A stretch of 64,000 nt of DNA, taken from Thermoanaerobaculia bacterium. GTDB taxonomy: Bacteria > Acidobacteriota > Thermoanaerobaculia > Gp7-AA8. The notes under the pieces were generated by a model. That model did not search any database, was not told the DNA's origin, and saw only the letters and a list, made by a program, of their open reading frames with translations. The stretch covers positions 12,154 through 76,153 of the forward strand of contig DATELQ010000004.1 in assembly GCA_035276475.1 (NCBI GenBank). Direction: 5' to 3'. Position 1 is the first letter of the stretch. Each line of letters opens with the position of its first letter. Positions 1 through 64,000 of the stretch are shown in pieces. Position numbers and translations under genes: made by a program.

Positions 1-1
1 G

Positions 2-277
2 GTGCCGACGCTCCAAGGCGGCGACGTGCCGGTGCGCTTCAGCAGCGACGGAAAATCGCTCTACGTCGCGACGTTCGGAAAGGTCCCGGCGATGCTCTAC
101 AAGGTCGATCTCTCCACCGGCAAGCGCGAAGTGTGGCGCGAGGCGATGCCGCCCGATCCCGCGGGCCTCATCAACGTCGGGCCGATTTTCGTGACACCGG
201 ACGGGCGAACGACGGTGTTTTCGTACTCGCGCCTGCTGTGCGATTTATTCGTGCTCGACCGCAGCCGAAAGCACTGA
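2..277 (+). CDS. 5'-truncated CDS, C-terminal fragment of a PD40/TolB-like beta-propeller repeat protein
   Basis: ORF runs off the window start; repeated 'DGKSLY / TPDGRT' beta-propeller blade motifs typical of WD40-like Beta Propeller (PD40) repeats. Confidence 0.5.
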   Translation: MPTLQGGDVPVRFSSDGKSLYVATFGKVPAMLYKVDLSTGKREVWREAMPPDPAGLINVGPIFVTPDGRTTVFSYSRLLCDLFVLDRSRKH

Positions 278-297
278 TTTTGCACTAGCTAGGCATC

Positions 298-708
298 ATG
301 AGAAGCCTAGGAATTGCACTCATTCTCGGGCTGATCGGAGGCACTGTACTGGCCGCCGATCCGCCTCAGCGTCCTGATCCATTTGTCATCCTTGCGCCGA
401 AGGAAACGCCGCGCGTCGACGTCGAGATCGGCGCGGCCGAGATCAACACGCACGCCGCCCGCATCCGCGTCGCGTACCTGCCGCGGATGGCGCCGCTGCC
501 CGGCACGCTGCCGCACAGCATCGCCACGATGCCGAACGCGTTTCAGCTGTTGAACGTGTCGTTCCCTCAGCGTTTCTCGCCGAGGAGCGTCGCCGGCATC
601 AGCGAGCCGAACGTGACGATCGTCAGGAATGCGGACGCGACGCGCGAGCCGCTGCGCCTCACGGCAAAGCCCTCGGCGCCGAACACGCGCGCGTACTCGG
701 CGAAGTGA
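298..708 (+). CDS. questionable small secreted protein (signal peptide MRSLGIALILGLIGGTVLAA)
   Basis: N-terminal signal-peptide-like segment; first ~25 codons have low GC3 atypical for this genome; 3' end overlaps the convergent methyltransferase by ~140 nt. Confidence 0.25.
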   Translation: MRSLGIALILGLIGGTVLAADPPQRPDPFVILAPKETPRVDVEIGAAEINTHAARIRVAYLPRMAPLPGTLPHSIATMPNAFQLLNVSFPQRFSPRSVAGISEPNVTIVRNADATREPLRLTAKPSAPNTRAYSAK

Positions 709-1349
709 CGGATGTCGTCGATGACGGCGCGACCGCCCGGCTTCAGCACGCGGGCGATCTCCCGGATCGCCTGCGCGCGGTCGCCGGCGTCGTAGAGGTT
801 GTGGATCGCAGCGCAGGAGACGACGACGTCGAACGTGGCGTCGTCGAAAGGGAGCTTGCGCATGTCCGCGGTCTTGACCTCGACGCGCTCGCGCACGCCT
901 TCGCGCTCGGCATTCTCGAGCGTTCCCTCGGGGCGGTTGCCCGATAGGTCCTCGGCCTGCCAGATGTCGATGCCGGTGGCCAGCCCGGTCGTGAGCCGCT
1001 TCGCCGCGCCGATGAGCATGAGGCCGCGGCCGCAGCCGACGTCGAGCACGCGCTCGTCGCCGCGCCACGGAATTTGATCGAGTAATTGTTCGCGGTCGCG
1101 GACTTTGCCGATCTTGCTGTCGTACAGCATCCAGATCGCCATCGCACCGCAGCCGATGGCCGGCCAAAGCAGCATCCAGGCGAGTCCGAGCCGGACGGGG
1201 CCGATCTTCACGACGCCGGACCAGAGGCCCGCCGCCATCGTGCCCCAGGCTACGAGGCCGATGACCGTGACGATGAGGAGGTTCCGAATGACGCCCGGCG
1301 CGTCGATGCCGTAGTCCGCTTTCATCGATTTGTGCGTAGACTTTGACAT
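567..1349 (-). CDS. membrane-anchored class I SAM-dependent methyltransferase
   Basis: Motif I 'VLDVGCGRGL', 'FDVVVS', 'LKPGGRAVI'; N-terminal TM helices; start MSKSTHKSMKADYG chosen inside the longer ORF 567..1643. Confidence 0.8.
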   Translation of the reverse strand: MSKSTHKSMKADYGIDAPGVIRNLLIVTVIGLVAWGTMAAGLWSGVVKIGPVRLGLAWMLLWPAIGCGAMAIWMLYDSKIGKVRDREQLLDQIPWRGDERVLDVGCGRGLMLIGAAKRLTTGLATGIDIWQAEDLSGNRPEGTLENAEREGVRERVEVKTADMRKLPFDDATFDVVVSCAAIHNLYDAGDRAQAIREIARVLKPGGRAVIDDIRHFAEYARVFGAEGFAVRRSGSRVASAFLTIVTFGSLMPATLLGEKR

Positions 1350-1926
1350 GAGCAACAAGTCGATCGCAACCATCCTTCTTCTCAGCGCAGGTCTCTTCGC
1401 CTGTCCGAAGAACGAGCCCGCGACCTCGACGACGTCGTCCGCCGCCCCCGCCACGGCGCCGACAGCGACGACGGCGCCCGCGCCCACGTACACACCGACC
1501 GGCACGGTCGCCTCAAACGCCCCCGCCGGCATCGCCTCTGCCGATGCCGAGACGAGCGGCGTCAAAGTGGTCGTGCAGGAATTGAAGCGCACCAGCGGCG
1601 GCACGGTGGCGATGAAGTTCACGATCACAAACGGATCGGACAAGGCGATGGGGACCGGCTACGCCTTCGGCGATAAGGACCACGAGATCGTCGACTTCAA
1701 CAGCGTCGGCGGCGTGCATCTCGTCGACGAGGCCGGGAAGAAGAAGTACTTCGTCGTGCGCGACACCGACGGCAAGTGCGTCTGCAGCCAGGGCGTGAAG
1801 GATCTCAAGCCCGGCGGCACGGCGAATCTCTGGGCGCGCTTCCCCGCGCCGCCCGACAACGTGGCCAAGATCACCGTGATCGTGCCGCACTTCCAACCGA
1901 TGGACGACGTGCCGATCGGCAGGTGA
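1348..1926 (+). CDS. lipoprotein with Thr/Ala/Pro-rich linker, unknown function
   Basis: MSNKSIATILLLSAGLFAC lipobox; low-complexity linker then globular beta-rich domain; diverges head-to-head from the methyltransferase (2-nt overlap of starts). Confidence 0.7.
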   Translation: MSNKSIATILLLSAGLFACPKNEPATSTTSSAAPATAPTATTAPAPTYTPTGTVASNAPAGIASADAETSGVKVVVQELKRTSGGTVAMKFTITNGSDKAMGTGYAFGDKDHEIVDFNSVGGVHLVDEAGKKKYFVVRDTDGKCVCSQGVKDLKPGGTANLWARFPAPPDNVAKITVIVPHFQPMDDVPIGR

Positions 1927-1931
1927 CGCGC

Positions 1932-2447
1932 ATGCGACGCGCTCTCGCTCTCTTCGCGTTCCTCGCGGCCGCACCGCTGCACGCGCAGGTGGTCGACCTG
2001 GTGTTTAAGACCGAGGACCTGGTGTTCAACGTAGTCGACATGGCCGGCAAGGTCGAGGACCTGACGGTGCAGGAGACGGACACCGAGGTCCGCATCGAGC
2101 TCGCCGCCGACGTGCTCTTCGACTTCGACAAGGCCGACCTGCTGCCGAAAGCGGAGGAGACGCTGACGAAGGCCGCCGACCTGATCAAACAGCGCAACGC
2201 GAAGGGCACGGTGCGCATCGAAGGGCACACGGACGCGAAGGGAAGCGACGCCTACAACCAGAAGCTCTCCGAGCGCCGCGCCGACGCGGTGAAGCGCTGG
2301 TTCGAGTCGCACGGCCTGCACCAGACGTGGGCGACGGCCGGCTTCGGCGCGAAGAAGCCGGTGGCGCCGAATGCGAAGGCGGATGGGAGCGACGATCCCG
2401 AGGGGAGAGCGAAGAATCGGCGCGTGGAGATCGTGGTGAAGAAGTGA
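1932..2447 (+). CDS. OmpA family protein (OmpA C-terminal peptidoglycan-binding domain)
   Basis: Signal peptide MRRALALFAFLAAAPLHA; 'GHTDAKGSDAYNQKLSERRADAV' OmpA_C motif. Confidence 0.8.
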   Translation: MRRALALFAFLAAAPLHAQVVDLVFKTEDLVFNVVDMAGKVEDLTVQETDTEVRIELAADVLFDFDKADLLPKAEETLTKAADLIKQRNAKGTVRIEGHTDAKGSDAYNQKLSERRADAVKRWFESHGLHQTWATAGFGAKKPVAPNAKADGSDDPEGRAKNRRVEIVVKK

Positions 2448-3985
2448 CACGGCGCGCGGCTCTGGCGCTCATCGCGGTGATCGCCATCATCGCTTGCGCG
2501 CGCGTCGCCGCCACGCACGCCGTTTTCAGTCCGACGTGGGACGAGCCCGCGCACATCGACATGGGCTACGTCTATCTCACGCAGCACGTCGTCTACTTCA
2601 CCGACCACCCGCCCCTCGGCCGCGCCGTCGCGGCGTTTCCGCTGCGGCACGCCGCCGTCGATCCGCACGATCCGAAGCGCTGGATCGACGTCTGCGCGTC
2701 GGCCGGAGACCTGATGGCGGGCGTGGTGCGCTCGCGCCGGGCCATGCTCGTCTTTCTCTTCGCGGCCATTGCCGCCGCCGGCTGGTGGGGCATGCTGGTC
2801 TTCGGTCCGGTGACCGGCGTGCTGACGAGCGCCGTGCTGGCGCTCATCCCGAGCATCCTCGCGCACGGCGGCCTCTCGACGACCGACATGCCCGCCACGG
2901 CCGGCTTCGCGCTCGCCGGCGCCTGTTTTCAATGGTGGCTGCCCAGCTCGACCTGGACGCGAACGGGTCTGCTCGGCGTCGCGCTCGGAATCGCCGCGCT
3001 GACGAAGTTCACCGTTCTCCCCTTCTTCGGCATCGCGGCGGCGGTGATGCTCGTGCGCAACCGCCGCCGGCCGGACCGGAAGCTCGCCGCCGCTCTGGTG
3101 ATCGCGCTCCTCGTCGTCTGGCTCGCCTACTTCCGCGAGGTGAAGCGGATCTCGCAGATCGGCGGCGACGCCCGCACGGTGGCACACCAGCTGCTCGGCA
3201 ACGATTGGTTCGCAACGACGGTCCGCCTTCCCGCGGCACGCTACGTCTTCGGCATTCTCCAAACGCTGCAGCACAATCGCGAAGGGCATGGGTCGTTTTT
3301 CATGGGCCGCGTGCGCGACGCGGGGACGTGGGTGTACTTCCCGGTCCTCTTCGCGATCAAGACGCCGATCCCGATTCTGGCGGCGCTCGTGTTCGGACTC
3401 TGGCGCGTCCGGCGAGCGCCCGCCGGCGTCGAAATCGCCGTCATCGCCGCGGCGCTGCTCCTCTTCCTCCTCCCCAGCCGCATCAACATCGGCATCCGCC
3501 ACGCGCTGCCGCTCTACGTGCCGCTGGCGATGCTCGCCGCGTACGGCGCTTCCGAGGCGTGGAGATCGATGCGGCTGCGCGTCGTTGCCGGGGCGCTCGC
3601 GGCTTGGCTGATGGCGAGCTCGGTTCTGGCGCATCCCGACTATCTGCCGTGGGCCAACGCCTTCGCCGGCCGCGACCCGGCCTGGTTCGCGCTCGACAGC
3701 AATTACGACTGGGGCCAGGACTTCCTGCGCCTCGCGGCGGAGTGCCGCAAACGCCACATCACGCAGCTCGGCGCAAACCTCTTCGGGATGGAGGAACATG
3801 AAGCGATCGGCCTCCCGCCGACGCATCCGATCGACGAGCAGCTCGCCTCGACCGGCTGGATCGCCGTGAGCGAGAACAACGTCCGCTCCGCGCAGGCGCG
3901 CAACGCCGGCAGCTACAGATGGCTGACGGAGCCGTTCCGCTACGAGCGGGTGGGGAAGACGATCCGGCTGTATTCCGTGCCGTGA
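2444..3985 (+). CDS. GT39/ArnT-like membrane glycosyltransferase (dolichyl-phosphate-mannose protein mannosyltransferase-like)
   Basis: Multi-TM protein with 'DEPAHIDMGY' style N-terminal loop and many TM helices; GTG start overlapping OmpA stop (GTGA). Confidence 0.75.
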   Translation: MTRRAALALIAVIAIIACARVAATHAVFSPTWDEPAHIDMGYVYLTQHVVYFTDHPPLGRAVAAFPLRHAAVDPHDPKRWIDVCASAGDLMAGVVRSRRAMLVFLFAAIAAAGWWGMLVFGPVTGVLTSAVLALIPSILAHGGLSTTDMPATAGFALAGACFQWWLPSSTWTRTGLLGVALGIAALTKFTVLPFFGIAAAVMLVRNRRRPDRKLAAALVIALLVVWLAYFREVKRISQIGGDARTVAHQLLGNDWFATTVRLPAARYVFGILQTLQHNREGHGSFFMGRVRDAGTWVYFPVLFAIKTPIPILAALVFGLWRVRRAPAGVEIAVIAAALLLFLLPSRINIGIRHALPLYVPLAMLAAYGASEAWRSMRLRVVAGALAAWLMASSVLAHPDYLPWANAFAGRDPAWFALDSNYDWGQDFLRLAAECRKRHITQLGANLFGMEEHEAIGLPPTHPIDEQLASTGWIAVSENNVRSAQARNAGSYRWLTEPFRYERVGKTIRLYSVP

Positions 3986-4007
3986 GCCAGCGGCTGACGA
4001 CTCAGCT

Positions 4008-5786
4008 CTACCGCCTCATCCCCCACATCGACTCCATCAACCACGTCATCAGCCGCTCCGCCGGCAGCGGCCGCGAGATCCAGTACCCCTGCGCCAGGTC
4101 GCAGTTCATCTCCACCAGGCGGTTCCACTGCGCCTCCGTCTCCACCCCTTCCGCGCAGACCTGCTTGCCGAGGTTGCGGGCCAGGTCGATCACCGTGCGC
4201 ACGATCGAGGCGTCGGCCTCCGACGTCGTCATCCCGCTGACGAACGACTTGTCGATCTTGATCTCGTCGATCGGCAGCTGGCGGATGTGCGTCAGCGACG
4301 AATAGCCCGTCCCGAAGTCGTCGATCGACAGGCGCACCCCCATCGACTGCAGCATCGACAGAATCGCCAGCGCGTGCGCCGGGTCGGCCATGATGCTGCT
4401 CTCCGTGATCTCGATCTTGAGAAACCGCGGATCGACGTTCCAGCGGTCGAGCGCCGTCTGCACCTTCGCCGGCAGCGCCGGGTCCTGCAGGCTCTTCGCC
4501 GAGATGTTGACCGCGAGGTGCACCGGCGCGCCGGCGTCCTGCCACTGCCGGCACTGCTTGAGCGCGCGGTCGAGAATCCAGTCCGTCATCGCCCGGATCA
4601 CGCCGGTGCGCTCGGCGAGCGGGATGAACTGCGCCGGCACGAGCAGCCCTCGCTTCGGATGGTTCCACCGCACCAGCACCTCGGCGCGCGTGGCCAGGCC
4701 GCTGCGGATGTGCAGCTTCGGCTGGTAGTAGAGCTCGAACTGATCCGCCTCGACGGCCGTGCGCATTTCCACGGCCAGTGCGAGCTGGTCGGGCGAGCGC
4801 ACGGCCGTGTCGACGCTGTGGAAGCTGTACCCGCTGCTCCCCTGCTTGGCGCGATACATGGCCACGTCGGCGCAGCGCATCAGCGAGCGCGCGTCGTTGC
4901 CGTGGCGAGGGTGGAGGGCGATGCCGATCGACGCGCCGACCTCGAGCACCTGCCCTTCGACGACGAAGGCCTGCTCGAGCGCATTGAGGATCCGCCGCGC
5001 CGTCTGCGCGACGGCGGTGGCGTCGGGCGCGTGCGGCAGGACGATGGCGAACTCGTCGCCGCCGAGCCGCGCCACCGTGTCTTCGGCCGAAAGCTGATTG
5101 CGGATGCGGAAGGCCACCTGCTTGAGCAGCACGTCGCCGAAGTGATGGCCGAACGTGTCGTTCACTTCCTTGAAGCGGTCGAGGTCCATGAGCAGCAGCG
5201 CCACCATCACCGACTCGCCGCGCGCCTCCTCGAGCGCGCGCTCGAGCCGCTCGTAAAGCAGCGTGCGGTTCGGCAGGTCGGTGAGGCCATCGTGCATCGC
5301 CTGATGCCGCAGCAGGAGGATCTGGTTCTTGTTCTCCGTGACGTCCCGCAGGAACGCGACCCAATGCGTGAGCTGCCCCGCGTCCGACACCGGCACGAGC
5401 TGCAGGGCCAAATCGAACTCCGTCCCGTCCTTCCGCCGCGCCACCGCCTCCGCGTCGAATGCTTTCCCTTCGAAGACGTTCTGGAGCATCGCCACGTACA
5501 GCGCGTGCTGCGCGTCGACGATGCCGAACGCTTCCGGCGTCTGCCCGATGATCTCCGCGCGCGTGCGGCCGTACATGGCGCAGAAGCCATCGTTGACGAA
5601 GGCGATGCGCGGCCCCGCCTCCTCGACCGCCGGCGTGAGGATGGCGATCCCCTGCCCGGCGACGTGGACGGCCGTGCCGAGGAGGCGGAGCTGCTCGGCG
5701 GCGATGCGCTGCTCGCGCGCCGCCGGCTCGTCCGGGGCCTTGGTCGTCCACGCCGTGCGCAGTGAAGTAGAGGGATCGTTGGACAT
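4008..5786 (-). CDS. PAS-GGDEF-EAL c-di-GMP turnover protein
   Basis: PAS segment, GGDEF motif 'RLGGDEFAIV', EAL-domain motifs 'ELYYQPK','DDFGTGYSSL','KIDKSFV'. Confidence 0.9.
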   Translation of the reverse strand: MSNDPSTSLRTAWTTKAPDEPAAREQRIAAEQLRLLGTAVHVAGQGIAILTPAVEEAGPRIAFVNDGFCAMYGRTRAEIIGQTPEAFGIVDAQHALYVAMLQNVFEGKAFDAEAVARRKDGTEFDLALQLVPVSDAGQLTHWVAFLRDVTENKNQILLLRHQAMHDGLTDLPNRTLLYERLERALEEARGESVMVALLLMDLDRFKEVNDTFGHHFGDVLLKQVAFRIRNQLSAEDTVARLGGDEFAIVLPHAPDATAVAQTARRILNALEQAFVVEGQVLEVGASIGIALHPRHGNDARSLMRCADVAMYRAKQGSSGYSFHSVDTAVRSPDQLALAVEMRTAVEADQFELYYQPKLHIRSGLATRAEVLVRWNHPKRGLLVPAQFIPLAERTGVIRAMTDWILDRALKQCRQWQDAGAPVHLAVNISAKSLQDPALPAKVQTALDRWNVDPRFLKIEITESSIMADPAHALAILSMLQSMGVRLSIDDFGTGYSSLTHIRQLPIDEIKIDKSFVSGMTTSEADASIVRTVIDLARNLGKQVCAEGVETEAQWNRLVEMNCDLAQGYWISRPLPAERLMTWLMESMWGMRR

Positions 5787-5836
5787 CGAACCCTATACTA
5801 CTGCCAGACGGATCGCCTGATCGGCGGACGTACGGC

Positions 5837-7432
5837 TCAGGACGACGTCAGCGCGCCCTGGAACGCCTGCTTGTACGCCTCCTTGGCACGCGCGCTCGCC
5901 TTCGGGTTCGCGCCGACCGTGGCCCGCCTCACCGCCGCGGCATAGGCCTCGTCGAACTTCAGATCGGCGTCGGCGGCTTCCGTGGCGTCGGGGTTCGCCT
6001 CGCGGTAGCTGGCGGCGCGCTCCTTCGCCTCGCGCGCCAGCTCGAGCTCGATTTGCCGGTTGACGAACGCGCCGAACGACATGGCCGGCTCGGCGGCGAT
6101 CGGAATCCGTGCCTCGTCGGCGGGCGCGATGGCGGCCACCACGCGCTCGACCTTCTTCCCGTCGGGCTGCACGTTGTGCTGCCAGAGACGCATGAGGAGG
6201 TTGACGCGGTAGTCGTCGAAGATCGAGCGGCCGAAGGCCATCAGCGTCTCCACCGGAATGTTGTCGAGCTCCTTGGCGATCTCGGCGACGACTTTCTCCG
6301 CCTCGGCGCGCTTGGAGGTGTTGCGGATGATCGGCTCGATCGTGGAGACGAAGTCGATCACGCCGCGGATCTCGAACTTGCGCAGCTTGACGATGTTGTC
6401 GCGGAAGTAGGAGACGAGGATGGCCTGATCGACGAGATCGATCACGCGCGTGAACGGGAAGAGGCTGCGTACCGTCAGCACGCCCGGGTCGGACGTAGCG
6501 AGGTGCTGGACGCTCAGCACGTTCAGCTCGGTGAGGATGTCGGCGGTGTCGTCGTCCACGCCGTCGATCCAATTCGTCGGCAGCTCGCTGGTGATCGACT
6601 TGTTCCGCTTGAAGCGTTTGTAGGCCTCGTCGCGCAGCTGCTCGAAGAAGAGCGGGTAGAACATGCCGATGAGGAAGTACGTCGACGGTCCGGCCACGGT
6701 CATGTCCTTGAGGACGTCGGTCGCGCCGGCGAAGAAGCCGAGCATCATGGCCGCGCCGGCGCGCAGCGAGGCCGTGATCAGGAAGCGCGCGCTCAAGCCT
6801 CCGGCGTTGATGCGGCCGATCATGCGCATGACGAGCAGCACCCACACGCCGAAGCCGGAGTAGACGAGACCGAGCTGCCACTCCGGCAGGCCGGCCTGCG
6901 CGGCGGCGAGACTGTCCTGCGCCTTCTTGATCGCCGTCTTGATGGTTGCGATCGACGGCGTGGCCGCGGCCGCGGCGCTCTGCGCGTCCTTGAGCGTGGT
7001 CGACACCTGGCTCAACTTCGGATCGGACGCCGGCGTCAGTTTATTGCCGCCGTCGCTGATCACCGCCGGGATCGAGAAGACCGCGGTCAGCAGCGCGGCG
7101 CCCCACAGCATGGAGGCGAACGTCGGCGCGTGCCGCGACATGTCGTCCGAGAGGTCTTCGCTGACCTTGATCGGGTTGGCGGTGTCGGACCACGTCTGAT
7201 CGAACTTCTCGGTGAACTGGCGGTACGCCTCGACCACCGACATGCGGCTATCGAACTTCGAGGAGAGATTCAGCAGATGGTAGACGAGGCCGATCGCCGC
7301 CGGGATCGGTACGAGGATCCAGAGGCTGTAGCTCTTCACCACGAAAAATGCGCCGACGGCCAGAGCGATGCCGGCAATGATGACGAGCACTTCCTCGCGT
7401 GAAAGCAACGGCTTGCGCGTTCCGCTTTCCAT
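5837..7432 (-). CDS. hypothetical multi-pass membrane protein, no recognisable family
   Basis: Long ORF with several TM helices and ~250-aa C-terminal soluble region; GGAGGG Shine-Dalgarno 6 nt upstream of the chosen ATG (MESGTRKPLL). Confidence 0.65.
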   Translation of the reverse strand: MESGTRKPLLSREEVLVIIAGIALAVGAFFVVKSYSLWILVPIPAAIGLVYHLLNLSSKFDSRMSVVEAYRQFTEKFDQTWSDTANPIKVSEDLSDDMSRHAPTFASMLWGAALLTAVFSIPAVISDGGNKLTPASDPKLSQVSTTLKDAQSAAAAATPSIATIKTAIKKAQDSLAAAQAGLPEWQLGLVYSGFGVWVLLVMRMIGRINAGGLSARFLITASLRAGAAMMLGFFAGATDVLKDMTVAGPSTYFLIGMFYPLFFEQLRDEAYKRFKRNKSITSELPTNWIDGVDDDTADILTELNVLSVQHLATSDPGVLTVRSLFPFTRVIDLVDQAILVSYFRDNIVKLRKFEIRGVIDFVSTIEPIIRNTSKRAEAEKVVAEIAKELDNIPVETLMAFGRSIFDDYRVNLLMRLWQHNVQPDGKKVERVVAAIAPADEARIPIAAEPAMSFGAFVNRQIELELAREAKERAASYREANPDATEAADADLKFDEAYAAAVRRATVGANPKASARAKEAYKQAFQGALTSS

Positions 7433-7520
7433 GAGTCCCTCCGAATTTTGCGTTGAATGTAAGAAGGACACGATACGCGTTTTCTCCCGGCACAGACCGG
7501 GATTTTGCGGATGCGTTCGC

Positions 7521-8207
7521 TTATGGGTTCGTCGCCCAGACCGAGGTCTCCGTCACGAAGCCGCGGTCGTCGAGCTCCAGCATCGACACGATGGCCTGGG
7601 CGATGTCGGCGGCGACGAGCTTGCGCGGGTTGAACTCTCTGTTGCGGAAGAACTCCGTCTGCACCTCGCTCGGGTTGATCTGCATGACGCGCACGTTCGA
7701 CTTGCGCAGCTCGGCGCGCCAGCACTCGGTCATGCCGTGCAGCGCGAACTTGCTCGCGCAGTACGCGGTGCCGCCCGCAAAGCCGCGCACCGCGGCGCTC
7801 GACGCGACGTTGACGATGTTCCCGTAGCTCTTCCGAACGAAGTGCCGCGCCGACTCGCGCGCCACGACCATGGCCCCGAAGACGTTCGTGGCGAAGACGC
7901 GCTGCATCTCGCCGAGGTCTTGATCGAGGAGCGGCCCGAACGAGCCGAAGCCGGCGTTGTTGACGAGGACGTTGTAGTCGTCGAATTCGCGCACGACGTC
8001 GGCGACGAGGCGCACGCAGTCGCTCTCCACCGCCACGTCCGCCGCGATCGCCGTCGCGCCGATCTCCTTCGCCGCGCGCTCGAGCTTCGCGCGATCGCGC
8101 CCGCAGATGGCCACGCGCCCGCCGCGCTCGGCCAGGAGCTTTGCCGTCGCGAAACCGATCCCCGAGGAGCCGCCGGTCACGAGTGCTCTTGCGCTGTCGA
8201 TCTTCAT
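7521..8207 (-). CDS. SDR family oxidoreductase
   Basis: 'ALVTGGSSGIGFA' Rossmann motif, 'NNAG', catalytic 'YCASKFAL'; start MKIDSARALVTGG chosen inside the longer ORF. Confidence 0.85.
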   Translation of the reverse strand: MKIDSARALVTGGSSGIGFATAKLLAERGGRVAICGRDRAKLERAAKEIGATAIAADVAVESDCVRLVADVVREFDDYNVLVNNAGFGSFGPLLDQDLGEMQRVFATNVFGAMVVARESARHFVRKSYGNIVNVASSAAVRGFAGGTAYCASKFALHGMTECWRAELRKSNVRVMQINPSEVQTEFFRNREFNPRKLVAADIAQAIVSMLELDDRGFVTETSVWATNP

Positions 8208-8228
8208 GGCGGAAAGTCTACGTGTTTC

Positions 8229-9200
8229 ATGCGTGCCTGTCCGTCGTGCGGCGACGCGCCGCAGGAGATTCTCGTCTCGGCCGACGCCGTCGCCGAGGAG
8301 ATTGCGCTGCGGCGCAAGTTCTTCGCCGCGCGCATCGACGGCTGGGTCGAGCCGGCGCAGCAGAAAGACCGCGTCGACGTCGCCCAGAGCGAGCCGGCCG
8401 AGGTGCGCATCTGCCGCGCGTGCGGCGTCCTCGTGCGCGGCCGCGGCGACGCCGCGCGCTTCGCCGCCGATCCGTACGCGCCGCACGTCATGGAGCAGAT
8501 GCTGCGCACCTACATCGACGAGTTCCGCGCCCGCGAGTCGCGCATCCGGCCGCTGCTCCCCGAAGGCGCGAAGGCGATCGAGATCGGGAGCTACGTCGGC
8601 GGATTCCTGCACGTGGCGCGCGAGTGGGGCTGGGACATCACGGGCCTCGACGTCGGCGAGGACACGTCGCACTTCAGCCGCGCCAAGGGCTATCCGACGC
8701 GCACGGCGTCACTCGACGAATGCAACTTCGACGACGCCTCGCTCGACGGCGTCTTCATCTGGAACACGTTCGAGCAGATCGACGACCCGCGCGAGTTTCT
8801 CGCCGAGGTGCGGCGCGTGCTGCGGCCGCGCGGCGTGCTCGTGATCCGCACGCCGAACGCGCTCTTGTACACGATGATCGAAGCGCTGCTCGACCTCCGC
8901 CGCCCCCTCCCTCTCGACGATCACGACCCGCTCGTCATCGCCCTCGGGCACTCCAATCTCCTCGGTTTTCCGCACCTCTACGGCTTCAGCGCCGCGTCGC
9001 TCGACCGGCTCGTGACGCCGCACGGTTTCGAAGTGCAATCGCACGCCGGCACGCCGCACATCCCGCCGACGCGCCACCGCCTCTCCGCCACCGCGCGGAT
9101 CGAAGAGGAGCGCACGAACGCCGCCACCGCGAAGCTCCAGGCGGCGTTCGGCGACGTCGTGATCGGGCCGTGGCTCGAGACTACCTTTTGTCGATCGTGA
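8229..9200 (+). CDS. class I SAM-dependent methyltransferase with N-terminal CxxC..CxxC zinc-ribbon
   Basis: 'CPSCGDAPQ...CRACG' zinc ribbon; 'IEIGSYVGG' motif I, 'LRPRGVLVIRTPN' motif; diverges from the SDR gene with a ~21-bp gap. Confidence 0.75.
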   Translation: MRACPSCGDAPQEILVSADAVAEEIALRRKFFAARIDGWVEPAQQKDRVDVAQSEPAEVRICRACGVLVRGRGDAARFAADPYAPHVMEQMLRTYIDEFRARESRIRPLLPEGAKAIEIGSYVGGFLHVAREWGWDITGLDVGEDTSHFSRAKGYPTRTASLDECNFDDASLDGVFIWNTFEQIDDPREFLAEVRRVLRPRGVLVIRTPNALLYTMIEALLDLRRPLPLDDHDPLVIALGHSNLLGFPHLYGFSAASLDRLVTPHGFEVQSHAGTPHIPPTRHRLSATARIEEERTNAATAKLQAAFGDVVIGPWLETTFCRS

Positions 9201-10395
9201 CGCCGCCGGACGACGCGCTCTTGTCGAGAAGCTCGCGCCCCTTGGCCTCCTCTTTCAAGTACGCGTCCCAGAACGCCAGCGAGAGGACGCGGATCTCGTT
9301 GAACGCGTTGCGGCCGATCTGGGGGTTCACCGGGCCGTTCGTCCTCCGTGTCGGCTCGTACACCGGATACGGCTCGGGATTGCGCGGATCACCGGGGGGA
9401 TAGGGGTTCGCCTGCGGGAGCGGCATCGACGACGTCTGCGGGATCTCGGACGGGATGTACGTGCCGGCGAACGTCGAGTGCCGCGCGCCAGCCAGCAGGA
9501 CGAAGTACTTGTCGCCCGCCGCCGCGTTCGTGAACGCTGTCTTGCGCCACTGCGCGTCTTCGTTCGGCGCGGCGCCGCGGTCTTCGCTGCCGGACATGAA
9601 CATCGCCGGGATGCGGATGCCGGCGAACGACTGCGTGTTGAGCCCGAGGCTCGCCGTGACGCCCGGCGGCGACATGGCGATGATGGCCTTCACGCGCGGG
9701 TCGCCCAAGGTCAGCGGCGGGTTGCCGGACGTCGTCGCGCCACCGACGAGCATCGCCGTCAGCGCGCCTAGGGAGTGCCCGGCCACGCCGATCTTCGCGT
9801 GGTCGAATTTTCCCTTCAGCTCGGGGAAGCGCTGCTCGAGTCCGTCGAGGCGGTCGATGATCAGCGTGACGTCGCGCACGCGGTCGGTCCACTGCGGCTC
9901 GCGCTGCGACTCCCACTCGGCTGCCCGTGCGCGGCGCTCCCCCTCCTCGCGCTCCGCGGCGGCCTTCTCCATCTCCTCTTTCGTGGGACGGCGGCGCCGC
10001 TCGCGCTCCTGGTTCGCCGGCTCGCCGAAGATCGCGCGCGCCGCGTCGACCGTTTTGCCGGCGTCGGCGTGGCGCGGCCGGATGACCGCGTAGCCGTTCC
10101 GCGTCCAGTACGACACGAGCTGCTCGTAGCCCTGCTCCGAGGAGCCGTAGCCGTGCGAGAAGATGATCAGCGGGTACGGGCCGCCCTTGATCGGATATTG
10201 GATCGAGATGGTGACGTCGCGGTTGCGCTGCGCGTCGTGAAGGACGGCCGCGGGGACGACGCCGACGGCCTCGGTGCCGCCCGACGAGCTGTAGCCGGTG
10301 CTCTTGTCGGCGACGGCGGAGGACGAGGCGTTCGGCGGATTACCCGAGGAACAGGCGATGACCAGCAGCGCCGCAAGGAAGGAAAGGCGTTTCAT
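9181..10395 (-). CDS. alpha/beta hydrolase lipoprotein (dienelactone hydrolase/PAF-acetylhydrolase-like) with charged insert
   Basis: Lipobox 'VIACSS'; nucleophile elbow 'GHSLGA'; ~50-aa Glu/Arg-rich insert. Confidence 0.75.
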   Translation of the reverse strand: MKRLSFLAALLVIACSSGNPPNASSSAVADKSTGYSSSGGTEAVGVVPAAVLHDAQRNRDVTISIQYPIKGGPYPLIIFSHGYGSSEQGYEQLVSYWTRNGYAVIRPRHADAGKTVDAARAIFGEPANQERERRRRPTKEEMEKAAAEREEGERRARAAEWESQREPQWTDRVRDVTLIIDRLDGLEQRFPELKGKFDHAKIGVAGHSLGALTAMLVGGATTSGNPPLTLGDPRVKAIIAMSPPGVTASLGLNTQSFAGIRIPAMFMSGSEDRGAAPNEDAQWRKTAFTNAAAGDKYFVLLAGARHSTFAGTYIPSEIPQTSSMPLPQANPYPPGDPRNPEPYPVYEPTRRTNGPVNPQIGRNAFNEIRVLSLAFWDAYLKEEAKGRELLDKSASSGGVTIDKR

Positions 10396-10418
10396 GCATT
10401 GACTCCTGGCGAAACAAT

Positions 10419-11960
10419 ATGCAAAACCCGCCGCGCCCGCCCGCGTACTTCGAGGCCATGCGACGAAACTCCAACATTCTCCTCGGCGCGATGGCCGCGG
10501 CGACGGCGGCGATGCACCTCGTCTGCATCAACCAGTACGGCATTTTCCGCGACGAGCTCTACTACCTCGCCTGCGGCGAGCACCTCGACTGGGGCTACGT
10601 CGACCAGCCGCCGCTCGTCGGCGTCATCGCCTGGATCGCCCGGCACCTCGGCACGTCGCTCCTGGCGGTGCGGATCATTCCGGTGCTCGCAGCCGCGGCG
10701 CTCGTCGCGCTCAACGGCGCGATGGCCCGGCGCCTCGGCGGCGGCCTCTTCGCGCAGTTCCTCGCCTGCCTCACCGCGCTCATCGCACCGATCTACATCG
10801 CCCTCGGGCACTTCCTCTCGATGAATATCTTCGAGCCGCTCTTCTGGACGGGGATGGCGTACGTGGCCATCGCGATCTTTCAGGGCGGCTCGGAGAAGCT
10901 CTGGGTCCTCTTCGGCCCCCTCGCCGGCCTCGGGATGGAGAACAAGCACGCCACGCTCTTCTTCGGCTCGTCGTTCGTGCTGGCGATGCTCTTGACGCGC
11001 GAGCGGCGGCACTTCGCGCGGCCGTGGATCTGGCTCGGCGGCGTTGTCGCGGCGATTGTCTTCGCGCCAAACGCGCTGTGGGAGGTGCGCCACCACTTCC
11101 CGACGCTGGAGCTGTTGCAAAACATCGCTCACAGCCACAAGAACGCGCCAGTGAATCTCTGGAGCTTCACGGCCGGGCAGTTGCTGCTGCTCCATCCGAT
11201 CAACGCCATTGTCTGGATCGCCGGCCTGGTGTGGCTTCTCCGTCGTGCTGAATATCGAGTGCTGGCTCTGACGTGGATCATCTGCTTCGTCGAGTTCGTG
11301 GTGATGAAGGGGAAGATCTACTACCTCGCGCCGGCGTATCCGATGCTCCTCGCCGCCGGCAGCGTGGCGATCGAGTCGTGGACGGCAGCGCGTGCGCGCG
11401 TGTGGCGCGTCGCCGCCGTGGCCATCGTCATCATCACCGGCGCCGCGATCGCGCCGCTGACGCTGCCGATTCTCCCGGTCGAGACGTACATCGCGTATCA
11501 GAAGGCGGTGCACTTCGAGCCGCCGCAGACGGAGAACCATCGCTTCGGCCCGCTGCCCCAGCAGTACGCCGACATGTTCGGCTGGCCGGAGATGGTGGCG
11601 ACGGTGGCGCGGGTCTACGACACGCTGCCGGCCGGCGACCGCGCGCGCTGCATGATCTTCGGTCAGAACTACGGCGAGGCCGGCGCGATCGACTGGTTCG
11701 GCGCGCGCTATGGCCTGCCGAAGGCGGTGAGCGCGCACCAGAACTATTTCTACTGGGGCCCGCGCAATTACGACGGCTCGGTGGCGATCGTGCTCAACGA
11801 CGACCGCGAGACGCTGTTGACGATCTTCAATCACGTCGAGCTGGCCGCGCACGTGCAGCACCCGTATTCGATGCCGTACGAGCACTTCGACATCTGGATC
11901 TGCCGCGACCCGAAGGTGAATTTCCAGGAGCTGTATCCGAAGATCAAGAAGTGGATCTGA
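10419..11960 (+). CDS. GT39/ArnT-like membrane glycosyltransferase (second copy)
   Basis: 'RDELYYLACGEHLDWGYVDQPPL' N-terminal loop typical of GT39/ArnT family; many TM helices. Confidence 0.8.
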   Translation: MQNPPRPPAYFEAMRRNSNILLGAMAAATAAMHLVCINQYGIFRDELYYLACGEHLDWGYVDQPPLVGVIAWIARHLGTSLLAVRIIPVLAAAALVALNGAMARRLGGGLFAQFLACLTALIAPIYIALGHFLSMNIFEPLFWTGMAYVAIAIFQGGSEKLWVLFGPLAGLGMENKHATLFFGSSFVLAMLLTRERRHFARPWIWLGGVVAAIVFAPNALWEVRHHFPTLELLQNIAHSHKNAPVNLWSFTAGQLLLLHPINAIVWIAGLVWLLRRAEYRVLALTWIICFVEFVVMKGKIYYLAPAYPMLLAAGSVAIESWTAARARVWRVAAVAIVIITGAAIAPLTLPILPVETYIAYQKAVHFEPPQTENHRFGPLPQQYADMFGWPEMVATVARVYDTLPAGDRARCMIFGQNYGEAGAIDWFGARYGLPKAVSAHQNYFYWGPRNYDGSVAIVLNDDRETLLTIFNHVELAAHVQHPYSMPYEHFDIWICRDPKVNFQELYPKIKKWI

Positions 11961-11994
11961 GGGCGGCGGCGGGTGCGGCTGCTAAAATGCTGAC

Positions 11995-12231
11995 GTGACG
12001 AAAGCAACCGTCGAGCAGGTCGAAAGCGATGCGGCCGAGTACCTCCACCGCGTCATCGAGGGCGAGACGGTCATCATCTACGAGGGCGAGCGTCCGGTCG
12101 CCGAGATCCGTCCTGTGACGGAGACGAAGACGCTCCGCCCTGTCGGCCTGGCCGCCGGCGAGTTCGTTGTCCCAGACGACTTCGAAGATCCGCTGCCGGA
12201 CGATCTGCTCGACGCGTTCGAGGGTCGATGA
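11995..12231 (+). CDS. type II antitoxin (Phd/YefM-like, VapB partner)
   Basis: 78-aa acidic protein directly upstream of a PIN gene with ATGA overlap. Confidence 0.7.
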   Translation: MTKATVEQVESDAAEYLHRVIEGETVIIYEGERPVAEIRPVTETKTLRPVGLAAGEFVVPDDFEDPLPDDLLDAFEGR

Positions 12232-12617
12232 GGCTCCTCCTCGATACGCAAGCGTTCCTCTGGTACATCACGAGCGATCCGAAACTTCCGCAATACGCGT
12301 CCGATGCGATCCGCAATAAGTCGAATGCGGTGTATCTCAGCGTCGTCTCGGTGTGGGAAGCACTTGTGAAATTCCAGATCGGGAAGCTTCCCCTTCCAAG
12401 TCCGCCAGACGAATACCTCAGCTCCCGCAGACTTGCGCATCGCATTGAGAACCTCGATTTGGAGCTCGGCGCGCTGTCACAGCTTCTTTCGCTGCCTCCG
12501 CACCATCGCGATCCATTCGACCGAATGCTCATTTGCCAGGCGCGACACCACGAGTTGACGTTCGTCACAACCGACGAACTCCTGCCCATCTACCCCGTCG
12601 CAATCCTCCGACCCTGA
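12228..12617 (+). CDS. vapC: PIN-domain toxin VapC
   Basis: 'MRLLLDTQAFLWY' N-terminal Asp, conserved acidic residues 'VWEALVK','DPFDRMLI' of the PIN fold. Confidence 0.8.
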   Translation: MRLLLDTQAFLWYITSDPKLPQYASDAIRNKSNAVYLSVVSVWEALVKFQIGKLPLPSPPDEYLSSRRLAHRIENLDLELGALSQLLSLPPHHRDPFDRMLICQARHHELTFVTTDELLPIYPVAILRP

Positions 12618-12638
12618 CGCCGCTCTTACAATGTTGAC

Positions 12639-13184
12639 GTGGACGAAATCCAAGTCGAGGCAGCCGATTTCGGCATTCGCTTCGTCGCGCGCCTCGTCGA
12701 CTATCTTCCCGTGATCCTCGCCGGTGGGTTGAGCCTCGCCATCGCCTCGGCCGTGGCCACGGGTCCGGTGCCGGCAGAAAACGACGACAGCTTGGTGATC
12801 CGCATCGGCTTTCTCGTCGCCACGATCCTCTACCACGCGTTCAGCGAGTCCATCGGCGGCGCCAGTCTCGGCAAGCGGCTCTTCGGCCTCGAAGTCGTCA
12901 GCGAAGACCTCCGCCCCGCTACGCTTCTGCAGGGGTGGAAGCGCAGCCTGGCCTTCGTCGTCGACGGCTTCTTCTTCGGCCTTGTCGGCTACAACGCCAT
13001 GAAGAAGTCGCCCATCCGCCAGCGCATCGGCGACGGCTGGGCGAAGACACGCGTCGTCCTGCGCCGCTCGCTGCCGCCGGCATTGCGGCGCCCCACATCC
13101 ATCTTCGTCTTCTCACTGTTCGGCGCCCTCGGCATTGCGGCCGAGGGATTCGCGCTCGTACAGCTTTGCGCCACCTGGTTCTGA
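12639..13184 (+). CDS. RDD family membrane protein
   Basis: GTG start; 'RFVARLVD' and 'KRSLAFVVDGFFFG' RDD-like segments with TM helices. Confidence 0.65.
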   Translation: MDEIQVEAADFGIRFVARLVDYLPVILAGGLSLAIASAVATGPVPAENDDSLVIRIGFLVATILYHAFSESIGGASLGKRLFGLEVVSEDLRPATLLQGWKRSLAFVVDGFFFGLVGYNAMKKSPIRQRIGDGWAKTRVVLRRSLPPALRRPTSIFVFSLFGALGIAAEGFALVQLCATWF

Positions 13185-15292
13185 TGCCCGAGAAAGTCCG
13201 CAAATACACCCTCAAGGCGCCGGCGAAGGCGCAGAAGCAGTACCGCGTCCGCTACGAGGATGAGCTCAATGCCGAGCAGCTCGAAGTCGTCATGGCCGGC
13301 GAGGGGCCGATGCTCGTCATCGCCGGCGCCGGCAGCGGCAAGACCCGCGCGCTCACTTACCGCGTCTCGCGCCTCATCGAAGACGGCGTCGACCCCTCCG
13401 AAATCCTCCTCGTCACCTTCACCAACAAAGCCGCGCGGGAGATGCTCAGCCGCGTCGAGCAGCTCGTCACCATCGACACGCGCCGCATCTGGGGCGGTAC
13501 CTTTCACTCGATTGGCAACCGGCTGCTGCGGCGCTACGCCGAGCCGATCGGCTATCGCAGCAACTTCTCCATCCTCGACGACGAAGACGCCAAGGAGATG
13601 ATGGAGTCGGCCGTCTCCTCGCTCGGCATCAAGACGCTGGAGAAACGCTTCCCGAAGGGCGACGTCCTCCTCGACATCTACTCGTTTCTCATCAACACGC
13701 GCACGCCCTTGGAGCTCCATCTCGAGCAGAACTACCCTCATTTCGCGCTCTACCAGGAGGAGATGGTCAACGTCTTCCGCCGCTACAAGGAGCGCAAGCG
13801 CGAAGCGAACGCGATGGACTTCGACGACCTCCTCGTCAACTGGAAGCTCCTCCTCGACGAGCGCGACGAGATCGCCGAGCCGCTCAAGCGAAGGTTCCGC
13901 TTCATCCTCGTCGACGAGTACCAGGACACGAACAAGCTCCAGGCCGACGTCGTCGACTCCATGGCCTCGGTGCGCCGCAACGTCATGGTCGTCGGCGACG
14001 ACGCGCAGTCGATCTACTCCTTCCGCGGCGCGTCGTTCGAGAACATCCTCACCTTCCCGCTGCGCTTCCCCGACGCGACGGTCCACAAGCTCGAGACGAA
14101 CTACCGCTCCACGCGGCAGATCCTGACGCTGGCGAACCGCTCCATCGAACACAACCGCTACCAGTTCCGCAAAGAGCTGCAAGCCGTACGCGGCGACGGG
14201 CCGGAGCCGGCGGTCGTCGGCGTCGACGACGTCTTCGAGCAGGCCGCGTTCGTGGCGCAGCGCATCCTGGAGCTGCGCGACGAGGGGGAACACCTCGACG
14301 AGATCGCCGTGCTGTACCGCTCGCACTACCAGTCGCTGGAGTTGCAGATGGAGCTGTCGCGGCGGCTGATCCCGTACGAGATCCGCTCCGGCGTCCGCTT
14401 CTTCGAGCAGGCGCACATCAAGGACGTGATCGCGTACCTCAAGATCATGACCAACCCGCGCGACGAGCTGTCGTGGAAGCGCGTGCTGAAGCTCTATCCG
14501 AAGATCGGCGAGAAGACGGCGGCGGAGGCGTGGGGGAAGATCGGCCAGGCCGCCGATCCGCTGCAACGCTTTCTGCACGCGGTCGAGATCAGCGGCCGCG
14601 GGGCGATGCAGTCGCTCGAATCGCTGCGCCAGGTGATGCGGCTCCTTGCCGGCGAGTCGATGAAGCACAACCCCTCGGAGTCGATCCGCCTCGTGGTCGA
14701 GCGCGGCTACGCCGACTACGCGCGCGCCAAGTTTCCGAACGCGCAGGCGCGCCTCGACGATCTCGAGCAGCTCTCGCAGTACGCGCTGCGCTACGACGAC
14801 GTGAACGCCTTCCTCGAAGAGGTGGCGCTGGCGAATCCGCTCGCCGGCGAGGACGTCGCGGTCGTCGGTCCCGAGGATGAGAAGGTCGTGCTGTCGTCGG
14901 TGCACCAGGCGAAGGGGCTGGAGTGGCGCGCCGTCTTTGTCATCTGGCTCGCCGACGGGCGCTTCCCGTCGCAGCGTGCCCTGCGCGTGCCGGGCGGGAT
15001 CGTGCGGGTGCAGCCGTCGCGCGTGCACGAGGCGCTGCCGCTGCTCGAAGGGGCGATCGACGACGCGCCGGTCGTCGCCGACGACGGCACGCGCGAGATC
15101 GTCATCCCCGGCGAGGAGGAGGAGCGGCGGCTCTTCTACGTCGCCGTGACGCGCGCGAAGCAGGAGCTCTACCTCGTCTTTCCGGTGATGGCCCGCGACC
15201 GCGCCGGCATGGACGTGCTGATGGAGCCGTCGCGCTTCGTGCGCGAGCTCCCCGGCGAGGTGTACGAGAAATGGGTGATCGGCAATGAGTGA
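13184..15292 (+). CDS. UvrD/PcrA/Rep-family ATP-dependent DNA helicase
   Basis: Walker A 'AGAGSGKT', 'ILLVTFTNKAAREM', 'VDEYQDTN', 'TNYRST', 'VHQAKGLEW', 'YVAVTRA'; ATGA overlap with upstream gene; internal start chosen inside ORF 12935..15292. Confidence 0.9.
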   Translation: MPEKVRKYTLKAPAKAQKQYRVRYEDELNAEQLEVVMAGEGPMLVIAGAGSGKTRALTYRVSRLIEDGVDPSEILLVTFTNKAAREMLSRVEQLVTIDTRRIWGGTFHSIGNRLLRRYAEPIGYRSNFSILDDEDAKEMMESAVSSLGIKTLEKRFPKGDVLLDIYSFLINTRTPLELHLEQNYPHFALYQEEMVNVFRRYKERKREANAMDFDDLLVNWKLLLDERDEIAEPLKRRFRFILVDEYQDTNKLQADVVDSMASVRRNVMVVGDDAQSIYSFRGASFENILTFPLRFPDATVHKLETNYRSTRQILTLANRSIEHNRYQFRKELQAVRGDGPEPAVVGVDDVFEQAAFVAQRILELRDEGEHLDEIAVLYRSHYQSLELQMELSRRLIPYEIRSGVRFFEQAHIKDVIAYLKIMTNPRDELSWKRVLKLYPKIGEKTAAEAWGKIGQAADPLQRFLHAVEISGRGAMQSLESLRQVMRLLAGESMKHNPSESIRLVVERGYADYARAKFPNAQARLDDLEQLSQYALRYDDVNAFLEEVALANPLAGEDVAVVGPEDEKVVLSSVHQAKGLEWRAVFVIWLADGRFPSQRALRVPGGIVRVQPSRVHEALPLLEGAIDDAPVVADDGTREIVIPGEEEERRLFYVAVTRAKQELYLVFPVMARDRAGMDVLMEPSRFVRELPGEVYEKWVIGNE

Positions 15293-16208
15293 CGTGCTGT
15301 TCCTGAGCCGCAGCGACGTGGCGTCGCTGCTCGACCTCGACGACTGCATCGCCGCCGTGGAGCGCGCCTTCGCGATGCTCGGCCGCGGCGAGCTGCCGCC
15401 GCCGGCCATCGCCGGCGTGCACGCAACGGGCGGCGGGTTTCACATCAAGGCGGCCATCGCCGGCGGCCGCTTCGCCGCGAAGATCAACGCGAATTTCTTC
15501 GAGGCCGTGCCGCGGATCAAAGGCGTGGTCATGCTCGCCGATGCGACGGACGGCACGCCGCTCGCGATCATGGACTCGATCGAGATCACGATCCTGCGCA
15601 CTGGCGCGGCGACGGCGGTGGCGGCGAAGTACCTCGCTCGCGACGACGCGCGCACGGCGCTGATCTGCGGCTGCGGATTGCAGGGCCGGATTCAGGCGAA
15701 GGCGCTGGCGCGCGTGCGGCCGATCGAACGGTTCTTCGCCCTCGACGCCGACCGCAGCCGCGCCGAGGCCTTCGCGCGCGAAACCGGCGCGACGGTGGTC
15801 GAGGAGGTCGTGCCGGCCGACGTCGTCGTCACCTGCACGCCGTCGCGCGCGCCGTTTCTCGCGCACGTCGCGCCCGGGACGTTCGTCGCCGCCGTCGGCG
15901 CCGACAGCGAGGAGAAGTCCGAGGTGGCGCCCGCGCTCCTCGCGGCGAGCAAGGTCGTGACGGACGTGACGGAGCAGTGCGCGACGATCGGCGATCTTCA
16001 CCACGCTCTCGCCGCCGGCGCGATGACGCGCGACGGCGTGCACGCGGAGCTCGGCGAGATCGTCGCCGGCCGCAAGCCCGGCCGCGAGCGCGCGGATGAG
16101 GTGATCGTGTTCGACTCGACGGGGATGGCGCTGCAGGATGTCGCCGCGGCGTCGATTGTTTATGACCGCGCAGTGGAGCGCGGGGTGGGCGTGCGCATCG
16201 CAATCTAG
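15285..16208 (+). CDS. ornithine cyclodeaminase/mu-crystallin family protein
   Basis: 'ICGCGLQG' NAD-binding motif and overall OCD_Mu_crystall architecture. Confidence 0.85.
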   Translation: MSDVLFLSRSDVASLLDLDDCIAAVERAFAMLGRGELPPPAIAGVHATGGGFHIKAAIAGGRFAAKINANFFEAVPRIKGVVMLADATDGTPLAIMDSIEITILRTGAATAVAAKYLARDDARTALICGCGLQGRIQAKALARVRPIERFFALDADRSRAEAFARETGATVVEEVVPADVVVTCTPSRAPFLAHVAPGTFVAAVGADSEEKSEVAPALLAASKVVTDVTEQCATIGDLHHALAAGAMTRDGVHAELGEIVAGRKPGRERADEVIVFDSTGMALQDVAAASIVYDRAVERGVGVRIAI

Positions 16209-16300
16209 CCGCACCGGCCTGCGCACCGAACGCACAGATTTGTAATGACTTACGGGTAGGGGTGTTCCCTTCTCAATCACTCCTTAGCGGTGAGGGCCGG

Positions 16301-16324
16301 CCCTCCAAAAGAAAACTTGGAGGG
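16301..16324 (+). promoter_or_regulatory. 8-bp-stem hairpin (ccctccaa..ttggaggg) that includes the GGAGGG Shine-Dalgarno of the small ORF at 16328
   Basis: Perfect inverted repeat read directly from sequence; the 3' arm contains the only SD-like element 4-9 nt upstream of the ATG. Confidence 0.5.
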
Positions 16325-16327
16325 TTT

Positions 16328-16498
16328 ATGAAGAAGATCTCTGTAGTTGCTCTGCTCCTCGTCTCCCTTTCGATGCCGGCGATGGCCGCGCCGCGCGGCG
16401 ACGACTCGCCCGTGCGCGGAAACCCGATTATGCGCGCCGTAAAGCACATCGTCTCGGTTGTCTTCGACGACTGGGACCTCACTTGGCCGAAGCCGTAG
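16328..16498 (+). CDS. small secreted protein (56 aa precursor, ~36 aa mature)
   Basis: MKKISVVALLLVSLSMPAMA signal peptide; SD GGAGGG upstream; internal start inside ORF 16262..16498. Confidence 0.45.
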   Translation: MKKISVVALLLVSLSMPAMAAPRGDDSPVRGNPIMRAVKHIVSVVFDDWDLTWPKP

Positions 16499-16505
16499 TT
16501 CGTCG

Positions 16506-16533
16506 GGAGGACAGGCATGAGTGCCTGTCCTCC
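16506..16533. terminator. bidirectional intrinsic terminator hairpin (12-bp perfect stem ggaggacaggca/tgcctgtcctcc, loop tgag)
   Basis: Lies between convergent stops of the small ORF (16498) and the TPR-like gene (16535). Confidence 0.6.
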
Positions 16534-16534
16534 A

Positions 16535-17554
16535 TCACGCCTCCATCGGCAGGCGTTCCAGGTAAGCGCGAACGCGCTGAACATCCTGCCCCGTCGCATG
16601 TCCGGCCAGATGGCGCAGGTCCGCGAAGGCATTGGCGATGCTCTGCGGCATCTCGTCCGTGCAGAGCAGCGCGATCTCCGAGGTGCGGCCGACGTCGAGA
16701 AGCAGCTCGATGATATCGACTGCGACCAGTGCGGCGAGCACCGGCAGGTTCATCGCCAGAAACTCCGAGCGCGCTTTGTACAGCTCTGAGATCGCCTCGT
16801 GAACGCGGCTATGTTCGAGCAGGATTTCGGCGATTCCTTTGCGCACGCGCGGCATCTCGGCGCGCAGGCCGAGTTGCTCGAACATCTGCAGCGCAGTCTC
16901 GAAGCACTGTTGGGCGCGCTCGACGTCGCCGAGCTTCACGGCGCAGCGGCCGATGAGGTTTACGACGTGAGCGAGCGTCTCGGGATCGTAGTCATCCACC
17001 ATCGACGCGTACGTGTCGGCGGCTTCTCGATATCGGCAGAGACCGAACAACACCGTGGCGTAGATGGAGCGGACGCGCACGTATGTTTTTTTGTCGTTGA
17101 GGCGCAGGAGCGTGCGCGCGCTCGCGTCGATCCGTTGCAACGCGCGGATGGAGTCACCAAGCATGTGCAGGATTTTTCCTTCCACCGCCCAGAGCACCGC
17201 CTCGTTGTGCTCCGCATCGCTGACCACCTGATACACCAGCCGCGCGCGCTCCACGGCGATATGCGCGTCCTCGTAGTCGCCGACCTCCAGGAGCGCCGCG
17301 GCGTACTCGCGCCAGGCGTCGCCTTCGTCGATCAGCGCCTCCCCTTCCCTCGCCAGGCGGATGGCCAGGCGCGAGATCCACACGGCGCGGTTCGGGTCGC
17401 GGCTCAGCGCGTCGTGGGCGAGCGCGATCAGGCGTCGCGTCGTCGCGCTATCGCACGCCGTCGCCGCCCACGCCGGCGATTCCGCGAGCCGCTGCACCGT
17501 CTCCTCGGCTGCGTCATCGCCGTCGAGCCAGCGGCGGATCGCGTCGCTCGTCAT
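16535..17554 (-). CDS. alpha-helical TPR-like protein, unknown function
   Basis: 339 aa, repetitive helical hairpin pattern; ATGA translational coupling with upstream XRE gene. Confidence 0.6.
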   Translation of the reverse strand: MTSDAIRRWLDGDDAAEETVQRLAESPAWAATACDSATTRRLIALAHDALSRDPNRAVWISRLAIRLAREGEALIDEGDAWREYAAALLEVGDYEDAHIAVERARLVYQVVSDAEHNEAVLWAVEGKILHMLGDSIRALQRIDASARTLLRLNDKKTYVRVRSIYATVLFGLCRYREAADTYASMVDDYDPETLAHVVNLIGRCAVKLGDVERAQQCFETALQMFEQLGLRAEMPRVRKGIAEILLEHSRVHEAISELYKARSEFLAMNLPVLAALVAVDIIELLLDVGRTSEIALLCTDEMPQSIANAFADLRHLAGHATGQDVQRVRAYLERLPMEA

Positions 17555-18072
17555 CGCGTCGACTTCCGCCGCGCCGTGTGCGCCTCACTGCGCGCGGCGG
17601 TGTCGGAGCGGAGCGCCTCGTCGAGCGCGCGCTCGAATGCCGCCAGCTCCGCCGGATCGTTGATCTGGTGCACGCGCGCGGCGAAGTCGCAGACCAGCGC
17701 GGCCGCCTTCGCGTTCACGGTCGTCGGCGGCGCCGCCGGCTTCGAATACATCCGCAGCGACGTCGCCGCGGCGGAGATCGTCTCGACGCCGTGGTCGAGC
17801 TGGTCCGCGACGGCGACGAGCACCGCGGCGTCGACGCCGGCCAGCTCGCCCGTGACGGTGGTGAGCTCGCCGATCGGCACGCTCTCCGCGCGCAGAGCTC
17901 GCATCAACTTCTTGAGGATCAGGATCGTAATGTTGCCGCCGCCCAAGGCGACGGAGACGTGGCGGCGGCTCACGCCGGCGATGCGCGCCAGGCGCGATTG
18001 CGATACGCCGCGCTTCTCTTTCAGCTCCTTGAGCGCGGCGCCAAGCTCCGGATGCTGCGGCGGCGCTTTCAT
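17551..18072 (-). CDS. XRE-family helix-turn-helix transcriptional regulator
   Basis: 'LKELKEKRGVSQSRLARIAGVSRRHVSVAL' HTH_XRE signature. Confidence 0.75.
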   Translation of the reverse strand: MKAPPQHPELGAALKELKEKRGVSQSRLARIAGVSRRHVSVALGGGNITILILKKLMRALRAESVPIGELTTVTGELAGVDAAVLVAVADQLDHGVETISAAATSLRMYSKPAAPPTTVNAKAAALVCDFAARVHQINDPAELAAFERALDEALRSDTAARSEAHTARRKSTR

Positions 18073-18126
18073 TCCGGAGATGCAGTATACCGCATCGACG
18101 CAGTTGTGCTACATTATGCGCCGGTG

Positions 18127-18615
18127 ATGCGGCAGCCTCCGACTCTCCCGTCACTCTTGATCCTGCAGCGCTTCTTTCACGAACGGCGCGCATGCTCGAT
18201 CGCCGAGGCGGCGGACATCGTCGGGTACTCGACGGCGTGGGTGCGGAGGCGCGCGGAGCTCGACGGCATCGACCTCTCCGCCGGCAGCGTGCCTTGGGAG
18301 GACGTGATGCTCTGGTTCCTCCACGCCTGGCCGCTGCCGCTCGTCGAAGACGCCGTGCCGCGTGAAGCGCTCGTCTCGCTGCCAGCGCTATTGAGAACAA
18401 CGACCGTCACGTGGCGTCTTCCGCGCTACCTCGTGCGCGCACTCGACCGCCAGACGGAGTTGGAGAGCCTCCGCTCGAGCGATCGCCACGCGCTGACGGT
18501 CGAGCAATACGTGGCCGAGCAGCTCCACCTCGCCATCGATGACGACACCGTCGCCTCGCTGCGGGATGACGGCGGATTCATGGAGGCGTGGCTTTTCCCC
18601 GACGGCGCGACTTAA
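18127..18615 (+). CDS. hypothetical protein with putative HTH (excisionase-like) segment
   Basis: 'CSIAEAADIVGYSTAWVRRRAELDGI' helix-turn-helix-like; divergent from the XRE gene; start chosen inside ORF 17578..18615. Confidence 0.5.
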   Translation: MRQPPTLPSLLILQRFFHERRACSIAEAADIVGYSTAWVRRRAELDGIDLSAGSVPWEDVMLWFLHAWPLPLVEDAVPREALVSLPALLRTTTVTWRLPRYLVRALDRQTELESLRSSDRHALTVEQYVAEQLHLAIDDDTVASLRDDGGFMEAWLFPDGAT

Positions 18616-18623
18616 CATCGCGC

Positions 18624-19289
18624 ATGCGCCTGCTGCTCAACTCCAGCTCCAACGTTCACGGCTACGGCTACCTCGATCACGTCGAGCCGTTCCTACGCGA
18701 TTTCCTCGGCAACGCGCGCCGCATCGCCTTCGTGCCGTTCGCCGCGTTCGACCACGGCGCGTACGTCGCCAAGGTCCGCGACCGGCTGGCAAAGATCGGG
18801 CTCGAGGTCATCGGGATCGATCAGCTCGACCGCGCCGACGCGCTCTTCGTCGGCGGCGGGAACACCTTCCGCCTGCTGAAGAAGCTGCAGGAGACACGCC
18901 TCCTGGCCACGATCCGCGACGTCGTGCGCGGCGGCCTCCCCTACATCGGCTCGAGCGCCGGCAGCGTCATCGCCTGCCCGACGATCCGCACGACGAATGA
19001 CATGCCGATCGTGCAGCCGCCGTCGTTCGACTCCCTGGGCTTCCTCGACTTCCAGCTCAACTGCCACTACCTCGATCCCGATCCGGATTCGACGCACAAG
19101 GGCGAGACGCGCGAGGAGCGCATCCGCGAGTTCCACGAAGAGAACGCCGCACTCGTCCTCGGTTTGCGCGAGGGGACAATGCTCCGCGTCGAGGACGGCG
19201 CGATCACGCTGCAGGGCGAGAAGCACGCGCGCATCTTCCGGCAGGGACAGGAGCCGGTGGAGATGCCGCCGGGACGCTTGCAGCTATAG
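18624..19289 (+). CDS. pepE: peptidase E (S51 family dipeptidase)
   Basis: 'ALFVGGGNTFRLL' and 'YIGSSAGSVIA' S51 catalytic Ser region. Confidence 0.8.
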   Translation: MRLLLNSSSNVHGYGYLDHVEPFLRDFLGNARRIAFVPFAAFDHGAYVAKVRDRLAKIGLEVIGIDQLDRADALFVGGGNTFRLLKKLQETRLLATIRDVVRGGLPYIGSSAGSVIACPTIRTTNDMPIVQPPSFDSLGFLDFQLNCHYLDPDPDSTHKGETREERIREFHEENAALVLGLREGTMLRVEDGAITLQGEKHARIFRQGQEPVEMPPGRLQL

Positions 19290-20705
19290 CAGCATCCCGG
19301 CGATCGTCGCCGTCAGAAAATTCGCCAGCGTCCCCGCGAGCATCGCCCGCAATCCCAGCCGCGCCAGGTCGCCGCGCCGCGTCGGCGCGAGCGAGCCGAT
19401 GCCGCCGATCTGAATGGCGATCGACGAGAAGTTCGCGAAGCCGCAGAGCGCGTACGTCGTGATCACGAAGCTGCGCGGATCGAGCGCATTCGGGTTGGCC
19501 TTGACTATCTCGCCCAATCGCGCGAAGGCCACGAATTCGTTGAGCACCATGCGCGTGCCGAGAAGATTGCCGACGGTGACGACGTCCTTCGTGGCCACGC
19601 CCATGCACCATGCCACGGCCGCGAAGATGTAGCCGAGCACCACGTCGAGGCTGGGTGGGAACCATGACCAAAGATTGTGCACGTAGCCGAACATCCCGTT
19701 CACCAGCGCGACGAGGGCGATGAACGCGATCAGCATGGCCAGGACGTTGATCGACAGGTGCATCCCTTCGATCGCGCCGCGGCCGGCGGCGTCGATGATG
19801 TTGACGTCCTGCTTCGGCACGACGACCTCGACATCGCCGCCGGTCTTCGGCTTATCGACCTCGGGCACGATGATCTTGGACATCATGATCGCGCCCGGCG
19901 CCGTCATGATCACCGCCGTCAGAAGGTGAATGACGTCGACCTTTGCTACGAGCACGTACGCAGCCATGATGCCGCCGGAGATGTGGGCCATGCCGGCGGT
20001 CATGATGGTCATGAGCTCCGACATCGTCATCTCCGGCAGGAACGGCCGGATGGTCAGCGGCGCCTCGGTCTGTCCCATGAAGATCGAGGCCGCGACCGAG
20101 GTCGACTCGGCGCCCGACGCTCCCATGAAGCGGTTCATCATCTTGGCGAAGAACTTGACCACGATCTGCATCACGCCGAGGTAGTAGAGGATCGCGAAAA
20201 TCGAGGCGATGAAGATGATCGTCGGCAGCACCTGCGTGGCGAAGATGAAGAGCGGACCCTTGAACTCGCCAGCTGGATCGCCGAGCGGGCCGAAGACGAA
20301 TTTCGCGCCCTCCTGCGTGTAGCCGATCAGGTTGTTCACGACTCCCTTCAGCTTCTCGAACATGTACGCGAGAAGGTTGAAGGTGAGGAAGAGGTAGAGC
20401 GAAACGACGCCGAACGCGTACCAGATCGGCCGCCGCGCGGCGAGGGGCAGGCGGATGGCGACTTGATAGATGACGATGGCGAGGACGATGAAGACGATCG
20501 CCGCGCCGTAGCGCTCCAGCGGCAGCGCGACAGGCGTGAGCTTCTGCGCGATCCACCCGCCCTTCAGCACCGCGATGGCGATGAGGATCTGCAACGTTAG
20601 GCCCCAGAAGACCGTGCGCCAGCGAATGGCCCGCTTGTTGTTCGACAGCAGAAACGCGATACCGAGGATGACGACAAACCCGATCAGCGCGGAGAAACGC
20701 TCCAT
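19284..20705 (-). CDS. NupC/NupG-family concentrative nucleoside transporter
   Basis: Full-length CNT architecture; conserved 'GFANFSSIAIQIGG' C-terminal motif. Confidence 0.9.
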   Translation of the reverse strand: MERFSALIGFVVILGIAFLLSNNKRAIRWRTVFWGLTLQILIAIAVLKGGWIAQKLTPVALPLERYGAAIVFIVLAIVIYQVAIRLPLAARRPIWYAFGVVSLYLFLTFNLLAYMFEKLKGVVNNLIGYTQEGAKFVFGPLGDPAGEFKGPLFIFATQVLPTIIFIASIFAILYYLGVMQIVVKFFAKMMNRFMGASGAESTSVAASIFMGQTEAPLTIRPFLPEMTMSELMTIMTAGMAHISGGIMAAYVLVAKVDVIHLLTAVIMTAPGAIMMSKIIVPEVDKPKTGGDVEVVVPKQDVNIIDAAGRGAIEGMHLSINVLAMLIAFIALVALVNGMFGYVHNLWSWFPPSLDVVLGYIFAAVAWCMGVATKDVVTVGNLLGTRMVLNEFVAFARLGEIVKANPNALDPRSFVITTYALCGFANFSSIAIQIGGIGSLAPTRRGDLARLGLRAMLAGTLANFLTATIAGMLL

Positions 20706-20762
20706 GCAACACTCCCCCTCGAATCGTTGAATCTGGACCTGCGAAGCTTATACTGCGCCGCC

Positions 20763-21590
20763 ATGATCCAGAAGATCGATTCCGCGGTGGAGTTCGTCCG
20801 CTCGCGAACCGCACTGCAGCCGCGCGTCGGCCTTATTCTCGGCTCGGGCCTCGGCAACGTCGTCGAGGCCATCGACGTCGAGACCGCCATTCCCTACGGC
20901 GAGATCCCCGGCGCCAAGGCCTCCACGGTCCTCGGGCACTCCGGGCGCATGATCTTCGGCCACACGAACGGCTTGCCCGTCGTGGTCATGCAGGGGCGCG
21001 TGCACTTCTACGAAGGCTACGAGATGGACGAGGTCATGTTCCTCGCCCGCGTCATCGGCCGCCTCGGCATCAAGACGCTCGTCGTCACCAACGCCGCCGG
21101 CGGCATCAACACGTCCTATGTTGCCGGTGACCTGATGCTGATCTCCGATCACATCAATTTCATGGGCATGAATCCGCTGCGCGGCCCGAACATCGAGGAG
21201 CTCGGCGTCCGCTTCCCCGACATGAGCGACGCTTACGCCGAGGAGTTGCGCGCGATGGCGAAGGAAGTCGCGAAGGCGCAAGGCCTGGAGTTGAAGGAAG
21301 GCGTCTACCTCGCGCTCTCCGGCCCGACGTACGAGACGCCCGCGGAGATCCGCGCGTTCCGCGTGCTCGGCGCCGATGCCGTCGGCATGTCGACGGTCCC
21401 CGAGGTCATCGCCATGTCGCACATGAACATCCCGGTCCTCGGCATCTCCTGCATCACCAACATGGCCGCCGGCGTGTTCAAGCAGAAGCTGACGCACCAG
21501 GAAGTCATGGACACGACGGCGCGCGTGCAGAAGGAGTTCACCGCGCTGGTCCTCGGCGTGCTGCAGAAGCTCGGCGACTACAACCGCTGA
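20763..21590 (+). CDS. punA: purine nucleoside phosphorylase (PNP/MTAP family 2)
   Basis: 'GLILGSGLG','LSGPTYETPAEIR','GMSTVPEVI' motifs; divergent from NupC. Confidence 0.9.
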   Translation: MIQKIDSAVEFVRSRTALQPRVGLILGSGLGNVVEAIDVETAIPYGEIPGAKASTVLGHSGRMIFGHTNGLPVVVMQGRVHFYEGYEMDEVMFLARVIGRLGIKTLVVTNAAGGINTSYVAGDLMLISDHINFMGMNPLRGPNIEELGVRFPDMSDAYAEELRAMAKEVAKAQGLELKEGVYLALSGPTYETPAEIRAFRVLGADAVGMSTVPEVIAMSHMNIPVLGISCITNMAAGVFKQKLTHQEVMDTTARVQKEFTALVLGVLQKLGDYNR

Positions 21591-22447
21591 TCGACCGCCC
21601 CGGGCGGATAAAGCACGAAGATGCCGTCTTCGTAGACGATGTCGACGCCGGGCGTGTCGACGATGCGCGGCTTGGCGCCCCACGGCGCGTCGTAGGTGTC
21701 GAACTTCCGATCGGAGCCCGCGCTGGTGATGCGGTAGTGCTTGCGGTCGGAAGAAAACTCGAAGCGGAACGGCGTGCCCCACGGGTCGACGAACCGATGC
21801 TCCACCGGGCCGAAGAGCTCGCGCAGCTTCTCCGGATCGCGCTCCGTGGGATAGAGATCGCCATGTCCCACCGCGTAGACGTCGAGCTCGATCGCCAGCA
21901 TGCGCATGTCGGCGGCGGCAGCGCGGGCGGGGTTCGATTTCAGCAGTTCCTCCCGCTCGACCTGCTGGCGCGCCGCGCGAAGGCGGCTGCCGAAAAACTC
22001 CGTCGCGCGGATCTGCTCGTAGAGGCGGAACTGCGCGTCCCGGGCGATCATCTTCTGCCCGAGCGGCGTCCGGTAAAAGGCGATCATCTGCCGCAGCTCG
22101 TCGTCGGTCCACCCGTCGCCGTAAAGCGGCGCATAGATGTACCACGCCGCCTCGTCGAGGTCGGCGTCCTGCACGGTGAGCTCGAACAGCCGCTTGTACA
22201 TCCGGTTCTGAACCTCGGAGGCGCGGTTGAGCGACGCCTGGGCCTTGGCGGAATCGAGGGCGTCGTCCGCGGGGATGGCAGGCATCGACTGGTAGTTGTT
22301 GAAGCTGAGCACCGTGCGGATCACATCGCGCGCCCGCTGCCGCGCGTTCGTCACTTGCAACAGCTCCCGCACGAGCGGCTCCTGGGCCGGGCTGACCTTC
22401 GGCGGCGTCAGAAGCACCTGCGCGAGCATCGCCGCCGCTAGAATCAT
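21578..22447 (-). CDS. hypothetical secreted protein
   Basis: N-terminal signal peptide MILAAAMLAQVLL; no confident family. Confidence 0.55.
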   Translation of the reverse strand: MILAAAMLAQVLLTPPKVSPAQEPLVRELLQVTNARQRARDVIRTVLSFNNYQSMPAIPADDALDSAKAQASLNRASEVQNRMYKRLFELTVQDADLDEAAWYIYAPLYGDGWTDDELRQMIAFYRTPLGQKMIARDAQFRLYEQIRATEFFGSRLRAARQQVEREELLKSNPARAAAADMRMLAIELDVYAVGHGDLYPTERDPEKLRELFGPVEHRFVDPWGTPFRFEFSSDRKHYRITSAGSDRKFDTYDAPWGAKPRIVDTPGVDIVYEDGIFVLYPPGAVDQRL

Positions 22448-22460
22448 TCCCGGTGCTCCA

Positions 22461-22835
22461 TCATCGCCTTCCTAATACCACGCCGAGCTGCACCGCGGCG
22501 TAGCCGGCGACGACGGAGGTCAGGACGTTGACGAGCGCCCAGCCGAACGCGCCCGTCGTCGTCAGGCGCTGCGTCTCGTACTCGAAGGTCGAAAACGTCG
22601 TGTACGCGCCGACGAAGCCGGTGGCGACGAGGAGGCGCATCATCGGGGTGATGCTCATCCGCTCCGTCGCGAGCGTGAGGAAGAGCCCGAGGATGAAGCA
22701 GCCGCTGACGTTGACGAGGAAGGTGGCCAGCGGGAAGTCGCGGCGCCAGAAGGTTTCGATCCAGACGCCGACGGCGTAGCGCGCGACCGCGCCGAGGAAG
22801 CCGCCGGCACCGACGACGAGGCAACGCGCTATCAT
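22461..22835 (-). CDS. crcB: fluoride ion channel CrcB/FluC
   Basis: 'GGFLGAVARY','ATFLVNVSGCFILG','GFVGAYTTFSTF' CrcB motifs; start chosen inside ORF 22461..23486. Confidence 0.8.
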   Translation of the reverse strand: MIARCLVVGAGGFLGAVARYAVGVWIETFWRRDFPLATFLVNVSGCFILGLFLTLATERMSITPMMRLLVATGFVGAYTTFSTFEYETQRLTTTGAFGWALVNVLTSVVAGYAAVQLGVVLGRR

Positions 22836-22850
22836 GACTCGGCCCACACG

Positions 22851-23561
22851 ATGATTCACTTTTACCACGTCACGAAGCGCTTCGACCGCAACTCGACCGC
22901 GCTTCACGACGTGACGTTCCACATCGACAAGGGCGAGTTCGCCTTCCTCACCGGGCCGAGCGGCGCCGGGAAGTCGACGCTGCTGAAGCTGATCCTGCGG
23001 CAGATCCGGCCGACCGACGGGCAGATCGTCGTGAACGGCCGCAATCTCAACGCCATGAAGCGCGCGCAGCTGCCGTTCTTCCGCCGCGAGATCGGGATGG
23101 TGTTCCAGGATTTCAAGCTGATCGAGCGGATGACGGTGTTCGAGAATCTCTCCTTCATTCTCACGGTCCTCGGCGTGCCGCCGAAGGAGCACAAGAAGAA
23201 GGCGTACGGCGCGCTGCGCACGGTGAGCCTGCATCACAAGTTGAACGCGTATCCGCCGCAGCTCTCCGGCGGCGAGCAGCAGCGCGTGGCGGTGGCGCGC
23301 GCGCTGATCAACGATCCGCTGGTGCTCATCGCCGACGAGCCGACCGGAAATCTCGATCCCGATCTCTCCGCGGAGATCCTGGAGATTTTCAACGGCGCGA
23401 ACCTGCGCGGGTCGACGGTGCTGATCGCCACGCACGACCGCGAGGTGATCCAGCGCAGCGGCCGCCGCGTGATCGCGCTCGACCACGGCCGCATCACCGA
23501 CGAGAAGCCGGCCGCGCCGGAGCGCACCGCGCGCGCCGGCGGCCTGTTCGGGATCGGTTGA
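22851..23561 (+). CDS. ftsE: cell division ATP-binding protein FtsE
   Basis: Walker A 'GPSGAGKST', signature 'LSGGEQQRVAVARAL', Walker B 'LIADEPTGNLD'. Confidence 0.9.
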   Translation: MIHFYHVTKRFDRNSTALHDVTFHIDKGEFAFLTGPSGAGKSTLLKLILRQIRPTDGQIVVNGRNLNAMKRAQLPFFRREIGMVFQDFKLIERMTVFENLSFILTVLGVPPKEHKKKAYGALRTVSLHHKLNAYPPQLSGGEQQRVAVARALINDPLVLIADEPTGNLDPDLSAEILEIFNGANLRGSTVLIATHDREVIQRSGRRVIALDHGRITDEKPAAPERTARAGGLFGIG

Positions 23562-24484
23562 TGCCGCGCGACGCCGAGACCCCGCGCAGCACGGTCGGCT
23601 ATTTTTTCCGCGAGGCGCTGCGCCGGCTCTGGGTGTCGAAGCGGACGAGCTTCATGGCCGTGGCCATGATCGCGATCTCGCTCCTGATCCTCGGCGCGTT
23701 CTTGCTGTTGTCCGAGAATCTCTCGCGCGCGGTGACGCGCTGGCAGGGCTCGTCGCGCGTGACGGTGTATCTCGACGCCGACGCCACGCCGGCGCAGACG
23801 CGCGACGTGGAGCTGTTCCTGGCGTCGCACCGCGACTTCGGCGCGCACCGCTTCGTGACGAAGGAGGAGGCGCTGGCGCGCTTCAAGTCGTACTTCACGA
23901 ATCTCAACGAGGTGGTGGGCGAGCTCGAGGAGAATCCCTTCCCCGCCTCGTTCGAGTGCACGGTATCGCCGCGCACGGCGCAGTCGTCTCTCTTTGCCCG
24001 TGAGGTTTCGGACCTCCGGGCGATCCCCGGCGTCGATCAGGTGCAGCTCGATTGGGATTGGGTGCGCCGCCTCCGCCGCCTCGTCGACGTGGTGAACGCG
24101 GCGGGTTTCGTCGCCGGCGGGATTCTGGCGATCGCCGCGGCGTTCACGATCGCGAACGTGATCCGCCTGACGATGATGCTCTATCGCGAGGAGATCGAGA
24201 TCATGCGGTTAGTGGGCGCGACGGAGCGCATCATCCGCGGCCCGTTCCTGATCGAGGGGCTGCTGCAAGGGACGCTCGGCGCCTTCGTGGCCATCGCGCT
24301 GCTCTTCGGATCGTACGAGCTGGCGCGGCGGCTGATCCCCCCCGCGAGCTCGCTGCTATGGGGGTTTCTGTTCGCAGGGTTCCTGCCGTGGCAGAAGATC
24401 GCTGGGCTTGTTGCGGGCGGCATGCTGGCCGGCTGGCTCGGGAGTTGGATCTCGGTGAGGGAACGAACCGAAGAGGCAGCGTAG
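23561..24484 (+). CDS. ftsX: cell division permease FtsX
   Basis: Follows ftsE with start/stop overlap; FtsX topology (TM, periplasmic loop, three C-terminal TMs); TTG alternative start at 23558. Confidence 0.85.
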   Translation: MPRDAETPRSTVGYFFREALRRLWVSKRTSFMAVAMIAISLLILGAFLLLSENLSRAVTRWQGSSRVTVYLDADATPAQTRDVELFLASHRDFGAHRFVTKEEALARFKSYFTNLNEVVGELEENPFPASFECTVSPRTAQSSLFAREVSDLRAIPGVDQVQLDWDWVRRLRRLVDVVNAAGFVAGGILAIAAAFTIANVIRLTMMLYREEIEIMRLVGATERIIRGPFLIEGLLQGTLGAFVAIALLFGSYELARRLIPPASSLLWGFLFAGFLPWQKIAGLVAGGMLAGWLGSWISVRERTEEAA

Positions 24485-24496
24485 AATTCGCCGCCG

Positions 24497-26155
24497 ATGC
24501 GAATCGTCGAATGCGTTCCGAACATCTCCGAGGGCCGGCGGCCGGAGATCTACCACGAAGTTGCCAACGCGGCGAGGTCGGCGCCGGGGGTCACCTTGTT
24601 GAACGTCGATCCGGGGGCGGACACGAACCGCACCGTCATCACGTTCGTTGGGGAGCCGGATGCCGTCTTGGAAGGCGCGTTCCGGCTCGTGAAGAAGGGC
24701 GTCGAGCTGATCGACATGTCCTCGCATCGCGGCGCGCATCCGCGTATCGGTGCGGTTGACGTCGTGCCGTTCATCCCCGTTGCGAATGTGAGCATGGATG
24801 ATTGCGTCGAGCTCGCGCGGAAGCTCGGGGAGCGCGTCGGGAAAGAGCTCAACGTCCCGGTCTTCCTCTACGAATACGCGTGCAGCGCGCCGCACCGGCG
24901 CAACCTCGCAGACATCCGTGAAGGCGAGTACGAAGGCTGCGCGAAGAAGCTCCTCGATCCGCGCTGGCGGCCGGACTTCGGCCCCGCGGAGTTCGTGCCG
25001 CGCACCGGCGCGATCGTCATCGGCGCGCGCAAGTTCCTCGTCGCCTACAACGTCAACCTCAACACCCTCGACAAGCGCCTGGCCACGCGCGTCGCCTTCG
25101 ACGTCCGCGAGCGCGGGCGGATGAAGCGCGACGACGACGGCAACCCCGTCCTCGACGCCAAGGGCGAACCGGTGTGGGAACCGGGCATTCTGAAGTCCGT
25201 CAAGGCCGTCGGCTGGGTCATCCCGGAGTTCGGCTGCGCGCAGGTCTCGATCAATCTGACCGACCTCGACGTCACGCCGCTCCACGTCGCCTTCGACGCC
25301 TGCGACGAGCGTGCGCGCGAGCGCGGACTGCGCGTCACCGGCTCCGAGATCGTCGGCCTCGTGCCGCGCTCCGTGCTGCTCGACGCCGGGCGGCACTACC
25401 TCGCGAAGATGGGCCGCCCGACCGGCGTCCCCGAGGCGGCGCTGATGCACAGCGCGATCCGCAGCCTCGGGCTCAACGAGGTCAAGCCGTTCGATGCCAA
25501 CGAGCGCGTCATCGAATACCGGCTCGCGACCAAGCCGCGCCTCGCCTCGATGAGCGTCCGCGACTTCGTCGACGAGCTCTCCAGCGACGCGCCGGCGCCG
25601 GGCGGCGGCTCCGTCTCCGCGCTCGCCGCGTCGATGGGCGCCGCGCTCGCGGCGATGGTCGCGGTGCTGTCGCACACGAAAAAAGGCTTCGAGTCGAAGC
25701 ACGCAGAGCTCGACCGCATCGCCGTGCGCGCGCAGGAGCTGAAGGACAAGTTCCTCGCTGCCGTCGACGCCGACACCGCGGCGTTCGATCAACTCCTCGA
25801 GTCATTCCGCATCCCGAAGGACGATCCGAACCGCGACGCCGCCATCGAAGCGGCGACGATCGGCGCAGCCGAGGTGCCGCTGTCGGTGCTGGAAGGGTGC
25901 GCGGAGGTCATCGAGCTCTGTCGCGACGTCGCCCGCATCGGGCTGCAGGCGTCGCTGTCGGACGCCGGCGTCGGCGCGCAGGTCGCGCGCGCCGCGGCCG
26001 CGGGGGCGTATCAGAACGTCTGCATCAACCTTGCGGGGGTGAAGGAGCGCGGGGCGCTGCTGCAGCGGGCGGACCAAGCTTGGGAGCAGTCACGCGCGCT
26101 GCACGAATTGGCCGAGCGCGAGATTTTGGATTCTCTGCGTTTATCCCTCGCGTAG
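24497..26155 (+). CDS. ftcD: glutamate formimidoyltransferase / formiminotetrahydrofolate cyclodeaminase (bifunctional FTCD-like)
   Basis: N-terminal 'IVECVPNISEGR' formiminotransferase start; C-terminal cyclodeaminase domain. Confidence 0.85.
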   Translation: MRIVECVPNISEGRRPEIYHEVANAARSAPGVTLLNVDPGADTNRTVITFVGEPDAVLEGAFRLVKKGVELIDMSSHRGAHPRIGAVDVVPFIPVANVSMDDCVELARKLGERVGKELNVPVFLYEYACSAPHRRNLADIREGEYEGCAKKLLDPRWRPDFGPAEFVPRTGAIVIGARKFLVAYNVNLNTLDKRLATRVAFDVRERGRMKRDDDGNPVLDAKGEPVWEPGILKSVKAVGWVIPEFGCAQVSINLTDLDVTPLHVAFDACDERARERGLRVTGSEIVGLVPRSVLLDAGRHYLAKMGRPTGVPEAALMHSAIRSLGLNEVKPFDANERVIEYRLATKPRLASMSVRDFVDELSSDAPAPGGGSVSALAASMGAALAAMVAVLSHTKKGFESKHAELDRIAVRAQELKDKFLAAVDADTAAFDQLLESFRIPKDDPNRDAAIEAATIGAAEVPLSVLEGCAEVIELCRDVARIGLQASLSDAGVGAQVARAAAAGAYQNVCINLAGVKERGALLQRADQAWEQSRALHELAEREILDSLRLSLA

Positions 26156-26168
26156 ACGAGGGATCATC
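26141..26168. repeat. left 28-bp terminal inverted repeat / hairpin (ttatccctcgcgtagacgagggatcatc) spanning ftcD stop
   Basis: Reverse complement matches the 26485..26512 copy with one mismatch; internal 7-bp stem tccctcg/cgaggga. Confidence 0.7.
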
Positions 26169-26180
26169 CATTACACCGCG

Positions 26181-26489
26181 ATGACGAAGCCATGGGCGGT
26201 CTACATCATGAGCAACGCCGCGCACACGCTGTACACCGGCATCACGAATGACCTGCCGCGGCGTGTGCAAGAGCACAAACAACGCAAGTTCGCGAATGCC
26301 TTCACCGCGCGGTACACGTTCACTCGACTCGTCTGGTATGAATTCGTCGAGTCGCAGGAAGATGCGGCGGCGCGAGAGAAGCAGATCAAGCGATGGACAC
26401 GGGCGAGACGAGTCGCACTGATTCAAAAGATGGATCCGAACTGGAGCGATCTGACTCCGTCGGTTTGTGAGCTGTTGATGCTCAGATGA
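26181..26489 (+). CDS. GIY-YIG nuclease family protein (YhbQ/Slx1-like small endonuclease)
   Basis: 'VYIMSNAAHTLYTGITNDLPRRVQEHK' GIY-YIG motif, 'REKQIKRWTRARRVALI' C-terminal conserved segment. Confidence 0.8.
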   Translation: MTKPWAVYIMSNAAHTLYTGITNDLPRRVQEHKQRKFANAFTARYTFTRLVWYEFVESQEDAAAREKQIKRWTRARRVALIQKMDPNWSDLTPSVCELLMLR

Positions 26490-26512
26490 TCCCTCGTCTT
26501 CGCGAGGGATAA
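26485..26512. repeat. right 28-bp terminal inverted repeat / hairpin (gatgatccctcgtcttcgcgagggataa)
   Basis: Inverted copy of 26141..26168; also serves as terminator hairpin before convergent hemL stop. Confidence 0.7.
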
Positions 26513-26519
26513 ACTGCAT

Positions 26520-27809
26520 TCACTTCTCAAACTCCCAAGCAATCTTCTTGAGCACCCGGTCCACCCGCTCGATCATCTGCAAAATGTCCTTCTTCGCGTG
26601 CGCGGCGGAGAAGAACGCCGCCTCGAGCTGGGAGGGGGGGAGATACACCCCCTCGCCGAGCATCAGGTGGAAAAAGCGCGCGAACTTCTCGCGGTTCGAG
26701 CGGTTCGCCGATTCGAAATCCGTCACCGGACCGTCGTTGAAGAAAATCGTCCACATCGAGCCGACGCGGTTCATCGTCAGGGCCACGCCGTGCTTCTCCG
26801 CGGCCGCCCGCACCCCCGCCTCGAACTCGCCGCTGCGCTCCTCGAGGTCGGCGTAGATCGACGAGTTCTTCAGAACGCTCAACGTCGCGCGGCCGGCGGC
26901 CACCGCAACGGGATTACCGGACAACGTTCCGGCCTGGTACATCGGCCCGAGCGGCGACACCATCTCCATCAGCGCGCGCGAGGCGCCGTAGGCGCCGATC
27001 GGCATCCCTCCGCCGATGATCTTCCCGAGCGTCGTGATGTCGGGCCGGATCCCGTAGAGCTGCTGCGCGCCGCCGTACGAGACGCGGAAGCCGGTCATCA
27101 CCTCGTCGAGGATCAGCAGCGCGCCCTTCTCGTCGCAGACCTGCCGCAGCCCCTGCAGAAACCCTTCGGCCGGCGGCACGCAGCCCATGTTCCCCGCCAC
27201 CGGCTCGACGATGATCGCCGCCACGTCGCTGTCCATCGCGTCGCGCACCGCTTGCAGGTCGTTGTACGGCACGCTCACCGTCAGATTCGTAACCTCGGCC
27301 GGCACGCCCGCGGAGTCGGGATGGTTGAACGTCGCGGCGCCGGAGCCGGCCTTCACCAGCAGCGAGTCGACGTGGCCGTGGTAGCCGCCGTCGAACTTCA
27401 TGATCTTCTTCCTCCCGGTCGCCGCGCGCGCCAGCCGCAGCGCGCTCATCGTCGCCTCGGTTCCGGAATTGACGAGGCGCAGCATCTCGATCGACGGCAC
27501 GGCTTGGATGATCATCTCCGCCAGCTCGATCTCGCCGAGCGTCGGCGCGCCGAACGAGAAGCCGCGCGTGGCCGCCTTCTTCACCGCCTCGACGACGTAG
27601 CGGTGGCAATGCCCGAGGATCATCGGGCCCCACGAGCCGACGCAGTCGATGTATTGAAGGTTGTCGGCGTCGAAGATGCGCGATCCCTGAGCCATCTCGA
27701 TGAACGGCGGGACGCCGCCGACGCCGCGGAACGCGCGGACCGGAGAGTTGACGCCGCCCGGGATGACTTCCTGGGCGCGCTGGAAGAGAGCTTCGGAGTG
27801 TTTGGCCAT
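26520..27809 (-). CDS. hemL: glutamate-1-semialdehyde 2,1-aminomutase
   Basis: Class III aminotransferase; 'DEVMTGFR' PLP-lysine region; full-length match to HemL. Confidence 0.95.
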   Translation of the reverse strand: MAKHSEALFQRAQEVIPGGVNSPVRAFRGVGGVPPFIEMAQGSRIFDADNLQYIDCVGSWGPMILGHCHRYVVEAVKKAATRGFSFGAPTLGEIELAEMIIQAVPSIEMLRLVNSGTEATMSALRLARAATGRKKIMKFDGGYHGHVDSLLVKAGSGAATFNHPDSAGVPAEVTNLTVSVPYNDLQAVRDAMDSDVAAIIVEPVAGNMGCVPPAEGFLQGLRQVCDEKGALLILDEVMTGFRVSYGGAQQLYGIRPDITTLGKIIGGGMPIGAYGASRALMEMVSPLGPMYQAGTLSGNPVAVAAGRATLSVLKNSSIYADLEERSGEFEAGVRAAAEKHGVALTMNRVGSMWTIFFNDGPVTDFESANRSNREKFARFFHLMLGEGVYLPPSQLEAAFFSAAHAKKDILQMIERVDRVLKKIAWEFEK

Positions 27810-27835
27810 GAGGGGCGCGATTATACGAAGCCGGT

Positions 27836-29107
27836 TTATTCGCGAACGAGCTCAACGCGGCGGTTCGCGGCGCGGCCGAGCTGCGTGTCATTCGACGCCA
27901 CCGGACGCGTCGCGCCGAAGCCCGCCGCCGTCAGCCGCGCCGCGTCGGTGCCGGCGCCGACGAGATACGCCTTCACGCTGTTCGCGCGCGCGACCGAGAG
28001 CTGCTGGTTGTGCTCCGCCGTGGCGGTCGAGTCGGTGTGGCCCTCGATCGTCAGCTTCCAGTCGGGGTGCTGCTTGAGCACCGACGCGACCAGGTCGAGC
28101 GTCGGCTTCGACTCGTCGCGCAGCTTGTCGGAGTCGGAATCGAAGTTGATTCCGTAGAGGCGCAGGCGCTTCTCCTTCTCGAGCGCCGTGGCCATCGTCT
28201 TCGCCGGATCGCTCGGGCAGTCGCCCGGCTTGTCCGAGACCTTCTTCCCCTCCCACGGCGTCATGCTCGGCTGGCTCTCGACGCCGTTGGTCTTCCAGTA
28301 GCCGCCGAAGATCGACTTACCGTCCGGCGAGAAGACGAGGATGGCCGGCCCCTTCTCGTCTTCGGTGTCGATATTGATCTTCACGACGTGCCCTTCGACG
28401 CCGCCGGTGAACGGCGAGGGGGGATCGCCGAGGCAGCCGCTGACGCTGTTGCCGTCGTGCTTGAGGTGCAGCGTGCGCCAGTTCGACGTCTCGTAGTCGC
28501 CGCTGACGTTCGGCATCGGCGTCAACTCGAGCTTCTTCCCGTAGGCGCGGAACTCGCCGATCTCCGTGAGCTGGCCGCCGTAGTTCTCAGTGACGGTGAC
28601 GCGCACGAAGCGGCCCGCGACGTTGCCGTCTGCCGGGAAGACCTGGCCGTCCTTCTGCGTCGCGAGCGAGACGTTTGCGACCGGCTTGAAGCCGTCCGTG
28701 GCCGACGTGTCGGACATCTCGACGAGGATGCGCTTCGGCGTATGCGTGTCGAGGCCGGCGGTGCCGGTGTCGAACTGCACGCGGTCGATGCTGACGCGCT
28801 GCGGCAGGGCGATGACGATTGGATGCCCCGTCGGCTGCCCCTCGGCGCTGGAGAACGTCGCTTTCGCGTCGCCGTCGAGAATGCGGAACGCGCCGGTGCC
28901 GTAGTCGATCGACTGCGGCGCGACGACGACGAAGGCGCCCTGTTCGAGGCCGACGAGGTCGTCGGCATCGGGCGCGGGAAGGGATGCGGTGGTGGCCGTC
29001 GACGCGGTGGTCGGGGCGGTTGTCGACGACGCCGCCGGCGCGGCGGTTTCGTGTTTCCGGCAGGAGAGAGCGAAGATGAGAGCGATGACAACCCAGAATT
29101 TTTTCAT
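27836..29107 (-). CDS. OmpA-family lipoprotein with N-terminal discoidin/F5-8-type-C-like domain
   Basis: Lipobox 'IFALSC'; C-terminal '[23 protein letters not shown]' OmpA_C; start MKKFWVV chosen inside ORF. Confidence 0.8.
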
Positions 29108-29123
29108 CGCGCGCATTCTAGTC

Positions 29124-30257
29124 ATGACCACGCTCGTTGCCGCGCCCGCGCTGGCGCAGGACCTCGCGCCGCTCGCCGCCGCGATCGGCAACGCCCGCGT
29201 GGTGCAGCTCGGCGAGGCCTCGCACGGCGACGGCGCGACGTTCCTGGCCAAGGCGCGCATCATCCGTTACCTGCACGACACCATGGGCTTCGACGCCGTG
29301 GCGTGGGAGTCGGGCTTCGTCGACGTCCGGCTCATGGCTACAGCCTTGCGCGCCGGCGCCCCCGCGCGCGAGGTGGCGGAGCGCGGGCTCTACGCGACGT
29401 GGCAGGTCGCCGAGGTCGTGCCGACGCTCGAGCTCATCCGGAATGGCCAGATGGAGCTCGTCGGCTTCGACTGCCGCGTGGCCCGGCCGCAGGTGCGCGC
29501 GGAGGCGTACCCGAAGCTGATCTTCGACTTCTTCGACGCGCTCGACCCGGCGCTGCTCTCGAAGAAGGAGCGCGACGACTTCGTGACGATGTCGAAGGGC
29601 CTCGTCCCCGCCGACTACTACGGGAAGCCGGGCCTGCGCGACTTCAACCGCGCCCTGCCGGCGCGCCTCATCGACACGATCGACAAGCGCCGCGCGGAGC
29701 TCTTGGCGCACTTTGCGCCGCGCGAGATCGACTACGTCCGCCAGTCGCTCGTCAGTTTCCTGAACATGGATCGCGCCCTGGGGCCCGGCGACAAGCCGCC
29801 GTTCTCCGCCGGCTACACGCGCGACGCGGCCATGGCCGAGAACCTCCTCTGGTGGCTCAACGGCCCGCTGCGCGACCGCAAGGTCATCGTCTGGGCGCAC
29901 AACTATCACGTCATGAACGACAGCGTCGCGGAAATGGCGAAGGCGAAGCCGATGGGGTGGTTCCTGAAGCAGCAGCTCGGCGCGCAGCTGTACACCATCG
30001 GCTTCACCTCGCACGGCGGGACGTTCCGCGGCGACGGCGAGACGCCGCCGAAGATCGTTCCGGGCGATCTGGAGACGCGACTGCACGGCGAGGGGAAGCC
30101 GGAGATGTTCGTCGACCTCGCGCACCTCCCGGCCGATCACCCGCTGCGCCGGCCGCTGTCGGCGAGCTTCTACTTCCATGAGCCGCAGACGGCGGCGTGG
30201 CCGCGGATTTACGACGGCGTGTACTTCCTCGACGTCGAGGCGGCGACGACGCCTTAG
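29124..30257 (+). CDS. erythromycin esterase (Ere/ChaN-like) family protein, secreted
   Basis: Signal peptide [11 protein letters not shown]; '[15 protein letters not shown]' family motif; alternative upstream ATG at 29076 overlaps divergent gene. Confidence 0.75.
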
Positions 30258-31660
30258 TACGCGTTCTCGTGCCGCAGCCCGTGCAGCACGGTCATGAAGC
30301 AGATCTTCAGGTCGAGCAGGAGCGACCAGTTCTCGATGTAGTAGAGGTCGTGCTCGATGCGCACGCGGATCGAGGTATTGCCGCGCCAGCCGTGCACCTG
30401 CGCCCACCCCGTCATCCCGGCGCGCACTTTGTGGCGCAGCATGTAGTGCGGCAGCTCGGCGCGGAACTGCTCGACGAACTGCGGGCGCTCGGGGCGGGGG
30501 CCGACGACGCTCATGTCGCCGCGGAGGACGTTCCAGAGCTGCGGCAGCTCGTCGAACGACCAGGCCCGGATCAGGCGCCCGACGCGGGTGCGGCGGGGGT
30601 CGTCGCGCTCGGCCCACTTCGCGCCGGTGTCCTTCTCCGCGCCGACGCGCATGGAGCGGAACTTGAGGATCTCGAACGGCTTCCCGTCGAGGCCCATGCG
30701 CACCTGCCGGTAGAAGATCGGGCCGCGGTCTTCGAGCCAGATCGCCAGAGCGATCAAGAGCATGAGCGGCGAGAAGAAGAGCGCCGCGGCGCCGGCCACG
30801 ACGAGGTCGAAGCCGCGCTTGACGAAGCGGCTCCACCCTTCCAGCGGCGTCTCGGAGAGATTGATCGTCGGCAGCCCGTCGATGTCCTCGACGCGCGAGC
30901 GCAGCACCATGAACTGCAGAAGATCGGGGACGACGTGGATCGACACGACGCTCCGCACGAGCCGGTCGAGGAGGGCCATCATCGCCTTCGACGACGCGTG
31001 CGGCAGGGCGACGAAGACGTGGTCGACATTCTCCGCCTCGATCACGCGCTCGGCGTCGTCGATCGTGCCGAGGCAGGGAAGGTCGGCGAGCGCGGAGTCG
31101 TCGCCGTTGCGCAAGTAGCCGACGATGTGGAACCCGAGCTCCCCGTGCGCCTCGATCCGCTCCACCACCGCGCGGGCCAGCTCGCCGTTGCCGGCGATGA
31201 GCACGCGGTCCACGTCGCGGCCGTCGCGGTGCCGGCGCTCCACGAAGGCGCGCACGAAGATGCGCCCGAGGATGACGAAGACGATCGCGCAGAGCATGAA
31301 GATCAAGAGCGTCGCGCGCGAGTAGAGAACGTCCGGGTTGCCGGGGCGGACCCACAGCAGCACGCCGGAGAGCACCACCGTGCCGACGACCGAGCCGATG
31401 GCCACGGAGAGCCACTCCTCCGTCTTCGAGCGCGCCGGGCGGATCCGATAGAGCCCCTGCACGGCGAAAGCGAGGGGGAAGACGATTGTCACGATCGGCA
31501 GGAGCTGCGCGTACGTCGTCAGGCCCTGCGGCCCCTTCGTCAGCGGGATCAGCTCGAAGCGGAAGCGGAGGAACCACGCCGCGAGCATGGCGAGGTTCGA
31601 CGCCACCGCATCGTTGATGAGGTAGATCGACGCCAGGGCCCGATGTTTTTTCTCGATCAA
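30254..31660 (-). CDS. undecaprenyl-phosphate hexose-1-phosphate transferase (WbaP/bacterial sugar transferase family)
   Basis: C-terminal 'RPLSGPRPE...' equivalent 'VVGPRPERP','[16 protein letters not shown]' motifs; TTG start overlapping GT4 stop (TTGA). Confidence 0.8.
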
Positions 31661-32718
31661 TCGACGACCTGCCGGAACTCGTCTTCGAACCGCTGCCGCG
31701 TGAATCGCCGCGCGTGCGCGCGGATGGCCGCGCGGTCCCACGGATGCGACGCCGCTTCGTCCAGTGCCCGGCGCAGCGAGTCTACCTCCGGCGCGTCGAA
31801 GAAAATTCCGGTCACGCCCGGCACGACGGAGTCGAGCACGCCGCCGGATCCGAGGGCGACGACCGGCGTGCCGGCCGCCATCGCCTCGAGCGGCGTGATC
31901 CCGAAGTCCTCGATGCCGGGAAGGATCAGGCTGCGCGCGCGGGAGACCTGCTCGATCACCGTCTCCCTCGATACGTGGCCGAGAAAGCGGACGTTGGGGG
32001 CGGCGCGGGCGCGCAGCGTCTCCAGCATCGGCCCGTCGCCGATCACGACCAGGTTCCGGCCGGCGGCGATGGCCAGGTCGACGCGCTTGTACGGCACGAG
32101 CGCGGAGACGACGACGTCGTAGTCGCCGCGCTCCTCCACGAGCGGCGCGGCCAGGAAGTCGTCGTTGACGAAGGGGTGAATGACGATGGCGTCGCGGTCG
32201 TAGTACTGGCGGATGCGGTCGCGGACGAAGGCCGAGTTGGCGACGAAGCGGGTCACGCCGCCGGCAGTCTTGACGTCCCACTTCCGCAGACGCCGCGCCA
32301 CGACGGAGACGGCCAGCCGCCGCAGCGGCTTGGAGCGCGGGAAGTAGTCGTCGAAGCGGTCCCAGATGTAGCGCATCGGCGTGTGGCAGTAGCAGATGTG
32401 CGTCTTCCCTTTCGCGTCGACGCCCTTGGCCACGCAGTGGCTCGACGAGATGACGAGGTCGAAGCCGGAGAGGTCGAACTCACGGATGGCCCGCGGGAAC
32501 AGCGGCAGGAGCGTGCGGTAGTCGGACGCGCCCGAGGCCAGCCGCTGCAGCGACGAGGTGTGGATCGTGCGCGATTCGATGGCCGGCGACGTCGTGCCGG
32601 GAAAGTGGAAGAGGGTGAAGAGCTCCGCGTCAGGGTAGAGCTCGAGGATGGCCTCGAGCACCTGCTCCCCGCCGCGCATGCCGGTCAGCCAGTCATGGAC
32701 GACCGCGGTCCGCGTCAT
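31657..32718 (-). CDS. glycosyltransferase family 4
   Basis: 'GIEDFGITPLEAMAAGTPVVA' GT4 EX7E region. Confidence 0.85.
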   Translation of the reverse strand: MTRTAVVHDWLTGMRGGEQVLEAILELYPDAELFTLFHFPGTTSPAIESRTIHTSSLQRLASGASDYRTLLPLFPRAIREFDLSGFDLVISSSHCVAKGVDAKGKTHICYCHTPMRYIWDRFDDYFPRSKPLRRLAVSVVARRLRKWDVKTAGGVTRFVANSAFVRDRIRQYYDRDAIVIHPFVNDDFLAAPLVEERGDYDVVVSALVPYKRVDLAIAAGRNLVVIGDGPMLETLRARAAPNVRFLGHVSRETVIEQVSRARSLILPGIEDFGITPLEAMAAGTPVVALGSGGVLDSVVPGVTGIFFDAPEVDSLRRALDEAASHPWDRAAIRAHARRFTRQRFEDEFRQVVD

Positions 32719-32872
32719 CGCGTTGCTGTTCCTTCTTCTCCCCGCACTCGTTGCAGACGTGATCGTTGCGGAAGTAGTCGTCGGCCGGCACTTCCTTCAG
32801 GCACTCGATGCAGTAGTGCTTTCCGGTGCGTTCCTTGAGAGGGACGCGGGGGCGGCGGCCGTTTTTCACGGC
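32693..32872 (-). CDS. putative small zinc-ribbon protein (CxxC...CxxC)
   Basis: 'KHYCIECLKEV...HVCNECGEKKE'; GTG start 10 nt after DUF1501 stop; 3' end overlaps GT4 start by 26 nt. Confidence 0.35.
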   Translation of the reverse strand, partial: AVKNGRRPRVPLKERTGKHYCIECLKEVPADDYFRNDHVCNECGEKKEQQRDDADRGRP

Positions 32873-32882
32873 CGCCACTCTA

Positions 32883-34268
32883 CTAGAACAACTCGTTGAT
32901 CGGCCCGTACGTCCCGTCCTTCGCGAACGGCACGTACTCGAACCCGCGGTTGAGCGGATCGTCGTGGCGGACGGTGGTGTAATCGATGCCAATGGACGAG
33001 TAAATCGTCGACGCCACATCCTCGGGGCGCACATCGCGGTTCGCGGCCCACCCGAACTCGACGGCGGCCGAGCCTTTGTCGTCCGTCGCGCCGATGACGC
33101 GGCTCCCCTTCACGCCGCCGCCGGCGAAGACGACGGACATGCGGAGGAAGTGGTCGCGCCCGGCCTGGGCGTTGAGCGCGCCGACCGTGCGACCGAACTC
33201 GCCGAGGACCACGACCAGCGTGTCGTCGAGGAGCGTGCGGCCGGCCGTCGCGCCGGGCATCCCTGCGAGATCCGCGAGGAGCGCCGCGAACGCGGGATCG
33301 AACGTCTTCATGCTCGTGTAGAGCGACGAGCCGGTCTTCGCGTAGATGTTCGAGTGGTGGTCCCACCCGCCGAGCGTCGTCTGCACGAAGCGCGTGCCGC
33401 GGCGCGCGTTCACCAGATTCCGCGCCACGATGAGCGACGCGCCGAACGCGGTCGCGCCGTAGCGCGAATACTCGTCGACCGTGTAGGCGAAGAGCTTGTT
33501 GACGTCGGGCGTGTCGATGAGCGTCTTGGCCTGGTTGTAAAACGTCCCCATGTCGTCGGCGTTGCGCCCGAGGGCGCCGGACTTGCGGTCGGAATCGATC
33601 GACTGAATCAGATTCCAGCGGTCACTCAAGCGCGACGCGCCGTCCGGATGCGTCAGCGCCGCCAGGCCGTTCGCCGCCGGCGTCACGCCGAACGGCGCGT
33701 ACTGCGCCGGGAGATACCCCGAGCCGGCCATGACCTGGTTGATGGAGACGAAGCCGGGAAGGATGTCGCTCGCCTGCCGCGAGAGCTGCGCTTCGAGCGA
33801 CACGACCGCGCCGATATGCGGCGCGATCGAGCCGGTGGCGCCGCCGGGGTTGCGGGCGATCTGCACCCACTCCTGCGCCAGGTTGTGCACCGCCGCCCAC
33901 GCCAAACCCGAACGGATGATGGAGAGCTTGTCGAGGTGGTTCGCGGTGTTCGGCATCAACCCCTGCGGCCAGCGGATGGCGCCGAACGTCGTCGGGTTGA
34001 AGTCGGCCGGCGTCCACGTCCCTTCCTTCAAGTCCCACGTGTCGACGTGGCTCGGCGCGCCGGAGAGGAAGATGAGGATGCAGTTCTTGGCGGTGTTGTG
34101 CAGCGTCGGGCTGACCGCCGCGGCCGATTCGAGAAGCTTGGCGCTGGCGACGTCGGCGAAGTACGAACCGACGAGCGCCGTGCCGGCGACCTGGAAGAAG
34201 CGGCGGCGGGTGAAGCCGTCGCCCAGGAGCGAGGAGAAGTTGCCTTTGCCTTCACAGCAGCGGTGCAT
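32883..34268 (-). CDS. DUF1501 domain protein (sulfatase-like fold) with Tat signal
   Basis: 'RRRFFQVAGTALVGS' twin-arginine signal; 'GGWDHH' and 'LGEFGRT' DUF1501 motifs; start chosen inside ORF 32883..36065. Confidence 0.85.
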   Translation of the reverse strand: MHRCCEGKGNFSSLLGDGFTRRRFFQVAGTALVGSYFADVASAKLLESAAAVSPTLHNTAKNCILIFLSGAPSHVDTWDLKEGTWTPADFNPTTFGAIRWPQGLMPNTANHLDKLSIIRSGLAWAAVHNLAQEWVQIARNPGGATGSIAPHIGAVVSLEAQLSRQASDILPGFVSINQVMAGSGYLPAQYAPFGVTPAANGLAALTHPDGASRLSDRWNLIQSIDSDRKSGALGRNADDMGTFYNQAKTLIDTPDVNKLFAYTVDEYSRYGATAFGASLIVARNLVNARRGTRFVQTTLGGWDHHSNIYAKTGSSLYTSMKTFDPAFAALLADLAGMPGATAGRTLLDDTLVVVLGEFGRTVGALNAQAGRDHFLRMSVVFAGGGVKGSRVIGATDDKGSAAVEFGWAANRDVRPEDVASTIYSSIGIDYTTVRHDDPLNRGFEYVPFAKDGTYGPINELF

Positions 34269-34276
34269 GGTCGTCC

Positions 34277-36133
34277 TCAGTTGAACAGGAACTCGAGCTT
34301 GTTGAGCAGCGCGAACTGCAGGTCTTCGGTCTTGCGATTGAGATCGCCGCTCTTGAGGTAATTGATGGCCGTGGCGCGCTCGCCCGTGTCGGGATAGCGC
34401 GCGAGCGTGGCGAGGTAGAGGGTGTCGGCGATCGTGCCGGGGTCCTTCGTCGCCGCCAGCGTCTTCGCCACGGTCGACGCCGAATTCGAGGCCCGGACGC
34501 GCGAGACGACGTTGTTGTCGTTCATCAGCGACAGCGCCTGCACGATCGAGCTGTCGCTGGCGCGCGGATCGTCGTCGCGATTCCCTCGCCCGAAGTTGTT
34601 GAGGAGCGTCCGGAACTGGCCGCCTTCCGTCGGATCGGGGAGCTGCATCGCCTTCGTCACCTGCGTCGCGGTCTGCCCCTGCGCGGTGGTGAGATTCATG
34701 GTGATGCCGACGCCCGTCGCCTTCACGACCGCGTCGAGGATCTCCTCCGACATCAGCCGGCGCGGATAGTGGCGCGCGTAGTACGGCGTCCACGTCTCGT
34801 TCCACGTCCCCGCGGTGTAGCGGGAGGAGAGCTGGTAGGCGTTCGACAGCACCATCGTCCGGAGGAGCGCGCGAATGTCGTACTGGCTGCTGACGAACGC
34901 GTTGGCAAGCTGCGTGAGGAGCTGCGGGTGCGTCGGCTGCAGCGTGGCGCCGTTCGCGAGCGTGGCCGGGTCCTGGCGATTGAGGTCGAACGAGTCGGCC
35001 GGCTCGACGATGCCGAGGCCGAAGATCTCTTTCCAGAGGTAGTTCACCGCGGCGCGGGCGAACTGCGGGTGCGCGGTGAGGATGCGACCGTAGGCGACGC
35101 GGCGCGGCTCGCCGGAGCGCGGCGTGTCGCCGCCTAGGAAGAACTCGGGGTCGACGAAGTTCTGGCCGTTGAGCGGCGTGCGCGGCGTCTTGTTGCCCGA
35201 CACCGTGTTCAGCAGGTAGCGGCCGGTCGTGTTGTCGGCGAGCGTCGTCTCCTGCTGCTGCGTGGCGGCGTCCTTGGCACGGGTGATCGTCACCTGCGAG
35301 AAGAAGGCGGCGTTCTTCCAGAAGTCGTAGCGCAGGCGCTTGGCCATCGCGCTGTTGACCTGCTCGAGGTGACCGAGACCGTTGTGGCAGGAGAGGCACT
35401 GCAGCGGCATCCCCAGGAAGCGCTGGCCGGTCGACGCGGACTCGTTGTCGTACGTGTCCTGGATCGGGCCGTTGTTCTGCTCGTCGCGGACGAAGTAGTT
35501 GGTCTCGCCGTTGGTGAAGCTCTTGCCGGCGCCGGCGATGACTTCGCGGACCATCTGGTCGTACGGCTTGCGGCCCTTGATGGAGTCGCGGATGTATTTG
35601 TAGTAGGCGTCGCGGCCGGGATATGACTCCACCGTGGCCGAGGCCACCTGCACGTTCTGCACGAGATCGCCGAACCACATGGTCCAGCGGTCGACGAAGG
35701 CGTCGCTGGCGAGGAGGCGGTCGATGGCCTTGGTGCGCTTGTCGATGCTCGGGTCGGCGAGGAAGGCCTTGACGTCGTCGGGGCTGGGGATCTCGCCGGT
35801 GAGGTCGACGGTGACGCGGCGGAGGAACTCGGTGTCGCTCGACGGGCCGGTCCAGTGGACGCCGTCCTTCGCCATCTTGCCGAAGATCTCGCTGTCGATG
35901 AAGTTCACAGGCGTGAACTGCCACGGATCGCCCTTGGGCGGGAGGGTGGCGCGCCGGCGAGGGGTGGGCGCGGCGGTGGGGGCGGCGAGCTCCGCGTTCG
36001 CGGAGATGCGGTGCCAGACGGCAGCGGGGCTCTTCGCCGCCGCGGCGGCGCGGCTGTACGTGCACTCGGGCTGCTGCGCTTGGGATGCAGCTCCAGCCAG
36101 TACGCCGACCAGGAAGAAAAGGGAGGGACGCAT
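34277..36133 (-). CDS. DUF1549/DUF1553 domain protein (PSCyt-like)
   Basis: Signal peptide; 'CLSCHN' heme-binding-like motif of DUF1549; typical partner of DUF1501 proteins. Confidence 0.85.
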   Translation of the reverse strand: MRPSLFFLVGVLAGAASQAQQPECTYSRAAAAAKSPAAVWHRISANAELAAPTAAPTPRRRATLPPKGDPWQFTPVNFIDSEIFGKMAKDGVHWTGPSSDTEFLRRVTVDLTGEIPSPDDVKAFLADPSIDKRTKAIDRLLASDAFVDRWTMWFGDLVQNVQVASATVESYPGRDAYYKYIRDSIKGRKPYDQMVREVIAGAGKSFTNGETNYFVRDEQNNGPIQDTYDNESASTGQRFLGMPLQCLSCHNGLGHLEQVNSAMAKRLRYDFWKNAAFFSQVTITRAKDAATQQQETTLADNTTGRYLLNTVSGNKTPRTPLNGQNFVDPEFFLGGDTPRSGEPRRVAYGRILTAHPQFARAAVNYLWKEIFGLGIVEPADSFDLNRQDPATLANGATLQPTHPQLLTQLANAFVSSQYDIRALLRTMVLSNAYQLSSRYTAGTWNETWTPYYARHYPRRLMSEEILDAVVKATGVGITMNLTTAQGQTATQVTKAMQLPDPTEGGQFRTLLNNFGRGNRDDDPRASDSSIVQALSLMNDNNVVSRVRASNSASTVAKTLAATKDPGTIADTLYLATLARYPDTGERATAINYLKSGDLNRKTEDLQFALLNKLEFLFN

Positions 36134-36176
36134 CGAGGTGCTCCTACTTGTCGTGTAGGGTTATCTTAAGTCAGAA

Positions 36177-36791
36177 ATGACCCGACGGGAAAAAGCGACA
36201 CGGATTGGCCACATCCTCGACCACCTCTACCCGCAGCCGCCCATCCCCCTGCGGCACAGGGATCCGTTCACGCTGCTGGTAGCGGTGGTGCTCTCCGCGC
36301 AGACGACGGACGTGCAGGTCAACAAGGTCACGCCGGCGCTCTTCGCCCGCGCCCGCACGCCCGCCCGGATGGCCGCGCTGCCCGAGAGCGAGATCCTGTC
36401 GCTCATCCGGAGCTGCGGCTTGGCCCCCGGCAAAGCGCGCAATCTGAAGCGGTTGGCACAGACGCTGGTGCAGGAACATGGTGGCAAGGTCCCGCGCGAC
36501 ATCGAAGCGCTGGAGCGCCTCCCCGGCGTCGGCCACAAGACCGCGAGCGTGGTGATGACGCAGGCGTTCGGCGAGCCCGCCTTCCCGGTCGACACGCACA
36601 TCCATCGCCTGGCGCAGCGGTGGAAATTGTCGAACGGGAAGAACGTCGTGCAGACGGAGACGGACCTGAAAAAGCTCTTCCCACCCGAAGAGTGGGGCAA
36701 GCGGCACCTGCAGCTCATCTATTTCGGGCGGGAGTACTGTCCGGCACGCGGACACGACGAGGAGGAATGTCCGATCTGTTCCTGGGCTTAG
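36177..36791 (+). CDS. nth: endonuclease III
   Basis: HhH-GPD 'LPGVGHKTASVV', catalytic Lys/Asp, C-terminal 4Fe-4S 'CPARGHDEEECPICS'. Confidence 0.9.
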   Translation: MTRREKATRIGHILDHLYPQPPIPLRHRDPFTLLVAVVLSAQTTDVQVNKVTPALFARARTPARMAALPESEILSLIRSCGLAPGKARNLKRLAQTLVQEHGGKVPRDIEALERLPGVGHKTASVVMTQAFGEPAFPVDTHIHRLAQRWKLSNGKNVVQTETDLKKLFPPEEWGKRHLQLIYFGREYCPARGHDEEECPICSWA

Positions 36792-38872
36792 TGATTCGAA
36801 ACGTGAAACGCATCCTCTGTTTACTGCTCATCGCGGTGCCGGCGATTGCTGTCGCCGGCGACGTCGCCGTCCGCCCCGCTCCCGTGTGGGCGCAGCGGGT
36901 CGAGGCATCCGAGGGGCGCGTGCCGCGCGACGAGGTGCGCTGGGGGATTTACGGCCTCCTCACCGATCATCAAGTCAAAGTCACCGACGGCAGCGTCGTC
37001 GAGTACTTCCGGCGCGTGCGCAAAGTCCTCTCCCCCACCGCCGTGCAGAACGCCTCCGAGGTCGCCATCGACTTCGATCCGTCGTTCCAGCGGCTCGTGC
37101 TGCACGAGGTCGTGCTCATCCGCGGCGCCGCGCGCGTCAATCAACTCGACGCCAAGAACATCCGCGTCATCGAGAAAGAGAGCGAAGCCGACCAGGACAT
37201 TTACGATGGCTCGCTGACGGCGCTGCTGTTCTTGAATGATGTGAGACCGGGCGACGTCATCGACTACTCCTACTCCCTCGAAGGCGCGAACCCGCTCCTC
37301 GGCGCCAAGTACGCCGACGAATTCGACTTCTCCTCGCAGTTCCCCGTCCGCCTCATGCGCCACCGCCTCATCGCCCCGGCGTCGCGCGCGTTCCACTGGC
37401 GCACGTCCCTCGGCACCAAGCCGACGATCGAGCGCAGCGGCGACGCGCAGATCGTGACCTGGCAGCGGCAGAACATCGTCGCCGAGGAGGTCGAGGACAA
37501 CACCCCGCAGTGGTACGACCCGTGGGAGACCCTGCAGGTCACCGAGTACGCCACATGGAACGACGTCGCGCGATGGGCCGACGATCTCTTTCAGCCCGAC
37601 GCCGCGTCACGCGCCGCCGTGCACCAGCTCGCGGAGAAAATCCGCCGCGAGCACCGCACGCACGACGCGCAGCTCGCCGCGGCCATCCGCTTCGTCCAGG
37701 ACGACATCCGCTACCTCGGCATCGAGATGGGGCGCAACTCCCACGAGCCGCACCAGCCGGCGGCCACGCTGGCGCAGCGCTACGGCGACTGCAAGGACAA
37801 GGCGTTCCTCCTCTCCCTGCTCCTGCGCGAGCTCGGAACCGAGGCCTATCCGGCGCTCGTCAACACCAAGCTGCGGCGTCGGCTCGACGTCTTTCTACCC
37901 TCGCCGTTCCTCTTCGACCACGTCATCACCCAAGTCATCGACGGTGGCCGCACCTACTGGATCGACGCCACGATCTCGGACCAGGGCGGCACCCTCGCGA
38001 CCATCGACACGCCGAACGACGAGCGCGCGCTCGTCGTCCGCGGCGGCACGGCGGCGCTGACGACGATCGGCGTGCGCGGCGGCGGCACGGTGCGCATCGC
38101 CCGCACCTACACGGCGCGCGACTTCACCTCACCGGCCGTGCTCGACGTCGTGGCGCGCTACGACGGCGGCCGCGCCGACGAGATCCGCGCCAAGCTGGCC
38201 ACGCAGTCGGCGAGCGAGCTGGCCAAGCAGGAGATCAACCGCTACGCCGCCGACGCGCCGAACATCGCCGCGACCGGCGCGCCGCATGTCGAGGACGACC
38301 GCCTCCACAACGTCGTCACCATCCGCGAACGCTACTCGATCCGCGGCCTCTGGCGCGACGGCGCCTGGACGTACGTCCCGCGCGCGATCGAGCAGCACCT
38401 CGACCGGCCGGAGCAGATCGTCCGGACCATGCCGCTCTCGGTCGACTACCCGCTCGACGTCGCCGAGACGATGACGATCCACCTCCCGGCCAGCCTGCGC
38501 GTCTCGGCGGAGAACACGAGCGTGACGACGCCGGCGCTCCGCTACGATCGCCGCGTGGAGGTCGACGGGAAGACGATCGTCGTCCGCGACGCGCTGCGCG
38601 CGACCGCCGACTCCGTGCCGGTCGCGCGCGTCGCCGAGCACGTGGCGCTCCTCAACGACACCGCCCGCGCCCTCGGCGTCACCATCTCCTCCCGCCGCGG
38701 CGCCGTGGGCGGGTGGGAGTGGGGGACTGCCGGGCTCGTCGCGTTCGTCGGCGGCTGCACCTCACTCGCTGTGCGCCGCCGGAAGCGCGCGCGGCAGCGT
38801 CCCCTGTATGTCGAGGAGACGCCGCTCGCTGCCGTCGCTGAACGTGACGGAGAGCGGTACGTTCAGCGCTGA
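36767..38872 (+). CDS. DUF3857 + transglutaminase-like domain protein
   Basis: 'RYGDCKDKAFLLSLLLRELG' transglutaminase core Cys; AGGAGG SD before the ATG at 36767; alternative GTG start at 36803 would give the signal peptide VKRILCLLLIAVPAIAVA. Confidence 0.75.
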   Translation: MSDLFLGLVIRNVKRILCLLLIAVPAIAVAGDVAVRPAPVWAQRVEASEGRVPRDEVRWGIYGLLTDHQVKVTDGSVVEYFRRVRKVLSPTAVQNASEVAIDFDPSFQRLVLHEVVLIRGAARVNQLDAKNIRVIEKESEADQDIYDGSLTALLFLNDVRPGDVIDYSYSLEGANPLLGAKYADEFDFSSQFPVRLMRHRLIAPASRAFHWRTSLGTKPTIERSGDAQIVTWQRQNIVAEEVEDNTPQWYDPWETLQVTEYATWNDVARWADDLFQPDAASRAAVHQLAEKIRREHRTHDAQLAAAIRFVQDDIRYLGIEMGRNSHEPHQPAATLAQRYGDCKDKAFLLSLLLRELGTEAYPALVNTKLRRRLDVFLPSPFLFDHVITQVIDGGRTYWIDATISDQGGTLATIDTPNDERALVVRGGTAALTTIGVRGGGTVRIARTYTARDFTSPAVLDVVARYDGGRADEIRAKLATQSASELAKQEINRYAADAPNIAATGAPHVEDDRLHNVVTIRERYSIRGLWRDGAWTYVPRAIEQHLDRPEQIVRTMPLSVDYPLDVAETMTIHLPASLRVSAENTSVTTPALRYDRRVEVDGKTIVVRDALRATADSVPVARVAEHVALLNDTARALGVTISSRRGAVGGWEWGTAGLVAFVGGCTSLAVRRRKRARQRPLYVEETPLAAVAERDGERYVQR

Positions 38873-40150
38873 GTCGGTCTTGATCCTGTAGCCGAGCGTC
38901 CGCGCCGCCACCGTCTGCTTCGCCACGCGCGCCGTCTCCAGCGCGCCGATCGCGCCGCTGCTGTCCATCACGAACGCGTCGACCTCGCCGTCGCCGGCGA
39001 AGAGCGGCCAGCCGAGCGTCAGCGTGGCCGGCAGCACGAGTGTCTTCGGCGGGCAGCAGGTCTGCTCGACCAGGCCGCGCTCGTCGCCGCGGGCGCGCAC
39101 CGTCCACTTCGCCTTGTCGCCGTAGGCGCGCGTGCGCACGACGTGGTCGCCGTCGCGGCGCGTGACCTCGACGAAGTCGGGCGCGCGATGCGCGTCCAGC
39201 CCCGCGAACGTCTCGATCGTCTTCGTCGGCGTCTTGGCCGGCACGATCAGGCTGTGCGCGAGGAGCCCGCCGTCCTTCGTCTCCCACAGCTCCCACGTCT
39301 CCGTGGCCCGCTCGCGGCGCGCGTCGCGGATCTCGTAGTGGCCGCTGGCGAGGAGCGCCTTGCGCTCGTAACGGCCGGGGTGCGGCGGGAGCGTCTCGCC
39401 GGCCAGCATCATGGCCACGTCTTGTTCGACCGTCGCCGTCACCGGCGTCTCCACCACGCGGCCGATCTCGTTGCGGCCGCGCTCGACGATCATCGTCGGC
39501 ACGTTCGTCAGGCGCTGATCGCGGACGGTCTCGAGCGGCGTGAGGAACTCGGGGCCGATGCCGTAGAGGTCGACCTGGAGCAACGAATTGTTCGCTTCGT
39601 GCAGCGCCTTGAGAAGCCGCGGCACGGCGCGCTTGCTGTCGCCGCACCACGTCGCGAAGAAGATAGTGACGTGGGCCGGCTTCGCCGCGCGGAGCTTCTC
39701 GACGACGGCCGCGTCCGGCGTGTAGTGGTCGTGGATCGACTTCCAGACCGGCGCGGTCGCCCAGAGCGTCTCCTCGGACATCGGCCCGGCGTGGCTCTGG
39801 TGCGGATAGATGAGGACGTCCTTGCCGAGGTAGCTGGAGTCGTCCGGCATCGCGAACGAACCGAGGCGCTGCGTCGGGAACGTGTCGGGCGTCGTCGCGG
39901 CGGTGCGGTCGTCGTTGAAGGCGAAGAGCGCGCGGCCGGCCGAGAGAAGCTCGTGCGTGTCGCGGTCGAAGATCCAGGCGTCGCCCGCCGGCGGCAGGTA
40001 GGCCAGGCGATGCTCGTGGACGAGCGTCTGGCCGTCACGCGTCAAGGTGCCGTGGACGTAGACGTCGCGGAGCGTGTCGTTCCACTTGAGATCCGCGATG
40101 GCGGGGAGGGCAGAGAGGAGCAGGAGAGCCGGGAGCAGTCGTCGCATCAT
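38762..40150 (-). CDS. secreted hypothetical protein with thioredoxin-fold segment
   Basis: Signal peptide MMRRLLPALLLLSALPAIA; 'TIFFATWCGDSKRAVP' thioredoxin-like motif (single Cys). Confidence 0.6.
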   Translation of the reverse strand: MMRRLLPALLLLSALPAIADLKWNDTLRDVYVHGTLTRDGQTLVHEHRLAYLPPAGDAWIFDRDTHELLSAGRALFAFNDDRTAATTPDTFPTQRLGSFAMPDDSSYLGKDVLIYPHQSHAGPMSEETLWATAPVWKSIHDHYTPDAAVVEKLRAAKPAHVTIFFATWCGDSKRAVPRLLKALHEANNSLLQVDLYGIGPEFLTPLETVRDQRLTNVPTMIVERGRNEIGRVVETPVTATVEQDVAMMLAGETLPPHPGRYERKALLASGHYEIRDARRERATETWELWETKDGGLLAHSLIVPAKTPTKTIETFAGLDAHRAPDFVEVTRRDGDHVVRTRAYGDKAKWTVRARGDERGLVEQTCCPPKTLVLPATLTLGWPLFAGDGEVDAFVMDSSGAIGALETARVAKQTVAARTLGYRIKTDSALNVPLSVTFSDGSERRLLDIQGTLPRALPAAHSE

Positions 40151-40269
40151 GCCTCCAGTTGTGTTTGGCAATAGGACGCGCGGCCGACCGGTAGGTTCTG
40201 GAAATTATATTGCAGTAAAGCCCGTTGGTTCGGCAACACGCAACACAACCAAAAGGAGAAGGCTTCAGC

Positions 40270-40476
40270 ATGCGTAGCAACGGCACTGTCAAGTGGTTCA
40301 ATGACGCGAAAGGCTTCGGCTTCATCACCATGTCGAGCGGAGAGGACGTCTTCGTCCACTTCAGCGCGATCCAGGCGAAGGGCTTCCGCAGCCTGCCCGA
40401 GGGAGCCAGCGTCGAGTTCGATCTCGTCCAGGGCCCGAAGGGCCTCCAGGCGCAGAATGTGACGGTCGCGGCGTAA
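40270..40476 (+). CDS. cspA: cold-shock protein (CspA family)
   Basis: '[15 protein letters not shown]' RNP1 and 'VFVHFSAI' RNP2; AAGGAG SD; start chosen inside ORF 40225..40476. Confidence 0.9.
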
Positions 40477-40485
40477 GCCGCGACC

Positions 40486-41559
40486 TCACTCTTTCGGAGC
40501 GCTTCTCTCCCCCGGCTGCAACGGCAGCCCCACGTCCCCGTAGTCGCGCATGAACACCATCAGCCCGTAGACGGGCGTGTTGTGCTCGAACCCCGCCACG
40601 AGCTGGTCGTTGTAGCGGTCGATGAAAAAGTCGAACGGGTCGTGCGGGTCGGTGTCCGTGACCTCCATGTCCGCGTCGAGCATCAAGAGCTTCCCCATCC
40701 GCAGCGTGCCGTGCCGGTAGTACATGACGTTCTTCTCGTTCGGGTACGGCGGCGCCAGATCCGCTAAATGCATCCCGGCGTCGAAGACCTGCACGAGCTC
40801 ACTCCCCTCGATGTGCACGTCGCTCAAGTGCGCGTCGATCTGCGGCGGCGGAAGGATCTTCGTCGGCTCCAGCAGCAGATCGTTCTTCTCCGCCTGCACC
40901 CCCTTCGCCTTGCTGAGGTCGAGCATCTTTTCCATGCTCAGGCCGAGGGCCTTGAGGAGTCCGAGGCCGTTGATGCCGCAGATGTCGAGCTTCGTCGGAT
41001 GGATGCGGATGCGGCCGTCCGGCGTCGCCGAGACGTCGCCGTACATCGTGAACGGAATGTCGACGCCCTTGTGCATGATGCCGGACTGGATGAGCTGACC
41101 ACCCTCCGGCACGACGTGGAGATTCTTGAGCGGCGCGCCGTCGTAGCCGAAGACGTAGCGGTTCATGAGCTGATCGAGCCCGACCGAGTCCATGCCGATC
41201 TTCGCCTTGTCGATCTTGACGACGAACTCGGTCTTGTTGTCGAAGTTGACCGGCTTCCCCGCCGCCTTCGACACGAACTGCCCGCGCAGCGAGTGGATGT
41301 GCATGACGGTGGTGGCGTCGATGTGGAAGTCGACGCCGCGCATCATGGCCTCGACCGGCGCCTTCGACTGCGCCTCCGTCGGCGTCGGGATGTCCTGCGA
41401 CCCGATCTCCGGAATCCGCGACGGCGGCGGCTCCGGCAGCTTCACCGCGGGCATGCCTTTGCGCAGGCAGCAGCAGGCGGGAAGGAGGAGAAGGGAGAGG
41501 AGGATGGCGATGGCGGCGGCGACGAGGGTAATGGGCTTCCACGGTAGCGTTCGTGGCAT
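40486..41559 (-). CDS. hypothetical membrane-anchored protein
   Basis: N-terminal TM/signal anchor with Cys cluster 'LLPACCCL'; no family recognised. Confidence 0.55.
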   Translation of the reverse strand: MPRTLPWKPITLVAAAIAILLSLLLLPACCCLRKGMPAVKLPEPPPSRIPEIGSQDIPTPTEAQSKAPVEAMMRGVDFHIDATTVMHIHSLRGQFVSKAAGKPVNFDNKTEFVVKIDKAKIGMDSVGLDQLMNRYVFGYDGAPLKNLHVVPEGGQLIQSGIMHKGVDIPFTMYGDVSATPDGRIRIHPTKLDICGINGLGLLKALGLSMEKMLDLSKAKGVQAEKNDLLLEPTKILPPPQIDAHLSDVHIEGSELVQVFDAGMHLADLAPPYPNEKNVMYYRHGTLRMGKLLMLDADMEVTDTDPHDPFDFFIDRYNDQLVAGFEHNTPVYGLMVFMRDYGDVGLPLQPGERSAPKE

Positions 41560-41591
41560 GCGGGGTGAGCAGTTTCACGAGTCGGGCCAGC

Positions 41592-41690
41592 GGTTCTTCG
41601 TTCTTGGTTCTTAGGTTCTTAGGTTCTTAGGTTTGTCCCGCCAATAACCTAAGAACCTAACAACCTAAGAACCTAACAACCCAAGAACCC
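41592..41690. repeat. long imperfect palindrome built from tandem 8-mers (ggttctta)n ... (taagaacc)n, low GC
   Basis: Read directly: ggttcttaggttcttaggttcttagg // cctaagaacctaacaacctaagaacc; innermost 12 bp pair perfectly; immediately upstream of the ABC ATPase GTG start. Confidence 0.7.
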
Positions 41691-41703
41691 GTAACATCTC
41701 CCC

Positions 41704-42420
41704 GTGATCGAAGTCATCAACCTCACAAAAAACTACGAAGCCCTCCTCGCCGTCGACCACCTCTCCTTCTCCGTCAAGCGCGGCGAGGTCCTCGGGTTGG
41801 TCGGGCCGAACGGCGCGGGGAAGACCACCACCCTGCGCGCGTTGGCCGGTATCCATCCGCCGACCGAGGGGCAGATTCGGATCTGCGGGGCGGACCTGCG
41901 GGAGGCGCCCGTTGACGCCAAGAAGCACCTCGCCTTCATGCCCGACGAGCCGCGGCTCTTCGACTACTTGACCGTCGAGGAGCACCTCCAATTCGTCGCG
42001 CGCATCTACGGCGTCGCCGACTTCCGCGAGCAGATGGAGCCGCTCCTCGCGGAGCTCGAGCTCGCCGACAAGCGCCGCGCCCTCCCCTCGGAGCTCTCGC
42101 GCGGCATGAAGCAGAAGCTCATGATCGCCTGCGGCTTCATCCACGCCCCCGACGTCCTGATCTTCGACGAGCCCTTGACCGGCCTCGACCCCCTCGGCAT
42201 CCGGCGCATGAAAGAGTCGATCGTCAAGCGCGCCCAGGACGGCGCCTCCGTCATCTTGAGCTCCCACCTCCTCTACCTCGTCGAGGAGCTCTGCGACACC
42301 GTCCTCATCATCAACCACGGCAAGCGCGCCGCGTACGGCACCATCGAAGACCTGAAGTGGCAGATCGGGCGCGACGCCTCGCTCGAGGATGCGTTCCTGA
42401 AAATCACGGAGACCGCGTGA
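41704..42420 (+). CDS. ABC transporter ATP-binding protein (ABC-2 type)
   Basis: Walker A 'GPNGAGKTT', signature 'LSRGMKQKL', Walker B 'LIFDEP', H-loop 'SSH'; GTG start. Confidence 0.9.
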   Translation: MIEVINLTKNYEALLAVDHLSFSVKRGEVLGLVGPNGAGKTTTLRALAGIHPPTEGQIRICGADLREAPVDAKKHLAFMPDEPRLFDYLTVEEHLQFVARIYGVADFREQMEPLLAELELADKRRALPSELSRGMKQKLMIACGFIHAPDVLIFDEPLTGLDPLGIRRMKESIVKRAQDGASVILSSHLLYLVEELCDTVLIINHGKRAAYGTIEDLKWQIGRDASLEDAFLKITETA

Positions 42421-44126
42421 TCGTCGCCCGCGCCTTCGTCGAGCTCGCGGTACGCTCCTTCCGCAACCGCATCGTGTCGCGCGTGAAGCGGATGAAAGAC
42501 CCGCGCTATGCGGTGGGCGCGCTCTTCGGCCTCCTCTACTTCGGCTGGATCTTCTTCCGCAACCGCGCCGGCTCGGCGCGCTTCTTCGGCGCCGCCGGGC
42601 CGGCCAGCGAGCTGCGCCTCGACGCCGTCTCCGCCGTCGTCCTCTTCATCATGCTCTTCGCCTGGGCGCTGCCGGGTGACTCCGGCGGCCTCGAGTTCAG
42701 CGAGGCGGAGATCGCGTTCCTCTTCCCCGCGCCGCTGCGGCGCCGCGACCTGCTCCTCTACAAGATCATCCGCCAGCAGCCGCAGGTGCTGATGAGCGTT
42801 CTCGTCTTCACGTTCTTCGGCGCCACGCGCTCGAAGTTCATCGGCCTCTGGATCGCCTTCAGCGTGATGTCGATCTACATGATGCTCGTCGCGCTCGGGC
42901 GCGCGCGGCTGCGGCTGATGGGGATCAACTTCCTGGTGCGGCTCATCGCTGTCCTGGCCATCGCCTTCGGCATCGCCGCCGTCGCCTTCTTCGCCGTCAA
43001 AGGGACGCGGCTCGACCTCGTCCACGTCACGCGCGACGTGCGCATGGCGCGGATCGACACCATCTTCCACATCCCTGCGATTGCGGCGATTCTCTTCCTC
43101 CCGAAGCTCTACGCCGGCGCGGTCTTCCCGCCGTCGCTCCTGACGCTGGCGACGTCGTCGCTCGCTCTCCTCCTCATCGGCGCGCTCTTTTTCGTCATCG
43201 CCGACCGCCTCAACGTCTCGTTCGAGGAAGGATCGCTGGTGCGCGCGCAGCGGCGCAACGAGCGGCTGCAGCAGATGCGCGAGCGCCGCGGCGGCCGCTA
43301 CGTGATGTTCAAGCGCGCCCGCGCGCCGTTCCGCCTCGCGCCGACCGGAAGGCCGGAGACCGCCATCGTCTGGAAGAACACGGTGGCCACGGTGCGGATG
43401 TCGCTGGCGTGGATCATCATCATCGTCATCGTCTTCGCGGTGCTGGTCGTCAACGCCGCCTTCATGTCGCCCGTCGCGCGCAGCGCCGTCGGCGTCACGT
43501 TCCTGATGCTCACTTGCCTGATGCCGTTCATCGGCCCGAACATCTTCACGAACGATCTCCGCCTCGACCTGCCGCGGCTCGAGGTGCTGAAGAGCTATCC
43601 GCTGTCGGGGGAGGGAATCGTGGCGGCGGAGGTGGCGGCGCCGCTGGTCATCATCGCGGCGCTGGAGCTGACGACGATCGGCTGCGCCTGGGCGATCCTG
43701 GCCACGTCCGCGAGCAAGATGACGGAGATCGTCGGCGCGGAGTTCGCCGTGGTGGCGCTGCTGCTGGCGGTGCCGGTCGTGGCGCTGCAGCTCCTCATCC
43801 GCAACGCCGTCCCGATCATCTTTCCGGCTTGGGCGGTCCGGACGAAGGAAGATCCGCGCGGCTTCGTCATCACCGGGCAGCGGCTGCTGCTGGTGCTCGG
43901 CAACCTGGTCGTGCTCGGCCTGGCGCTCGTCCCGGCCGCGCTCGTCTTCGCCCCCTCGGCGTACATCGCCATCAAGTTTTTCCACGGCAACGCCATCTTC
44001 ATGGCCGTCATGACGGCGCCCGCCATCGTGGTGATCTGCGGGGAGGTCTGGCTCGGCGTTCGCTTCCTCGGGTCGCGGTTCGAGGCGCTCGACGTGTCGC
44101 AGGAATTCGACACGATTGCCGTGTAA
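42417..44126 (+). CDS. putative ABC exporter permease (large multi-TM subunit)
   Basis: GTGA overlap with ATPase gene; ~12 predicted TM helices; 'Putative ABC exporter'-like architecture. Confidence 0.8.
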   Translation: MIVARAFVELAVRSFRNRIVSRVKRMKDPRYAVGALFGLLYFGWIFFRNRAGSARFFGAAGPASELRLDAVSAVVLFIMLFAWALPGDSGGLEFSEAEIAFLFPAPLRRRDLLLYKIIRQQPQVLMSVLVFTFFGATRSKFIGLWIAFSVMSIYMMLVALGRARLRLMGINFLVRLIAVLAIAFGIAAVAFFAVKGTRLDLVHVTRDVRMARIDTIFHIPAIAAILFLPKLYAGAVFPPSLLTLATSSLALLLIGALFFVIADRLNVSFEEGSLVRAQRRNERLQQMRERRGGRYVMFKRARAPFRLAPTGRPETAIVWKNTVATVRMSLAWIIIIVIVFAVLVVNAAFMSPVARSAVGVTFLMLTCLMPFIGPNIFTNDLRLDLPRLEVLKSYPLSGEGIVAAEVAAPLVIIAALELTTIGCAWAILATSASKMTEIVGAEFAVVALLLAVPVVALQLLIRNAVPIIFPAWAVRTKEDPRGFVITGQRLLLVLGNLVVLGLALVPAALVFAPSAYIAIKFFHGNAIFMAVMTAPAIVVICGEVWLGVRFLGSRFEALDVSQEFDTIAV

Positions 44127-44140
44127 CGGCGCACGCCGGC

Positions 44141-44341
44141 AAGCTCACGGCAGACGCTGACAAGCTCACTTAACCCGCTGACAATCTCACTTAACTAGCT
44201 GAGAATCTCTCTTAACTAGCTGAGAATCTCTCTTAACTAGCTGAGAATCTCTCTTAACTAGCCGAGAATCTCTCTTAACTTGCTGAGAATCTCTCTTAGT
44301 TTGCTGAGATTGCCAGCTAGCTAAGTGAGATTGTCAGCGGA
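44141..44341. repeat. MITE-like insertion: 5 tandem copies of a 21-bp unit (tagctgagaatctctcttaac) flanked by ~20-bp inverted repeats and a duplicated permease-gene terminus
   Basis: Units at 44197,44218,44239 identical; 44260 and 44281 variants; IR ccgctgacaatctcacttaac (44172-44196) vs gctaagtgagattgtcagcgg (44319-44341); caggaattcgacac...gtataa at 44349 repeats the last 27 nt of the permease gene (22/27 identical). Confidence 0.7.
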
Positions 44342-44409
44342 TTTGCTTCCTCCGCAGGCCGTGCCGGCCAGGAATTCGACACCATCGCTGTATAATTATT
44401 AGCAGCTAA

Positions 44410-46587
44410 GTGAAGCGTCTCCTCGTTCTCCTTGTCCTCGGCGTAACCCCTGCCCTGTTCGCCTCCGTCGGCACAGTCCGGCAGAACTTTCTCGACTACT
44501 ACGCGGCCGCCGGCGCCGACCGCAGCGCCCCGCGCATGGCCGACGCGCTGGGCACGCTCGAGGCGCAGACGCGCGACGCCACCGCCCCCGGCTTCCTCCT
44601 CGCGGACGGCACGTGGAGCGACATCGACTACAAAGAAACGCCGAGCGGCGCGTGGTCGCCGTGGGACCACTTCCGCCGCCTGACCACGATGGCCAAGGCG
44701 TACCGAACGCCCGGCCAGCGCTACTACAACGACGAGACCCTGCGGCAGCAGATCGAGGCCGCGCTCGGCCAGGTGCCGTCGTTCTACGGCAAGACCACGC
44801 TGCCGGTCGGCAACTGGTGGTTCTGGACCCTCGGCGCGCCGCTCGACCTGGGGCCGACGCTCGTCCTGATGCGCGGCAGCGTCTCGCAAAAGATCTTCGA
44901 CGACTGCGTGGCCACGCTGCAGGTGCACATCGGCACGTCGCCCACCGCGAAGGGCCTGGTCGGACCGACGCCCGTCGGCGAGAACCTCGTCTGGTCGTGC
45001 TTCACGCACCTCTGTCTCGCCCTGGCGCGCGACGACGCCGCGATGCTCGCCGCCGTCGGCAGCGCCCTCGGCACTGCCTGCACGACAACGGCAGGCGACG
45101 GCATCCAGGTCGACTCCTCGTTCCACCAGCACGGCCCGCAGCTCTACACCGGCGGCTACGGCGGCTCGTTCGCCTACGACGTCTCGCGCCTCGTGCTGCT
45201 GCTGCGCAACAGCGAGTTCGCGCCGGCGCCGGCGGCGCTCAACAGCTTCGCCAACTACGTCGCCGACGGCATCGCCTGGTCGCTCTACGGCCCCTATTTC
45301 GACGTCTCGGTCGTCGGCCGCGAGGTGGCGCGCTCGTCGACGAGCGGCATCAACGGCGTGGCCGCGCTGCTGCAGGCGTCGACGTTCAACTCGACCCGCA
45401 ACGCCGAGATCAAGAGCGCCGCCGCGGCCGCGCTCCAGTCGTGGCGCTGGCCGCTCTCTCCAGAGCTCGCCGCGCTGGCGACGCAGACAACGACGAATGC
45501 AGCATGGCCCACCGGCCACCAGCACTACTACACCTCCGACTACACGGTGCACCGCCGCCCCACTTGGTTCGCCTCGGTGAAGATGTTCTCCGCGCGCACG
45601 AAGTCGGGCGAGAACACGAACGGCGAGAATCTCCTCGGTTCGCGCCAGTCCGACGGCCGCTTCTACCTCGTCATGAACGGCGACGAGTACTTCGGCAACG
45701 ACAGCTGGCCCGCGCTCGACTGGACGCGCCTCCCCGGCATCACCGTCGAGCAGAAGGCCGACGCGGCGGACGACCAGTACGGCTACGGCACGCGCCTCTT
45801 CGCCGGCGGCACGGGCGACGGAAGGAACGGCCTGTCGGCGATGGAGCTCGCGCCGGTCAACTCGGCGCTGACGGCGAGGAAGAGCTGGTTTTTCTTCGAC
45901 GACACGATCGTGTTCCTCACAAACAGCATCACGTCCCCGTCCTCTTACAGAGTGGAGACGATCATCAACCAGTGGCCGCTGCACGGCAGCGTCACGCGAA
46001 ACGGCAACTGGCTCGCCGCCGACAACGTCGGCTACTACGTCTACCCGCAGGCGGCGGCGCTGAACGTCTCGACCGCCCCGCGCACCGGCACCTGGGCCGC
46101 CCTCGGCGGCTCGACCGACACGACGCCGCGCACGCAGACGTTCCTCACGCTCTGGCTCGACCACGGCGCGACTCCGACGAACGCCGACGCCGCGTACGCG
46201 ATCGTCCCAGGCGCGAGCGTCGCGACGATGTCATCGTTCCTCCCGCCGACGATCCTCGCCAACAACGCCAACGTCTCCGCCGTGACGAGCGGCTCGACGA
46301 CGGCGATCGTCTTCTGGTCGCCGCGCGCGAGCGTCGCCGGCTACACCGCAGACGCCGCCAGCGTCGTCTACGCGACGACCACCGGAAGCGCGCTGCAGCT
46401 CGCCGCCGCCGACCCGACGAACGGCACCGGCGTCTTCCACGTGACCGTCCCCGGCCGCTGGCTCACGACCGACGTGCCGTCGACGTTCGACGGCCACGGC
46501 ACGACGCTGACGCTCCCCCGCGGCGGCGCCACGACGCGCGTGACGCTCAGTCCGCCGCCGGCGCGGCGAAGGGCGGCGGGAAAATGA
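44410..46587 (+). CDS. polysaccharide lyase family 8 (hyaluronate/chondroitin AC/xanthan lyase-like), secreted
   Basis: Signal peptide; 'GNWWFWTLGAP' Lyase_8_N motif, 'SSFHQHGPQLYTGGYGGSFAYD' catalytic His/Tyr region, 'RQSDGRFYLVMNGDEY'. Confidence 0.85.
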   Translation: MKRLLVLLVLGVTPALFASVGTVRQNFLDYYAAAGADRSAPRMADALGTLEAQTRDATAPGFLLADGTWSDIDYKETPSGAWSPWDHFRRLTTMAKAYRTPGQRYYNDETLRQQIEAALGQVPSFYGKTTLPVGNWWFWTLGAPLDLGPTLVLMRGSVSQKIFDDCVATLQVHIGTSPTAKGLVGPTPVGENLVWSCFTHLCLALARDDAAMLAAVGSALGTACTTTAGDGIQVDSSFHQHGPQLYTGGYGGSFAYDVSRLVLLLRNSEFAPAPAALNSFANYVADGIAWSLYGPYFDVSVVGREVARSSTSGINGVAALLQASTFNSTRNAEIKSAAAAALQSWRWPLSPELAALATQTTTNAAWPTGHQHYYTSDYTVHRRPTWFASVKMFSARTKSGENTNGENLLGSRQSDGRFYLVMNGDEYFGNDSWPALDWTRLPGITVEQKADAADDQYGYGTRLFAGGTGDGRNGLSAMELAPVNSALTARKSWFFFDDTIVFLTNSITSPSSYRVETIINQWPLHGSVTRNGNWLAADNVGYYVYPQAAALNVSTAPRTGTWAALGGSTDTTPRTQTFLTLWLDHGATPTNADAAYAIVPGASVATMSSFLPPTILANNANVSAVTSGSTTAIVFWSPRASVAGYTADAASVVYATTTGSALQLAAADPTNGTGVFHVTVPGRWLTTDVPSTFDGHGTTLTLPRGGATTRVTLSPPPARRRAAGK

Positions 46588-46761
46588 GCGCCGATCGAGA
46601 CAGGTATGGATTGAGCAACGACACTGTTGCGGCGTTGTTTATGGAATGTAATGGTTTCAGTAACTTCAACAACGACCTTAAACTAGGCTTATCATTCGCG
46701 CGTACTCCTGTCATGCTTGCGCCACTGGTGACGCACTGCAAACTGCCGAAAGGGGGCGCTC

Positions 46762-47055
46762 ATGCAAGCTACGGCGACCGTTCCGGAGCTTAGCCGCCGG
46801 CTTGGTGCCAATGCGCGCTCGCTGGTGCGGACATCGCCGGCCAACGCTCGCGTGACGGCGGCAGTCGTGCTCCTCCCGCATGCGCCTGTAAAGGAGATCA
46901 TCGCGCTCCTGCAGAAGGCTGGCTGCGAAATGCTCTATCGCGTCGATTCGCAGCACCTCCTCGGCGTCGACGCACCGGTCGGCCTGCTCGACCGTCTGGC
47001 GCGCCTCGACGGCGTCACGTACGTCGAAGTCGAATACTCGCTTCAGCCTTCCTGA
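46762..47055 (+). CDS. stand-alone subtilase propeptide/inhibitor I9-like protein
   Basis: 'VVLLPHAPVKEIIALLQKAGCEMLYRVDSQHLLGVDAPVGLLDRLARLDGVTYVEVEY' follows the Inhibitor_I9 pattern; AAGGGGG SD; 3' end overlaps convergent S8 gene by 13 nt. Confidence 0.5.
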   Translation: MQATATVPELSRRLGANARSLVRTSPANARVTAAVVLLPHAPVKEIIALLQKAGCEMLYRVDSQHLLGVDAPVGLLDRLARLDGVTYVEVEYSLQPS

Positions 47056-48860
47056 AGAAAGTCCTCCAGCGCAATCGTCTTCTCGCCGGCCGGCGTCAGC
47101 TCGAGCGCCTGCTTCACATTCAGCGACCCGAAGCCATAGGCCGCATCCGGTTTCTCCGGCGGATCGCTCGACGCACGCAGAATCGAACGGATCACCCAAC
47201 TGGTGAGCTCGGGGTTCTTCTGGAGCATCAGCGCGATCACGCCGGCCACGATCGGCGTGGCCATGCTCGTGCCGGACATCCTGAGCCGCACGCCCTTTTC
47301 GGGCGTGCCCTTCGCCTTGGTCGAGACGATGCCGGAGCCCGGCGCCACGAGATCGGGCTTCGTTCGTCCGTCCCGCGTGCCGCCGCGCGAGCTGTTGGGC
47401 GAGACCATCTTCGCAGCGCGATTGAGGTTGCCGACGGCCACGCAACGATGTGACGTGGCCGGCGTCGTCGTCGACCGGCGCGTGTCGCCGTCCGTCCCTT
47501 CGCCGATGAACTCCGGCTGGCTGTAACCCTTCCCGGAGCGCTCCACCCAGGCGTCGACCGTCCCGTGCCGCACGCGATCGGCGATCAAACCGATTCTCCA
47601 GGTGCCGGCGCTGGCGTCGCCGGAAATGCGGATGCGGATCCGCGCTTCGCCGTTTTCAGGCGCGAAGCGGACGGAATCGATTTCGACGTCGACGTCGCAC
47701 TTCGTCGTCAACACCTTCTCATAGGGCGCACGAACTTCATCCAGCGGCGGGTGCTTCTTATTTTCGTGCGGGCATTGCACGACGACACCCATTTGATCGA
47801 CGGCCGAATACCAGATCTCCACGATCGTCGGCGCGGATTTGGCGTGGTCGGGGGCAATCCTCAGCTGCAGCTCCCTCCGCTGGCCCTCTGTGAATTTCAA
47901 CGTCGCGTGCTGCGCCGGCTGATGCTGATTGCCGGCGGCGACGGCGGCGGCGTAGCCGCCGCTGGTGAGGTGGCTGTCGATGGTGCGCTCGAGAATCGAC
48001 TCGCCGTCGTGCGCGCCGAGGTTCTGTCCGAGGCTCATGTTGATGACGCAGGGGCGCCCCTTTTCCAGTGCTTTGGAAAAGATGTACGCGACCGCCGCCG
48101 TCAAATTCGTCGAATTCGTCAGCGTAACGTTCCGGTCCTCTTTCCGGGCCGCCACGAAAATGATATCGGCGTGCGGCGCGACGCCCACATAGGAACCGCC
48201 TTCGCGGCCGCCGGACGATCCGGAACGGCCATTGCCCGCCGCAATCCCGGTCACATGCGTTCCATGCTCCTGGGACTGATGCCGCACGACTTTCTCCGGG
48301 TCGGTCAAGGCCTCCGTCAAATACTTGTTGGTGTACTCGACGCCGCCGAATTGGTGCTCCGGATCCTCGAATTCGGGATCCTCCGCTTCTCTCTTCAGCG
48401 TCTGGTCCCACAAATAGAGAATGCGCGAGCTGTCGCCGTCGATGAAATCGGGCTGCCGCCAATCGAGACCATCGTCGATGATGCCGATGATCACGCCGCG
48501 GCCGCGGTTTTTCTGGTCGATCTCCGGAATGTCCGGAATGCCGAGGGCGGGAATGGTCTCGTCGAGGGCAAACGCGATCGGCGCCCCTCGCTCGAAGTAG
48601 CTCACTTCCGGCGCATCGTGGAGCGCGTCGATCTCCGGCAGCGCGAGATAGGCCGCCCACGTCTGTGGGGCGACGCGCATGCGAGGCTTGCCTTGCAAGG
48701 CCTTCGGCAGTTCCTCGCCGCGCAGCACCACGAGCAGCGGAACGAGCATCTCCTGTAAGGAGCCGTCGGCTGCCAGGCTGCCGACGAGACCGCTCGCTTC
48801 GTTCGAATGCCACTCGCGCATGAGGCGCCGAATCTCGGGATCCGCTTTCGAATATCGCAT
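47043..48860 (-). CDS. S8 family serine peptidase (subtilase), no signal peptide
   Basis: Asp 'IIGIIDDGLD', His 'HGTHVTGIAAG', Ser 'GTSMATPIVAG'; GAGGAG SD 8 nt before ATG at 48860; N-terminal region itself I9-like. Confidence 0.85.
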   Translation of the reverse strand: MRYSKADPEIRRLMREWHSNEASGLVGSLAADGSLQEMLVPLLVVLRGEELPKALQGKPRMRVAPQTWAAYLALPEIDALHDAPEVSYFERGAPIAFALDETIPALGIPDIPEIDQKNRGRGVIIGIIDDGLDWRQPDFIDGDSSRILYLWDQTLKREAEDPEFEDPEHQFGGVEYTNKYLTEALTDPEKVVRHQSQEHGTHVTGIAAGNGRSGSSGGREGGSYVGVAPHADIIFVAARKEDRNVTLTNSTNLTAAVAYIFSKALEKGRPCVINMSLGQNLGAHDGESILERTIDSHLTSGGYAAAVAAGNQHQPAQHATLKFTEGQRRELQLRIAPDHAKSAPTIVEIWYSAVDQMGVVVQCPHENKKHPPLDEVRAPYEKVLTTKCDVDVEIDSVRFAPENGEARIRIRISGDASAGTWRIGLIADRVRHGTVDAWVERSGKGYSQPEFIGEGTDGDTRRSTTTPATSHRCVAVGNLNRAAKMVSPNSSRGGTRDGRTKPDLVAPGSGIVSTKAKGTPEKGVRLRMSGTSMATPIVAGVIALMLQKNPELTSWVIRSILRASSDPPEKPDAAYGFGSLNVKQALELTPAGEKTIALEDFLQEG

Positions 48861-48871
48861 CGTCGTTCTCC

Positions 48872-49249
48872 TCAAGAGCCGATGGAGAGCCAAATCGTTT
48901 GCCGGTACCAGGCAAAGTGAAAATGCTGGAGGAAGTCCCTTCCCAGAATGTTGGCGTTCAACCTCGCAAAGCCGCCCACGATCGAAACGAAAAACGGTGC
49001 GGCACCGAGGTGAAGGAGGCACGGCGCGTAGTGCAGCACGGAGCCGGCCGGCGTCTTCAAAAACGGGGTCTTCGCTGCTTTTTCGACGTCGTATCCGAGG
49101 GCGGAGGCCAACGAGTCGTCGACGAGCGTGTGCGAGCTGCCGGTGTCGATGCTAAACACCGCCGGCAGGAACCGCCCCGATGGGCCGGCCACGGAAAGGA
49201 CGATCCTCGGCTCAGTTTCGCTGCGCGATTGGAACGTGAGCGCAGTCAT
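48872..49249 (-). CDS. retropepsin-like aspartic protease (Asp_protease_2 type)
   Basis: 'FSIDTGSSHTLV' DTG active-site motif and C-terminal 'NILGRDFL' flap/dimer motif as in retroviral proteases; ATGA coupling with upstream gene. Confidence 0.7.
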   Translation of the reverse strand: MTALTFQSRSETEPRIVLSVAGPSGRFLPAVFSIDTGSSHTLVDDSLASALGYDVEKAAKTPFLKTPAGSVLHYAPCLLHLGAAPFFVSIVGGFARLNANILGRDFLQHFHFAWYRQTIWLSIGS

Positions 49250-49827
49250 TCCGGCCGCTCCGGCATTCTCCAGAACAGAATCCCGTCCGTTTGGGCAATT
49301 CGTTGCGCGAGCTCGTCGAGCGTCGCCGCGGAATCGACGACCTCGGTGCCGTTGGCGGCGATCCACTTCGTGGCGTGCTGCTTTGCCAGAGACGCGTAGT
49401 TCTTGTGGACCCATTGCGCGGCCGGCGACCCTTGCCGCACGCGCCTCGTCGTGCACGCCTCCTGGATCGACGCGGCGACGCGCTGGTAGACATCGCCGCC
49501 CGACCGCGAATGCGCCGCGTTGATGTAGTCCCACACGCCGAGGCGCATCGCCCGTACGCAGAACGGCGCGTCGACGATCGGCGCAACGAGGATGACGACC
49601 GGGATCGCCGCGAGCAACGGCCGGATGTCCGAAAGCTCGCTCGTTTCGTTGTTCGTCCAGCGTACGGCGATTTCAAATTGCACTTGATCGCGCTGAATCT
49701 GTTCGACGGCTCCCGGGTGCGCCACGACGGCGGAGAGCGGGGTCTCATCGACGGTCGTGTGCTCGAGAAAATCCTTTACCTGGTTCATCACGCCGTTGTT
49801 CGTGGGGTCGAAGAGGATCACCCTCAT
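49246..49827 (-). CDS. receiver (REC)-like protein with degenerate phospho-acceptor site plus C-terminal unknown domain
   Basis: 'MRVILFDPTNNG' and 'PVVILVAPIVDAPFCVRAMRLGVWDYINAAH' match REC beta1 and beta4/alpha4-beta5; no Asp at the expected beta3 position; ATGA overlaps on both sides. Confidence 0.55.
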   Translation of the reverse strand: MRVILFDPTNNGVMNQVKDFLEHTTVDETPLSAVVAHPGAVEQIQRDQVQFEIAVRWTNNETSELSDIRPLLAAIPVVILVAPIVDAPFCVRAMRLGVWDYINAAHSRSGGDVYQRVAASIQEACTTRRVRQGSPAAQWVHKNYASLAKQHATKWIAANGTEVVDSAATLDELAQRIAQTDGILFWRMPERPE

Positions 49828-52800
49828 CCTCTGCCACCCCGCATCCTCGTCGGCAGTGTGATGAGGAATTCAGCGCCCGACTGCCGCTCCGGCGACGAGA
49901 TCGCTCCGGAATGGGCGCCGATGAAGCGCTTGGCGATAACCAGGTGATCGCCAGGATCGCCTCCGAACGAGGCCAACGCCTCGAGCTTGTCGGATGGCAG
50001 CGGCGGCCCTTGATCGGACAAGCGGATCTGGATGGTGTCGCCATTCGTGCCGAGGGAGAGCGACAGGGCCATCGGAAACGACGGCTCGGCGGCGGCGGCG
50101 GAACGGTCGCCGATGATCTCGGAGAGCGCGTTGTCGACGGCGACGGTGTCGACTTCCGCCTCCAGCCGGCCGGCAGGCAGGATCGGCTCGATGGCGACGT
50201 TGCCTGAGGCGTTTTGACGGTCGATGAACGCCCGGACGAACGCCGTCACGTCGACCCTCGACGGACGGATCTCCGGCTCGGCGCGAACCTCGGCGATGTC
50301 GTTGAAGATCTGTTCGATCTTCCGGAAGAGCTCCGTCAGCGCGCGCGTGTGGGTGACGTCGCTCCCCGCGCGCTCGAGCCGGTAGACGATTCCCTTCGCC
50401 ACTGTGAGGTTCGTTACGAGCTGTTCCGTTCCTTGCAGAACGACGCTGCGCATCGTCTCGTCTTTCGCGTCCGAGATCCTCGTCTCCTGCAGCGTCAGTT
50501 CATTGAGCGCGGCCCCCGCCTTTCCGATGGCCGCGAACATCGTCCGGTCGAACGAATGGAACCACCCGCGGGCGTGATGCCAGAGGTTCAGAACCGCCAG
50601 GCACTGGTCCTCATGGACAAGCGGAATGCCCACGAAGCCGTGGACCCAGGGCACCGGCGGACGAGCCGGCACGGAGACCTGGATGTCATACTCGAGAAAC
50701 GGCTCTTTTTGCTCGACGGCAATGTTGGTCAGGAACTTCGGGTCATTGGTAAGAAAGGAGAGGTCCTGTGTTTCGGATCCGGTCCAGTCTCCACTGATCG
50801 CGAACGTTTCCCACCGCGGCTCTCTCAGCACCATGAAACGCGCCAGATCGGCTCCCAATAAGCGGCACACGCGGTCGGTCCATTGTTGCAGCACGTGCTT
50901 CCGGCGCGTTCGCCCGGGCGGCAGCGGCGTGTCGTCCGACACCAAACTGAACCACTCCCAATCCGCCATTTTGGCAGTGGCCTCGAACGGATCCCGCGAT
51001 AGCAGCTTCGTCGCGTATTCGACCATGGCTTCGATTTTCTCAATGAGATCGTCGGAGAGCTCGTCGGCGTCGCTCGCGCGGTCGACGTTCACGTTCAAGA
51101 TGCCCTTGAATGCCGGCACAGGCCCTTTATGCGCCGTCGTGCTGATCCGCATGAGCAACACCGATTTGTCTTTGCTCGGCGACGCAATGAGCTTGGAGAG
51201 GTGTTGTGCGGAAACCTCAGTCGCCGCGGCCTTCCGCACGGATTTGTAGACCGTTTTCGCGCCGCCGACGGCCCGCAATGCGGCGAGCAGTTGCGCATTC
51301 TCAAAAAAGATCGGCGCCGGCACGGGCGAACGGCGCGGCCAGATGTCGAGGGCGACGAAGCGCCCTTCCTCGAACTCGTGATAAAAAACGACGGTCGCAT
51401 CGCGCCGCTCATTGTGAATGGCCTGAATGAGCGTGCGGATGGTGCGGTCGTTGTCGGGGACTTCGAGCATCAGGCGTTTGAGCCGCTCGTCCCACGGCAC
51501 GGGCTCGGCATCGTCGCCATATCCGAGGTCCGCGAAGAGATGCCCGGCCGCGCGCAGCCACTCGTGCCGGTATTGCGCTTCCTCCCGCGCGAAGGCCAAC
51601 CCGAGCAGGGCACGCTCGACCGCGGGCTGAAGATCCTTTTCCATGTTGGCCTTGCTGAGCTCCAGCGCCAGCGTCAGCTCCGTCTCGCGCGAGGCACAGG
51701 CGATGCGCAGCACGTCCGGAAGGTTGCGGATGAGCCGCTCCCGGTCGCTCTTGCCGAGGGCGCGGATACAGGCCGCGGCGCACGCTTCGTGCTCGCCGGC
51801 GTCGCCTCCCTCCACGAACGTCTTGTCGTGGACGGAAGTGAGGCGCCGCTCCACGTGCGCGGCGAGCGCGGCGAGGCTCGCCGGCGGCTTCGTCGATTTT
51901 TTATCGCGCTCGATGCGCCGGTCCACGAGCAACGTGATGATGGTGACGGTGTAGATCTCCAAATTCTCATTCGACGCGGCGGCGTCGAACAGACGCTCGA
52001 AGATCTCGTAGATTTTTCCGGGATCGCCGTACCCGCCCCCCTGCCTGCGCCAGGCTTCGTATCGCGCGGCCGCTTCGCGCAGCACATTGCGAACCCATTC
52101 CCCGTCGCCGGCCTGTGCGCGCCCTAAGAGTCGCTCGATGTTGCTGATGCCGTCGGGGCTGTTGAGGTCATAGTTCTCCTCATCGTCGAACAGCGCGGCG
52201 CTCGGCGACGGCATGGCCTCGTAATCAGCGTCGTCGCCCGACTCGACGAGCGTCTCGCCGCGCAGGAGCGCTTCCTTCTTCTCGTCGATGAACGCTAGGA
52301 GCCGGCTCGACTGCGCCGAATGCCGATACTCGGCGAGTTGGCGCACGGCCTCGGAACGCCCGAAGCGGTGCGACGATCCGGGCGAGTTGATCGACAGCCA
52401 TTGAAAGCTGACGATGTTCGCCCGCGACCGCTGGATGAACGCCGAGGCGATCTCCGGCGTCATCCGGTTGATGACGACGTAGATGACGGCCTCGCCCGCG
52501 TACGCCAGCGCCTCCAGGAGGCGCGCCACTTCCGTTCCCGACGAGGCGGCGAAGCAGAGCGCTGCGACCTTCATCCCTTCCAGGCCGAACCGGGCCCTGC
52601 CTTCGAGATCGTCGAGCGTCTTGATCGATGATGCCTTGCTGATCGACGGGCGGAGCGTCTCCGGCAGCGCCTGCTTGGCATCTTCGGCCAGCACGAGAAC
52701 GTCCGGCTTGAATCGATCGATCTCGTCGTGGATCGTCTGTTGAAAGGCAGCGTGCGAAAGCAGCTTCCGCGGCCAGATGTACGTCGGAATCTCCTGTCCG

Positions 52801-55256
52801 CGAAAGATGACCCGGTTCCGGCTCAAGGCGTGGGCATCGGCGAGGAGGCGCCAGAAGCGGCCGTCGGTGAGCTTCTTCTCGCGGTCGCTGGTGCGGCGCA
52901 GCGGCAGAAGCGAATCGCTGTCGATCGTCACCATGCGCCACTCGGCTTCCGGGCCGCTCGTCGGCTTCTCGCGGAGTTTCTCCACCGGCACTGTTGCCAG
53001 CGCTTTGAAGCGGCCTTTTCCGCGCAACGCGGAGAGGGCCTTCCATTCGCTCCATTCCGACGCCGACAGCGTGTCGAGGAGGCAGAGGATCCATCCCTCG
53101 ACATTGCTCTTGGCGAACTCCTCCGCCGCAAGGTTCAGCGTCCGCCCCGAACCGCTGACGCCGACCAGGAAGACCACTCGTTTGCCGGGACGCAATTCCT
53201 TGCCGAGCTCTCGGACGGCGTCTCCGCCATGCACGTCCTTGTAGTGCGGCAGATTCACCGTGTCGATGGCCGGGAGCGCTTTGAGGGCCAGCGGCAGGAG
53301 CCGGTCGGCATAAATCGAAAACGAGATGGCCATCTGCGGCGCAATGCGGAGGATCTCCTTCTCCAGCCACTCGTCGGCGAGGCTTTGCATCTCGTATTTG
53401 TGCTCGAGAAACCGCGGCGGGACGTAGACGTCGCAGAAGCGATTGCCGGGGAGCAGATACCAGACTCTCTCCTCCTCGGCGCGCTGCCGGGCGATGTCCT
53501 CCTGAACGAGGGTCTCGACGTGGATGGGGAGGAGAGCGCGGAACGCGGCGTGGCTGAGCGCGAAGACGTCGAAGGCCGGCTCGATGTAGACGATCGTTCC
53601 GCGGCTGACCATGCGCACGACCGACTGGTTTCGGGACAAGGCGTCGTGGACCCAGTTGCGCTCCGCCTTCGTCAACGCGCTGTCGCCGTCGTGGCTGAAG
53701 CGGTCGAGAGTGACGGGCTCTCCTTCGATGGCCGCGTTGATTCCGTCGACGAGAACGCGGCGGGCGAGCTCCGTGTCGCCCGCGTCGCCCGCTTTCCTGA
53801 GATTCTCGTTGTCGACGAGAAAGTTGTGCACGACGCTGCCGGCGCGCGTCTTCACCGTCACCGCCGGAGCGAGAACGCCGTGCTCGCGCCAGAGCTCGAC
53901 CAGCGGCTCCGCCGTCGAGAGGATGGTCTGCGTCCGCGTCGGAGCATTCAGCAGCCAGAGACGATGCTTGGCGGAAACGAGGAACGTCCGGGCGATCGCC
54001 GCGGCCGCGCTCTTGAGCGACTCCTCCTGCCACCCGTCCGTGCCGCTCATGTCGACGAAGAGCACGTCGTGCGGCTCCAGCGTGGTCACTCTCTGCGAGA
54101 TCTGGTCGGCGTCCGCCGCCGTCTCCAGCGGAAGGGCGACGGGGTTGAACGCGGGAAGGTCGCTCGCCGTCGTGTGAACGAATACGTAGGTCTTGCGCTT
54201 CTTGGGCGTTCGATGCGGCAGAAGGATCTGGAAGTAGCTTCCGGCCGGCGCCCACGGGCCCGGCGTCTCCCTCGGCGCCAGGGCGTCGCGCTGCAGCGGA
54301 TCGTTGAAGAAGTCCCAGAACAACTCCACGCCGCCGCGGCGGCCTTCGAAGTCGTATCCGGAATAGGCATAGAGCACGCCGCGGAACTGGCGGATTTTCT
54401 CTTTGACCGCCCACAGGCCGCGCGTGTGCTGCCGAAGCGTTTGCTTGCTCGTCGAATAGGCGTCGAAGGCCCACTCGGCGATCGCTTCCGGCCGCGTCTT
54501 CTCGAAAGCCTTTGCCGCCTTCCGCAGCGAATCGACAAAGCCGACGCCCGCGTCGCCGATGACGATCTCCGTCACGCCGTCGTGGCTGATGTTTTGGAAC
54601 AGCCGCGCCTCCCATTCGGCGGCGTGAACATTGCGCTGCGCGGCGGTGCGAGCGTCGGGGTTGCTCACGTGCGCGGTTGCGAATCCCGGCACCGTGCCGG
54701 CGGAATGTTCGGCGGCGTTTGTCCAGAGCTCGTGAACGACGACGTCGGCCAGCCCGGAGACGTCGTACTCATCGGAGAAGCCGGCCGTCTCCAGCACGTG
54801 CGCCAGCTCCTTGTCCGCCGACCAGTGCTGCAGGTCGGGAGACGTATTGGCCGCCTGGATGGCTTGCAGATCGAGCACCCGCGGCGTCTTGCTCTGGCGC
54901 CACTGCTGCGCGTCCGCAGCGTTGACGTTCACCTTGAATTGATGTTCGTGAGCGAGGGCGATGAATTTCCACCGCTCCAGAAAGGCGCTCGTCGTTCCCG
55001 AGGCCGGAAGCTCGACCGAAACCGTGGTCGCGCCGGCAACGGCCAGCCGCTTCACGATCAGCGACAGCGCCACCAGCGGGAGGTGGCCGATCCACGTCGC
55101 GCGGCGCAGATCGATGACCGCGTCGACGTTGCCGAGCTGCCCCGAGCCGCGACGTCCGAACTGCGCTTCGTACTGCTGTAAGAGGTTCTGGTACTGCTGA
55201 CTGCCGAGATAACCGTCCTCGCAGTCGGCGGGGACACCGACAGTAATCGTCGCCAA
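49824..55256 (-). CDS. 1810-aa multidomain sensor protein: N-terminal GHKL-ATPase-like segment, P-loop-like/PRTase-like middle repeats, GAF-like domain, C-terminal histidine-kinase HATPase_c
   Basis: N-terminal 'VVVHELWTNAAEHS ... EIVIGDAGVGF'; central 'RVVFLVGVSGSGRTL'; GAF-like 'VHGFVGIPLVHEDQCLAVLNLW'; C-terminal N-box 'VDNALSEIIGD', 'IRLSDQGPPLP', 'GGDPGDHLVIAKRFIGAHSGAI'. Confidence 0.85.
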   Translation of the reverse strand: MATITVGVPADCEDGYLGSQQYQNLLQQYEAQFGRRGSGQLGNVDAVIDLRRATWIGHLPLVALSLIVKRLAVAGATTVSVELPASGTTSAFLERWKFIALAHEHQFKVNVNAADAQQWRQSKTPRVLDLQAIQAANTSPDLQHWSADKELAHVLETAGFSDEYDVSGLADVVVHELWTNAAEHSAGTVPGFATAHVSNPDARTAAQRNVHAAEWEARLFQNISHDGVTEIVIGDAGVGFVDSLRKAAKAFEKTRPEAIAEWAFDAYSTSKQTLRQHTRGLWAVKEKIRQFRGVLYAYSGYDFEGRRGGVELFWDFFNDPLQRDALAPRETPGPWAPAGSYFQILLPHRTPKKRKTYVFVHTTASDLPAFNPVALPLETAADADQISQRVTTLEPHDVLFVDMSGTDGWQEESLKSAAAAIARTFLVSAKHRLWLLNAPTRTQTILSTAEPLVELWREHGVLAPAVTVKTRAGSVVHNFLVDNENLRKAGDAGDTELARRVLVDGINAAIEGEPVTLDRFSHDGDSALTKAERNWVHDALSRNQSVVRMVSRGTIVYIEPAFDVFALSHAAFRALLPIHVETLVQEDIARQRAEEERVWYLLPGNRFCDVYVPPRFLEHKYEMQSLADEWLEKEILRIAPQMAISFSIYADRLLPLALKALPAIDTVNLPHYKDVHGGDAVRELGKELRPGKRVVFLVGVSGSGRTLNLAAEEFAKSNVEGWILCLLDTLSASEWSEWKALSALRGKGRFKALATVPVEKLREKPTSGPEAEWRMVTIDSDSLLPLRRTSDREKKLTDGRFWRLLADAHALSRNRVIFRGQEIPTYIWPRKLLSHAAFQQTIHDEIDRFKPDVLVLAEDAKQALPETLRPSISKASSIKTLDDLEGRARFGLEGMKVAALCFAASSGTEVARLLEALAYAGEAVIYVVINRMTPEIASAFIQRSRANIVSFQWLSINSPGSSHRFGRSEAVRQLAEYRHSAQSSRLLAFIDEKKEALLRGETLVESGDDADYEAMPSPSAALFDDEENYDLNSPDGISNIERLLGRAQAGDGEWVRNVLREAAARYEAWRRQGGGYGDPGKIYEIFERLFDAAASNENLEIYTVTIITLLVDRRIERDKKSTKPPASLAALAAHVERRLTSVHDKTFVEGGDAGEHEACAAACIRALGKSDRERLIRNLPDVLRIACASRETELTLALELSKANMEKDLQPAVERALLGLAFAREEAQYRHEWLRAAGHLFADLGYGDDAEPVPWDERLKRLMLEVPDNDRTIRTLIQAIHNERRDATVVFYHEFEEGRFVALDIWPRRSPVPAPIFFENAQLLAALRAVGGAKTVYKSVRKAAATEVSAQHLSKLIASPSKDKSVLLMRISTTAHKGPVPAFKGILNVNVDRASDADELSDDLIEKIEAMVEYATKLLSRDPFEATAKMADWEWFSLVSDDTPLPPGRTRRKHVLQQWTDRVCRLLGADLARFMVLREPRWETFAISGDWTGSETQDLSFLTNDPKFLTNIAVEQKEPFLEYDIQVSVPARPPVPWVHGFVGIPLVHEDQCLAVLNLWHHARGWFHSFDRTMFAAIGKAGAALNELTLQETRISDAKDETMRSVVLQGTEQLVTNLTVAKGIVYRLERAGSDVTHTRALTELFRKIEQIFNDIAEVRAEPEIRPSRVDVTAFVRAFIDRQNASGNVAIEPILPAGRLEAEVDTVAVDNALSEIIGDRSAAAAEPSFPMALSLSLGTNGDTIQIRLSDQGPPLPSDKLEALASFGGDPGDHLVIAKRFIGAHSGAISSPERQSGAEFLITLPTRMRGGRG

Positions 55257-55337
55257 TCCGGCTCCTCTCCCACACCTCGACCTGTCGTAGGAGTGACGGA
55301 GAGCGAAGTTTCCCTACCCGGTGGTTGCGACCGCCGC

Positions 55338-56153
55338 CTACGGATTCACATGATCCCAAGCCAGCGTCTCGTAATACATCGTCTGCATTCTGGCCACATT
55401 GAGATTCCATAGGTCTCGCCGCGTCTTCCCCCGCCGGCTGTCCTGGTGATAGCCGCGGAGGCTGTCGTCGTGATCGCGATAGGCCATGGAAAGCTCTTCC
55501 GAGACGGCGATGCGCAGACCCGCATTGCAAAGGTACAGAGCCGTCAGCTTCGCAACGAGTACGTCCTCGACGTTGACAAAGTCCGGATGGTAGACGCCGT
55601 CGATGCGCAGCGTCTCCTGGTTGTACGTTTTCATCCCCGCCAATACCTCCGGTTTCCACATGATCGAACTGACGGGATACGGCGCGATGCCTCGCGCGAC
55701 ATAGTCGCGGGCCGACAAGCTGAAATCCGGTTGATGAATGATCCGCCGACGCTGGCGGTCAATGGCGATCGGGCCGAGCGCCGCTCCGACATCAGCCGGC
55801 TCGAGCGCGTTCGCGCGCGACGCGATGTCGAACATGAGGTCATCGGAATGCAGCGGGGTGACGGCGGCGATGGTCTCGTGCCCTTTGAGCACGGCATCGA
55901 TGCCAAAGTTGAGCGCATTGGAAGCGGTCTTGAGATCGCTCTTCTTTCGCTCCCTCCGCAGATACCGGATCCTCCGGTCGTCGTATTTCTTCAAGACCCG
56001 CTGGATCCCGTCGGGATCGGGCGACCCGTCATCGACAATCACGTGCAGATGCGCCGACGGAAGTTTGTGGACGCTGGACACGCAGCGATCGAAGAGCGTC
56101 AATCGGGAAGGAAACTCGGGCGATACGTAGACGGGGGTGATGATCGCGATCAA
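55338..56153 (-). CDS. glycosyltransferase family 2
   Basis: 'IAIITPVYVSPEF' and 'VIVDDGSPD' GT2 DXD-region. Confidence 0.8.
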   Translation of the reverse strand: MIAIITPVYVSPEFPSRLTLFDRCVSSVHKLPSAHLHVIVDDGSPDPDGIQRVLKKYDDRRIRYLRRERKKSDLKTASNALNFGIDAVLKGHETIAAVTPLHSDDLMFDIASRANALEPADVGAALGPIAIDRQRRRIIHQPDFSLSARDYVARGIAPYPVSSIMWKPEVLAGMKTYNQETLRIDGVYHPDFVNVEDVLVAKLTALYLCNAGLRIAVSEELSMAYRDHDDSLRGYHQDSRRGKTRRDLWNLNVARMQTMYYETLAWDHVNP

Positions 56154-56179
56154 GGTCGTTCGCCCTTAAAATACAACCC

Positions 56180-56830
56180 ATGCGAACGCTGGCGCTGCTG
56201 CTCCTGGCTGCCGCAATCCCCGGCTTCCCCTCAAAGCCCCAACTCCTCGGCGCCCGCTCCGCGCACTACGACCTTCGCGTCGCGCGCAGCCTCGTCTCGC
56301 CGCAGGAGGTGGCGTACGACGTCACCGTCGTCGACCTCGAGAGCGGCAAGACCGTGCTGAAGTCGCGCGTGACGGGCAAGCAGGCGGAAGCGATCGACGT
56401 CGATGGGCAAGAAGACATCCGCGTCCACCTCGGCTACACCGAGCATTTCTTCTCCGCCACCCTCACCGCGCGCGGCGTCGAAGAGCTGCGCACGTGGTGG
56501 CAGCTCGAGCCGCTGACGCCGCAGGTCATCCACGCGCCGGGCGCCTTCCGCGTCGGCGGCGAGGTCGCGCCGCCCATCGCCGTCCGCCGCGTCGAGCCGC
56601 TCTATCCCGAAGCCGCGCGGCGCAACGGCGTTCGCGGCAGCGTCGTCCTGCAGGTGCTCGTCGGGAAGGACGGGCGCGTCAAGGATGCCGTCGTCGTCCA
56701 AGGCTTGCCGTACGGCGTCGGCGACGCGGCGCTCGACTCCATCCGCAAGTGGGAATTCCGTCCGGCCACGCGCAACGGCGTACCGGTCGACGCCATCTTC
56801 GACATCACCTATAGCTTCAGAATGTGGTGA
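56180..56830 (+). CDS. TonB C-terminal domain protein, secreted
   Basis: Signal peptide; C-terminal 'YPEAARRNGVRGSVVLQVLVGKDGRVKDAVVVQGLPYGVGDAALDSIRKWEFRPA' TonB_C fold. Confidence 0.7.
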   Translation: MRTLALLLLAAAIPGFPSKPQLLGARSAHYDLRVARSLVSPQEVAYDVTVVDLESGKTVLKSRVTGKQAEAIDVDGQEDIRVHLGYTEHFFSATLTARGVEELRTWWQLEPLTPQVIHAPGAFRVGGEVAPPIAVRRVEPLYPEAARRNGVRGSVVLQVLVGKDGRVKDAVVVQGLPYGVGDAALDSIRKWEFRPATRNGVPVDAIFDITYSFRMW

Positions 56831-56837
56831 GGCACTC

Positions 56838-57527
56838 ATGCGAAAACTGCCGCTCCTCCTGCTCTTCGCCGCCCTCCCGACCTTCGCCGCAACTCTCGGC
56901 GCCCGCTCCGCGCACCACGAGCTGCGCCTCGAGCGCAACGTCGTCTCCGCCGAGCAGATCGCGTACGACGTCACCGTCGTCGATCTCGACAGCGGCAAGA
57001 CCGTCCTGAACGCGCACCTCAGCGGCAAGCCGGGCGAGGCGCTCGACGCCACCGGCGGCGACAAAGGCCAAGCCGTCCGCGTCCGCCTCGCCTATTCCGA
57101 GCACTTCTTCTCCGCGACCGTCAACGTCATCGACGGCAAGACCATCGTCGACGAGTTCCGCACCTGGTGGCAGCTCGAGCTCCAGCGCGCGGCACCCGCA
57201 GCAACACCGCCCAATGCCATGGCGCCGTACCGCGTCGGCGGCGACGTCAAGGCGCCGGTCGTCATGTACCGCGTCGCGCCGAAATACACCGCCGAGGCGC
57301 GGCAGAACCACACCAGCGGCATCGTCATCCTCGAGGCCATCATCGACAAGGATGGCCGCGTGAAGAACGCCGCGGTCTTGAAAGGCCTCCCCGACGGTCT
57401 CGACCAAGCGGCGCTCGACGCCGTCAAGCAATGGGAATTCCGGCCCGCCACCCTCGCCGGCCAGCCCGTCGAAGTCATCTTCAACCTCACCATCAACTTC
57501 AAGCTCGACGAACCGAAGGAGAACTGA
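56838..57527 (+). CDS. TonB C-terminal domain protein, secreted (tandem paralog)
   Basis: Same architecture as the upstream gene, ~50% identical by eye; start chosen inside ORF 56685..57527. Confidence 0.7.
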   Translation: MRKLPLLLLFAALPTFAATLGARSAHHELRLERNVVSAEQIAYDVTVVDLDSGKTVLNAHLSGKPGEALDATGGDKGQAVRVRLAYSEHFFSATVNVIDGKTIVDEFRTWWQLELQRAAPAATPPNAMAPYRVGGDVKAPVVMYRVAPKYTAEARQNHTSGIVILEAIIDKDGRVKNAAVLKGLPDGLDQAALDAVKQWEFRPATLAGQPVEVIFNLTINFKLDEPKEN

Positions 57528-59014
57528 TGCGACTGGCGTTTCTTTGTCTTGCGTTTGCCACCGCCGCCTCCGCGCAGCTCACTTCCGGCTACGTCGTTCG
57601 CACCGGCGTGCCGTTCCCCGTGGTCGCCGACGTCAACGGCGACGGCTTCGACGATCTGATCCAGGAGAAAAACATCCTGATCAACCGCAGCGCCACGTTC
57701 GACGAGCAGAAGATCACGCTGCGCGAGTACGAGCGCCTCTTCGGCGAGGCCGACGTCAACGGCGACGGTGTTCCCGACCTCCTCACCATCGATCAAAGCT
57801 ACAGCGCGCCGGGGCAGCCGGTCTATCGCCTTTACATCGGCAACGCGGCGCACACCTACTCGAAGTCGATCGTTGTCGCGTCCGGGCCGCGGCCGTACGT
57901 CGCCGACGTCGACGCCGACGGTAAGGACGACCTCGTCACCTTCGCCCCCGTCCGTCCCGACGGCATCCGCGAGATCGGCATGGACGTCGTCATCCTCCGT
58001 TCGCGCGGCGACGGCACGTTCGAGTCCCTCCCGCCGTTTCGCATTCCGACCGATCCGCAGCTCTATCCCGAGCCTCGCGTCCAGATCGGCGACCTCGATC
58101 ACGACGGCTTGCCGGACATGGTTCTGCGCTGCACCGAGGACCTCGTCATCCTGCACGGCCTCGGCGGCGGGCGTTTCGCGGTCGAGAGCCATTACATGCC
58201 GATGAACGACGAATTCGGCGGCTGGTCGACGCGCCTCGTGGACGTCGACGGCGACGGCAACCTCGACATCGCCGTGGCCGCGTGGCGCAGCATCCGCGTG
58301 TTCTTCGGCGACGGCCACGGGCACTTCCCGCGCGTCACCAAGACGGCCATCCCGAAACTGCACGAGGGCGACTACTGGCCCGGCGTCTACTACGACGATC
58401 ACACCCAACAGCCGCGCGACCTCGCCATTGGCCACTTCACCCGCAGCGATCGCAACCAGATCGCCGCCGGCATGCTCGAAGGCGACCTCGTCATCTTCGA
58501 CTGGGAGCAGGGAGCGCTGAAGGAAGTGTCGCGCACGCGCACCGAGTTCTGGGGCCTCGACATCCGCACCGGCGCGTTCCACGGCAAAGACGCGCTCGAC
58601 GATGTGTACGTCATGGGCACGCTGATCTGGGGCGATCCCTTCCCGCGGCCGCGCCTCTTCAACGGCACCTTGGGCGCGGCGACGATCGACGCACCGGCGC
58701 GGCGTCGCGCCATGGGCCGGCCGCCGGTGTTGGCCAGCGCGCTGCGCATCGAGATCAGCGGCGAATGCATCGATGACAGCGCCGATCTCTGGTCGTTCGC
58801 GCGCGATGGCGTCTTCGGCCGCTCCCAGCGCGGCGACACGACCATCGACGCCGCGTTCGACGGCGATCAGATCTACTTCCGCCTCGCGGCGCCGTTCCTC
58901 ACGTACGCGGCGCACGGCGTCCTCACCGGTTCCAACGGCTCGTACAGCGGCAGCGCAGCGGTCCAGACCAGCTGCGGCTGGAAAGCGATGACCATCACCG
59001 CCACCGCGGAGTGA
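57527..59014 (+). CDS. FG-GAP/VCBS repeat protein, secreted
   Basis: Signal peptide MRLAFLCLAFATAASA; repeated 'DVNGDGxxDL' calcium-binding FG-GAP motifs; ATGA overlap with upstream gene. Confidence 0.75.
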   Translation: MRLAFLCLAFATAASAQLTSGYVVRTGVPFPVVADVNGDGFDDLIQEKNILINRSATFDEQKITLREYERLFGEADVNGDGVPDLLTIDQSYSAPGQPVYRLYIGNAAHTYSKSIVVASGPRPYVADVDADGKDDLVTFAPVRPDGIREIGMDVVILRSRGDGTFESLPPFRIPTDPQLYPEPRVQIGDLDHDGLPDMVLRCTEDLVILHGLGGGRFAVESHYMPMNDEFGGWSTRLVDVDGDGNLDIAVAAWRSIRVFFGDGHGHFPRVTKTAIPKLHEGDYWPGVYYDDHTQQPRDLAIGHFTRSDRNQIAAGMLEGDLVIFDWEQGALKEVSRTRTEFWGLDIRTGAFHGKDALDDVYVMGTLIWGDPFPRPRLFNGTLGAATIDAPARRRAMGRPPVLASALRIEISGECIDDSADLWSFARDGVFGRSQRGDTTIDAAFDGDQIYFRLAAPFLTYAAHGVLTGSNGSYSGSAAVQTSCGWKAMTITATAE

Positions 59015-59475
59015 CGATGAAGCGCGACGTCAAGTTCAAGCTCAACGGAAAGCCGGTCGCCGTCGACACCGACGACCAGCGCGCCCTCCTTTGGGTCCTG
59101 CGCGGCGACCTCGAGCTCACCGGCACGAAGTACGCCTGCGGCGAAGGCATCTGCGGGGCGTGCAGCGTGGCGGTCGACGGCGTGGCCATGCGCTCGTGCC
59201 AGACGCCGCTCGCCGGCGTCGAAGGAAAAAGCGTGACCACGATCGAAGGTCTTGAGCGCGACGGCAAGCTCCACCCGCTCCAGCAGGCCTTCATCGACCA
59301 CGGCGCCTTCCAGTGCGGCTACTGCACCTCGGGGATGCTGATGAATGCGTGGGCGTTCCTGCAGAAGACGCCGCATCCGTCGCGCGCGGCAATCGTTGAG
59401 GAGATGGACGCGAACCTCTGCCGCTGCGGCGCGCACCAGCGCATCGTCTCGGCGATCGCGGAGGTGGCGAAGTGA
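59011..59475 (+). CDS. (2Fe-2S)-binding small subunit of a molybdenum hydroxylase (xanthine dehydrogenase/aldehyde oxidoreductase family)
   Basis: 'CGEGICGACSV' and 'CGYCTSG...CRCG' two 2Fe-2S cluster motifs. Confidence 0.9.
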   Translation: MTMKRDVKFKLNGKPVAVDTDDQRALLWVLRGDLELTGTKYACGEGICGACSVAVDGVAMRSCQTPLAGVEGKSVTTIEGLERDGKLHPLQQAFIDHGAFQCGYCTSGMLMNAWAFLQKTPHPSRAAIVEEMDANLCRCGAHQRIVSAIAEVAK

Positions 59476-61535
59476 ACGCGCTCGATCGCCGAACGTTCTG
59501 CAAGCTCGTCGGCGGCGGCGTGGTCGTCCTGGTCACCGCCAAGCCCGCGGAGCTCCTCGCGCAGCAGCGCCGCGCATACCCCGAAGACCTCAACGCCTAC
59601 CTGCGCATCGACGAGAACGGCCGCGTCACCCTCTTCTCCGGAAAGATCGAGATGGGACAGGGCGTGCACACGTCGCTGGCGCAGATGGCGGCCGAGGAGC
59701 TCGGCGTGCCGCTGGACGCGATCACGATGTGCATGGGCGACACCGACCAATGCCCATGGGACGCCGGCACGTGGGGCTCGCAGTCGACGCGGATGTTCGG
59801 CCCGGCCGTACGCGCGGCCGCCGCCGAGGCGCGCACGGTGATGCTGAAGCTCGCCTCAGAGACGTTGCGCGTGCCGCGCGAAACCCTGGTCGTACGCGAC
59901 GGCGTCGTCTCCGACGGCGCGAAGTCGATCACGTACGGCGAGCTCGCAAAAGGAAAGCAGATTGCCCGGCTCGTCGATGAGAAGGCCGTGCTCCGCTCCG
60001 TCAAGGACTTCACGGTCATCGGCAAGCCGACCAAGCGCGTCGACGGCCGCGAGAAAGTTACCGGCCGCGCCAAGTACGCGGGCGACATCCGCCTGCCCGG
60101 CATGCTCTACGCGCGCCTCCTCCGCCCGCCCGCGCACGGCGCCACGCGCACGGCGCTCGACACGGCGAAGGCGAAGGCGATGGACGGCGTCACCGTCGTC
60201 GAGCGCGACGACCTCGTCGCCGTGCTGGCACCAACGCCCGATGGCGCCGCCGAGGCGCTCTCGCTGATCAAGGCGGAGTGGACGAAGCCGTCCGCGGCGT
60301 TCGATCACGAGTCGGTCGCCGACTACTTTGTGAAGCACGGCGGCGCCGGTGACGTCCGGCATACGAAGGGCGACGTCGGCGCGGCCACGAACGCGATCGA
60401 GACGACGTTCCGCACCGGCTACCTCGCGCACGCGCCGATGGAGCCGCACACCGCGGCGGCGGAGTGGAAGGACGGCCGCGTGACGGTGTGGGCGTCGACG
60501 CAGAGCCCGTTCGGCACGCGCATGCGCGTCGCCCAATCCCTCGGCATCGACGAGAGCAAAGTCCGCGTGCTGACGCCGTTCGTCGGCGGCGGCTTCGGCG
60601 GCAAGAGCCCGGCGCCGCAGGCGGTCGAGGCGGCGCGCCTCGCGCAGATCGCCGGCAAGCCGGTGATGGTCGCCTACACGCGCGGAGAAGAATTCTTCTT
60701 CGACACGTTCGGCCCCGCGTCCGTCATCCGCGTCGTGTCGTCGGTCGACGATCGTGGCAAGATCGCGAGCTGGGACTACCACGTCTACGGCGCCGGCGAA
60801 CGCTCGTCCGAGGTCTTGTACGACGTGCCGAACGTGCGTCTTACGTCGTACGTGCCGCGCAGCTCGAATCTCCACCCGTTCGCCACCGGCCCGTGGCGCG
60901 CGCCCGGCGCGGGGATGAACGTCTTCGCGCGCGAGTCGCAGATCGACATCATGGCCGCGAAGGCGAAGGTCGATCCGCTCGAATTCCGCCTGCGGAACGC
61001 GACCGACGCGCGCTTGCGCAAAGTGCTGCAGACGGCCGCCGACGCGCTCGGATGGAAGCCGGGCGCGGGACCGACGGGACAAGGCCGCGCGATCGCCGCG
61101 AGCGTCGACGCCGGCACGTACTGCGCGCTCGCCGCCGAGGTCGCGGTCGACAAGAAGACGGGCGCCATCCAGGTGAAGCGCGTCGTCGCCGCGCAGGACA
61201 TGGGCATCGTCATCAATCCCACCGGCGCGAAGATGCAGATGGAAGGCTGCATCGCCATGGGCCTCGGCTATGTGCTCTCCGAGGAGCTGAAGTTCCACGG
61301 CGGCGACATCGCCGACCGCAACTTCGACACCTACGAGCTCCCGCGCTTCTCCGCCGTGCCGCGCATCGAGACGCTCCTGATCAAGAACGACGATCTGTCG
61401 CCGCAAGGCGGCGGCGAGCCGGCCATCGTGCCGATGGGCGCCGTCGTCGCGAACGCTGTCTTCGACGCCACGGGCGTGCGCATCGTGAGGCTGCCGATGA
61501 CGCCGGAGCGCGTGCTCGCAGCGATGAAGGCTTAA
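59472..61535 (+). CDS. molybdopterin-binding large subunit of the same hydroxylase (IorB/aldehyde oxidase-like), Tat-exported
   Basis: 'RRTFCKLVGGG' twin-arginine signal; 'GGGFGGK' MoCo-binding motif; ATGA-type coupling with small subunit. Confidence 0.9.
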   Translation: MNALDRRTFCKLVGGGVVVLVTAKPAELLAQQRRAYPEDLNAYLRIDENGRVTLFSGKIEMGQGVHTSLAQMAAEELGVPLDAITMCMGDTDQCPWDAGTWGSQSTRMFGPAVRAAAAEARTVMLKLASETLRVPRETLVVRDGVVSDGAKSITYGELAKGKQIARLVDEKAVLRSVKDFTVIGKPTKRVDGREKVTGRAKYAGDIRLPGMLYARLLRPPAHGATRTALDTAKAKAMDGVTVVERDDLVAVLAPTPDGAAEALSLIKAEWTKPSAAFDHESVADYFVKHGGAGDVRHTKGDVGAATNAIETTFRTGYLAHAPMEPHTAAAEWKDGRVTVWASTQSPFGTRMRVAQSLGIDESKVRVLTPFVGGGFGGKSPAPQAVEAARLAQIAGKPVMVAYTRGEEFFFDTFGPASVIRVVSSVDDRGKIASWDYHVYGAGERSSEVLYDVPNVRLTSYVPRSSNLHPFATGPWRAPGAGMNVFARESQIDIMAAKAKVDPLEFRLRNATDARLRKVLQTAADALGWKPGAGPTGQGRAIAASVDAGTYCALAAEVAVDKKTGAIQVKRVVAAQDMGIVINPTGAKMQMEGCIAMGLGYVLSEELKFHGGDIADRNFDTYELPRFSAVPRIETLLIKNDDLSPQGGGEPAIVPMGAVVANAVFDATGVRIVRLPMTPERVLAAMKA

Positions 61536-63988
61536 TGGTGTGAGAACGGCGGCTGCAGCGGCGTCACGTACACCACCGTCATCATCCCGCGGTCCTCGTG
61601 CGCCAGGATGTGGCAGTGCAGCACGAAGTAGCCGGCGTAGTCGACGAAGCGGCTGCGCATCTTGAAGTAGCCCGGCACCTGCACGGAGAGCGTGCCGCTG
61701 TTGACCACCCTCCCCGAGGGGATCGAGAACGTGTCCCGCCAGATCCGGTTCGCGGCCGGCTCCGTCGCGGCGCATGGCTTCCACGTCGCTTTGTTCGACG
61801 GGTCGAGCAGGCACTGCGCCGCCTCCTTCCGCTCGGCGCTGTCGAAGATGTACAGCGGATTCCCAGAGGGGAGCGTGACGTTCGGGTCGAACACCTCCAC
61901 GATCTGGAACGGATTGATGTGGATGTGGAACGGGTGCGCAATCGGCTTGAGGCCCTTGCCTCCCTGCGGGTAGGTCTCGTTCACGACCTTCCACTCCTCG
62001 ACCTGATTCAAGAGCACCGTGGCGCCGACTTCGCCGTCGAACTTCTTCCCGTCGATCGTCTGCTGCGACGGCCCGCTGGTGATCGGCTGGTTCGGCAGCG
62101 GCAGCAGCGGCGATGAGGCGAAAGTCAGCACCTTCGTTCCCTTCACCTCCCCCTCGCCGATGTCCGCGAGAAACGGCGGGAACGTCGGCGCGGCGGGGAG
62201 GAAGTCCATCGGCCGCTCCGTCCCCTCCACCTGCACGTTGAGCAGCGTGAGCTGCGTGGCCGCCGCGGTGCGGTCGCTCGGATCGACGGTGTTGTAGACC
62301 AGCACCGGATGGAGGTTCTTGGGCGGATCGGCGTCGAGCGGCGGCGCCTTGACCAAGAGATCGGCGCGGTTGCCGGCGGCCAGGAGGAAGCCCTGGGATT
62401 TGTTGGCCTGATAGTTCACGTCGTTGAACTGCACGCCGTCCTGGGCGAGCTGCTTCCACTGGAGCCCGGTGGGGGCGATGAAATACGCGCCGGCGCGCCC
62501 GGAGGTGTTGGCGATGCGCCACCACTGCACTTCGCCCGGCTTCATGCGGATGAACGGCTGCAGGCGCCCGTTGACCGAGAAGTACGGCCCGCCGATCGTG
62601 CCTCCGCCGCCGCCGGTCTCGAGGTTCGGCGTGACCCAGAGCTGATTGATGACCAGCACCTGCTCGGTGATGCCGTTCGGATAGGCCTTCTTGATCTCGT
62701 CGTCGTACGGCCCTTCCACGATCAGGACGCCGGTCATGCCGTTGCCGACGTTGATCGTCGTCGAGCCGTGCTTGTGGGCGTGATACCAGTGCGTCCCCGG
62801 CGCCTGTCCCATGATCAGCGGACGGACCGGCGACGGCGCCTCGTCGTGCTCCGCCGCGCCCGCCCCGCCGCTGTGCGTCGACGTCGTGGCCGTAGGCGGC
62901 GCGGGAGGCCAGGTGGACGCCGTGTAGACCGGGAAGCGGAAGCAGTAGGGGAACGCGCCGATGTAGTTCTGCGGGAAGGCGCCGTTCCTGATGGCCTGCA
63001 GGTTTTGCTTGTACCAGTCGGGGGCGTAGGTCTTGAGAAGATTGTCCTCCATCGTCCGCAGCGACTGCGGAAGGTCGGACCAGAAGCGCGGCCACTGCTG
63101 CGGAGCGCCGGGCTGATTGAGCTGGGCCTCGCACCTCTTGAAAAACTCGTCGAAGGGCGCCTTGACGCTGTTCATGGTCACGACCGGAATGCGCGCCGCG
63201 TCCTTCGAGCGCGGCGACGGCGCGATCTGCAGGAAGACGTTGTCGGCCGTCGAGCTCGGGCTGGTGTGCGTCCCGTGGAAGTGGACGTTCGTGAAGATCG
63301 ACTCGTGGAAACAGTCGGGCATCTTGTCGGCGGCCGGCCACAGCTTGGGGTCGCCGGGGTAGATCCTGCCCATGTTCACCTGGTCACACTGGTCCTTGTC
63401 GCTGTTCGGGAAGCGCAGGCTCTCGATCATGTTCATGAAGGTGAGCTCGACCAGATCGCCGAGGCGCGCGCGCAGCGTCGGCCCCGGCAGCGGGTTGGTC
63501 ACGGCGACGTCGGCGCCCTGGCTCGGCAGCGGATCCTTGCCGGCGATGTACGTGCGCACCCACTGCGGAGCGCAGTCGACGTTCTCGGGGCCGAGCGGTC
63601 CGGCCACGCGGTTTTTTCCCTTCACCGAGGCGATGCGCTGCTTCTGCCCGATCGTCACCAGCGTGCCGCGCAGCACGCCGTCGTCGCCGCGGCGGATCTC
63701 CGGAATCGGCACCAGCTCTTTGTTGAGGATGTCGCTGCAGGGGATGGTCTGCGCGCGCGCCGCCGTGCCGGCGAACGAGAGGAGGAGCGCCACCACGAGC
63801 GCCGTGAAGGTGATCGTCCCTCGCTCGCCCTTGTGATTGAGGCAGGTGTAGGTGACGCCGGTCTCGGTTCCGGCGGGAGTGGGGACGAGGTAGGAGCTCG
63901 ACGAGCTCCACGGCGCGATCGGATTCGTGATCGGGCTCCCGTCGACGGCAAGCTGATGCCCATCGCCGGTCTCGTTCGCCCAGCTCAC
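61532..63988 (-). CDS. multicopper oxidase (laccase-like); start codon uncertain
   Basis: Cu-site motifs 'HFHGTH','HWYHAH','HPFHIH','HCHILAHEDRGMM'; hydrophobic signal-like segment only ~60 aa after the first ATG. Confidence 0.85.
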   Translation of the reverse strand: MSWANETGDGHQLAVDGSPITNPIAPWSSSSSYLVPTPAGTETGVTYTCLNHKGERGTITFTALVVALLLSFAGTAARAQTIPCSDILNKELVPIPEIRRGDDGVLRGTLVTIGQKQRIASVKGKNRVAGPLGPENVDCAPQWVRTYIAGKDPLPSQGADVAVTNPLPGPTLRARLGDLVELTFMNMIESLRFPNSDKDQCDQVNMGRIYPGDPKLWPAADKMPDCFHESIFTNVHFHGTHTSPSSTADNVFLQIAPSPRSKDAARIPVVTMNSVKAPFDEFFKRCEAQLNQPGAPQQWPRFWSDLPQSLRTMEDNLLKTYAPDWYKQNLQAIRNGAFPQNYIGAFPYCFRFPVYTASTWPPAPPTATTSTHSGGAGAAEHDEAPSPVRPLIMGQAPGTHWYHAHKHGSTTINVGNGMTGVLIVEGPYDDEIKKAYPNGITEQVLVINQLWVTPNLETGGGGGTIGGPYFSVNGRLQPFIRMKPGEVQWWRIANTSGRAGAYFIAPTGLQWKQLAQDGVQFNDVNYQANKSQGFLLAAGNRADLLVKAPPLDADPPKNLHPVLVYNTVDPSDRTAAATQLTLLNVQVEGTERPMDFLPAAPTFPPFLADIGEGEVKGTKVLTFASSPLLPLPNQPITSGPSQQTIDGKKFDGEVGATVLLNQVEEWKVVNETYPQGGKGLKPIAHPFHIHINPFQIVEVFDPNVTLPSGNPLYIFDSAERKEAAQCLLDPSNKATWKPCAATEPAANRIWRDTFSIPSGRVVNSGTLSVQVPGYFKMRSRFVDYAGYFVLHCHILAHEDRGMMTVVYVTPLQPPFSHH

Positions 63989-64000
63989 CAGATCGTTGGC

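Follow-up and report, generated by a model that had tools for sequence, protein, structure and literature searches.

A GIY-YIG nuclease gene between inverted tagged hairpins at the ftcD-hemL junction of a Thermoanaerobaculia bacterium: a probable Ssn module

Near the 3' ends of two convergent genes, ftcD and hemL, a Thermoanaerobaculia genome carries a small GIY-YIG nuclease gene (here called ssn) between two nearly identical inverted repeats, and the question is whether this is a mobile cassette lodged in what was once a single bidirectional terminator, as the initial annotation proposed, or a unit of another kind. In the window, by which we mean the whole 64-kb stretch of DNA that was analysed, ftcD (24497-26155, forward strand; glutamate formimidoyltransferase-cyclodeaminase) lies upstream of ssn (26181-26489, forward strand; 102 aa), and hemL (26520-27809, reverse strand; glutamate-1-semialdehyde 2,1-aminomutase) lies downstream and is convergent. 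These identities were upheld, the ssn product matching the Pfam GIY-YIG model PF01541 at 7e-17. The 28-mer TTATCCCTCGCGTAGACGAGGGATCATC is present exactly at 26141-26168 on the forward strand and, as had been noticed, with one mismatch at 26485-26512 on the reverse strand. The recommended search for further copies of it found none in the window with as many as three mismatches allowed, and none in 100 shuffles. The inverted repeat grows to 30 nt (26139-26168 and 26485-26514, 97% complementary), or to 33/34 nt with one gap permitted, and other dispersed repeat families were not found in the window.

Both arms contain the palindrome ATCCCTCG-N6-CGAGGGAT, giving a stem of 8 bp rather than the 7 bp first reported, and their hairpins have folding energies of -13.4 to -18.8 kcal/mol. 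The left arm (26139-26168, tagged on the forward strand) consists of the tag (A)GTTTAT, the stem (26143-26150 paired with 26157-26164), the loop CGTAGA (26151-26156) and the tail C-ATC; the right arm (26485-26514, tagged on the reverse strand) is its inverted copy. As the annotation had pointed out, the non-palindromic flanking bases are also reverse-complemented, and the same is true of the loop, so the arms represent genuine inverted duplicates rather than a pair of palindromes that happen to be alike. They are closely interwoven with the coding sequences. The left arm forms the 3' end of ftcD, encoding its final four codons (L S L A) and its TAG stop (26153-26155), which was correctly assigned to this arm and sits in the loop, where the single arm-to-arm mismatch (T/A) gives rise to it; 12 nt then separate the arm from the ssn start codon. 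At the other side, the inner end of the right arm overlaps the last ssn codon and the TGA stop (26487-26489), and its outer end is 5 nt from the hemL stop. The left arm recurs unchanged in kind, as the same arm, at the orthologous loci L001 and L003. Neither a sigma-70 promoter nor an intrinsic terminator was found at the arms, and no direct repeat indicative of a target-site duplication is evident next to them.

The encoded protein has one Pfam GIY-YIG domain (residues 5-75) and no other; NCBIfam models and a PADLOC defence-system search gave no match to it. It is 44% identical to the 94 aa SsnA orthologue of Neisseria gonorrhoeae (75 bits, E 2e-24; E 7e-15 by tblastn), within the limit of E < 1e-10 used to recognize SsnA homologues (PMC11893778). 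Its residues Y8, Y18 and E66 align with the catalytic Y6, Y17 and E64 of SsnA, for which mutants have been described (PMC11893778), and Y8, Y18, R28, H32 and E66 are invariant among 45 homologues. It also has in common with SsnA the C-terminal signature REKQIKxWxRxxKxxLIxxxNPxWxDL. The initial annotation had called the gene YhbQ-type, but E. coli YhbQ, while like other UPF0213 proteins comparable in size and built on the same GIY-YIG core, is only 30% identical (46 bits) and does not have this signature. The nearest solved structure by sequence is PDB 1zg2 (B. halodurans BH0048, E 3.6e-5). Judged by sequence, the protein is a probable member of the Ssn family, cd10448-like. The base composition of its gene is depressed both in GC (57% versus 67%) and in GC3 (73% versus 90%). 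In two comparisons dS was about 1.0 for ssn and about 0.4 for its neighbours; horizontal replacement of the cassette might produce such a difference, but ssn has a GC3 bias far weaker than theirs, which confounds the comparison.

The target of single-domain cd10448 GIY-YIG proteins (Ssn) is a hairpin bearing a tag, which they bind in single-stranded DNA only (Chenal et al., Nat Commun 2025, PMC11893778). Four such enzymes, from Neisseria and Wolbachia, have this ssDNA-only and strand-specific activity, in which the tag-bearing strand alone is bound and is cleaved a few nucleotides 5' of the tag; the hairpins (SRM) typically lie on both sides of ssn genes, a statistical association, and are present in hundreds of copies in each Neisseria genome (PMC11893778). 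In Neisseria SsnA the C directly 3' of the palindrome is the key base for binding, cleavage is governed by the three bases 5' of the palindrome, and RNA is not bound; variants outside the first motif (NTSvar) have been described, and a resemblance of ssn modules to insertion sequences has been put forward as a hypothesis only (PMC11893778).

With a probability of roughly 0.8, we interpret the locus as an Ssn module, in which a small GIY-YIG nuclease gene is enclosed by two copies, inverted relative to each other, of the hairpin motif recognized by its family. To judge from their layout, the arms are a lineage-specific variant of that motif, with the tag AGTTTAT in place of CGTCAT. The C directly 3' of the palindrome (CGAGGGAT-C) is present in both arms, as it is in at least 90% of the units in alignment A4. 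By analogy, the strands bound would be the top one at the left arm and the bottom one at the right, at times when the region is single-stranded, as in replication, repair or incoming DNA, and from what the characterized members do the enzyme would be expected to nick just outside the cassette at each side. The three bases that govern cleavage are TTT here as against GTC, so cleavage of these arms is an extrapolation, and they may be bound yet uncut. The motif occurs in the window only as the two arms that flank ssn, and there is no solo hairpin; two copies in 64 kb, compared with hundreds per genome, do not indicate a genome-wide role of the type seen in Neisseria. A ubiquitous REP-like terminator was rejected for the 64-kb window on the count of two copies only.

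That the hairpins belong to the GIY-YIG gene and not to its neighbours is supported by the presence of like arms around related genes in many unrelated contexts. We surveyed 77 relatives drawn from metagenomes and genomes, the metagenome scan being built on 13 closer sequences. Inverted repeats between the two flanks exceeded shuffles at z > 5 in 68 of these 77 genes and reached a score of at least 40 in 54 of them (shuffled mean about 17); the tag is at the gene-distal end in all 71 arms having a tag pattern. Covariation is seen in the stems, assessed in 36 units, with five of nine pairs changing on both sides and 24 covarying cells as against 7.3 in shuffles, a value matched by none of 500 shuffles; slid-partner controls were much lower. 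Relatives of 58% identity or more have the tags GTTTAT, GTTCAC or ATTTAT, and those of 56% or less have TGTCAT or CGTCAT, with two exceptions; tag type follows protein clade, and enzyme clade and motif type co-vary. The two arms also evolve in concert across orthologous loci, both having changed together in L002. In most acidobacterial relatives the motif has a tandem G.A pair and a GCG-NAG-C mini-hairpin, whereas the stem in the window is fully Watson-Crick; the canonical acidobacterial core, GAGCGNAGCGA, has no matches in the window, and the arms are a fully Watson-Crick variant of it. The published SRM search sequence, HGTCWYN(0-2)YYVSBRHN(0-5)WNVSBRGN(0-2)RNCYNB (PMC11893778), likewise has no matches in the window or in any of 69 acidobacterial flanks, whereas the Neisseria and Azospirillum controls match; the arms in the window depart from it in having GTT where the pattern requires GTC. 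The association is not universal, as flanking inverted repeats are missing from an Anaerolineae homologue (P0071 loci).

The comparison of empty sites that the annotation had set out beforehand revealed both presence and absence of the gene. It is absent from L005, whose ftcD and hemL are 91% and 93% identical to those in the window, and from at least 17 other species in which ftcD and hemL are directly adjacent. Some empty ftcD-hemL sites retain hairpin remnants, and decayed copies of the cassette are seen in L041 and L072; in other species the junction is occupied by other palindromes. L039 has a solo symmetric hairpin (TTTAT-stem-ATAAA) at ftcD-hemL and the gene 3.7 kb away, upstream of ftsE; L085 has the cassette beside ftsE in the opposite orientation; and gene-less hairpin doublets resembling MITEs are found between ftsE and ftsX in L050 and L041. 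The gene also occupies the ftcD-hemL junction in relatives that have copies of no more than 71-79% identity, it co-diverges with ftcD (r = 0.87), and its dN/dS of 0.16-0.31 points to purifying selection; taken together, these identify it as an old resident and not a recent insertion. The earlier description of a minimal mobile or inserted cassette can thus be retained for its discrete, insertion-sequence-like layout, but not for a recent insertion. In this lineage the cassette is old and mostly vertically inherited, and it has been lost or moved in relatives.

It is possible, but in our view doubtful, that the cassette is a currently active autonomous mobile element, whose nuclease cuts its own arms or solo hairpins elsewhere and which is copied or moved, either through excision in the manner of a transposon or through repair-templated 'homing' into other hairpins with the arms as homology. 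Its layout with outward-facing tags is what such an element would have, and the gene's presence and absence among close relatives, the decayed copies, the displaced and reversed copies near ftsE and the MITE-like doublets all point the same way, as do the depressed GC and GC3 of ssn and the 17 hairpins without an ssn gene nearby in the 617 kb covered from related genomes, where shuffles gave none. Against this stand the divergence in step with ftcD at a junction unchanged down to 71% identity, the lack of near-identical second copies, the 64 kb containing a single cassette and not one solo hairpin, and the lack of an evident target-site duplication; the losses can be accounted for by ordinary deletion between short direct repeats derived from the palindromes. 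GIY-YIG enzymes hydrolyse DNA, and we know of no strand-transfer chemistry for them, which is a further argument against mobility of this kind. Mobility would be consistent with the patterns of gain, loss, relocation and decay across Thermoanaerobaculia, which do not, however, prove it.

Two other explanations would place the function of the arms in RNA. That they are ordinary intrinsic terminators or mRNA-stabilizing stem-loops, with the nuclease an unrelated housekeeping gene between them, is improbable, even though the hairpins coincide with the 3' ends of three genes, fold with moderate stability and have counterparts in the different palindromes at the same junction in other species. The arms are devoid of U-tracts and were not flagged by a terminator scan; reverse-complemented loops and non-palindromic flanks would not be expected of independent terminators; similar tagged hairpins surround related GIY-YIG genes in unrelated contexts and other phyla; and an efficient stop 12 nt before the ssn start would cut off its sole evident source of transcription. 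Nor is there any sign that the arms are a duplicated form of the bidirectional terminator in the initial annotation; they have the architecture of a recognition motif for an ssDNA nuclease family. We give still less credence to a role in which the arms of an ftcD-ssn co-transcript pair as a duplex of about 30 bp enclosing the ssn frame and serving, for example, in processing by RNase III or in the control of translation. One transcript would indeed contain both arms, they stay complementary to each other also in cases in which the local hairpin, by Watson-Crick rules, is weaker, and the joint change in L002 is what such pairing would favour; but a compensatory double change in the right arm of L003 keeps that arm's own hairpin while breaking its pairing with the left arm, and in many relatives the arms are 50-150 nt from the gene or occur as doublets. 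Moreover, the tandem G.A and GCG-NAG-C loop of the relatives are formed only on the tagged strand, and on a single RNA the other copy would have pyrimidine mismatches, in keeping with DNA being recognized on opposite strands. Neisseria SsnA, with its failure to bind RNA (PMC11893778), also speaks against an RNA-level role, and an Rfam search of the window returned only an SAH riboswitch match within hemL, at a level expected by chance (E 0.53).

The reading of the locus as an Ssn module adds little to the basic principle, being one more example of the nuclease-hairpin pairing reported in 2025. Its value lies more in showing that the published search motif overlooks a large acidobacterial branch, which has another tag and often the tandem G.A and GCG-NAG-C core, and from which new enzymes with their sites could be drawn for the toolbox of ssDNA cutters proposed previously (PMC11893778). 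The filled, empty, decayed, relocated and gene-less sites of Thermoanaerobaculia provide good test material for the movement of such modules.

Among known systems, the homing endonucleases that the annotation invoked are poor counterparts. GIY-YIG homing endonucleases (I-TevI, Seg, Mob) combine an N-terminal GIY-YIG domain with a C-terminal DNA-binding region and are typically longer than 200 aa, whereas the protein described here has 102 aa and a single domain, and the DNA-binding extension is absent. With classical insertion sequences and MITEs the locus shares inverted repeats, but not a target-site duplication or, in the window, a second copy. RAYT genes with their flanking REP or REPIN sequences, which reportedly constitute REPtrons (Nunvar 2010; Bertels and Rainey 2011), are closer in organization: a single-copy nuclease gene lies inside inverted hairpin repeats that its enzyme recognizes in single-stranded form, the system is inherited for the most part vertically, related genomes contain scattered inverted doublets that have no gene, and the enzyme evolves together with its repeat. 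The RAYT enzyme, unlike the GIY-YIG hydrolase, is an HUH/Y1 (IS200-like) tyrosine transposase, so that only the inverted-hairpin layout is common to both, and as a GIY-YIG hydrolase forms no covalent intermediate, the peel-and-paste chemistry of RAYTs is impossible for it. We would suggest only tentatively that the unit represents an autonomous mobile element, active still or until recently, which as a hydrolase-based counterpart of RAYT/REPIN would seed and maintain the whole CGTC-type REP superfamily, with gene-less hairpin doublets as its non-autonomous derivatives and solo symmetric hairpins as the footprints of its excision.

That superfamily, which includes Neisseria dRS3 and Rickettsia RPE, consists of CGTC/TGTC REPs with a terminal tag, an 8-9 bp stem starting A-T, T-A, a 4-5 nt loop and a CCA-like tail, and no dedicated enzyme was found for it (Di Nocera et al. 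2013, PMC3733652). Like these, the arms are short extragenic palindromes with a 4-nt tag and a short tail, of a kind in which inverted dimers are frequent, and their stem obeys the A-T/T-A rule; they differ in their GTTT tag, 6-nt loop and CAT tail without CCA. The exact CGTC REP form is found in the TGTCAT and CGTCAT units flanking the gene in distant acidobacterial relatives (56% identity or less), and CGTC-tagged hairpins lie on both sides of the homologous genes of Azospirillum lipoferum, Novosphingobium aromaticivorans, Sinorhizobium meliloti and Neisseria gonorrhoeae; in species that the 2013 study lists (PMC3733652), the homologues have CGTC REPs on their flanks. Ssn appears to be the partner enzyme of the CGTC REPs, linking this family to a superfamily whose dedicated enzyme was reported missing in 2013.

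The closest counterpart is the Ssn/NTS-SRM system of N. meningitidis SsnA. The locus differs from it in its tag (AGTTTAT as against CGTCAT) and in the three bases that determine cleavage, in having a single hairpin on each side where the known system has clusters, and in its host, a soil lineage of the Acidobacteriota, Thermoanaerobaculia, that is not discussed in the published study (PMC11893778). In both systems the enzyme is a GIY-YIG protein with one domain, about 95-100 aa long, that keeps the catalytic Tyr/Tyr/Glu, and both flanks of the gene have an oriented motif of a tag, a palindrome starting AT and a C after the palindrome. The initial annotation regarded the mobility of such small genes as not well documented, a statement that is now outdated: the hairpin-ssn-hairpin architecture and the activity of its enzyme were published in 2025 (PMC11893778), and the window adds a further probable module of this known kind.

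In the window, which derives from a metagenome-assembled genome of the Thermoanaerobaculia (Acidobacteriota), a GIY-YIG domain protein gene (26181-26489; 102 aa; Pfam 7e-17) lies between ftcD on the + strand and hemL on the - strand, and is bracketed by TTATCCCTCGCGTAGACGAGGGATCATC at 26141-26168 and, with one mismatch, its reverse complement at 26485-26512, which confirms the inverted repeats described in the initial annotation. A repeat finder gives the pair of arms as 30 nt at 97% complementarity (26139-26168 / 26485-26514), and gapped alignment as 33/34 nt. The palindrome ATCCCTCG-N6-CGAGGGAT in each arm gives an 8 bp stem, rather than the 7 bp originally counted, and the arms fold at -13 to -19 kcal/mol. 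Reverse complementarity also covers the loop and the non-palindromic flanks, the latter as first reported, and the arms are therefore inverted copies of one oriented unit. The sole mismatch is in the loop, where the left version creates the ftcD stop codon TAG (26153-26155), correctly placed within the left copy from the outset, while the right arm contains the stop codon of the GIY-YIG gene. A search for other copies of the 28 bp repeat, as had been suggested, found none in the 64 kb window with up to three mismatches, and 0 in 100 shuffles. The gene has a GC content of 57% and a GC3 of 73%, versus 67-69% and 90-92% for ftcD, hemL, ftsE and ftsX; this depression, for which low expression or an element-like origin may account, is also seen in eight relatives.

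Chenal et al. (Nat Commun 2025; PMC11893778) describe the Ssn family of single-domain GIY-YIG proteins (CDD cd10448). The 94 aa SsnA of N. meningitidis binds an oriented hairpin, the NTS (CGTCATTCCCGCGMAVGCGGGAATCYRG), in ssDNA only and on one strand only, and cleaves a few nucleotides upstream of it; binding hinges on the C after the palindrome, and cutting on the three bases before it (PMC11893778). Ssn homologues have such a motif (SRM) nearby in 71% of cases and on both sides in 42%, four Ssn enzymes cleave their own motifs, and variant motifs are described, with many enzyme/motif pairs expected (PMC11893778). With the N. gonorrhoeae SsnA orthologue, whose Y6, Y17 and E64 (as in PMC11893778) align with its Y8, Y18 and E66, the window protein shares 44% identity (75 bits, E 2e-24). 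Escherichia coli YhbQ is more distant than SsnA (30% identity, 46 bits), and the earlier 'YhbQ-type' label is therefore wrong. In both window arms this C follows the palindrome. The published degenerate SRM pattern matches Neisseria and Azospirillum controls, and matches neither the window arms nor any of 69 acidobacterial flanks; the window arms depart from it in the tag (GTT in place of GTC), and most relatives also fail at the G.A positions. Given the variant motifs and the many enzyme/motif pairs expected, we class the module as Ssn, and judged by sequence the window cassette is an instance, with a variant motif, of the system published in 2025.

An alignment of relatives, used to scan metagenomes, yielded 80 additional loci (46-76% identity), and for the 77 genes with sufficient flanking sequence the two flanks were scored against each other for inverted repeats and compared with shuffles. 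Inverted repeats at z > 5 flank 68 of the 77, and the flank score is at least 40 in 54 of them, with shuffles at about 17. The tag is at the gene-distal end in 71 arms with a detectable tag pattern, and hairpin type tracks protein clade. In the closer clade (at least 58% identity) the arm consists of AGTTTAT (or AGTTCAC / ATTTAT), the hairpin and then ATCAGCGGAGCA, and the final codons of the gene overlap the right arm; the unit of more distant relatives is TGTCAT-CCCGAGCG-AAG-CGAGGG-ATC, and each flank is often a 100 nt inverted doublet of TGTCAT units. A tandem G.A / A.G pair and a GCG-NAG-C centre characterize the majority of units; in the window subtype T-A and C-G replace the G.A pairs, and there is one base more. 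In a 36-unit alignment, five of nine stem pairs have changed on both sides, with 24 covariation cells versus 7.3 in shuffles (0/500 as high) and far lower values for slid-partner controls. No flanking inverted repeat was found for the Anaerolineae homologue P0071 (loci L086-L095; 57% identical), whose loci adjoin bAvd-like and FGE-sulfatase-domain genes in a layout reminiscent of diversity-generating retroelement targets. Two annotated homologues, P0081 and P0119, have C-terminal extensions ending ...DPSLRSG, which is the translated downstream hairpin (GATCCTTCGCTTCGCTCAGG), so that these gene calls probably continue into the motif past a missed stop or through a frameshift.

Related genomes also contain hairpins that are not near any ssn-type gene (17 in 617 kb versus 0 in shuffles). 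In two species (L050, 2416-2518; L041, 506-603), one shared site between ftsE and ftsX holds gene-less inverted doublets of the window subtype (GCAGTTTATCCCGCGCG[T/A]AGACGCGGGATC; about 105 nt); the ftsE and ftsX genes of the window overlap and have no such insert. Locus L053 (6630-6960), which has no neighbouring GIY-YIG gene, holds a tandem array that resembles BIME-like REP clusters; its five or six composite units measure about 64 nt, and each combines a TGTCAT-tagged hairpin with another small hairpin.

The ftcD-hemL junctions of four metagenomic contigs (L001-L004) encode proteins 71-79% identical to that of the window, and the arms are present in each. In L001 both arms are identical to those of the window despite a neighbour synonymous divergence of about 0.3, and in L002 both are altered together to ATCCCGAGCG[T/A]AGCGAGGGAT, showing that the arms evolve in concert. 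The right arm of L003 has a double compensatory change (CCCTCG/CGAGGG to CCCGCG/CGCGGG) that keeps the hairpin. The initial annotation had supposed that the junction would otherwise be a single bidirectional terminator. A reading of the hairpins as plain terminators is rejected, since U-tracts are absent at the arms, loops and flanks are inverted between them, and the same arms recur across differing contexts. Pairing of the two arms over long range in RNA is unlikely, given the compensatory change in L003 and given that the G.A units are strand-asymmetric and SsnA does not bind RNA.

Empty sites were sought by an FtcD scan with one genome per species (80 Thermoanaerobaculia loci). The GIY-YIG gene is absent from the vicinity of ftcD in most of these, and ftcD and hemL are directly adjacent in at least 17 species. 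The comparison of junctions proposed at the outset thus revealed presence and absence, including a close relative, L005, that has no GIY-YIG gene and is as close to the window (ftcD 91%, hemL 93% identical) as the gene-bearing L002. Half a hairpin including the TAG loop remains at the empty junctions of L005 and L009, and one whole hairpin at that of L074. The L039 junction has a solo symmetric hairpin, TTTAT-CCCGAGCGTAGCGAGGG-ATAAA (5656-5676), and its GIY-YIG gene, with arms of its own (1994-2296), is 3.7 kb off, upstream of ftsE and co-directional with it. A 64%-identical cassette in L085 (2501-2806) is also upstream of ftsE but in the opposite orientation, which could reflect inversion between the arms or independent insertion. 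Decayed gene copies are present in L041 and L072, and more divergent ones (52-62% identical) at or next to the junction in L020, L062, L066 and L102.

Between genomes, identity of the GIY-YIG gene follows that of ftcD (r = 0.87, 45 pairs), which points to long residence and mainly vertical descent, and its dN/dS of 0.16-0.31 reflects purifying selection; dS is higher for ssn in two comparisons, which are confounded by its lower GC/GC3. The sequence comparisons thus indicate long residence, mainly vertical descent, repeated loss and occasional relocation. NTS-ssnA-NTS has been likened to an insertion sequence and domestication suggested, mobility not being demonstrated by those authors (PMC11893778). 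Deletion between the short direct repeats of the palindromes can suffice to leave solo symmetric hairpins, so the losses are no proof of enzymatic excision. Active mobility of the cassette is possible but less likely than not.

The window contains an ssn-type gene under purifying selection between two conserved, covarying, oriented hairpins. By analogy with the characterized enzymes, its protein would recognize the tagged strand of each arm in single-stranded DNA, the top strand at the left arm and the bottom strand at the right, and would nick immediately 5' of the tag, which on either side is outside the cassette. As the three cleavage-controlling bases differ from those in Neisseria, the enzyme may cut the arms through a co-evolved specificity, or only bind them. 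The window, with its two motif copies in 64 kb, gives no indication of a genome-wide effect on incoming DNA like that in Neisseria.

The window has other repeats. At 44156-44309 lies a 21 nt tandem repeat (7.3 copies of GCTGAGAATCTCTCTTAACTA, 92% matches; context 44100-44382) that is AT-rich in a genome of 67% GC, with a 19-mer in inverted (44175-44193 / 44322-44340) and a 14-mer, CAGGAATTCGACAC, in direct orientation (44100 and 44369) bracketing it. Adjacent, inverted arrays of 8 nt units at 41592-41633 (GGTTCTTA x5.5) and 41646-41689 (AACCTAAG x5.5) jointly form a long imperfect palindrome, and L006 and L018 have short CGGTTAAC-like tandem arrays of similar style at their ftcD-hemL junctions.

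Homologues in a plasmid collection are from Azospirillum lipoferum 4B, Novosphingobium aromaticivorans, Sinorhizobium meliloti, Sphingobium and Neisseria gonorrhoeae, and CGTC-tagged hairpins flank the gene in each of the four that were inspected. Di Nocera et al. (2013; PMC3733652), in a classification uncited in the Ssn paper (PMC11893778), had listed these hairpins as CGTC REPs in the taxa concerned and reported no dedicated transposase for them. The NTS/dRS3 motif of the latter is the CGTC-1 family of the former, so that Ssn is apparently the dedicated enzyme that had been 'missing' for CGTC REPs. In the S. meliloti record labelled pSymB (L179; CP090106.1, which has two matching places), the gene end and CGTC hairpin are repeated upstream of the ssn homologue (1230-2050), which suggests a tandem duplication of the cassette.

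In summary, the feature was correctly described at the outset and is real and functional-looking, and to that description are added a variant motif class in the Acidobacteriota that escapes the published SRM pattern, comparative support for gain, loss, relocation and derivatives without a gene, and a connection of Ssn to the CGTC REP superfamily. In its mainly vertical descent with repeated loss and occasional relocation, ssn resembles the RAYT/REPIN systems.

Follow-up and report, generated by a model that had tools for sequence, protein, structure and literature searches.

A palindromic array of short tandem repeats upstream of an ABC exporter operon in Thermoanaerobaculia: a probable member of a dispersed intergenic family

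Background

Several families of tandem heptamers, the STRR sequences of Calothrix and Anabaena, are dispersed about a hundred-fold in the intergenic DNA of cyanobacteria. MITEs such as the Correia elements of Neisseria are short inverted-repeat insertions between genes, which are co-transcribed and fold into hairpins. Rehm et al. (2015; PMC4692102), who cite three tandemly repetitive heptanucleotides in Calothrix PCC7601, described GGGAATC heptamers in Xanthomonas, at ~185 per genome with 2 to 26 units each, and GGGGAYT in Nostoc. Each Xanthomonas genome holds 70 to 75 inverted pairs, in which the G-rich array comes first on the plus and then on the minus strand. The flanking genes are aligned in 65-70% of cases, convergent in 16% and divergent in 7-8%, and a strand rule applies, with the G-rich strand after or overlapping stop codons and its complement before start codons. 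G-quadruplex formation was offered as the explanation of these repeats (PMC4692102).

Two other systems bear comparison. In marine Beggiatoaceae, Cyanobacteria and Bacteroidetes, TAACTGA heptamers form 169 direct sets and one indirect set, of 2 to 6 copies each (MacGregor 2015, PMC4679880). REP sequences are imperfect palindromes of 20 to 40 nucleotides that end in GTAG or CGTC and are associated with a RAYT gene (PMC3733652).

Here we describe an array of tandem octamers and their inverted complements in the window, a 64,000-nucleotide stretch of a Thermoanaerobaculia genome (contig DATELQ010000004.1). The window belongs to a metagenome contig of 88.5 kb, and its ABC permease matches, at 100% identity, a protein assigned at NCBI to a Thermoanaerobaculia MAG. 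The closest described class to the array is that of the intergenic heptameric repeats, with their inverted pairs, of Xanthomonas and Nostoc. A full-text literature search for the repeat sequence itself gave no match, and a search combining Thermoanaerobaculia, repeat and palindrome gave nothing relevant.

Results and discussion

Anatomy and setting of the array

The array lies in a 144-nucleotide gap of the window (41560 to 41703) and ends 13 nucleotides before the GTG start codon of an ABC transporter ATPase gene (Table 1). Tandem Repeats Finder reports the 5' arm as (GGTTCTTA)x5.5, with period 8 and 91% matches, and the 3' arm as an inverted copy of it, again with period 8 and 5.5 copies. 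An alternative call for the 3' arm has period 16 (2.8 copies, 96% matches, consensus AACCTAAGAACCTAAC), and the complement units there alternate between AACCTAAG and AACCTAAC. The outermost units of the 5' arm are degenerate or heptameric (GGTTCTTC, GTTCTTG). The two arms are 96% complementary over their inner 28 nucleotides, across the 12-nucleotide centre tgtcccgccaat, with C-C mismatches at the places where TAAC units lie opposite GGTTCTTA units. Because the complementarity is imperfect in this way, selection for a perfect stem is not evident in the window.

Table 1. Features in and around the palindromic array (coordinates in the window)
Feature	Coordinates	Strand	Sequence or remarks
Divergent 357-aa gene	40486..41559	-	ATG at 41559; lipoprotein-like signal peptide; no Pfam match
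Left flank	41560..41591	-	reverse complement ctggcccgactcgtgaaactgctcaccccgcATG; conserved with or without the array; leader/promoter-proximal region of the divergent 357-aa gene
5' arm	41592..41633	.	GGTTCTTC GTTCTTG GTTCTTA GGTTCTTA GGTTCTTA GGTT; G/T-rich tandem 7-/8-mers
Variable centre / hairpin loop	41634..41645	.	tgtcccgccaat, 12 nt
3' arm	41646..41689	.	AACC TAAGAACC TAACAACC TAAGAACC TAACAACC CAAGAACC; A/C-rich complement, 16-nt superperiod
Right flank	41690..41703	+	cgTAACATctcccc; conserved; -10-like hexamer at 41692-41697
ABC transporter ATPase (PF00005)	41704..42420	+	GTG start
ABC exporter permease (PF16962)	42417..44126	+	4-nt overlap with the ATPase gene

The array is predicted to fold into a hairpin of 41 pairs, with z of about -8 to -9. 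As RNA its free energy is -53.5 kcal/mol (z -8.4), and as DNA it is -31 (z -8.4), with 0 of 200 shuffles folding equally well. The 12-mer GGTTCTTAGGTT, with at most two mismatches, occurs eight times in the window, each time within the structure, where 0.8 occurrences are expected; none of 100 shuffles reached eight. The GC content of the array is 0.42, compared to 0.65-0.73 in its flanks and 0.67 in the background. The initial annotation, made from the letters of this stretch, had read here tandem ggttctta octamers followed by a 12-nucleotide spacer and inverted units, an imperfect hairpin of ~40 bp, an AT-richness unlike the surroundings, and a place 13 nucleotides ahead of the ATPase start within a 144-nucleotide gap; all of these observations stand.

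The same annotation took the left-hand neighbor to be convergent. That gene, which encodes a 357-residue protein, reads leftward on the minus strand from an ATG at 41559, and the array therefore lies in a divergent intergenic region and not behind a convergent gene end. Comparison with eight syntenic relatives, described below, gives a left-flank consensus of catgcggggtgagcRgtttcacgaStcgSgccag and a right-flank consensus of cgTATCATcYcc followed directly by GTG. The -10-like hexamer within the latter reads TAACAT in the window, TATCAT in seven of the relatives and TATGAT in the remaining one (L119), and is found 6 to 8 nucleotides before the GTG. Given this conserved hexamer, the ABC mRNA is probably leaderless or nearly so, which suggests that its transcript starts downstream of the array; the array itself is then probably no leader but a piece of upstream promoter DNA. 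It would then be placed between back-to-back promoter regions, abutting the -10-like hexamer, and is probably an upstream part of the ABC promoter. A sigma-70 promoter scan of the 144-nucleotide intergenic region gave no match. The array hairpin was not called in a scan for intrinsic terminators; its stem is AT-rich, not GC-rich, and the sequence after it is ccgtaacatc, not a U tract. In an Rfam 15 scan of positions 40000 to 46000, no family reached its gathering threshold; the sole match, to mir-737, is a chance one that scores 30.5 bits where 60 are required.

The orthologous site in related genomes

To get a comparative perspective on this site, we obtained eight syntenic loci through homologs of the ABC permease, and the percentages in this section are permease identities; a tblastn search with the window proteins against the loci matched by sequence pattern yielded no orthologous regions. 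The relatives all share one order of genes (DUF3857 gene, CSD cold-shock gene, 357-aa gene, ABC ATPase, permease, PL8 lyase). An array is present at the exact orthologous site in the window, L111 (90%), L113 (87%), L117 (86%) and L118 (80%), with unit numbers that vary and with units of GGTTCTTA or GGTTGTTA. The centers are 12 nucleotides long in the window, 2 in L111 and L113 (ta/tt), 7 in L117 and 3 in L118. In L117, both arms consist of heptamers throughout (GTTCTTA and TAAGAAC). Of the other relatives, L119 (75%) has a short palindrome only, GGTTCGT...GAACGAAGAAC; in L115 (76%) the place is taken by another palindromic repeat, AT-rich and with GAATGCA-type units; and L114 (77%) has no array, the site being occupied by 24 nucleotides of unrelated sequence. 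All five array-bearing orthologs, the window included, are predicted to form long hairpins (z -6.5 to -9.4), and the L119 and L114 sites are not. L112 and L111, two independent assemblies of one population, are identical.

The presence of the array down to 80% identity, the variation of its units and the existence of relatives that keep the operon and lack the array together indicate that the array is old at the ABC site, fast-evolving, with arms that change in coordination, and dispensable for the operon.

These loci also bear on a suggestion of the initial annotation, that the array might be one terminus of an inserted cassette with the ABC exporter, its other terminus being a repeat structure at 44141-44341. 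Two low-GC repeat structures do bracket both ABC genes. The second one, which spans 44127-44369, is an insertion of ~243 nucleotides specific to the window, made of 21-nucleotide units GCTGAGAATCTCTCTTAACTA and one inverted unit, in a permease/lyase spacer whose ancestral form is the 14-nucleotide taattattagcagctacGTG retained in L113, L114, L115, L118 and L119. The two arrays occur independently: the second is missing in L111, L113, L114, L118 and L119 and the first in L114 and L115, so that L111, L113 and L118 have the first array without the second, and L114 and L119 retain the operon with neither (at the first site, L115 bears its different repeat). The arrays have no unit in common, the 21-mer unit of the second appears in no other locus among those compared, and gene order is conserved in all eight relatives whatever their array content. 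A cassette bounded by the two arrays is refuted by these loci, with a probability next to nil; the second array is an independent, window-specific insertion.

A dispersed family with fixed polarity at gene boundaries

When one genome per prokaryotic species was scanned for exact matches to the 20-mer GGTTCTTAGGTTCTTAGGTT, more than 109 stretches came up, a number that is a lower bound. The palindromic form was located at more than 60 loci in two related high-GC MAGs, the Thermoanaerobaculia MAG SMAG_U215 (DATDFB01; the L111 genome) and the Acidobacteriota MAG GM_HAYS_MAG_00023 (JBKOUP01). Matches in other phyla, among those listed, are mostly plain one-directional microsatellites; in one Verrucomicrobiota MAG, several loci have the octamer in short arrays of a single direction ahead of ATG codons. 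The initial annotation had held that a motif confined to this one place, without conservation in related genomes, would speak against its significance, and had proposed a genome-wide search for the array and a comparison of the operon with and without it. The motif recurs at dozens of intergenic sites in related Acidobacteria, the orthologous site keeps its array, and the ABC operon is found both with it (L111, L113, L117, L118) and without it (L114, L119). The objection therefore does not apply, since the motif is neither unique nor lost at the orthologous site.

The copies share one anatomy: a run of GTT(C/G)TT plus a linker of 1 to 2 nucleotides, a center of 0 to 50 nucleotides, and a run of AA(G/C)AAC plus linker. 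Put in terms of units, a number of GGTTCTTA or GTTCTTA units is followed by a short variable center and by the complement, TAAGAACC or TAAGAAC. Octamers tend to be nearest the center and heptamers at the outer ends, an order mirrored between the arms, and the sequence of the center is not conserved between copies. Nearly all copies are palindromic, with few single arrays. Polarity is all but invariant, the G/T-rich arm being 5' in 62 copies versus 1.

Flanking reading frames were assigned by a GC3/ORF heuristic, not by an annotation pipeline. On this assignment, the genes around 47 independent copies are co-directional in 34 (72%), convergent in 8 (17%) and divergent in 5 (11%). Every one of the 55 ORFs that read inward stops within -16 to +9 nucleotides of the array edge, some on a TAG inside the array, and ORFs that read outward have start codons at a median of 9 nucleotides from the edge. 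The part of the intergenic region left outside the array has a median of 11 nucleotides; the arrays thus fill intergenic regions, flush with stop and start codons. The sense arm lies 0 to 10 nucleotides upstream of most outward starts, usually with no room for a Shine-Dalgarno sequence. Since 7 and 8 are both coprime with 3, three units place a TAG (on the other strand, a TAA) in every frame. We also considered that the last TAAGAA hexamer might stand at a set distance from the ATG, as for a leaderless -10 element; the distances range from 0 to more than 20 nucleotides with no peak, and the idea was dropped.

These contexts come close to those of Xanthomonas and Nostoc. As there, the repeats are dispersed tandem units of ~7 nucleotides in variable number, mostly intergenic and in high-GC hosts; the G-rich array comes first (here 62:1, and the GC skew of the 5' arm is positive whatever the unit family); the strand rule at stops and starts is the same and the gene contexts are nearly identical; and related genomes differ in array length but agree in its type, single or inverted pair. 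Unlike in those genera, the units here are AT-rich 8-mers and 7-mers without a G3 run, in the phylum Acidobacteriota, nearly all copies are palindromic, the whole intergenic region is filled, and unit families replace each other. The GGTTCTTA and GTTCTTA units contain GG at most. They lack the G3 or longer run per unit that a G-quadruplex would use, a feature that belongs to the interpretation in PMC4692102 and not to the repeat class itself. It follows that the G-quadruplex explanation cannot be general, and, as these units obey the positional and strand rules of Xanthomonas, the property that unifies the class is probably not G-quadruplex formation. In this way the family extends a known class, hepta- or octameric inverted pairs at gene boundaries, to Acidobacteriota and to units that cannot form G-quadruplexes. 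STRR sequences differ in being described mainly as one-directional, in another phylum and with other units.

The census weighs on two readings that would tie the array to local regulation. The first is a locus-specific operator, in which the inverted octamer arrays would bind a dimeric or multimeric repressor of the lipoprotein gene and the ABC operon, with a heptad logic like that of omega and other RHH proteins. Operators of the omega repressor are indeed arrays of 7-bp heptads, both direct and inverted, and the array here occupies a divergent promoter region next to a -10-like hexamer. Against this, more than 60 copies are at unrelated junctions, 89% of them outside divergent regions; unit number, unit type and center vary among orthologs; relatives that lack the array keep both flanks and genes; and there is no regulator gene among the neighbors of the array. 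We consider such an operator highly improbable. The dedicated dimeric-regulator site for the ABC operon that the initial annotation had entertained fails for the same reasons, the element recurring in all gene orientations and the operon persisting in array-less relatives. Its interpretation is thus partly supported, the hairpin and the conservation being upheld and the dedicated operator and cassette terminus not.

The second such reading is phase variation, with changes in unit number switching the flanking genes. It has in its favor a tandem repeat beside promoters and start codons whose unit number differs between lineages. The units are non-coding, though, the L111 and L112 assemblies are identical, and members of the family also adjoin operon junctions of a housekeeping type. 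Moreover, because the sequence upstream of the -10-like hexamer is periodic, gain or loss of units leaves the local spacing unchanged. The chance that the array is a switch of this kind is very slight indeed. For annotation, the array should be taken neither for an operator nor for a mobile-cassette boundary of the ABC exporter.

Possible mobility of the arrays

A further reading makes the arrays REPIN- or MITE-type non-autonomous transposons, moved as single-stranded hairpins by a single-copy HUH tyrosine transposase (RAYT- or TIRYT-like) encoded elsewhere. Dispersed intergenic inverted doublets of fixed polarity with a spacer, in several families per genome, are in line with REPINs (PMC3116915, PMC3337134), and so is presence or absence between relatives. 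The filled and empty sites described in the next section show non-local sequence inserted, and Acidobacteria have been reported to encode TIR-associated tyrosine transposases (PMC3733652). Other properties do not fit. There is no consistent GTAG or CGTC end tag, the few GTAG cases being the TAG of a unit; the arms are variable numbers of 7- to 8-mers instead of a REP unit of 20 to 40 nucleotides; and the spacer is not conserved. Around 58 palindromes, no target-site duplication of 7 nucleotides or more was found, and flanking direct repeats were no better than those in random flanks. A tblastn search of fragments totalling ~0.6-0.7 Mb, with two IS200/IS605 TnpA queries, found no Y1 transposase and no RAYT in the Thermoanaerobaculia loci. 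On balance, we regard transposition of the REPIN type as rather unlikely. The arrays are likewise small intergenic inverted-repeat insertions, as are Correia-type MITEs (for background on MITEs, see PMC3733652), but MITEs have conserved internal sequence and target-site duplications, neither of which was found here.

The only Y1 match in the tblastn search is in an unrelated Atopobium MAG, where an IS200 copy lies beside a plain array. At a sister locus the array is present and the IS is not; the IS200 is a later insertion beside the array. One candidate for an autonomous element, with the two arms separated by a gene (L065), proved spurious, its 'A arm' being coding sequence and its S arm a normal palindrome. 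Viral contigs gave only two matches, and there is no sign of a phage vector.

Replacement of unit families at the same junctions

A second set of filled and empty sites surrounds a gene for a 789-residue redox/cNMP-binding protein, which in L020 has arrays on both sides and for which homologs from three more lineages were compared. At the upstream junction, L123 (83%) has a stop/start overlap, ATGA, and L020, L124 and L122 have GTTCTT-family palindromes. The units of these are 8-mers in L020, GTTCTTA 7-mers in the 94% lineage and GTTCTTC/GAAGAAC 7-mers in the 89% lineage, and the centers, of 5, 20 and 29 nucleotides, are unrelated. In the array-bearing lineages, the preceding ORF ends on a TAG of the array, and the last unit runs directly up to the ATG. 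At the downstream junction of the same gene, two lineages have the GTTCTT family, one has (GAATGCA)n/(TGCATTC)n and one has (GAGGACT)n/(AGTCCTC)n. A similar succession is seen in the convergent spacer between the cold-shock and 357-aa genes. In the window this spacer is a 9-nucleotide mini-hairpin; L114, L115 and L119 have a hairpin there that is GC-rich, and L111 and L117 have a palindrome of the form (GAGTCCT)n/(AGGACTC)n. Further families in the loci compared have GAGTGCT, GGNNACA, GGGCGCA and GCGATTA units, and in every unit family the 5' arm has at least as many G as C.

A junction that holds one unit family in one lineage thus holds another in a sister lineage. Given that several unit families have the same architecture and swap at the same junctions, the architecture is generic, and the arrays are inserted sequence rather than an outgrowth of local sequence.

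This turnover also bears on a global cis-acting motif, in which the unit, as DNA or as RNA, would be bound by a trans-acting protein or the ribosome as part of a genome-wide post-transcriptional or structural network. The repeat reads (UAAGAACC)n as RNA. Such a network would agree with the placing of the sense arm directly before most outward starts, usually in lieu of a Shine-Dalgarno sequence, with the recurrence of the octamer ahead of ATGs in the Verrucomicrobiota MAG, and with the invariant polarity, and analogous proposals have been made for TAACTGA in Beggiatoaceae (PMC4679880) and, via G-quadruplexes, for GGGAATC in Xanthomonas (PMC4692102). TAACTGA is alike in several respects: short stop-bearing units just upstream of starts, forward orientation, usually no Shine-Dalgarno sequence, a scattered phylogeny and no known spreading mechanism. 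It differs in that the arrays here are palindromic and longer, and abut stop codons equally. At least eight unrelated units with the same architecture and positions, swapping at the same junction, are evidence against one sequence-specific binder. In addition, a three-tetrad G-quadruplex is impossible for GGTTCTTA, which has no G3 runs, close relatives with unchanged genes differ in whether they carry the array, and no candidate binding protein has been identified. We consider a network of this kind unlikely.

A different reading makes each array the scar of a healed break at a gene junction, both 3' ends of a double-strand break having been extended by a templated, G-rich repeat in a telomerase-like manner before they were united head to head through filler DNA. 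This would account for the polarity of all families, G-rich toward the center, for the unequal arm lengths and irregular 7- and 8-mers, for unrelated centers at the same junction, for the loss of the short intergenic region, and for ORFs that end on stops of the array. No telomerase-like enzyme for such G-rich repeat addition is known in bacteria, and our analysis found none. The model is entirely a matter of inference, and slippage, hairpin-templated repair and the mirrored unit order explain most of what it explains. We think it very unlikely.

A broader form of the same idea takes the arrays for footprints left by some active system for rewriting the gene junctions of Thermoanaerobaculia, either by templated G-rich repeat addition and head-to-head joining or by structure-specific insertion at stop/start junctions. 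If true, it would explain the polarity, the unrelated centers, the insertion at a former ATGA overlap and the replacement of unit families. We think such a system quite unlikely; the polarity rule, the targeting of junctions and the turnover of families do leave room for a more novel mechanism.

Proposed origin and tolerance of the array

The explanation we prefer, and hold to be reasonably probable, is that the array is one copy of a dispersed intergenic family of palindromic short tandem repeats in a Thermoanaerobaculia lineage. The element would arrive by insertion. Thereafter it would behave as a palindromic microsatellite, its units gained and lost by slippage, with hairpin-templated repair keeping both arms alike. 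Two properties may explain why gene boundaries tolerate it: a ribosome arriving from either side would meet a TAG in every frame within three units, and the strand exiting toward either side would be G-poor and A/C-rich. If transcribed, the array is expected to fold into an RNA hairpin of ~40 bp, probably a generic structure for processing, stability or translational coupling. At co-directional junctions, the base of the hairpin would bring stop and start codons together and may in this way preserve translational coupling. The effect on the ABC operon would be modulatory or neutral.

Origin and tolerance can both be approached through the filled and empty junctions, one of them a former ATGA overlap, through the coordinated changes of 7-mers and 8-mers in the two arms, and through the succession of unit families at one junction.

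As a separate observation, the flushness of the arrays to stop and start codons, taken with the occurrence of the octamer in other phyla, could mean that there is a trans-acting partner and a real function over mere tolerance.

Arm polarity and different unit families at gene junctions

In every family of palindromic 7/8-nt units at the Thermoanaerobaculia loci examined, the 5' arm carries at least as many G as C residues, with a mean GC skew of 0.05-0.56 (examples in the table). On either strand, therefore, the G-rich arm points toward incoming genes and the C-rich arm toward outgoing genes. The same orientation rule for G-rich and C-rich arms has been reported for the GGGAATC repeats of Xanthomonas (PMC4692102).

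The junctions around the 789-aa redox/cNMP-binding gene of L020 were compared with their equivalents at homologous loci in further lineages (L122, L123 and L124). Where one lineage has an ATGA stop/start overlap, the three others have a GTTCTT-family palindrome. At the following junction, three different unit families occur among the four lineages, reflecting either turnover of unit families or a strong target preference for that junction.

Elements discussed in this section and their coordinates
Feature	Locus	Coordinates	Description
Polarity example	L036	7399-7493	
Polarity example	L062	2901-2977	
Polarity example	L068	4779-4863	
Polarity example	L123	5377-	
Compared junctions	L020	1196-1271; 3642-3719	equivalents in L122, L123, L124
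Convergent spacer, cold-shock gene/357-aa gene	window	40468-40487	9-nt gap within small hairpin gtcgcggcgTAAgccgcgac
(GAGTCCT)n/(AGGACTC)n palindromic heptamer array	L111; L117	8002-8070; 1679-1746	same convergent spacer
GAATGCA-type AT-rich palindromic element	L115	8940-9263	two tandem copies of ~130 nt, at site of window array
27-nt duplication	window	44100-44126; 44370-44396	last 8 permease codons and stop codon, flanking second repeat
Second repeat	window	44127-44369	~243-nt insertion; 21-nt units and one inverted unit
IS200-family transposase gene	L012	3744-4172	Atopobium MAG; bounded by ccacccgctatgcgggtgg hairpins

Neighboring sites in the window and its relatives

The spacer between the convergent cold-shock and 357-aa genes is filled by a GC-rich hairpin in three syntenic relatives (L114, L115 and L119); in two others, L111 and L117, the heptamer arrays abut both stop codons flush. 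Each copy of the element found in L115 at the site of the window array opens with gggccagagcg.

Between that array and the ABC ATPase gene, a -10-like hexamer is kept 6-8 nt upstream of the GTG: TATCAT, with the variants TAACAT in the window and TATGAT in L119. A Shine-Dalgarno sequence is absent before this GTG in the window (41692-41703) and its orthologs. This conserved hexamer, so close to a start codon lacking a Shine-Dalgarno sequence, suggests from sequence that the ABC ATPase transcript is leaderless.

The second repeat (RNA fold z -8.2) is inserted within the 3' end of the permease gene. Both flanking 27-nt copies encode QEFDTIAV*, the first with four synonymous changes and the second retaining the ancestral sequence. 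At the same position in L117, a different palindromic heptamer array (GCGATTA/TAATCGC) is accompanied by duplication of the same segment. The duplicated segment around the insertion looks like an att site or a long target duplication. A further low-GC (0.44) stretch of ~120 nt, in which a tandem repeat is absent, occupies window positions 46598-46718, downstream of the PL8 lyase gene.

Arrays in other phyla

In the Atopobium MAG locus L012, a plain (CCTAAGAA)n array lies ~230 nt from the IS200-family transposase gene. A sister Atopobium MAG (L057) keeps the array and lacks the IS, so the association in L012 is coincidental.

An octamer identical to the array unit is also present outside Acidobacteriota. 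In the Verrucomicrobiota MAG JBCCIR01 (L009, L030, L034, L061, L071, L079 and L081), short one-directional (TAAGAACC)2-3 arrays sit within A/C-rich leaders, at distances from a few nucleotides to tens of nucleotides upstream of ATG codons. A Desulfobacteraceae MAG has octamer arrays of 12-13 units at two contig ends (L008 and L029), which in combination would form a perfect palindrome of reverse polarity around TAACTAGTTA.

Follow-up and report, generated by a model that had tools for sequence, protein, structure and literature searches.

The 64-kb stretch of DNA analyzed here (the window) encodes an ABC exporter permease and, downstream of it, a family 8 polysaccharide lyase, and the junction between the two genes is occupied by a 242-bp block of repeats (44127-44368). 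The permease is a 100% match to P0001 and is identical to NCBI HKS21222.1. The features of the locus are the following.

41592..41689, no strand assigned: upstream palindrome, in the divergent intergenic region that separates a 357-aa gene from the ABC ATPase gene (TRF and sequence)
42417..44126, + strand: ABC exporter permease gene (Pfam PF16962, 569-aa form)
44100..44126, + strand: duplication copy 1 (QEFDTIAV*), the last nine permease codons and the functional gene end
44127..44155, no strand assigned: left junction of the insert, CGGCGCAC plus edge unit u1 GCCGGCAAGCTCACGGCAGAC
44153..44302, + strand: direct 21-bp A-type units, ACGCTGACAAGCTCACTTAAC, CCGCTGACAATCTCACTTAAC, three times TAGCTGAGAATCTCTCTTAAC, then two variants
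44303..44340, - strand: inverted A-type units of the right arm, with reverse complement CCGCTGACAATCTCACTTAGCTAGCTGGCAATCTCAGC
44341..44368, no strand assigned: right junction of the insert, ATTTGCTTCCTCCGCAGGCCGTGCCGGC, GC-rich
44369..44395, + strand: duplication copy 2, the displaced ancestral permease terminus, now non-coding
44396..44409, + strand: the 14 nt that separate permease and lyase in the ancestral state, TTATTAGCAGCTAA, found in every empty site
44410..46587, + strand: polysaccharide lyase family 8 gene (Pfam PF02278, PF08124, PF02884), with signal peptide

Across the block the GC content falls from ~0.68 to 0.39-0.44. The window's insert sequence recurs in an independent ENA assembly (L007), and a Logan contig (L008) carries the start of the array and ends inside it; because these two sources support it independently, the insert cannot be put down to a faulty assembly of a single data set. 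The genes called from ~10 kb upstream to ~10 kb downstream of the permease include no transposase, RAYT, integrase or excisionase, and none encodes a recombinase, a linked regulator or a reverse transcriptase. Rfam gave no match at gathering thresholds in the whole window, and the sole match of an E-value search over 41400-44500 was a chance miRNA-hairpin on the upstream palindrome.

That palindrome consists of ~5 copies of GGTTCTTA, 12 nt, and ~5 copies of TAAGAACC, and its predicted hairpin (-50.6 kcal/mol, z = -8.5) is built from an 8-mer unit whose sequence has no relation to that of the 21-bp array. It is found at the same position in L009, L012, L013 and L021, with 7- or 8-nt units, and the change in unit length, from 8 to 7 nt, affects both arms alike; it is absent in L014, and L015 has another palindrome in its place. 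The initial annotation had linked this palindrome to the repeat block as bracketing the ABC exporter operon. The bracketing stands, but the palindrome is a different and older element, conserved in position in five lineages, and not the other end of a composite element.

Repeat architecture of the insert

The initial annotation described, directly after the permease stop, a 21-bp array with three perfect units and two variants, bounded by inverted repeats, and both features are present. TRF places the array at 44156-44309 (7.3 copies, 92% matches, score 224), by far the top-scoring tandem repeat in the window. Three identical units at 44196-44258 have variants on both sides, and degenerate units continue in phase back to ~44135, so that divergence is graded from the edges of the array towards its identical center; the 19-mer core has eight matches at three or fewer mismatches, against 0.01 expected. 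The inverted repeats ccgctgacaatctcacttaac (44175-44195) and gctaagtgagattgtcagcgg (44320-44340) are complementary at 20/21 positions, and an outer pair is formed by GCCGGCA (44135-44141) and TGCCGGC (44362-44368). The latter arm belongs to the right junction, which also contains a small hairpin, GGCCG-TGC-CGGCC. The 242-nt block as a whole folds into a single long imperfect hairpin, at -103.7 kcal/mol on the + strand (z = -8.0) and -118.9 kcal/mol on the - strand (z = -9.2), and on either strand none of 200 shuffled sequences folded as well.

The A-type unit has the consensus TAGCTGAGAAyCTCAsyTAAC, and the 21-bp unit of the window carries TAA, TAG and TGA in the three + frames. A coding reading of the insert was rejected on these + strand stops in all frames; an open reading frame that spans the insert of a relative (L020, see below) is not conserved. 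The B-type 21-bp unit is CCGTTTCACAACGCTCGATGG, and its derivation from the 3' end of the permease gene was likewise rejected, the match of 14/21 being at about chance level.

Duplicated gene end and orthologous junctions

The last 27 nt of the permease gene, CAGGAATTCGACACGATTGCCGTGTAA (44100-44126), recur as CAGGAATTCGACACCATCGCTGTATAA (44369-44395), 269 nt downstream, with 23/27 identical positions and, as had been noticed initially, with QEFDTIAV* kept. All four differences are synonymous third positions (C/G, C/T, T/C, A/G); the first 14 bp, CAGGAATTCGACAC, are identical, and the differences fall in the wobble positions of the next four codons. At a spacing of 60-400 nt the window holds, besides the array, one other such pair, a coding repeat at 57619, and no pair of comparable quality occurred in 20 locally shuffled windows.

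Four relatives (L012, L014, L015/16, L021/22) have an empty site, in which the permease TAA is followed by 14 nt and the lyase GTG. The empty state is ancestral because empty-site outgroups root the tree, and the ancestral junction reads permease TAA, TTATTAGCAG.., lyase GTG. By this comparison the 242-bp block is evidently an insertion, in agreement with the earlier proposal of a non-coding inverted-repeat insertion that duplicated the gene end. Copy 2 is the same as the live permease terminus of L015 at all positions (27/27) and differs from those of L014 and L021 at one (26/27), which identifies it, at the level of sequence, as the displaced ancestral permease gene end. Copy 1 has the derived synonymous codons ACG ATT GCC GTG and is identical in L020; of these codons ACG and ATT are confined to the window and L020, GCC GTG recurs in L009/L025, where the duplication is lacking, and GCC is present in outgroups as well. 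The end of copy 2 and the spacer form a perfect TATAAT (44391-44396), 13 nt upstream of the lyase GTG, a putative lyase promoter, and the 72 nt upstream of the lyase start are conserved at the nucleotide level. Copy 1 preserves the permease C-terminus, and copy 2 with the spacer preserves the lyase's 41 ancestral upstream nucleotides.

Three other, unrelated hairpin or repeat inserts occupy the same junction in sister lineages. L020 carries a different 21-bp array in the same unit phase, of 253 nt against 242 nt in the window, with the same left and right junctions; the left junction (44127..44155, including the GCCGGCA arm at 44135-44141) is ~85% identical. Between the two inserts u1 is ~81% alike, u2 ~45%, and the central units are unrelated, while the 21-bp phase and the length of ~11 units are kept in both. 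The L020 array forms no hairpin (z = +0.35), so that hairpin formation is not a conserved property of the insert, and the entire L020 insert is one open reading frame, in overlap with the end of the permease gene and with its stop at the lyase start, all three frames being open there. In L013 the junction holds a 57-nt hairpin of 7-mers, beginning directly at the gene end (GCGGTTTAA|GCGATTG|GCGATTA), with a 27-bp duplication whose boundaries match those of the window within 2 nt; copy 2 is decayed there, and both copies carry a lineage-specific CTC codon. Finally, L009/L025 have a 29-nt REP-like GC hairpin without duplication, which belongs to a dispersed family with two further loci in ~240 kb, one of them an inverted pair. 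The permease-lyase junction is a hot spot with four alternative states that has been hit repeatedly by small repeat elements.

The pattern of differences between the copies bears on how the duplication arose. It could reflect the remnant or miniature of an integrative element, comparable to e14 in icd, with a recombinase crossover within the CAGGAATTCGACAC core: the element-supplied part of copy 1 past the core (GATTGCCGTGTAA) would have replaced the gene end and displaced the original as copy 2, and the integrase-bearing part would since have been lost, or the 242-bp element mobilized in trans. Identity of the copies up to the end of the core followed by four wobble differences is what such a crossover would leave, and the ancestral character of copy 2, the copy 1 variants common to the window and L020, and the exact agreement in duplication boundaries between two lineages whose inserts differ point the same way. 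There is precedent in e14, where icd runs into the prophage on one side and the C-terminal pseudogene icdC lies on the other, and where excision leaves parallel synonymous changes and two substitutions (PMC13626634); attachment cores of ~27 nt are known (PMC12540744). On the other hand, only two of the four variants (ACG and ATT) are unique to the window and L020, and synonymous drift after release from nucleotide-level constraint fits about as well. Both L013 copies have the lineage-specific CTC codon, as expected for duplication in place, the borders of a related array elsewhere (L018, see below) lack the CAGGAATTCGACAC core, and no integrase or excisionase is among the genes called within ~10 kb of the permease. 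We consider this reading, which the initial annotation had raised as a remnant of site-specific insertion, unlikely.

Another reading is an origin in place, without any mobile element, in which replication slippage or template switching duplicated the gene end, a 21-bp seed expanded, and a partial inversion created the palindrome, with later copying between loci accounting for the likeness to the arrays of L017-L019. The gradient of the units fits such a history, as do the graded resemblance to L020 at constant phase and length, the L013 7-mer array that starts right at the gene end, and the coupled change from 8 to 7 nt in both arms of the upstream palindrome, which indicates that such arrays are remodelled in place. 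Weak similarities between insert and flanks were also found, one involving AGC-AGCTAAGTGA (p = 0.024, uncorrected) and one between the right junction and the permease 3' region (p = 0.034, uncorrected), the latter a possible degenerate extension of the duplication to ~63 nt; however, neither remains significant once multiple testing is corrected for, and L020 and L013 show nothing comparable (p = 0.68-0.97). Moreover, 20/21 units and terminal motifs at an unrelated locus require transfer between loci in any case, and a clearly dispersed REP-like element has also reached the permease-lyase junction. An origin in place is for these reasons unlikely.

Several other routes to the duplication were examined and rejected. 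A donor patch upstream of copy 1, as in homology-facilitated illegitimate recombination, is not borne out: in the ~200 nt of the gene next to copy 1 the window and L020 have no variants in common, and one variant common to both lies farther upstream, ~290 nt from the permease stop. The template and variable repeats of a diversity-generating retroelement (DGR) do not fit, since the differences show no specificity for adenines, the repeat measures only 27 nt, and there is no reverse transcriptase among the genes called nearby. Ectopic CRISPR-type integration, with its 27-28-bp duplication, is at odds with inserts of 57 and 242 nt, which misfit spacers, and with the lack of a leader or repeat. 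A dif/Xer (IMEX) site was rejected weakly, by eye, the 27-mer being the conserved gene end in all relatives; with dif it has TGTATA in common but not the conserved XerD arm.

A-type units at a second locus

The initial annotation left the occurrence of further copies to be checked, and the 21-bp unit family does exist at a second, unrelated locus. In L017-L019, from a Thermoanaerobaculia lineage, A-type units 20/21 identical to those of the window form arrays between convergent thioesterase and oxidoreductase genes, and units with exactly the sequence AGCTGGCAATCTCAGC, which is the reverse complement of 44303-44318, are found there. The terminal motifs ACGCTGACAAGCT and TTGTCAGCG..TTT are common to the window insert and these arrays, and the right junction of the insert resembles the module that adjoins the L018 array (27/38 identity, p ~0.006, uncorrected for seven tests). 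Whole-unit indels between strains with 91-98% identical flanks show that the arrays vary in copy number. From the accessions HEY6137607 and HEY6140568, which lie 2,961 apart, the second locus is probably located in an L009-type sister genome. A candidate flanking repeat of 8-10 bp, TCAGTGAA(C)G, was seen, and the CAGGAATTCGACAC core does not occur at the L018 array borders. Two orthologs (L023 and L024) are not syntenic with this locus and so provided no empty site.

An IS5/IS1182-like IS (DUF772 and DDE_Tnp_1) lies at the edge of the L017 array, a position also reported for insertion sequences at REPs (PMC3733652). Its inverted repeats, AGTTAGTTCCTGTCCT, share only an 8-mer with the array linker, and it was rejected as an autonomous partner on account of these differing termini; being the only IS seen, it leaves the autonomous element with matching termini that had been envisaged initially without a candidate.

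In the DNA covered the family is sparse. The 64-kb window holds one array, JGI metagenomes gave only one further locus, and no A-type unit was present in ~110 kb from relatives. Across 185,579 species-representative genomes, a 19-mer scan turned up six single chance matches, all in unrelated taxa and none part of an array. BLAST found nothing similar to the element among PLSDB plasmids or to the L018 array among INPHARED phages, and a scan of viral contigs returned zero matches.

The best-preserved form of the A-type unit, seen in L017-L019, is an 8-3-8 dyad, TAGCTGAG-AAC-CTCAGCTA, which raises the question of a cis-regulatory role: dyad operators (TAGCTGAG-N3-CTCAGCTA) repeated every 21 bp, a spacing of two helical turns, could bind a dimeric protein, or promoter-like units could drive or insulate the lyase gene. 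Two sigma-70-like matches (CTGACA-17-GACAAT/GAGAAT) face the lyase, against 0.4 expected, and low-GC arrays lie on both flanks of the operon, with no others of score >=60 in ~240 kb. Nevertheless, the window's homogenized central units have the dyad in degenerate form (5/8), the second locus is enclosed by two convergent genes and needs no promoter, and no linked regulator gene is among the genes called around the locus. The array is also missing from most orthologous loci and fully replaced in sequence in L020, and the repeats are not conserved as a regulatory region in orthologous loci. We regard a regulatory array as very improbable.

A proposed repeat family between REP/BIME and MITE elements

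We favor, with confidence evenly divided between acceptance and doubt, the reading that 44127-44368 consists of inserted, selfish, non-coding, hairpin-forming repeats of a low-copy, lineage-specific, non-autonomous family resembling REP/BIME and MITE elements, which entered with a long target duplication. The REP/MITE-like element is real and lineage-specific without amounting to a new kind of system, and nothing suggests a new biochemical system. Under the favored reading, the family would land in permissive AT-rich gene junctions, and its arrays would grow, shrink and homogenize by slipped-strand or unequal exchange in the 21-bp register, which would account for units that diverge at the edges but agree in the center. 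The 27-bp duplication is taken as an event of 'insertion with long target duplication', and surviving insertions would be only those in which the duplication regenerates the essential sequence of both neighbors. Placed between permease and lyase, the hairpin of ~-104 kcal/mol (RNA energy parameters), which has no U-tract, would serve as a REP/BIME-type RNA-end stabilizer or attenuator and so uncouple the lyase from the permease. Against membership of a mobile family stand the flanking duplication, far longer than normal transposase target duplications, the low copy number, and the lack of a transposase, RAYT or integrase among the genes called within ~10 kb on either side; furthermore, junctions that are common to the window and L020 around units that are not require very fast in-place turnover or array replacement.

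A bolder reading is an undescribed class of bacterial non-coding mobile DNA, whose tandem or hairpin arrays would enter tight junctions with duplications of at least 27 bp and would exchange units between loci, the duplication regenerating the 3' end of the upstream gene and the expression signals of the downstream gene. Unit exchange between loci would explain how five sister lineages, with the same duplication boundaries, come to have four different inserts at one junction; we nonetheless judge such a class quite improbable.

Among known systems, REP/BIME sequences share with the element, as favored here, short palindromic extragenic units at gene 3' ends and between convergent genes, lineage-specific and tandem, sometimes reiterated with flanking DNA, preferred as IS targets, and forming stable RNA or ssDNA hairpins without a U-tract (PMC3733652, PMC3184786). 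The 21-bp unit, located after a stop codon and between convergent genes, falls within the description of a 20-40-nt palindromic extragenic unit, and a bona fide REP-like GC hairpin family is present in these genomes at the same junction. However, the conserved GTAG/CGTC tag of REPs (PMC3733652) is missing, the A-type consensus beginning with (A)CTAG and GTAG occurring in one unit only, in L017; A-type units are AT-rich whereas REPs are GC-rich; and the single array in 64 kb, with none in ~110 kb of relatives, contrasts with tens to hundreds of copies per genome. In addition, no RAYT is among the genes called ~10 kb either side of the permease, and RAYT/IS200-type chemistry yields no duplication, unlike the 27 bp found here.

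The initial annotation had suggested a MITE. In favor of that assignment, the insert is non-coding, smaller than 300 bp, provided with terminal inverted repeats, a long stem-loop and flanking direct repeats, and polymorphic as filled and empty sites between relatives, as are Correia, ERIC and RUP elements (PMC3184786). What does not agree is the direct repeat of 27 bp, against a usual 2-10 bp, the interior, which is a homogenizing tandem array, and the lack of a known parent IS with the insert's ends. MIRU-VNTR loci are likewise variable-number tandem units in short operon junctions with filled and empty sites between species, and MIRUs, like the L020 insert, contain an open reading frame that overlaps the upstream gene end and stops on the downstream start (PMC3184786); their units are, however, 40-100 bp with 4-bp direct repeats, against 21 bp here, and the stops in all three + frames of the window unit show that the reading-frame property is not conserved.

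The duplication itself can be compared with 'insertion with long target duplication' (Nobusato et al. 2000; Furuta et al. 2010, PMC2853133), in which a unique target overlapping a gene 3' end is duplicated over a long stretch, the direct copies enclose foreign DNA, and neither a transposase nor an integrase takes part. Described cargo consists of kb-scale restriction-modification genes, which are absent here, and described duplications exceed 30 bp (46-423 bp), whereas here 242 bp of repeats are flanked by a clear duplication of 27 bp. DDE transposition can also yield such long duplications, 19-26 bp for IS1630 and 8-514 bp for IS1549/IS1634 (PMC2853133, PMC2266710), but no such IS or its termini were found near the insert. 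With e14 and phage 21 in icd/icdC the locus shares a gene 3' end present twice, mainly synonymous differences and a preserved frame (PMC13626634); e14, however, is a 15-kb prophage with its own integrase, and no recombinase is among the genes called near the insert.

The filled and empty sites show small repeat elements colonizing a compact, GC-rich genome of a soil bacterium from an uncultured class of Acidobacteriota, the Thermoanaerobaculia, with its genes unbroken, the target duplication here rebuilding both neighboring genes. As an example of long target duplication with tiny, gene-free cargo, the insert could help to separate mechanism from cargo activity. Such hot spots, together with the rapidly evolving 21-bp arrays, could be used as VNTR-like strain markers, and the arrays probably break metagenome assemblies, as seen in contig L008, which ends inside the array.

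The insert and its gene setting

The insert occupies most of a 283-nt gap between a permease stop codon and a lyase start, in which GC content falls to a minimum of 0.39 in a host genome of 68% GC. The permease is identical to NCBI HKS21222.1, and the best protein matches of the region are to MAGs labelled Thermoanaerobaculia bacterium (Acidobacteriota).

Genes and insert in the window
41704-42420, ABC ATPase
42417-44126, PF16962 'putative ABC exporter' permease
44127-44368, insert of 242 nt
44410-46587, secreted polysaccharide lyase, family 8

The strongest tandem repeat in the window is a 21-bp array within the insert (44156-44309; 7.3 copies, TRF score 224), the central units of which are three identical copies of TAGCTGAGAATCTCTCTTAAC. 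Divergence of the units grows toward both array edges, and their phase is kept from 44135 to 44368. The unit at 44175-44195 has an inverted copy at 44320-44340 (20/21 complementary), and the outer inverted pair of the insert is GCCGGCA / TGCCGGC, which fully confirms the array and inverted repeats reported downstream of the permease in the initial annotation. The + strand of the insert folds as a single long, imperfect hairpin at -103.7 kcal/mol (z = -8.0); the - strand also folds as a hairpin, at -118.9 kcal/mol (z = -9.2). The + strand is non-coding, and no RNA family in Rfam matches the element. Next to the array, at window 44345-44380 and at 883-912 of the metagenome contig L018, stands a GC-rich module of ~35 nt, made up of GAATTC followed by a small hairpin and GGAAGC. 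The two copies agree at 27/38 positions (p about 0.006, without correction for the 7 tests); their distance to the array end is unequal, and the window copy overlaps the start of the duplicated gene end described below.

Upstream of the ABC operon lies a divergent region of 144 nt, most of which is filled by a tandem 8-mer palindrome, GGTTCTTA / TAAGAACC, with a position conserved in five lineages; the palindrome is absent in the related locus L014, and L015 has a different one in its place. In L013 the units of both arms have jointly shortened from 8 to 7 nt, which implies that the arms were remodelled in concert or that the hairpin is under selection. In the divergent region of L015, a 106-nt tandem unit (4977-5177; 1.9 copies) contains AT-rich palindromic repeats, and this duplication repeats the flanking motif GGGCCAGAGCG.

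Palindrome upstream of the ABC operon
window 41592-41689
L009 9175-9272
L012 8821-8890
L013 2845-2935
L021 2083-2180

The duplicated gene end and the ancestral junction

The final 27 nt of the permease ORF (44100-44126, copy 1) are repeated directly behind the insert at 44369-44395 (copy 2), with 23/27 identity and four differences that are all synonymous, and shuffled sequence yielded no comparable pair; the previously noted duplication of the permease terminus therefore stands in full. For the eight permeases closest to that of the window, the orthologous loci were compared, a check that had been proposed in order to find operons lacking the element; such empty sites appeared in L012 (87% amino acid identity), L021/L022 (81%), and L014 and L015/L016 (77%), where 14 nt (TTATTAGCAG..) separate the permease stop from the lyase GTG. 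Since the tree roots with the empty-site lineages, the empty site is ancestral. Copy 2 matches the live gene ends of L015 at 27/27 positions and those of L014 and L021 at 26/27 and, judged by this comparison, copy 2 and the spacer of the window are the ancestral permease-lyase sequence. All four differences are changes in copy 1, the gene-attached copy. The window element is an insertion. In L015 (7707-7800) and L016 the lyase gene is cut off after ~95 nt, with other genes in its place, while the permease-lyase junction is intact.

Over the 72 nt that precede the lyase start, L021 and L014 are identical and L015 differs once, while the genes overall are only about 80% identical; nucleotide-level constraint therefore acts on the permease 3' end, presumably imposed by lyase expression signals. 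This block is made up of the 3'-terminal ~58 nt of the permease gene and the 14-nt spacer (window 44055-44126 and 44369-44409), and a perfect TATAAT, 13 nt ahead of the lyase GTG, runs across the stop codon of the permease. The constraint bears on the first of three routes weighed for the duplication, insertion that duplicates a long stretch of target, and on site-specific integration. It would account for the preservation of copy 2, would leave copy 1 free to change wobble bases (GTA to GTG destroys TATAAT), and would account for only insertions with gene-end duplication being seen. The left boundary of the duplication is not accounted for, because the conserved block reaches further upstream, and TATAAT is destroyed in L009 and is thus not indispensable.

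Other occupants of the junction and a second locus

Four alternative occupants are seen at the permease-lyase junction, which is a hot spot. Copy 1 of L020 (85% amino acid identity) is identical to that of the window, including the codons ACG ATT GCC GTG, and L020 shares its left junction (CGGCGCRCGCCGGCA..CTCACGGC) with the window and has a similar right one (GCYGGC|CAGG). The interior consists of about 10 copies of a different 21-bp unit, CCGTTTCACAACGCTCGATGG, with the phase of the window array and a similar length, and forms no hairpin (z = +0.35). In L013 (86%), a 57-nt hairpin of 7-mers (GCGATTR / YAATCGC, z = -6.8) is bordered, within 2 nt, by the same 27-nt duplication as in the window, with a decayed copy 2 (six changes, stop codon included). 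L009-L011 and L025 carry a 29-nt GC hairpin, TGGAGTGCGGCGGCCATGCCGCCGCTCTC, at the junction without duplication; further copies follow a different gene of L009 and, in the form of an inverted pair, the lyase stop of L012. This hairpin is a dispersed REP-like family, found at three separate gene ends across about 240 kb, with one inverted, REPIN-like pair and one copy exactly at the permease-lyase junction.

GC-rich REP-like hairpin, TGGAGTGCGGCGGCCATGCCGCCGCTSTC
L009 11711-11739
L009 16118-16146
L012 13515-13575
L025 1239-1267

The five ingroup lineages are mosaic and mutually about equidistant, which allows more than one count of independent insertion events: a separate event in L013 is favoured by the Leu codon CTC, present in both of its copies, and disfavoured by a TAA-to-CAA change common to copy 2 of L013 and L020. 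The entire L020 insert (1936-2244) is one 102-aa ORF with 7-aa repeats (LDGRFTT), which begins within the permease end, is aided by this TAA-to-CAA change, and has a TGA stop overlapping the lyase GTG. Its layout resembles MIRU elements, and it may be a chance product, since no frame of that array is closed by a stop.

When 185,579 representative genomes were scanned for the exact 19-mer, the only matches were six single chance ones in unrelated taxa. A two-unit pattern scan of JGI metagenomes yielded three contigs (L017-L019) with arrays of the window's unit (TAGCTGAGAATCTCACTTAAC and TAGCTGAGAACCTCAGCTAAC, 20/21 identical), so that the suggested search for further copies was borne out. These arrays have the terminal motifs ACGCTGACAAGCT and TTGTCAGCG..TTT in common with that of the window and lie between the convergent gene ends of a thioesterase and a zinc-type oxidoreductase; the best-preserved unit form is an 8-3-8 dyad, TAGCTGAG-AAC-CTCAGCTA, plus a 2-nt linker. 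The contigs represent one locus in different strains, with flanks 91-98% identical and arrays differing by whole-unit indels. A short direct repeat, TCAGTGAA(C)G, which includes both stop codons, borders the arrays of L018 and L019; an empty ortholog of this locus, sought to confirm the border duplication, was not found. A relative of the oxidoreductase, at least 90% identical, is NCBI HEY6140568, an accession 2,961 numbers away from that of the L009 permease (HEY6137607), and from this accession proximity the second locus probably belongs to an L009-type sister lineage. The 21-bp unit appears to be a small dispersed family. In about 240 kb of Thermoanaerobaculia DNA, low-GC tandem arrays with a TRF score of 60 or more occur only at both flanks of the ABC operon and in L017-L019. 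The contig L008 (Logan SRR5195140) breaks off within the 21-bp array; short-read assemblies of these genomes are probably fragmented by arrays of this sort, and the breaks may conceal additional copies.

A 1.7-kb IS5/IS1182-like IS lies at the array edge in L017 (310-2011), encoding a 472-aa transposase (DUF772 and DDE_Tnp_1) and having inverted repeats AGTTAGTTCCTGTCCT, the terminal octamer of which, AGTTAGTT, equals the array's linker motif; the DNA past this IS is unrelated to the left flank of L018. On the reverse strand of L019, no more than the last 24 nt of the oxidoreductase gene are left beside the array, followed abruptly by unrelated coding sequence, which reflects either a rearrangement whose breakpoint is near the array or a chimeric metagenome contig.

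Origin, classification and predicted effect

Target duplications of 19-26 bp are reported for IS1630 and of 8-514 bp for IS1549/IS1634, and 'insertion with long target duplication', which lacks any mobility gene and overlaps gene 3' ends, has been described for restriction-modification cassettes (PMC2853133, PMC2266710). Reiteration of REP clusters together with pieces of flanking DNA has been reported (PMC3733652). Site-specific integration with a gene end supplied by the element, as for e14 in icd (PMC13626634), would fit a core of 14 identical bp with four wobble differences in succession after it, but is quite improbable: of the variant codons, ACG and ATT alone are confined to the window and L020, GCC GTG occurring also in L009/L025, both L013 copies have a lineage-specific codon in common, and no recombinase is present among the genes called within about 10 kb on either side of the permease. 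Origin in place, by slippage in the 21-bp register, would fit the edge-to-centre divergence gradient and an edge unit common to the window and L020; it is nevertheless unlikely, as similarities between insert and flanks are non-significant after correction and the same unit at another locus demands inter-locus transfer regardless.

We infer that the element belongs to a repeat family of the REP/BIME-MITE kind that is restricted to its lineage, non-autonomous and low in copy number, and its insertion site is a recurrently hit gene junction at which an unusually long target duplication rebuilds both neighbours. Of the earlier proposal of a MITE or site-specific remnant, the insertion with gene-end duplication was upheld, whereas strict membership was not: the duplication is too long for a MITE and no parent IS is known, and integrative elements differ in having a recombinase. 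Unlike REPs, the element has no GTAG or CGTC tag, and its copy number is low.

Nothing indicates a beneficial role: the element is missing from most orthologs, has its sequence replaced in L020, is non-coding on the + strand and matches no RNA family. Its physical consequence is most likely a very stable hairpin without U-tract between permease and lyase, which, by analogy with REP/BIME (PMC3184786), would make the mRNA end upstream of it more stable or reduce read-through. Finally, a simple promoter scan found two matches to CTGACA-17-GAGAAT created by the 21-bp period, against 0.4 expected, which are consensus matches only.
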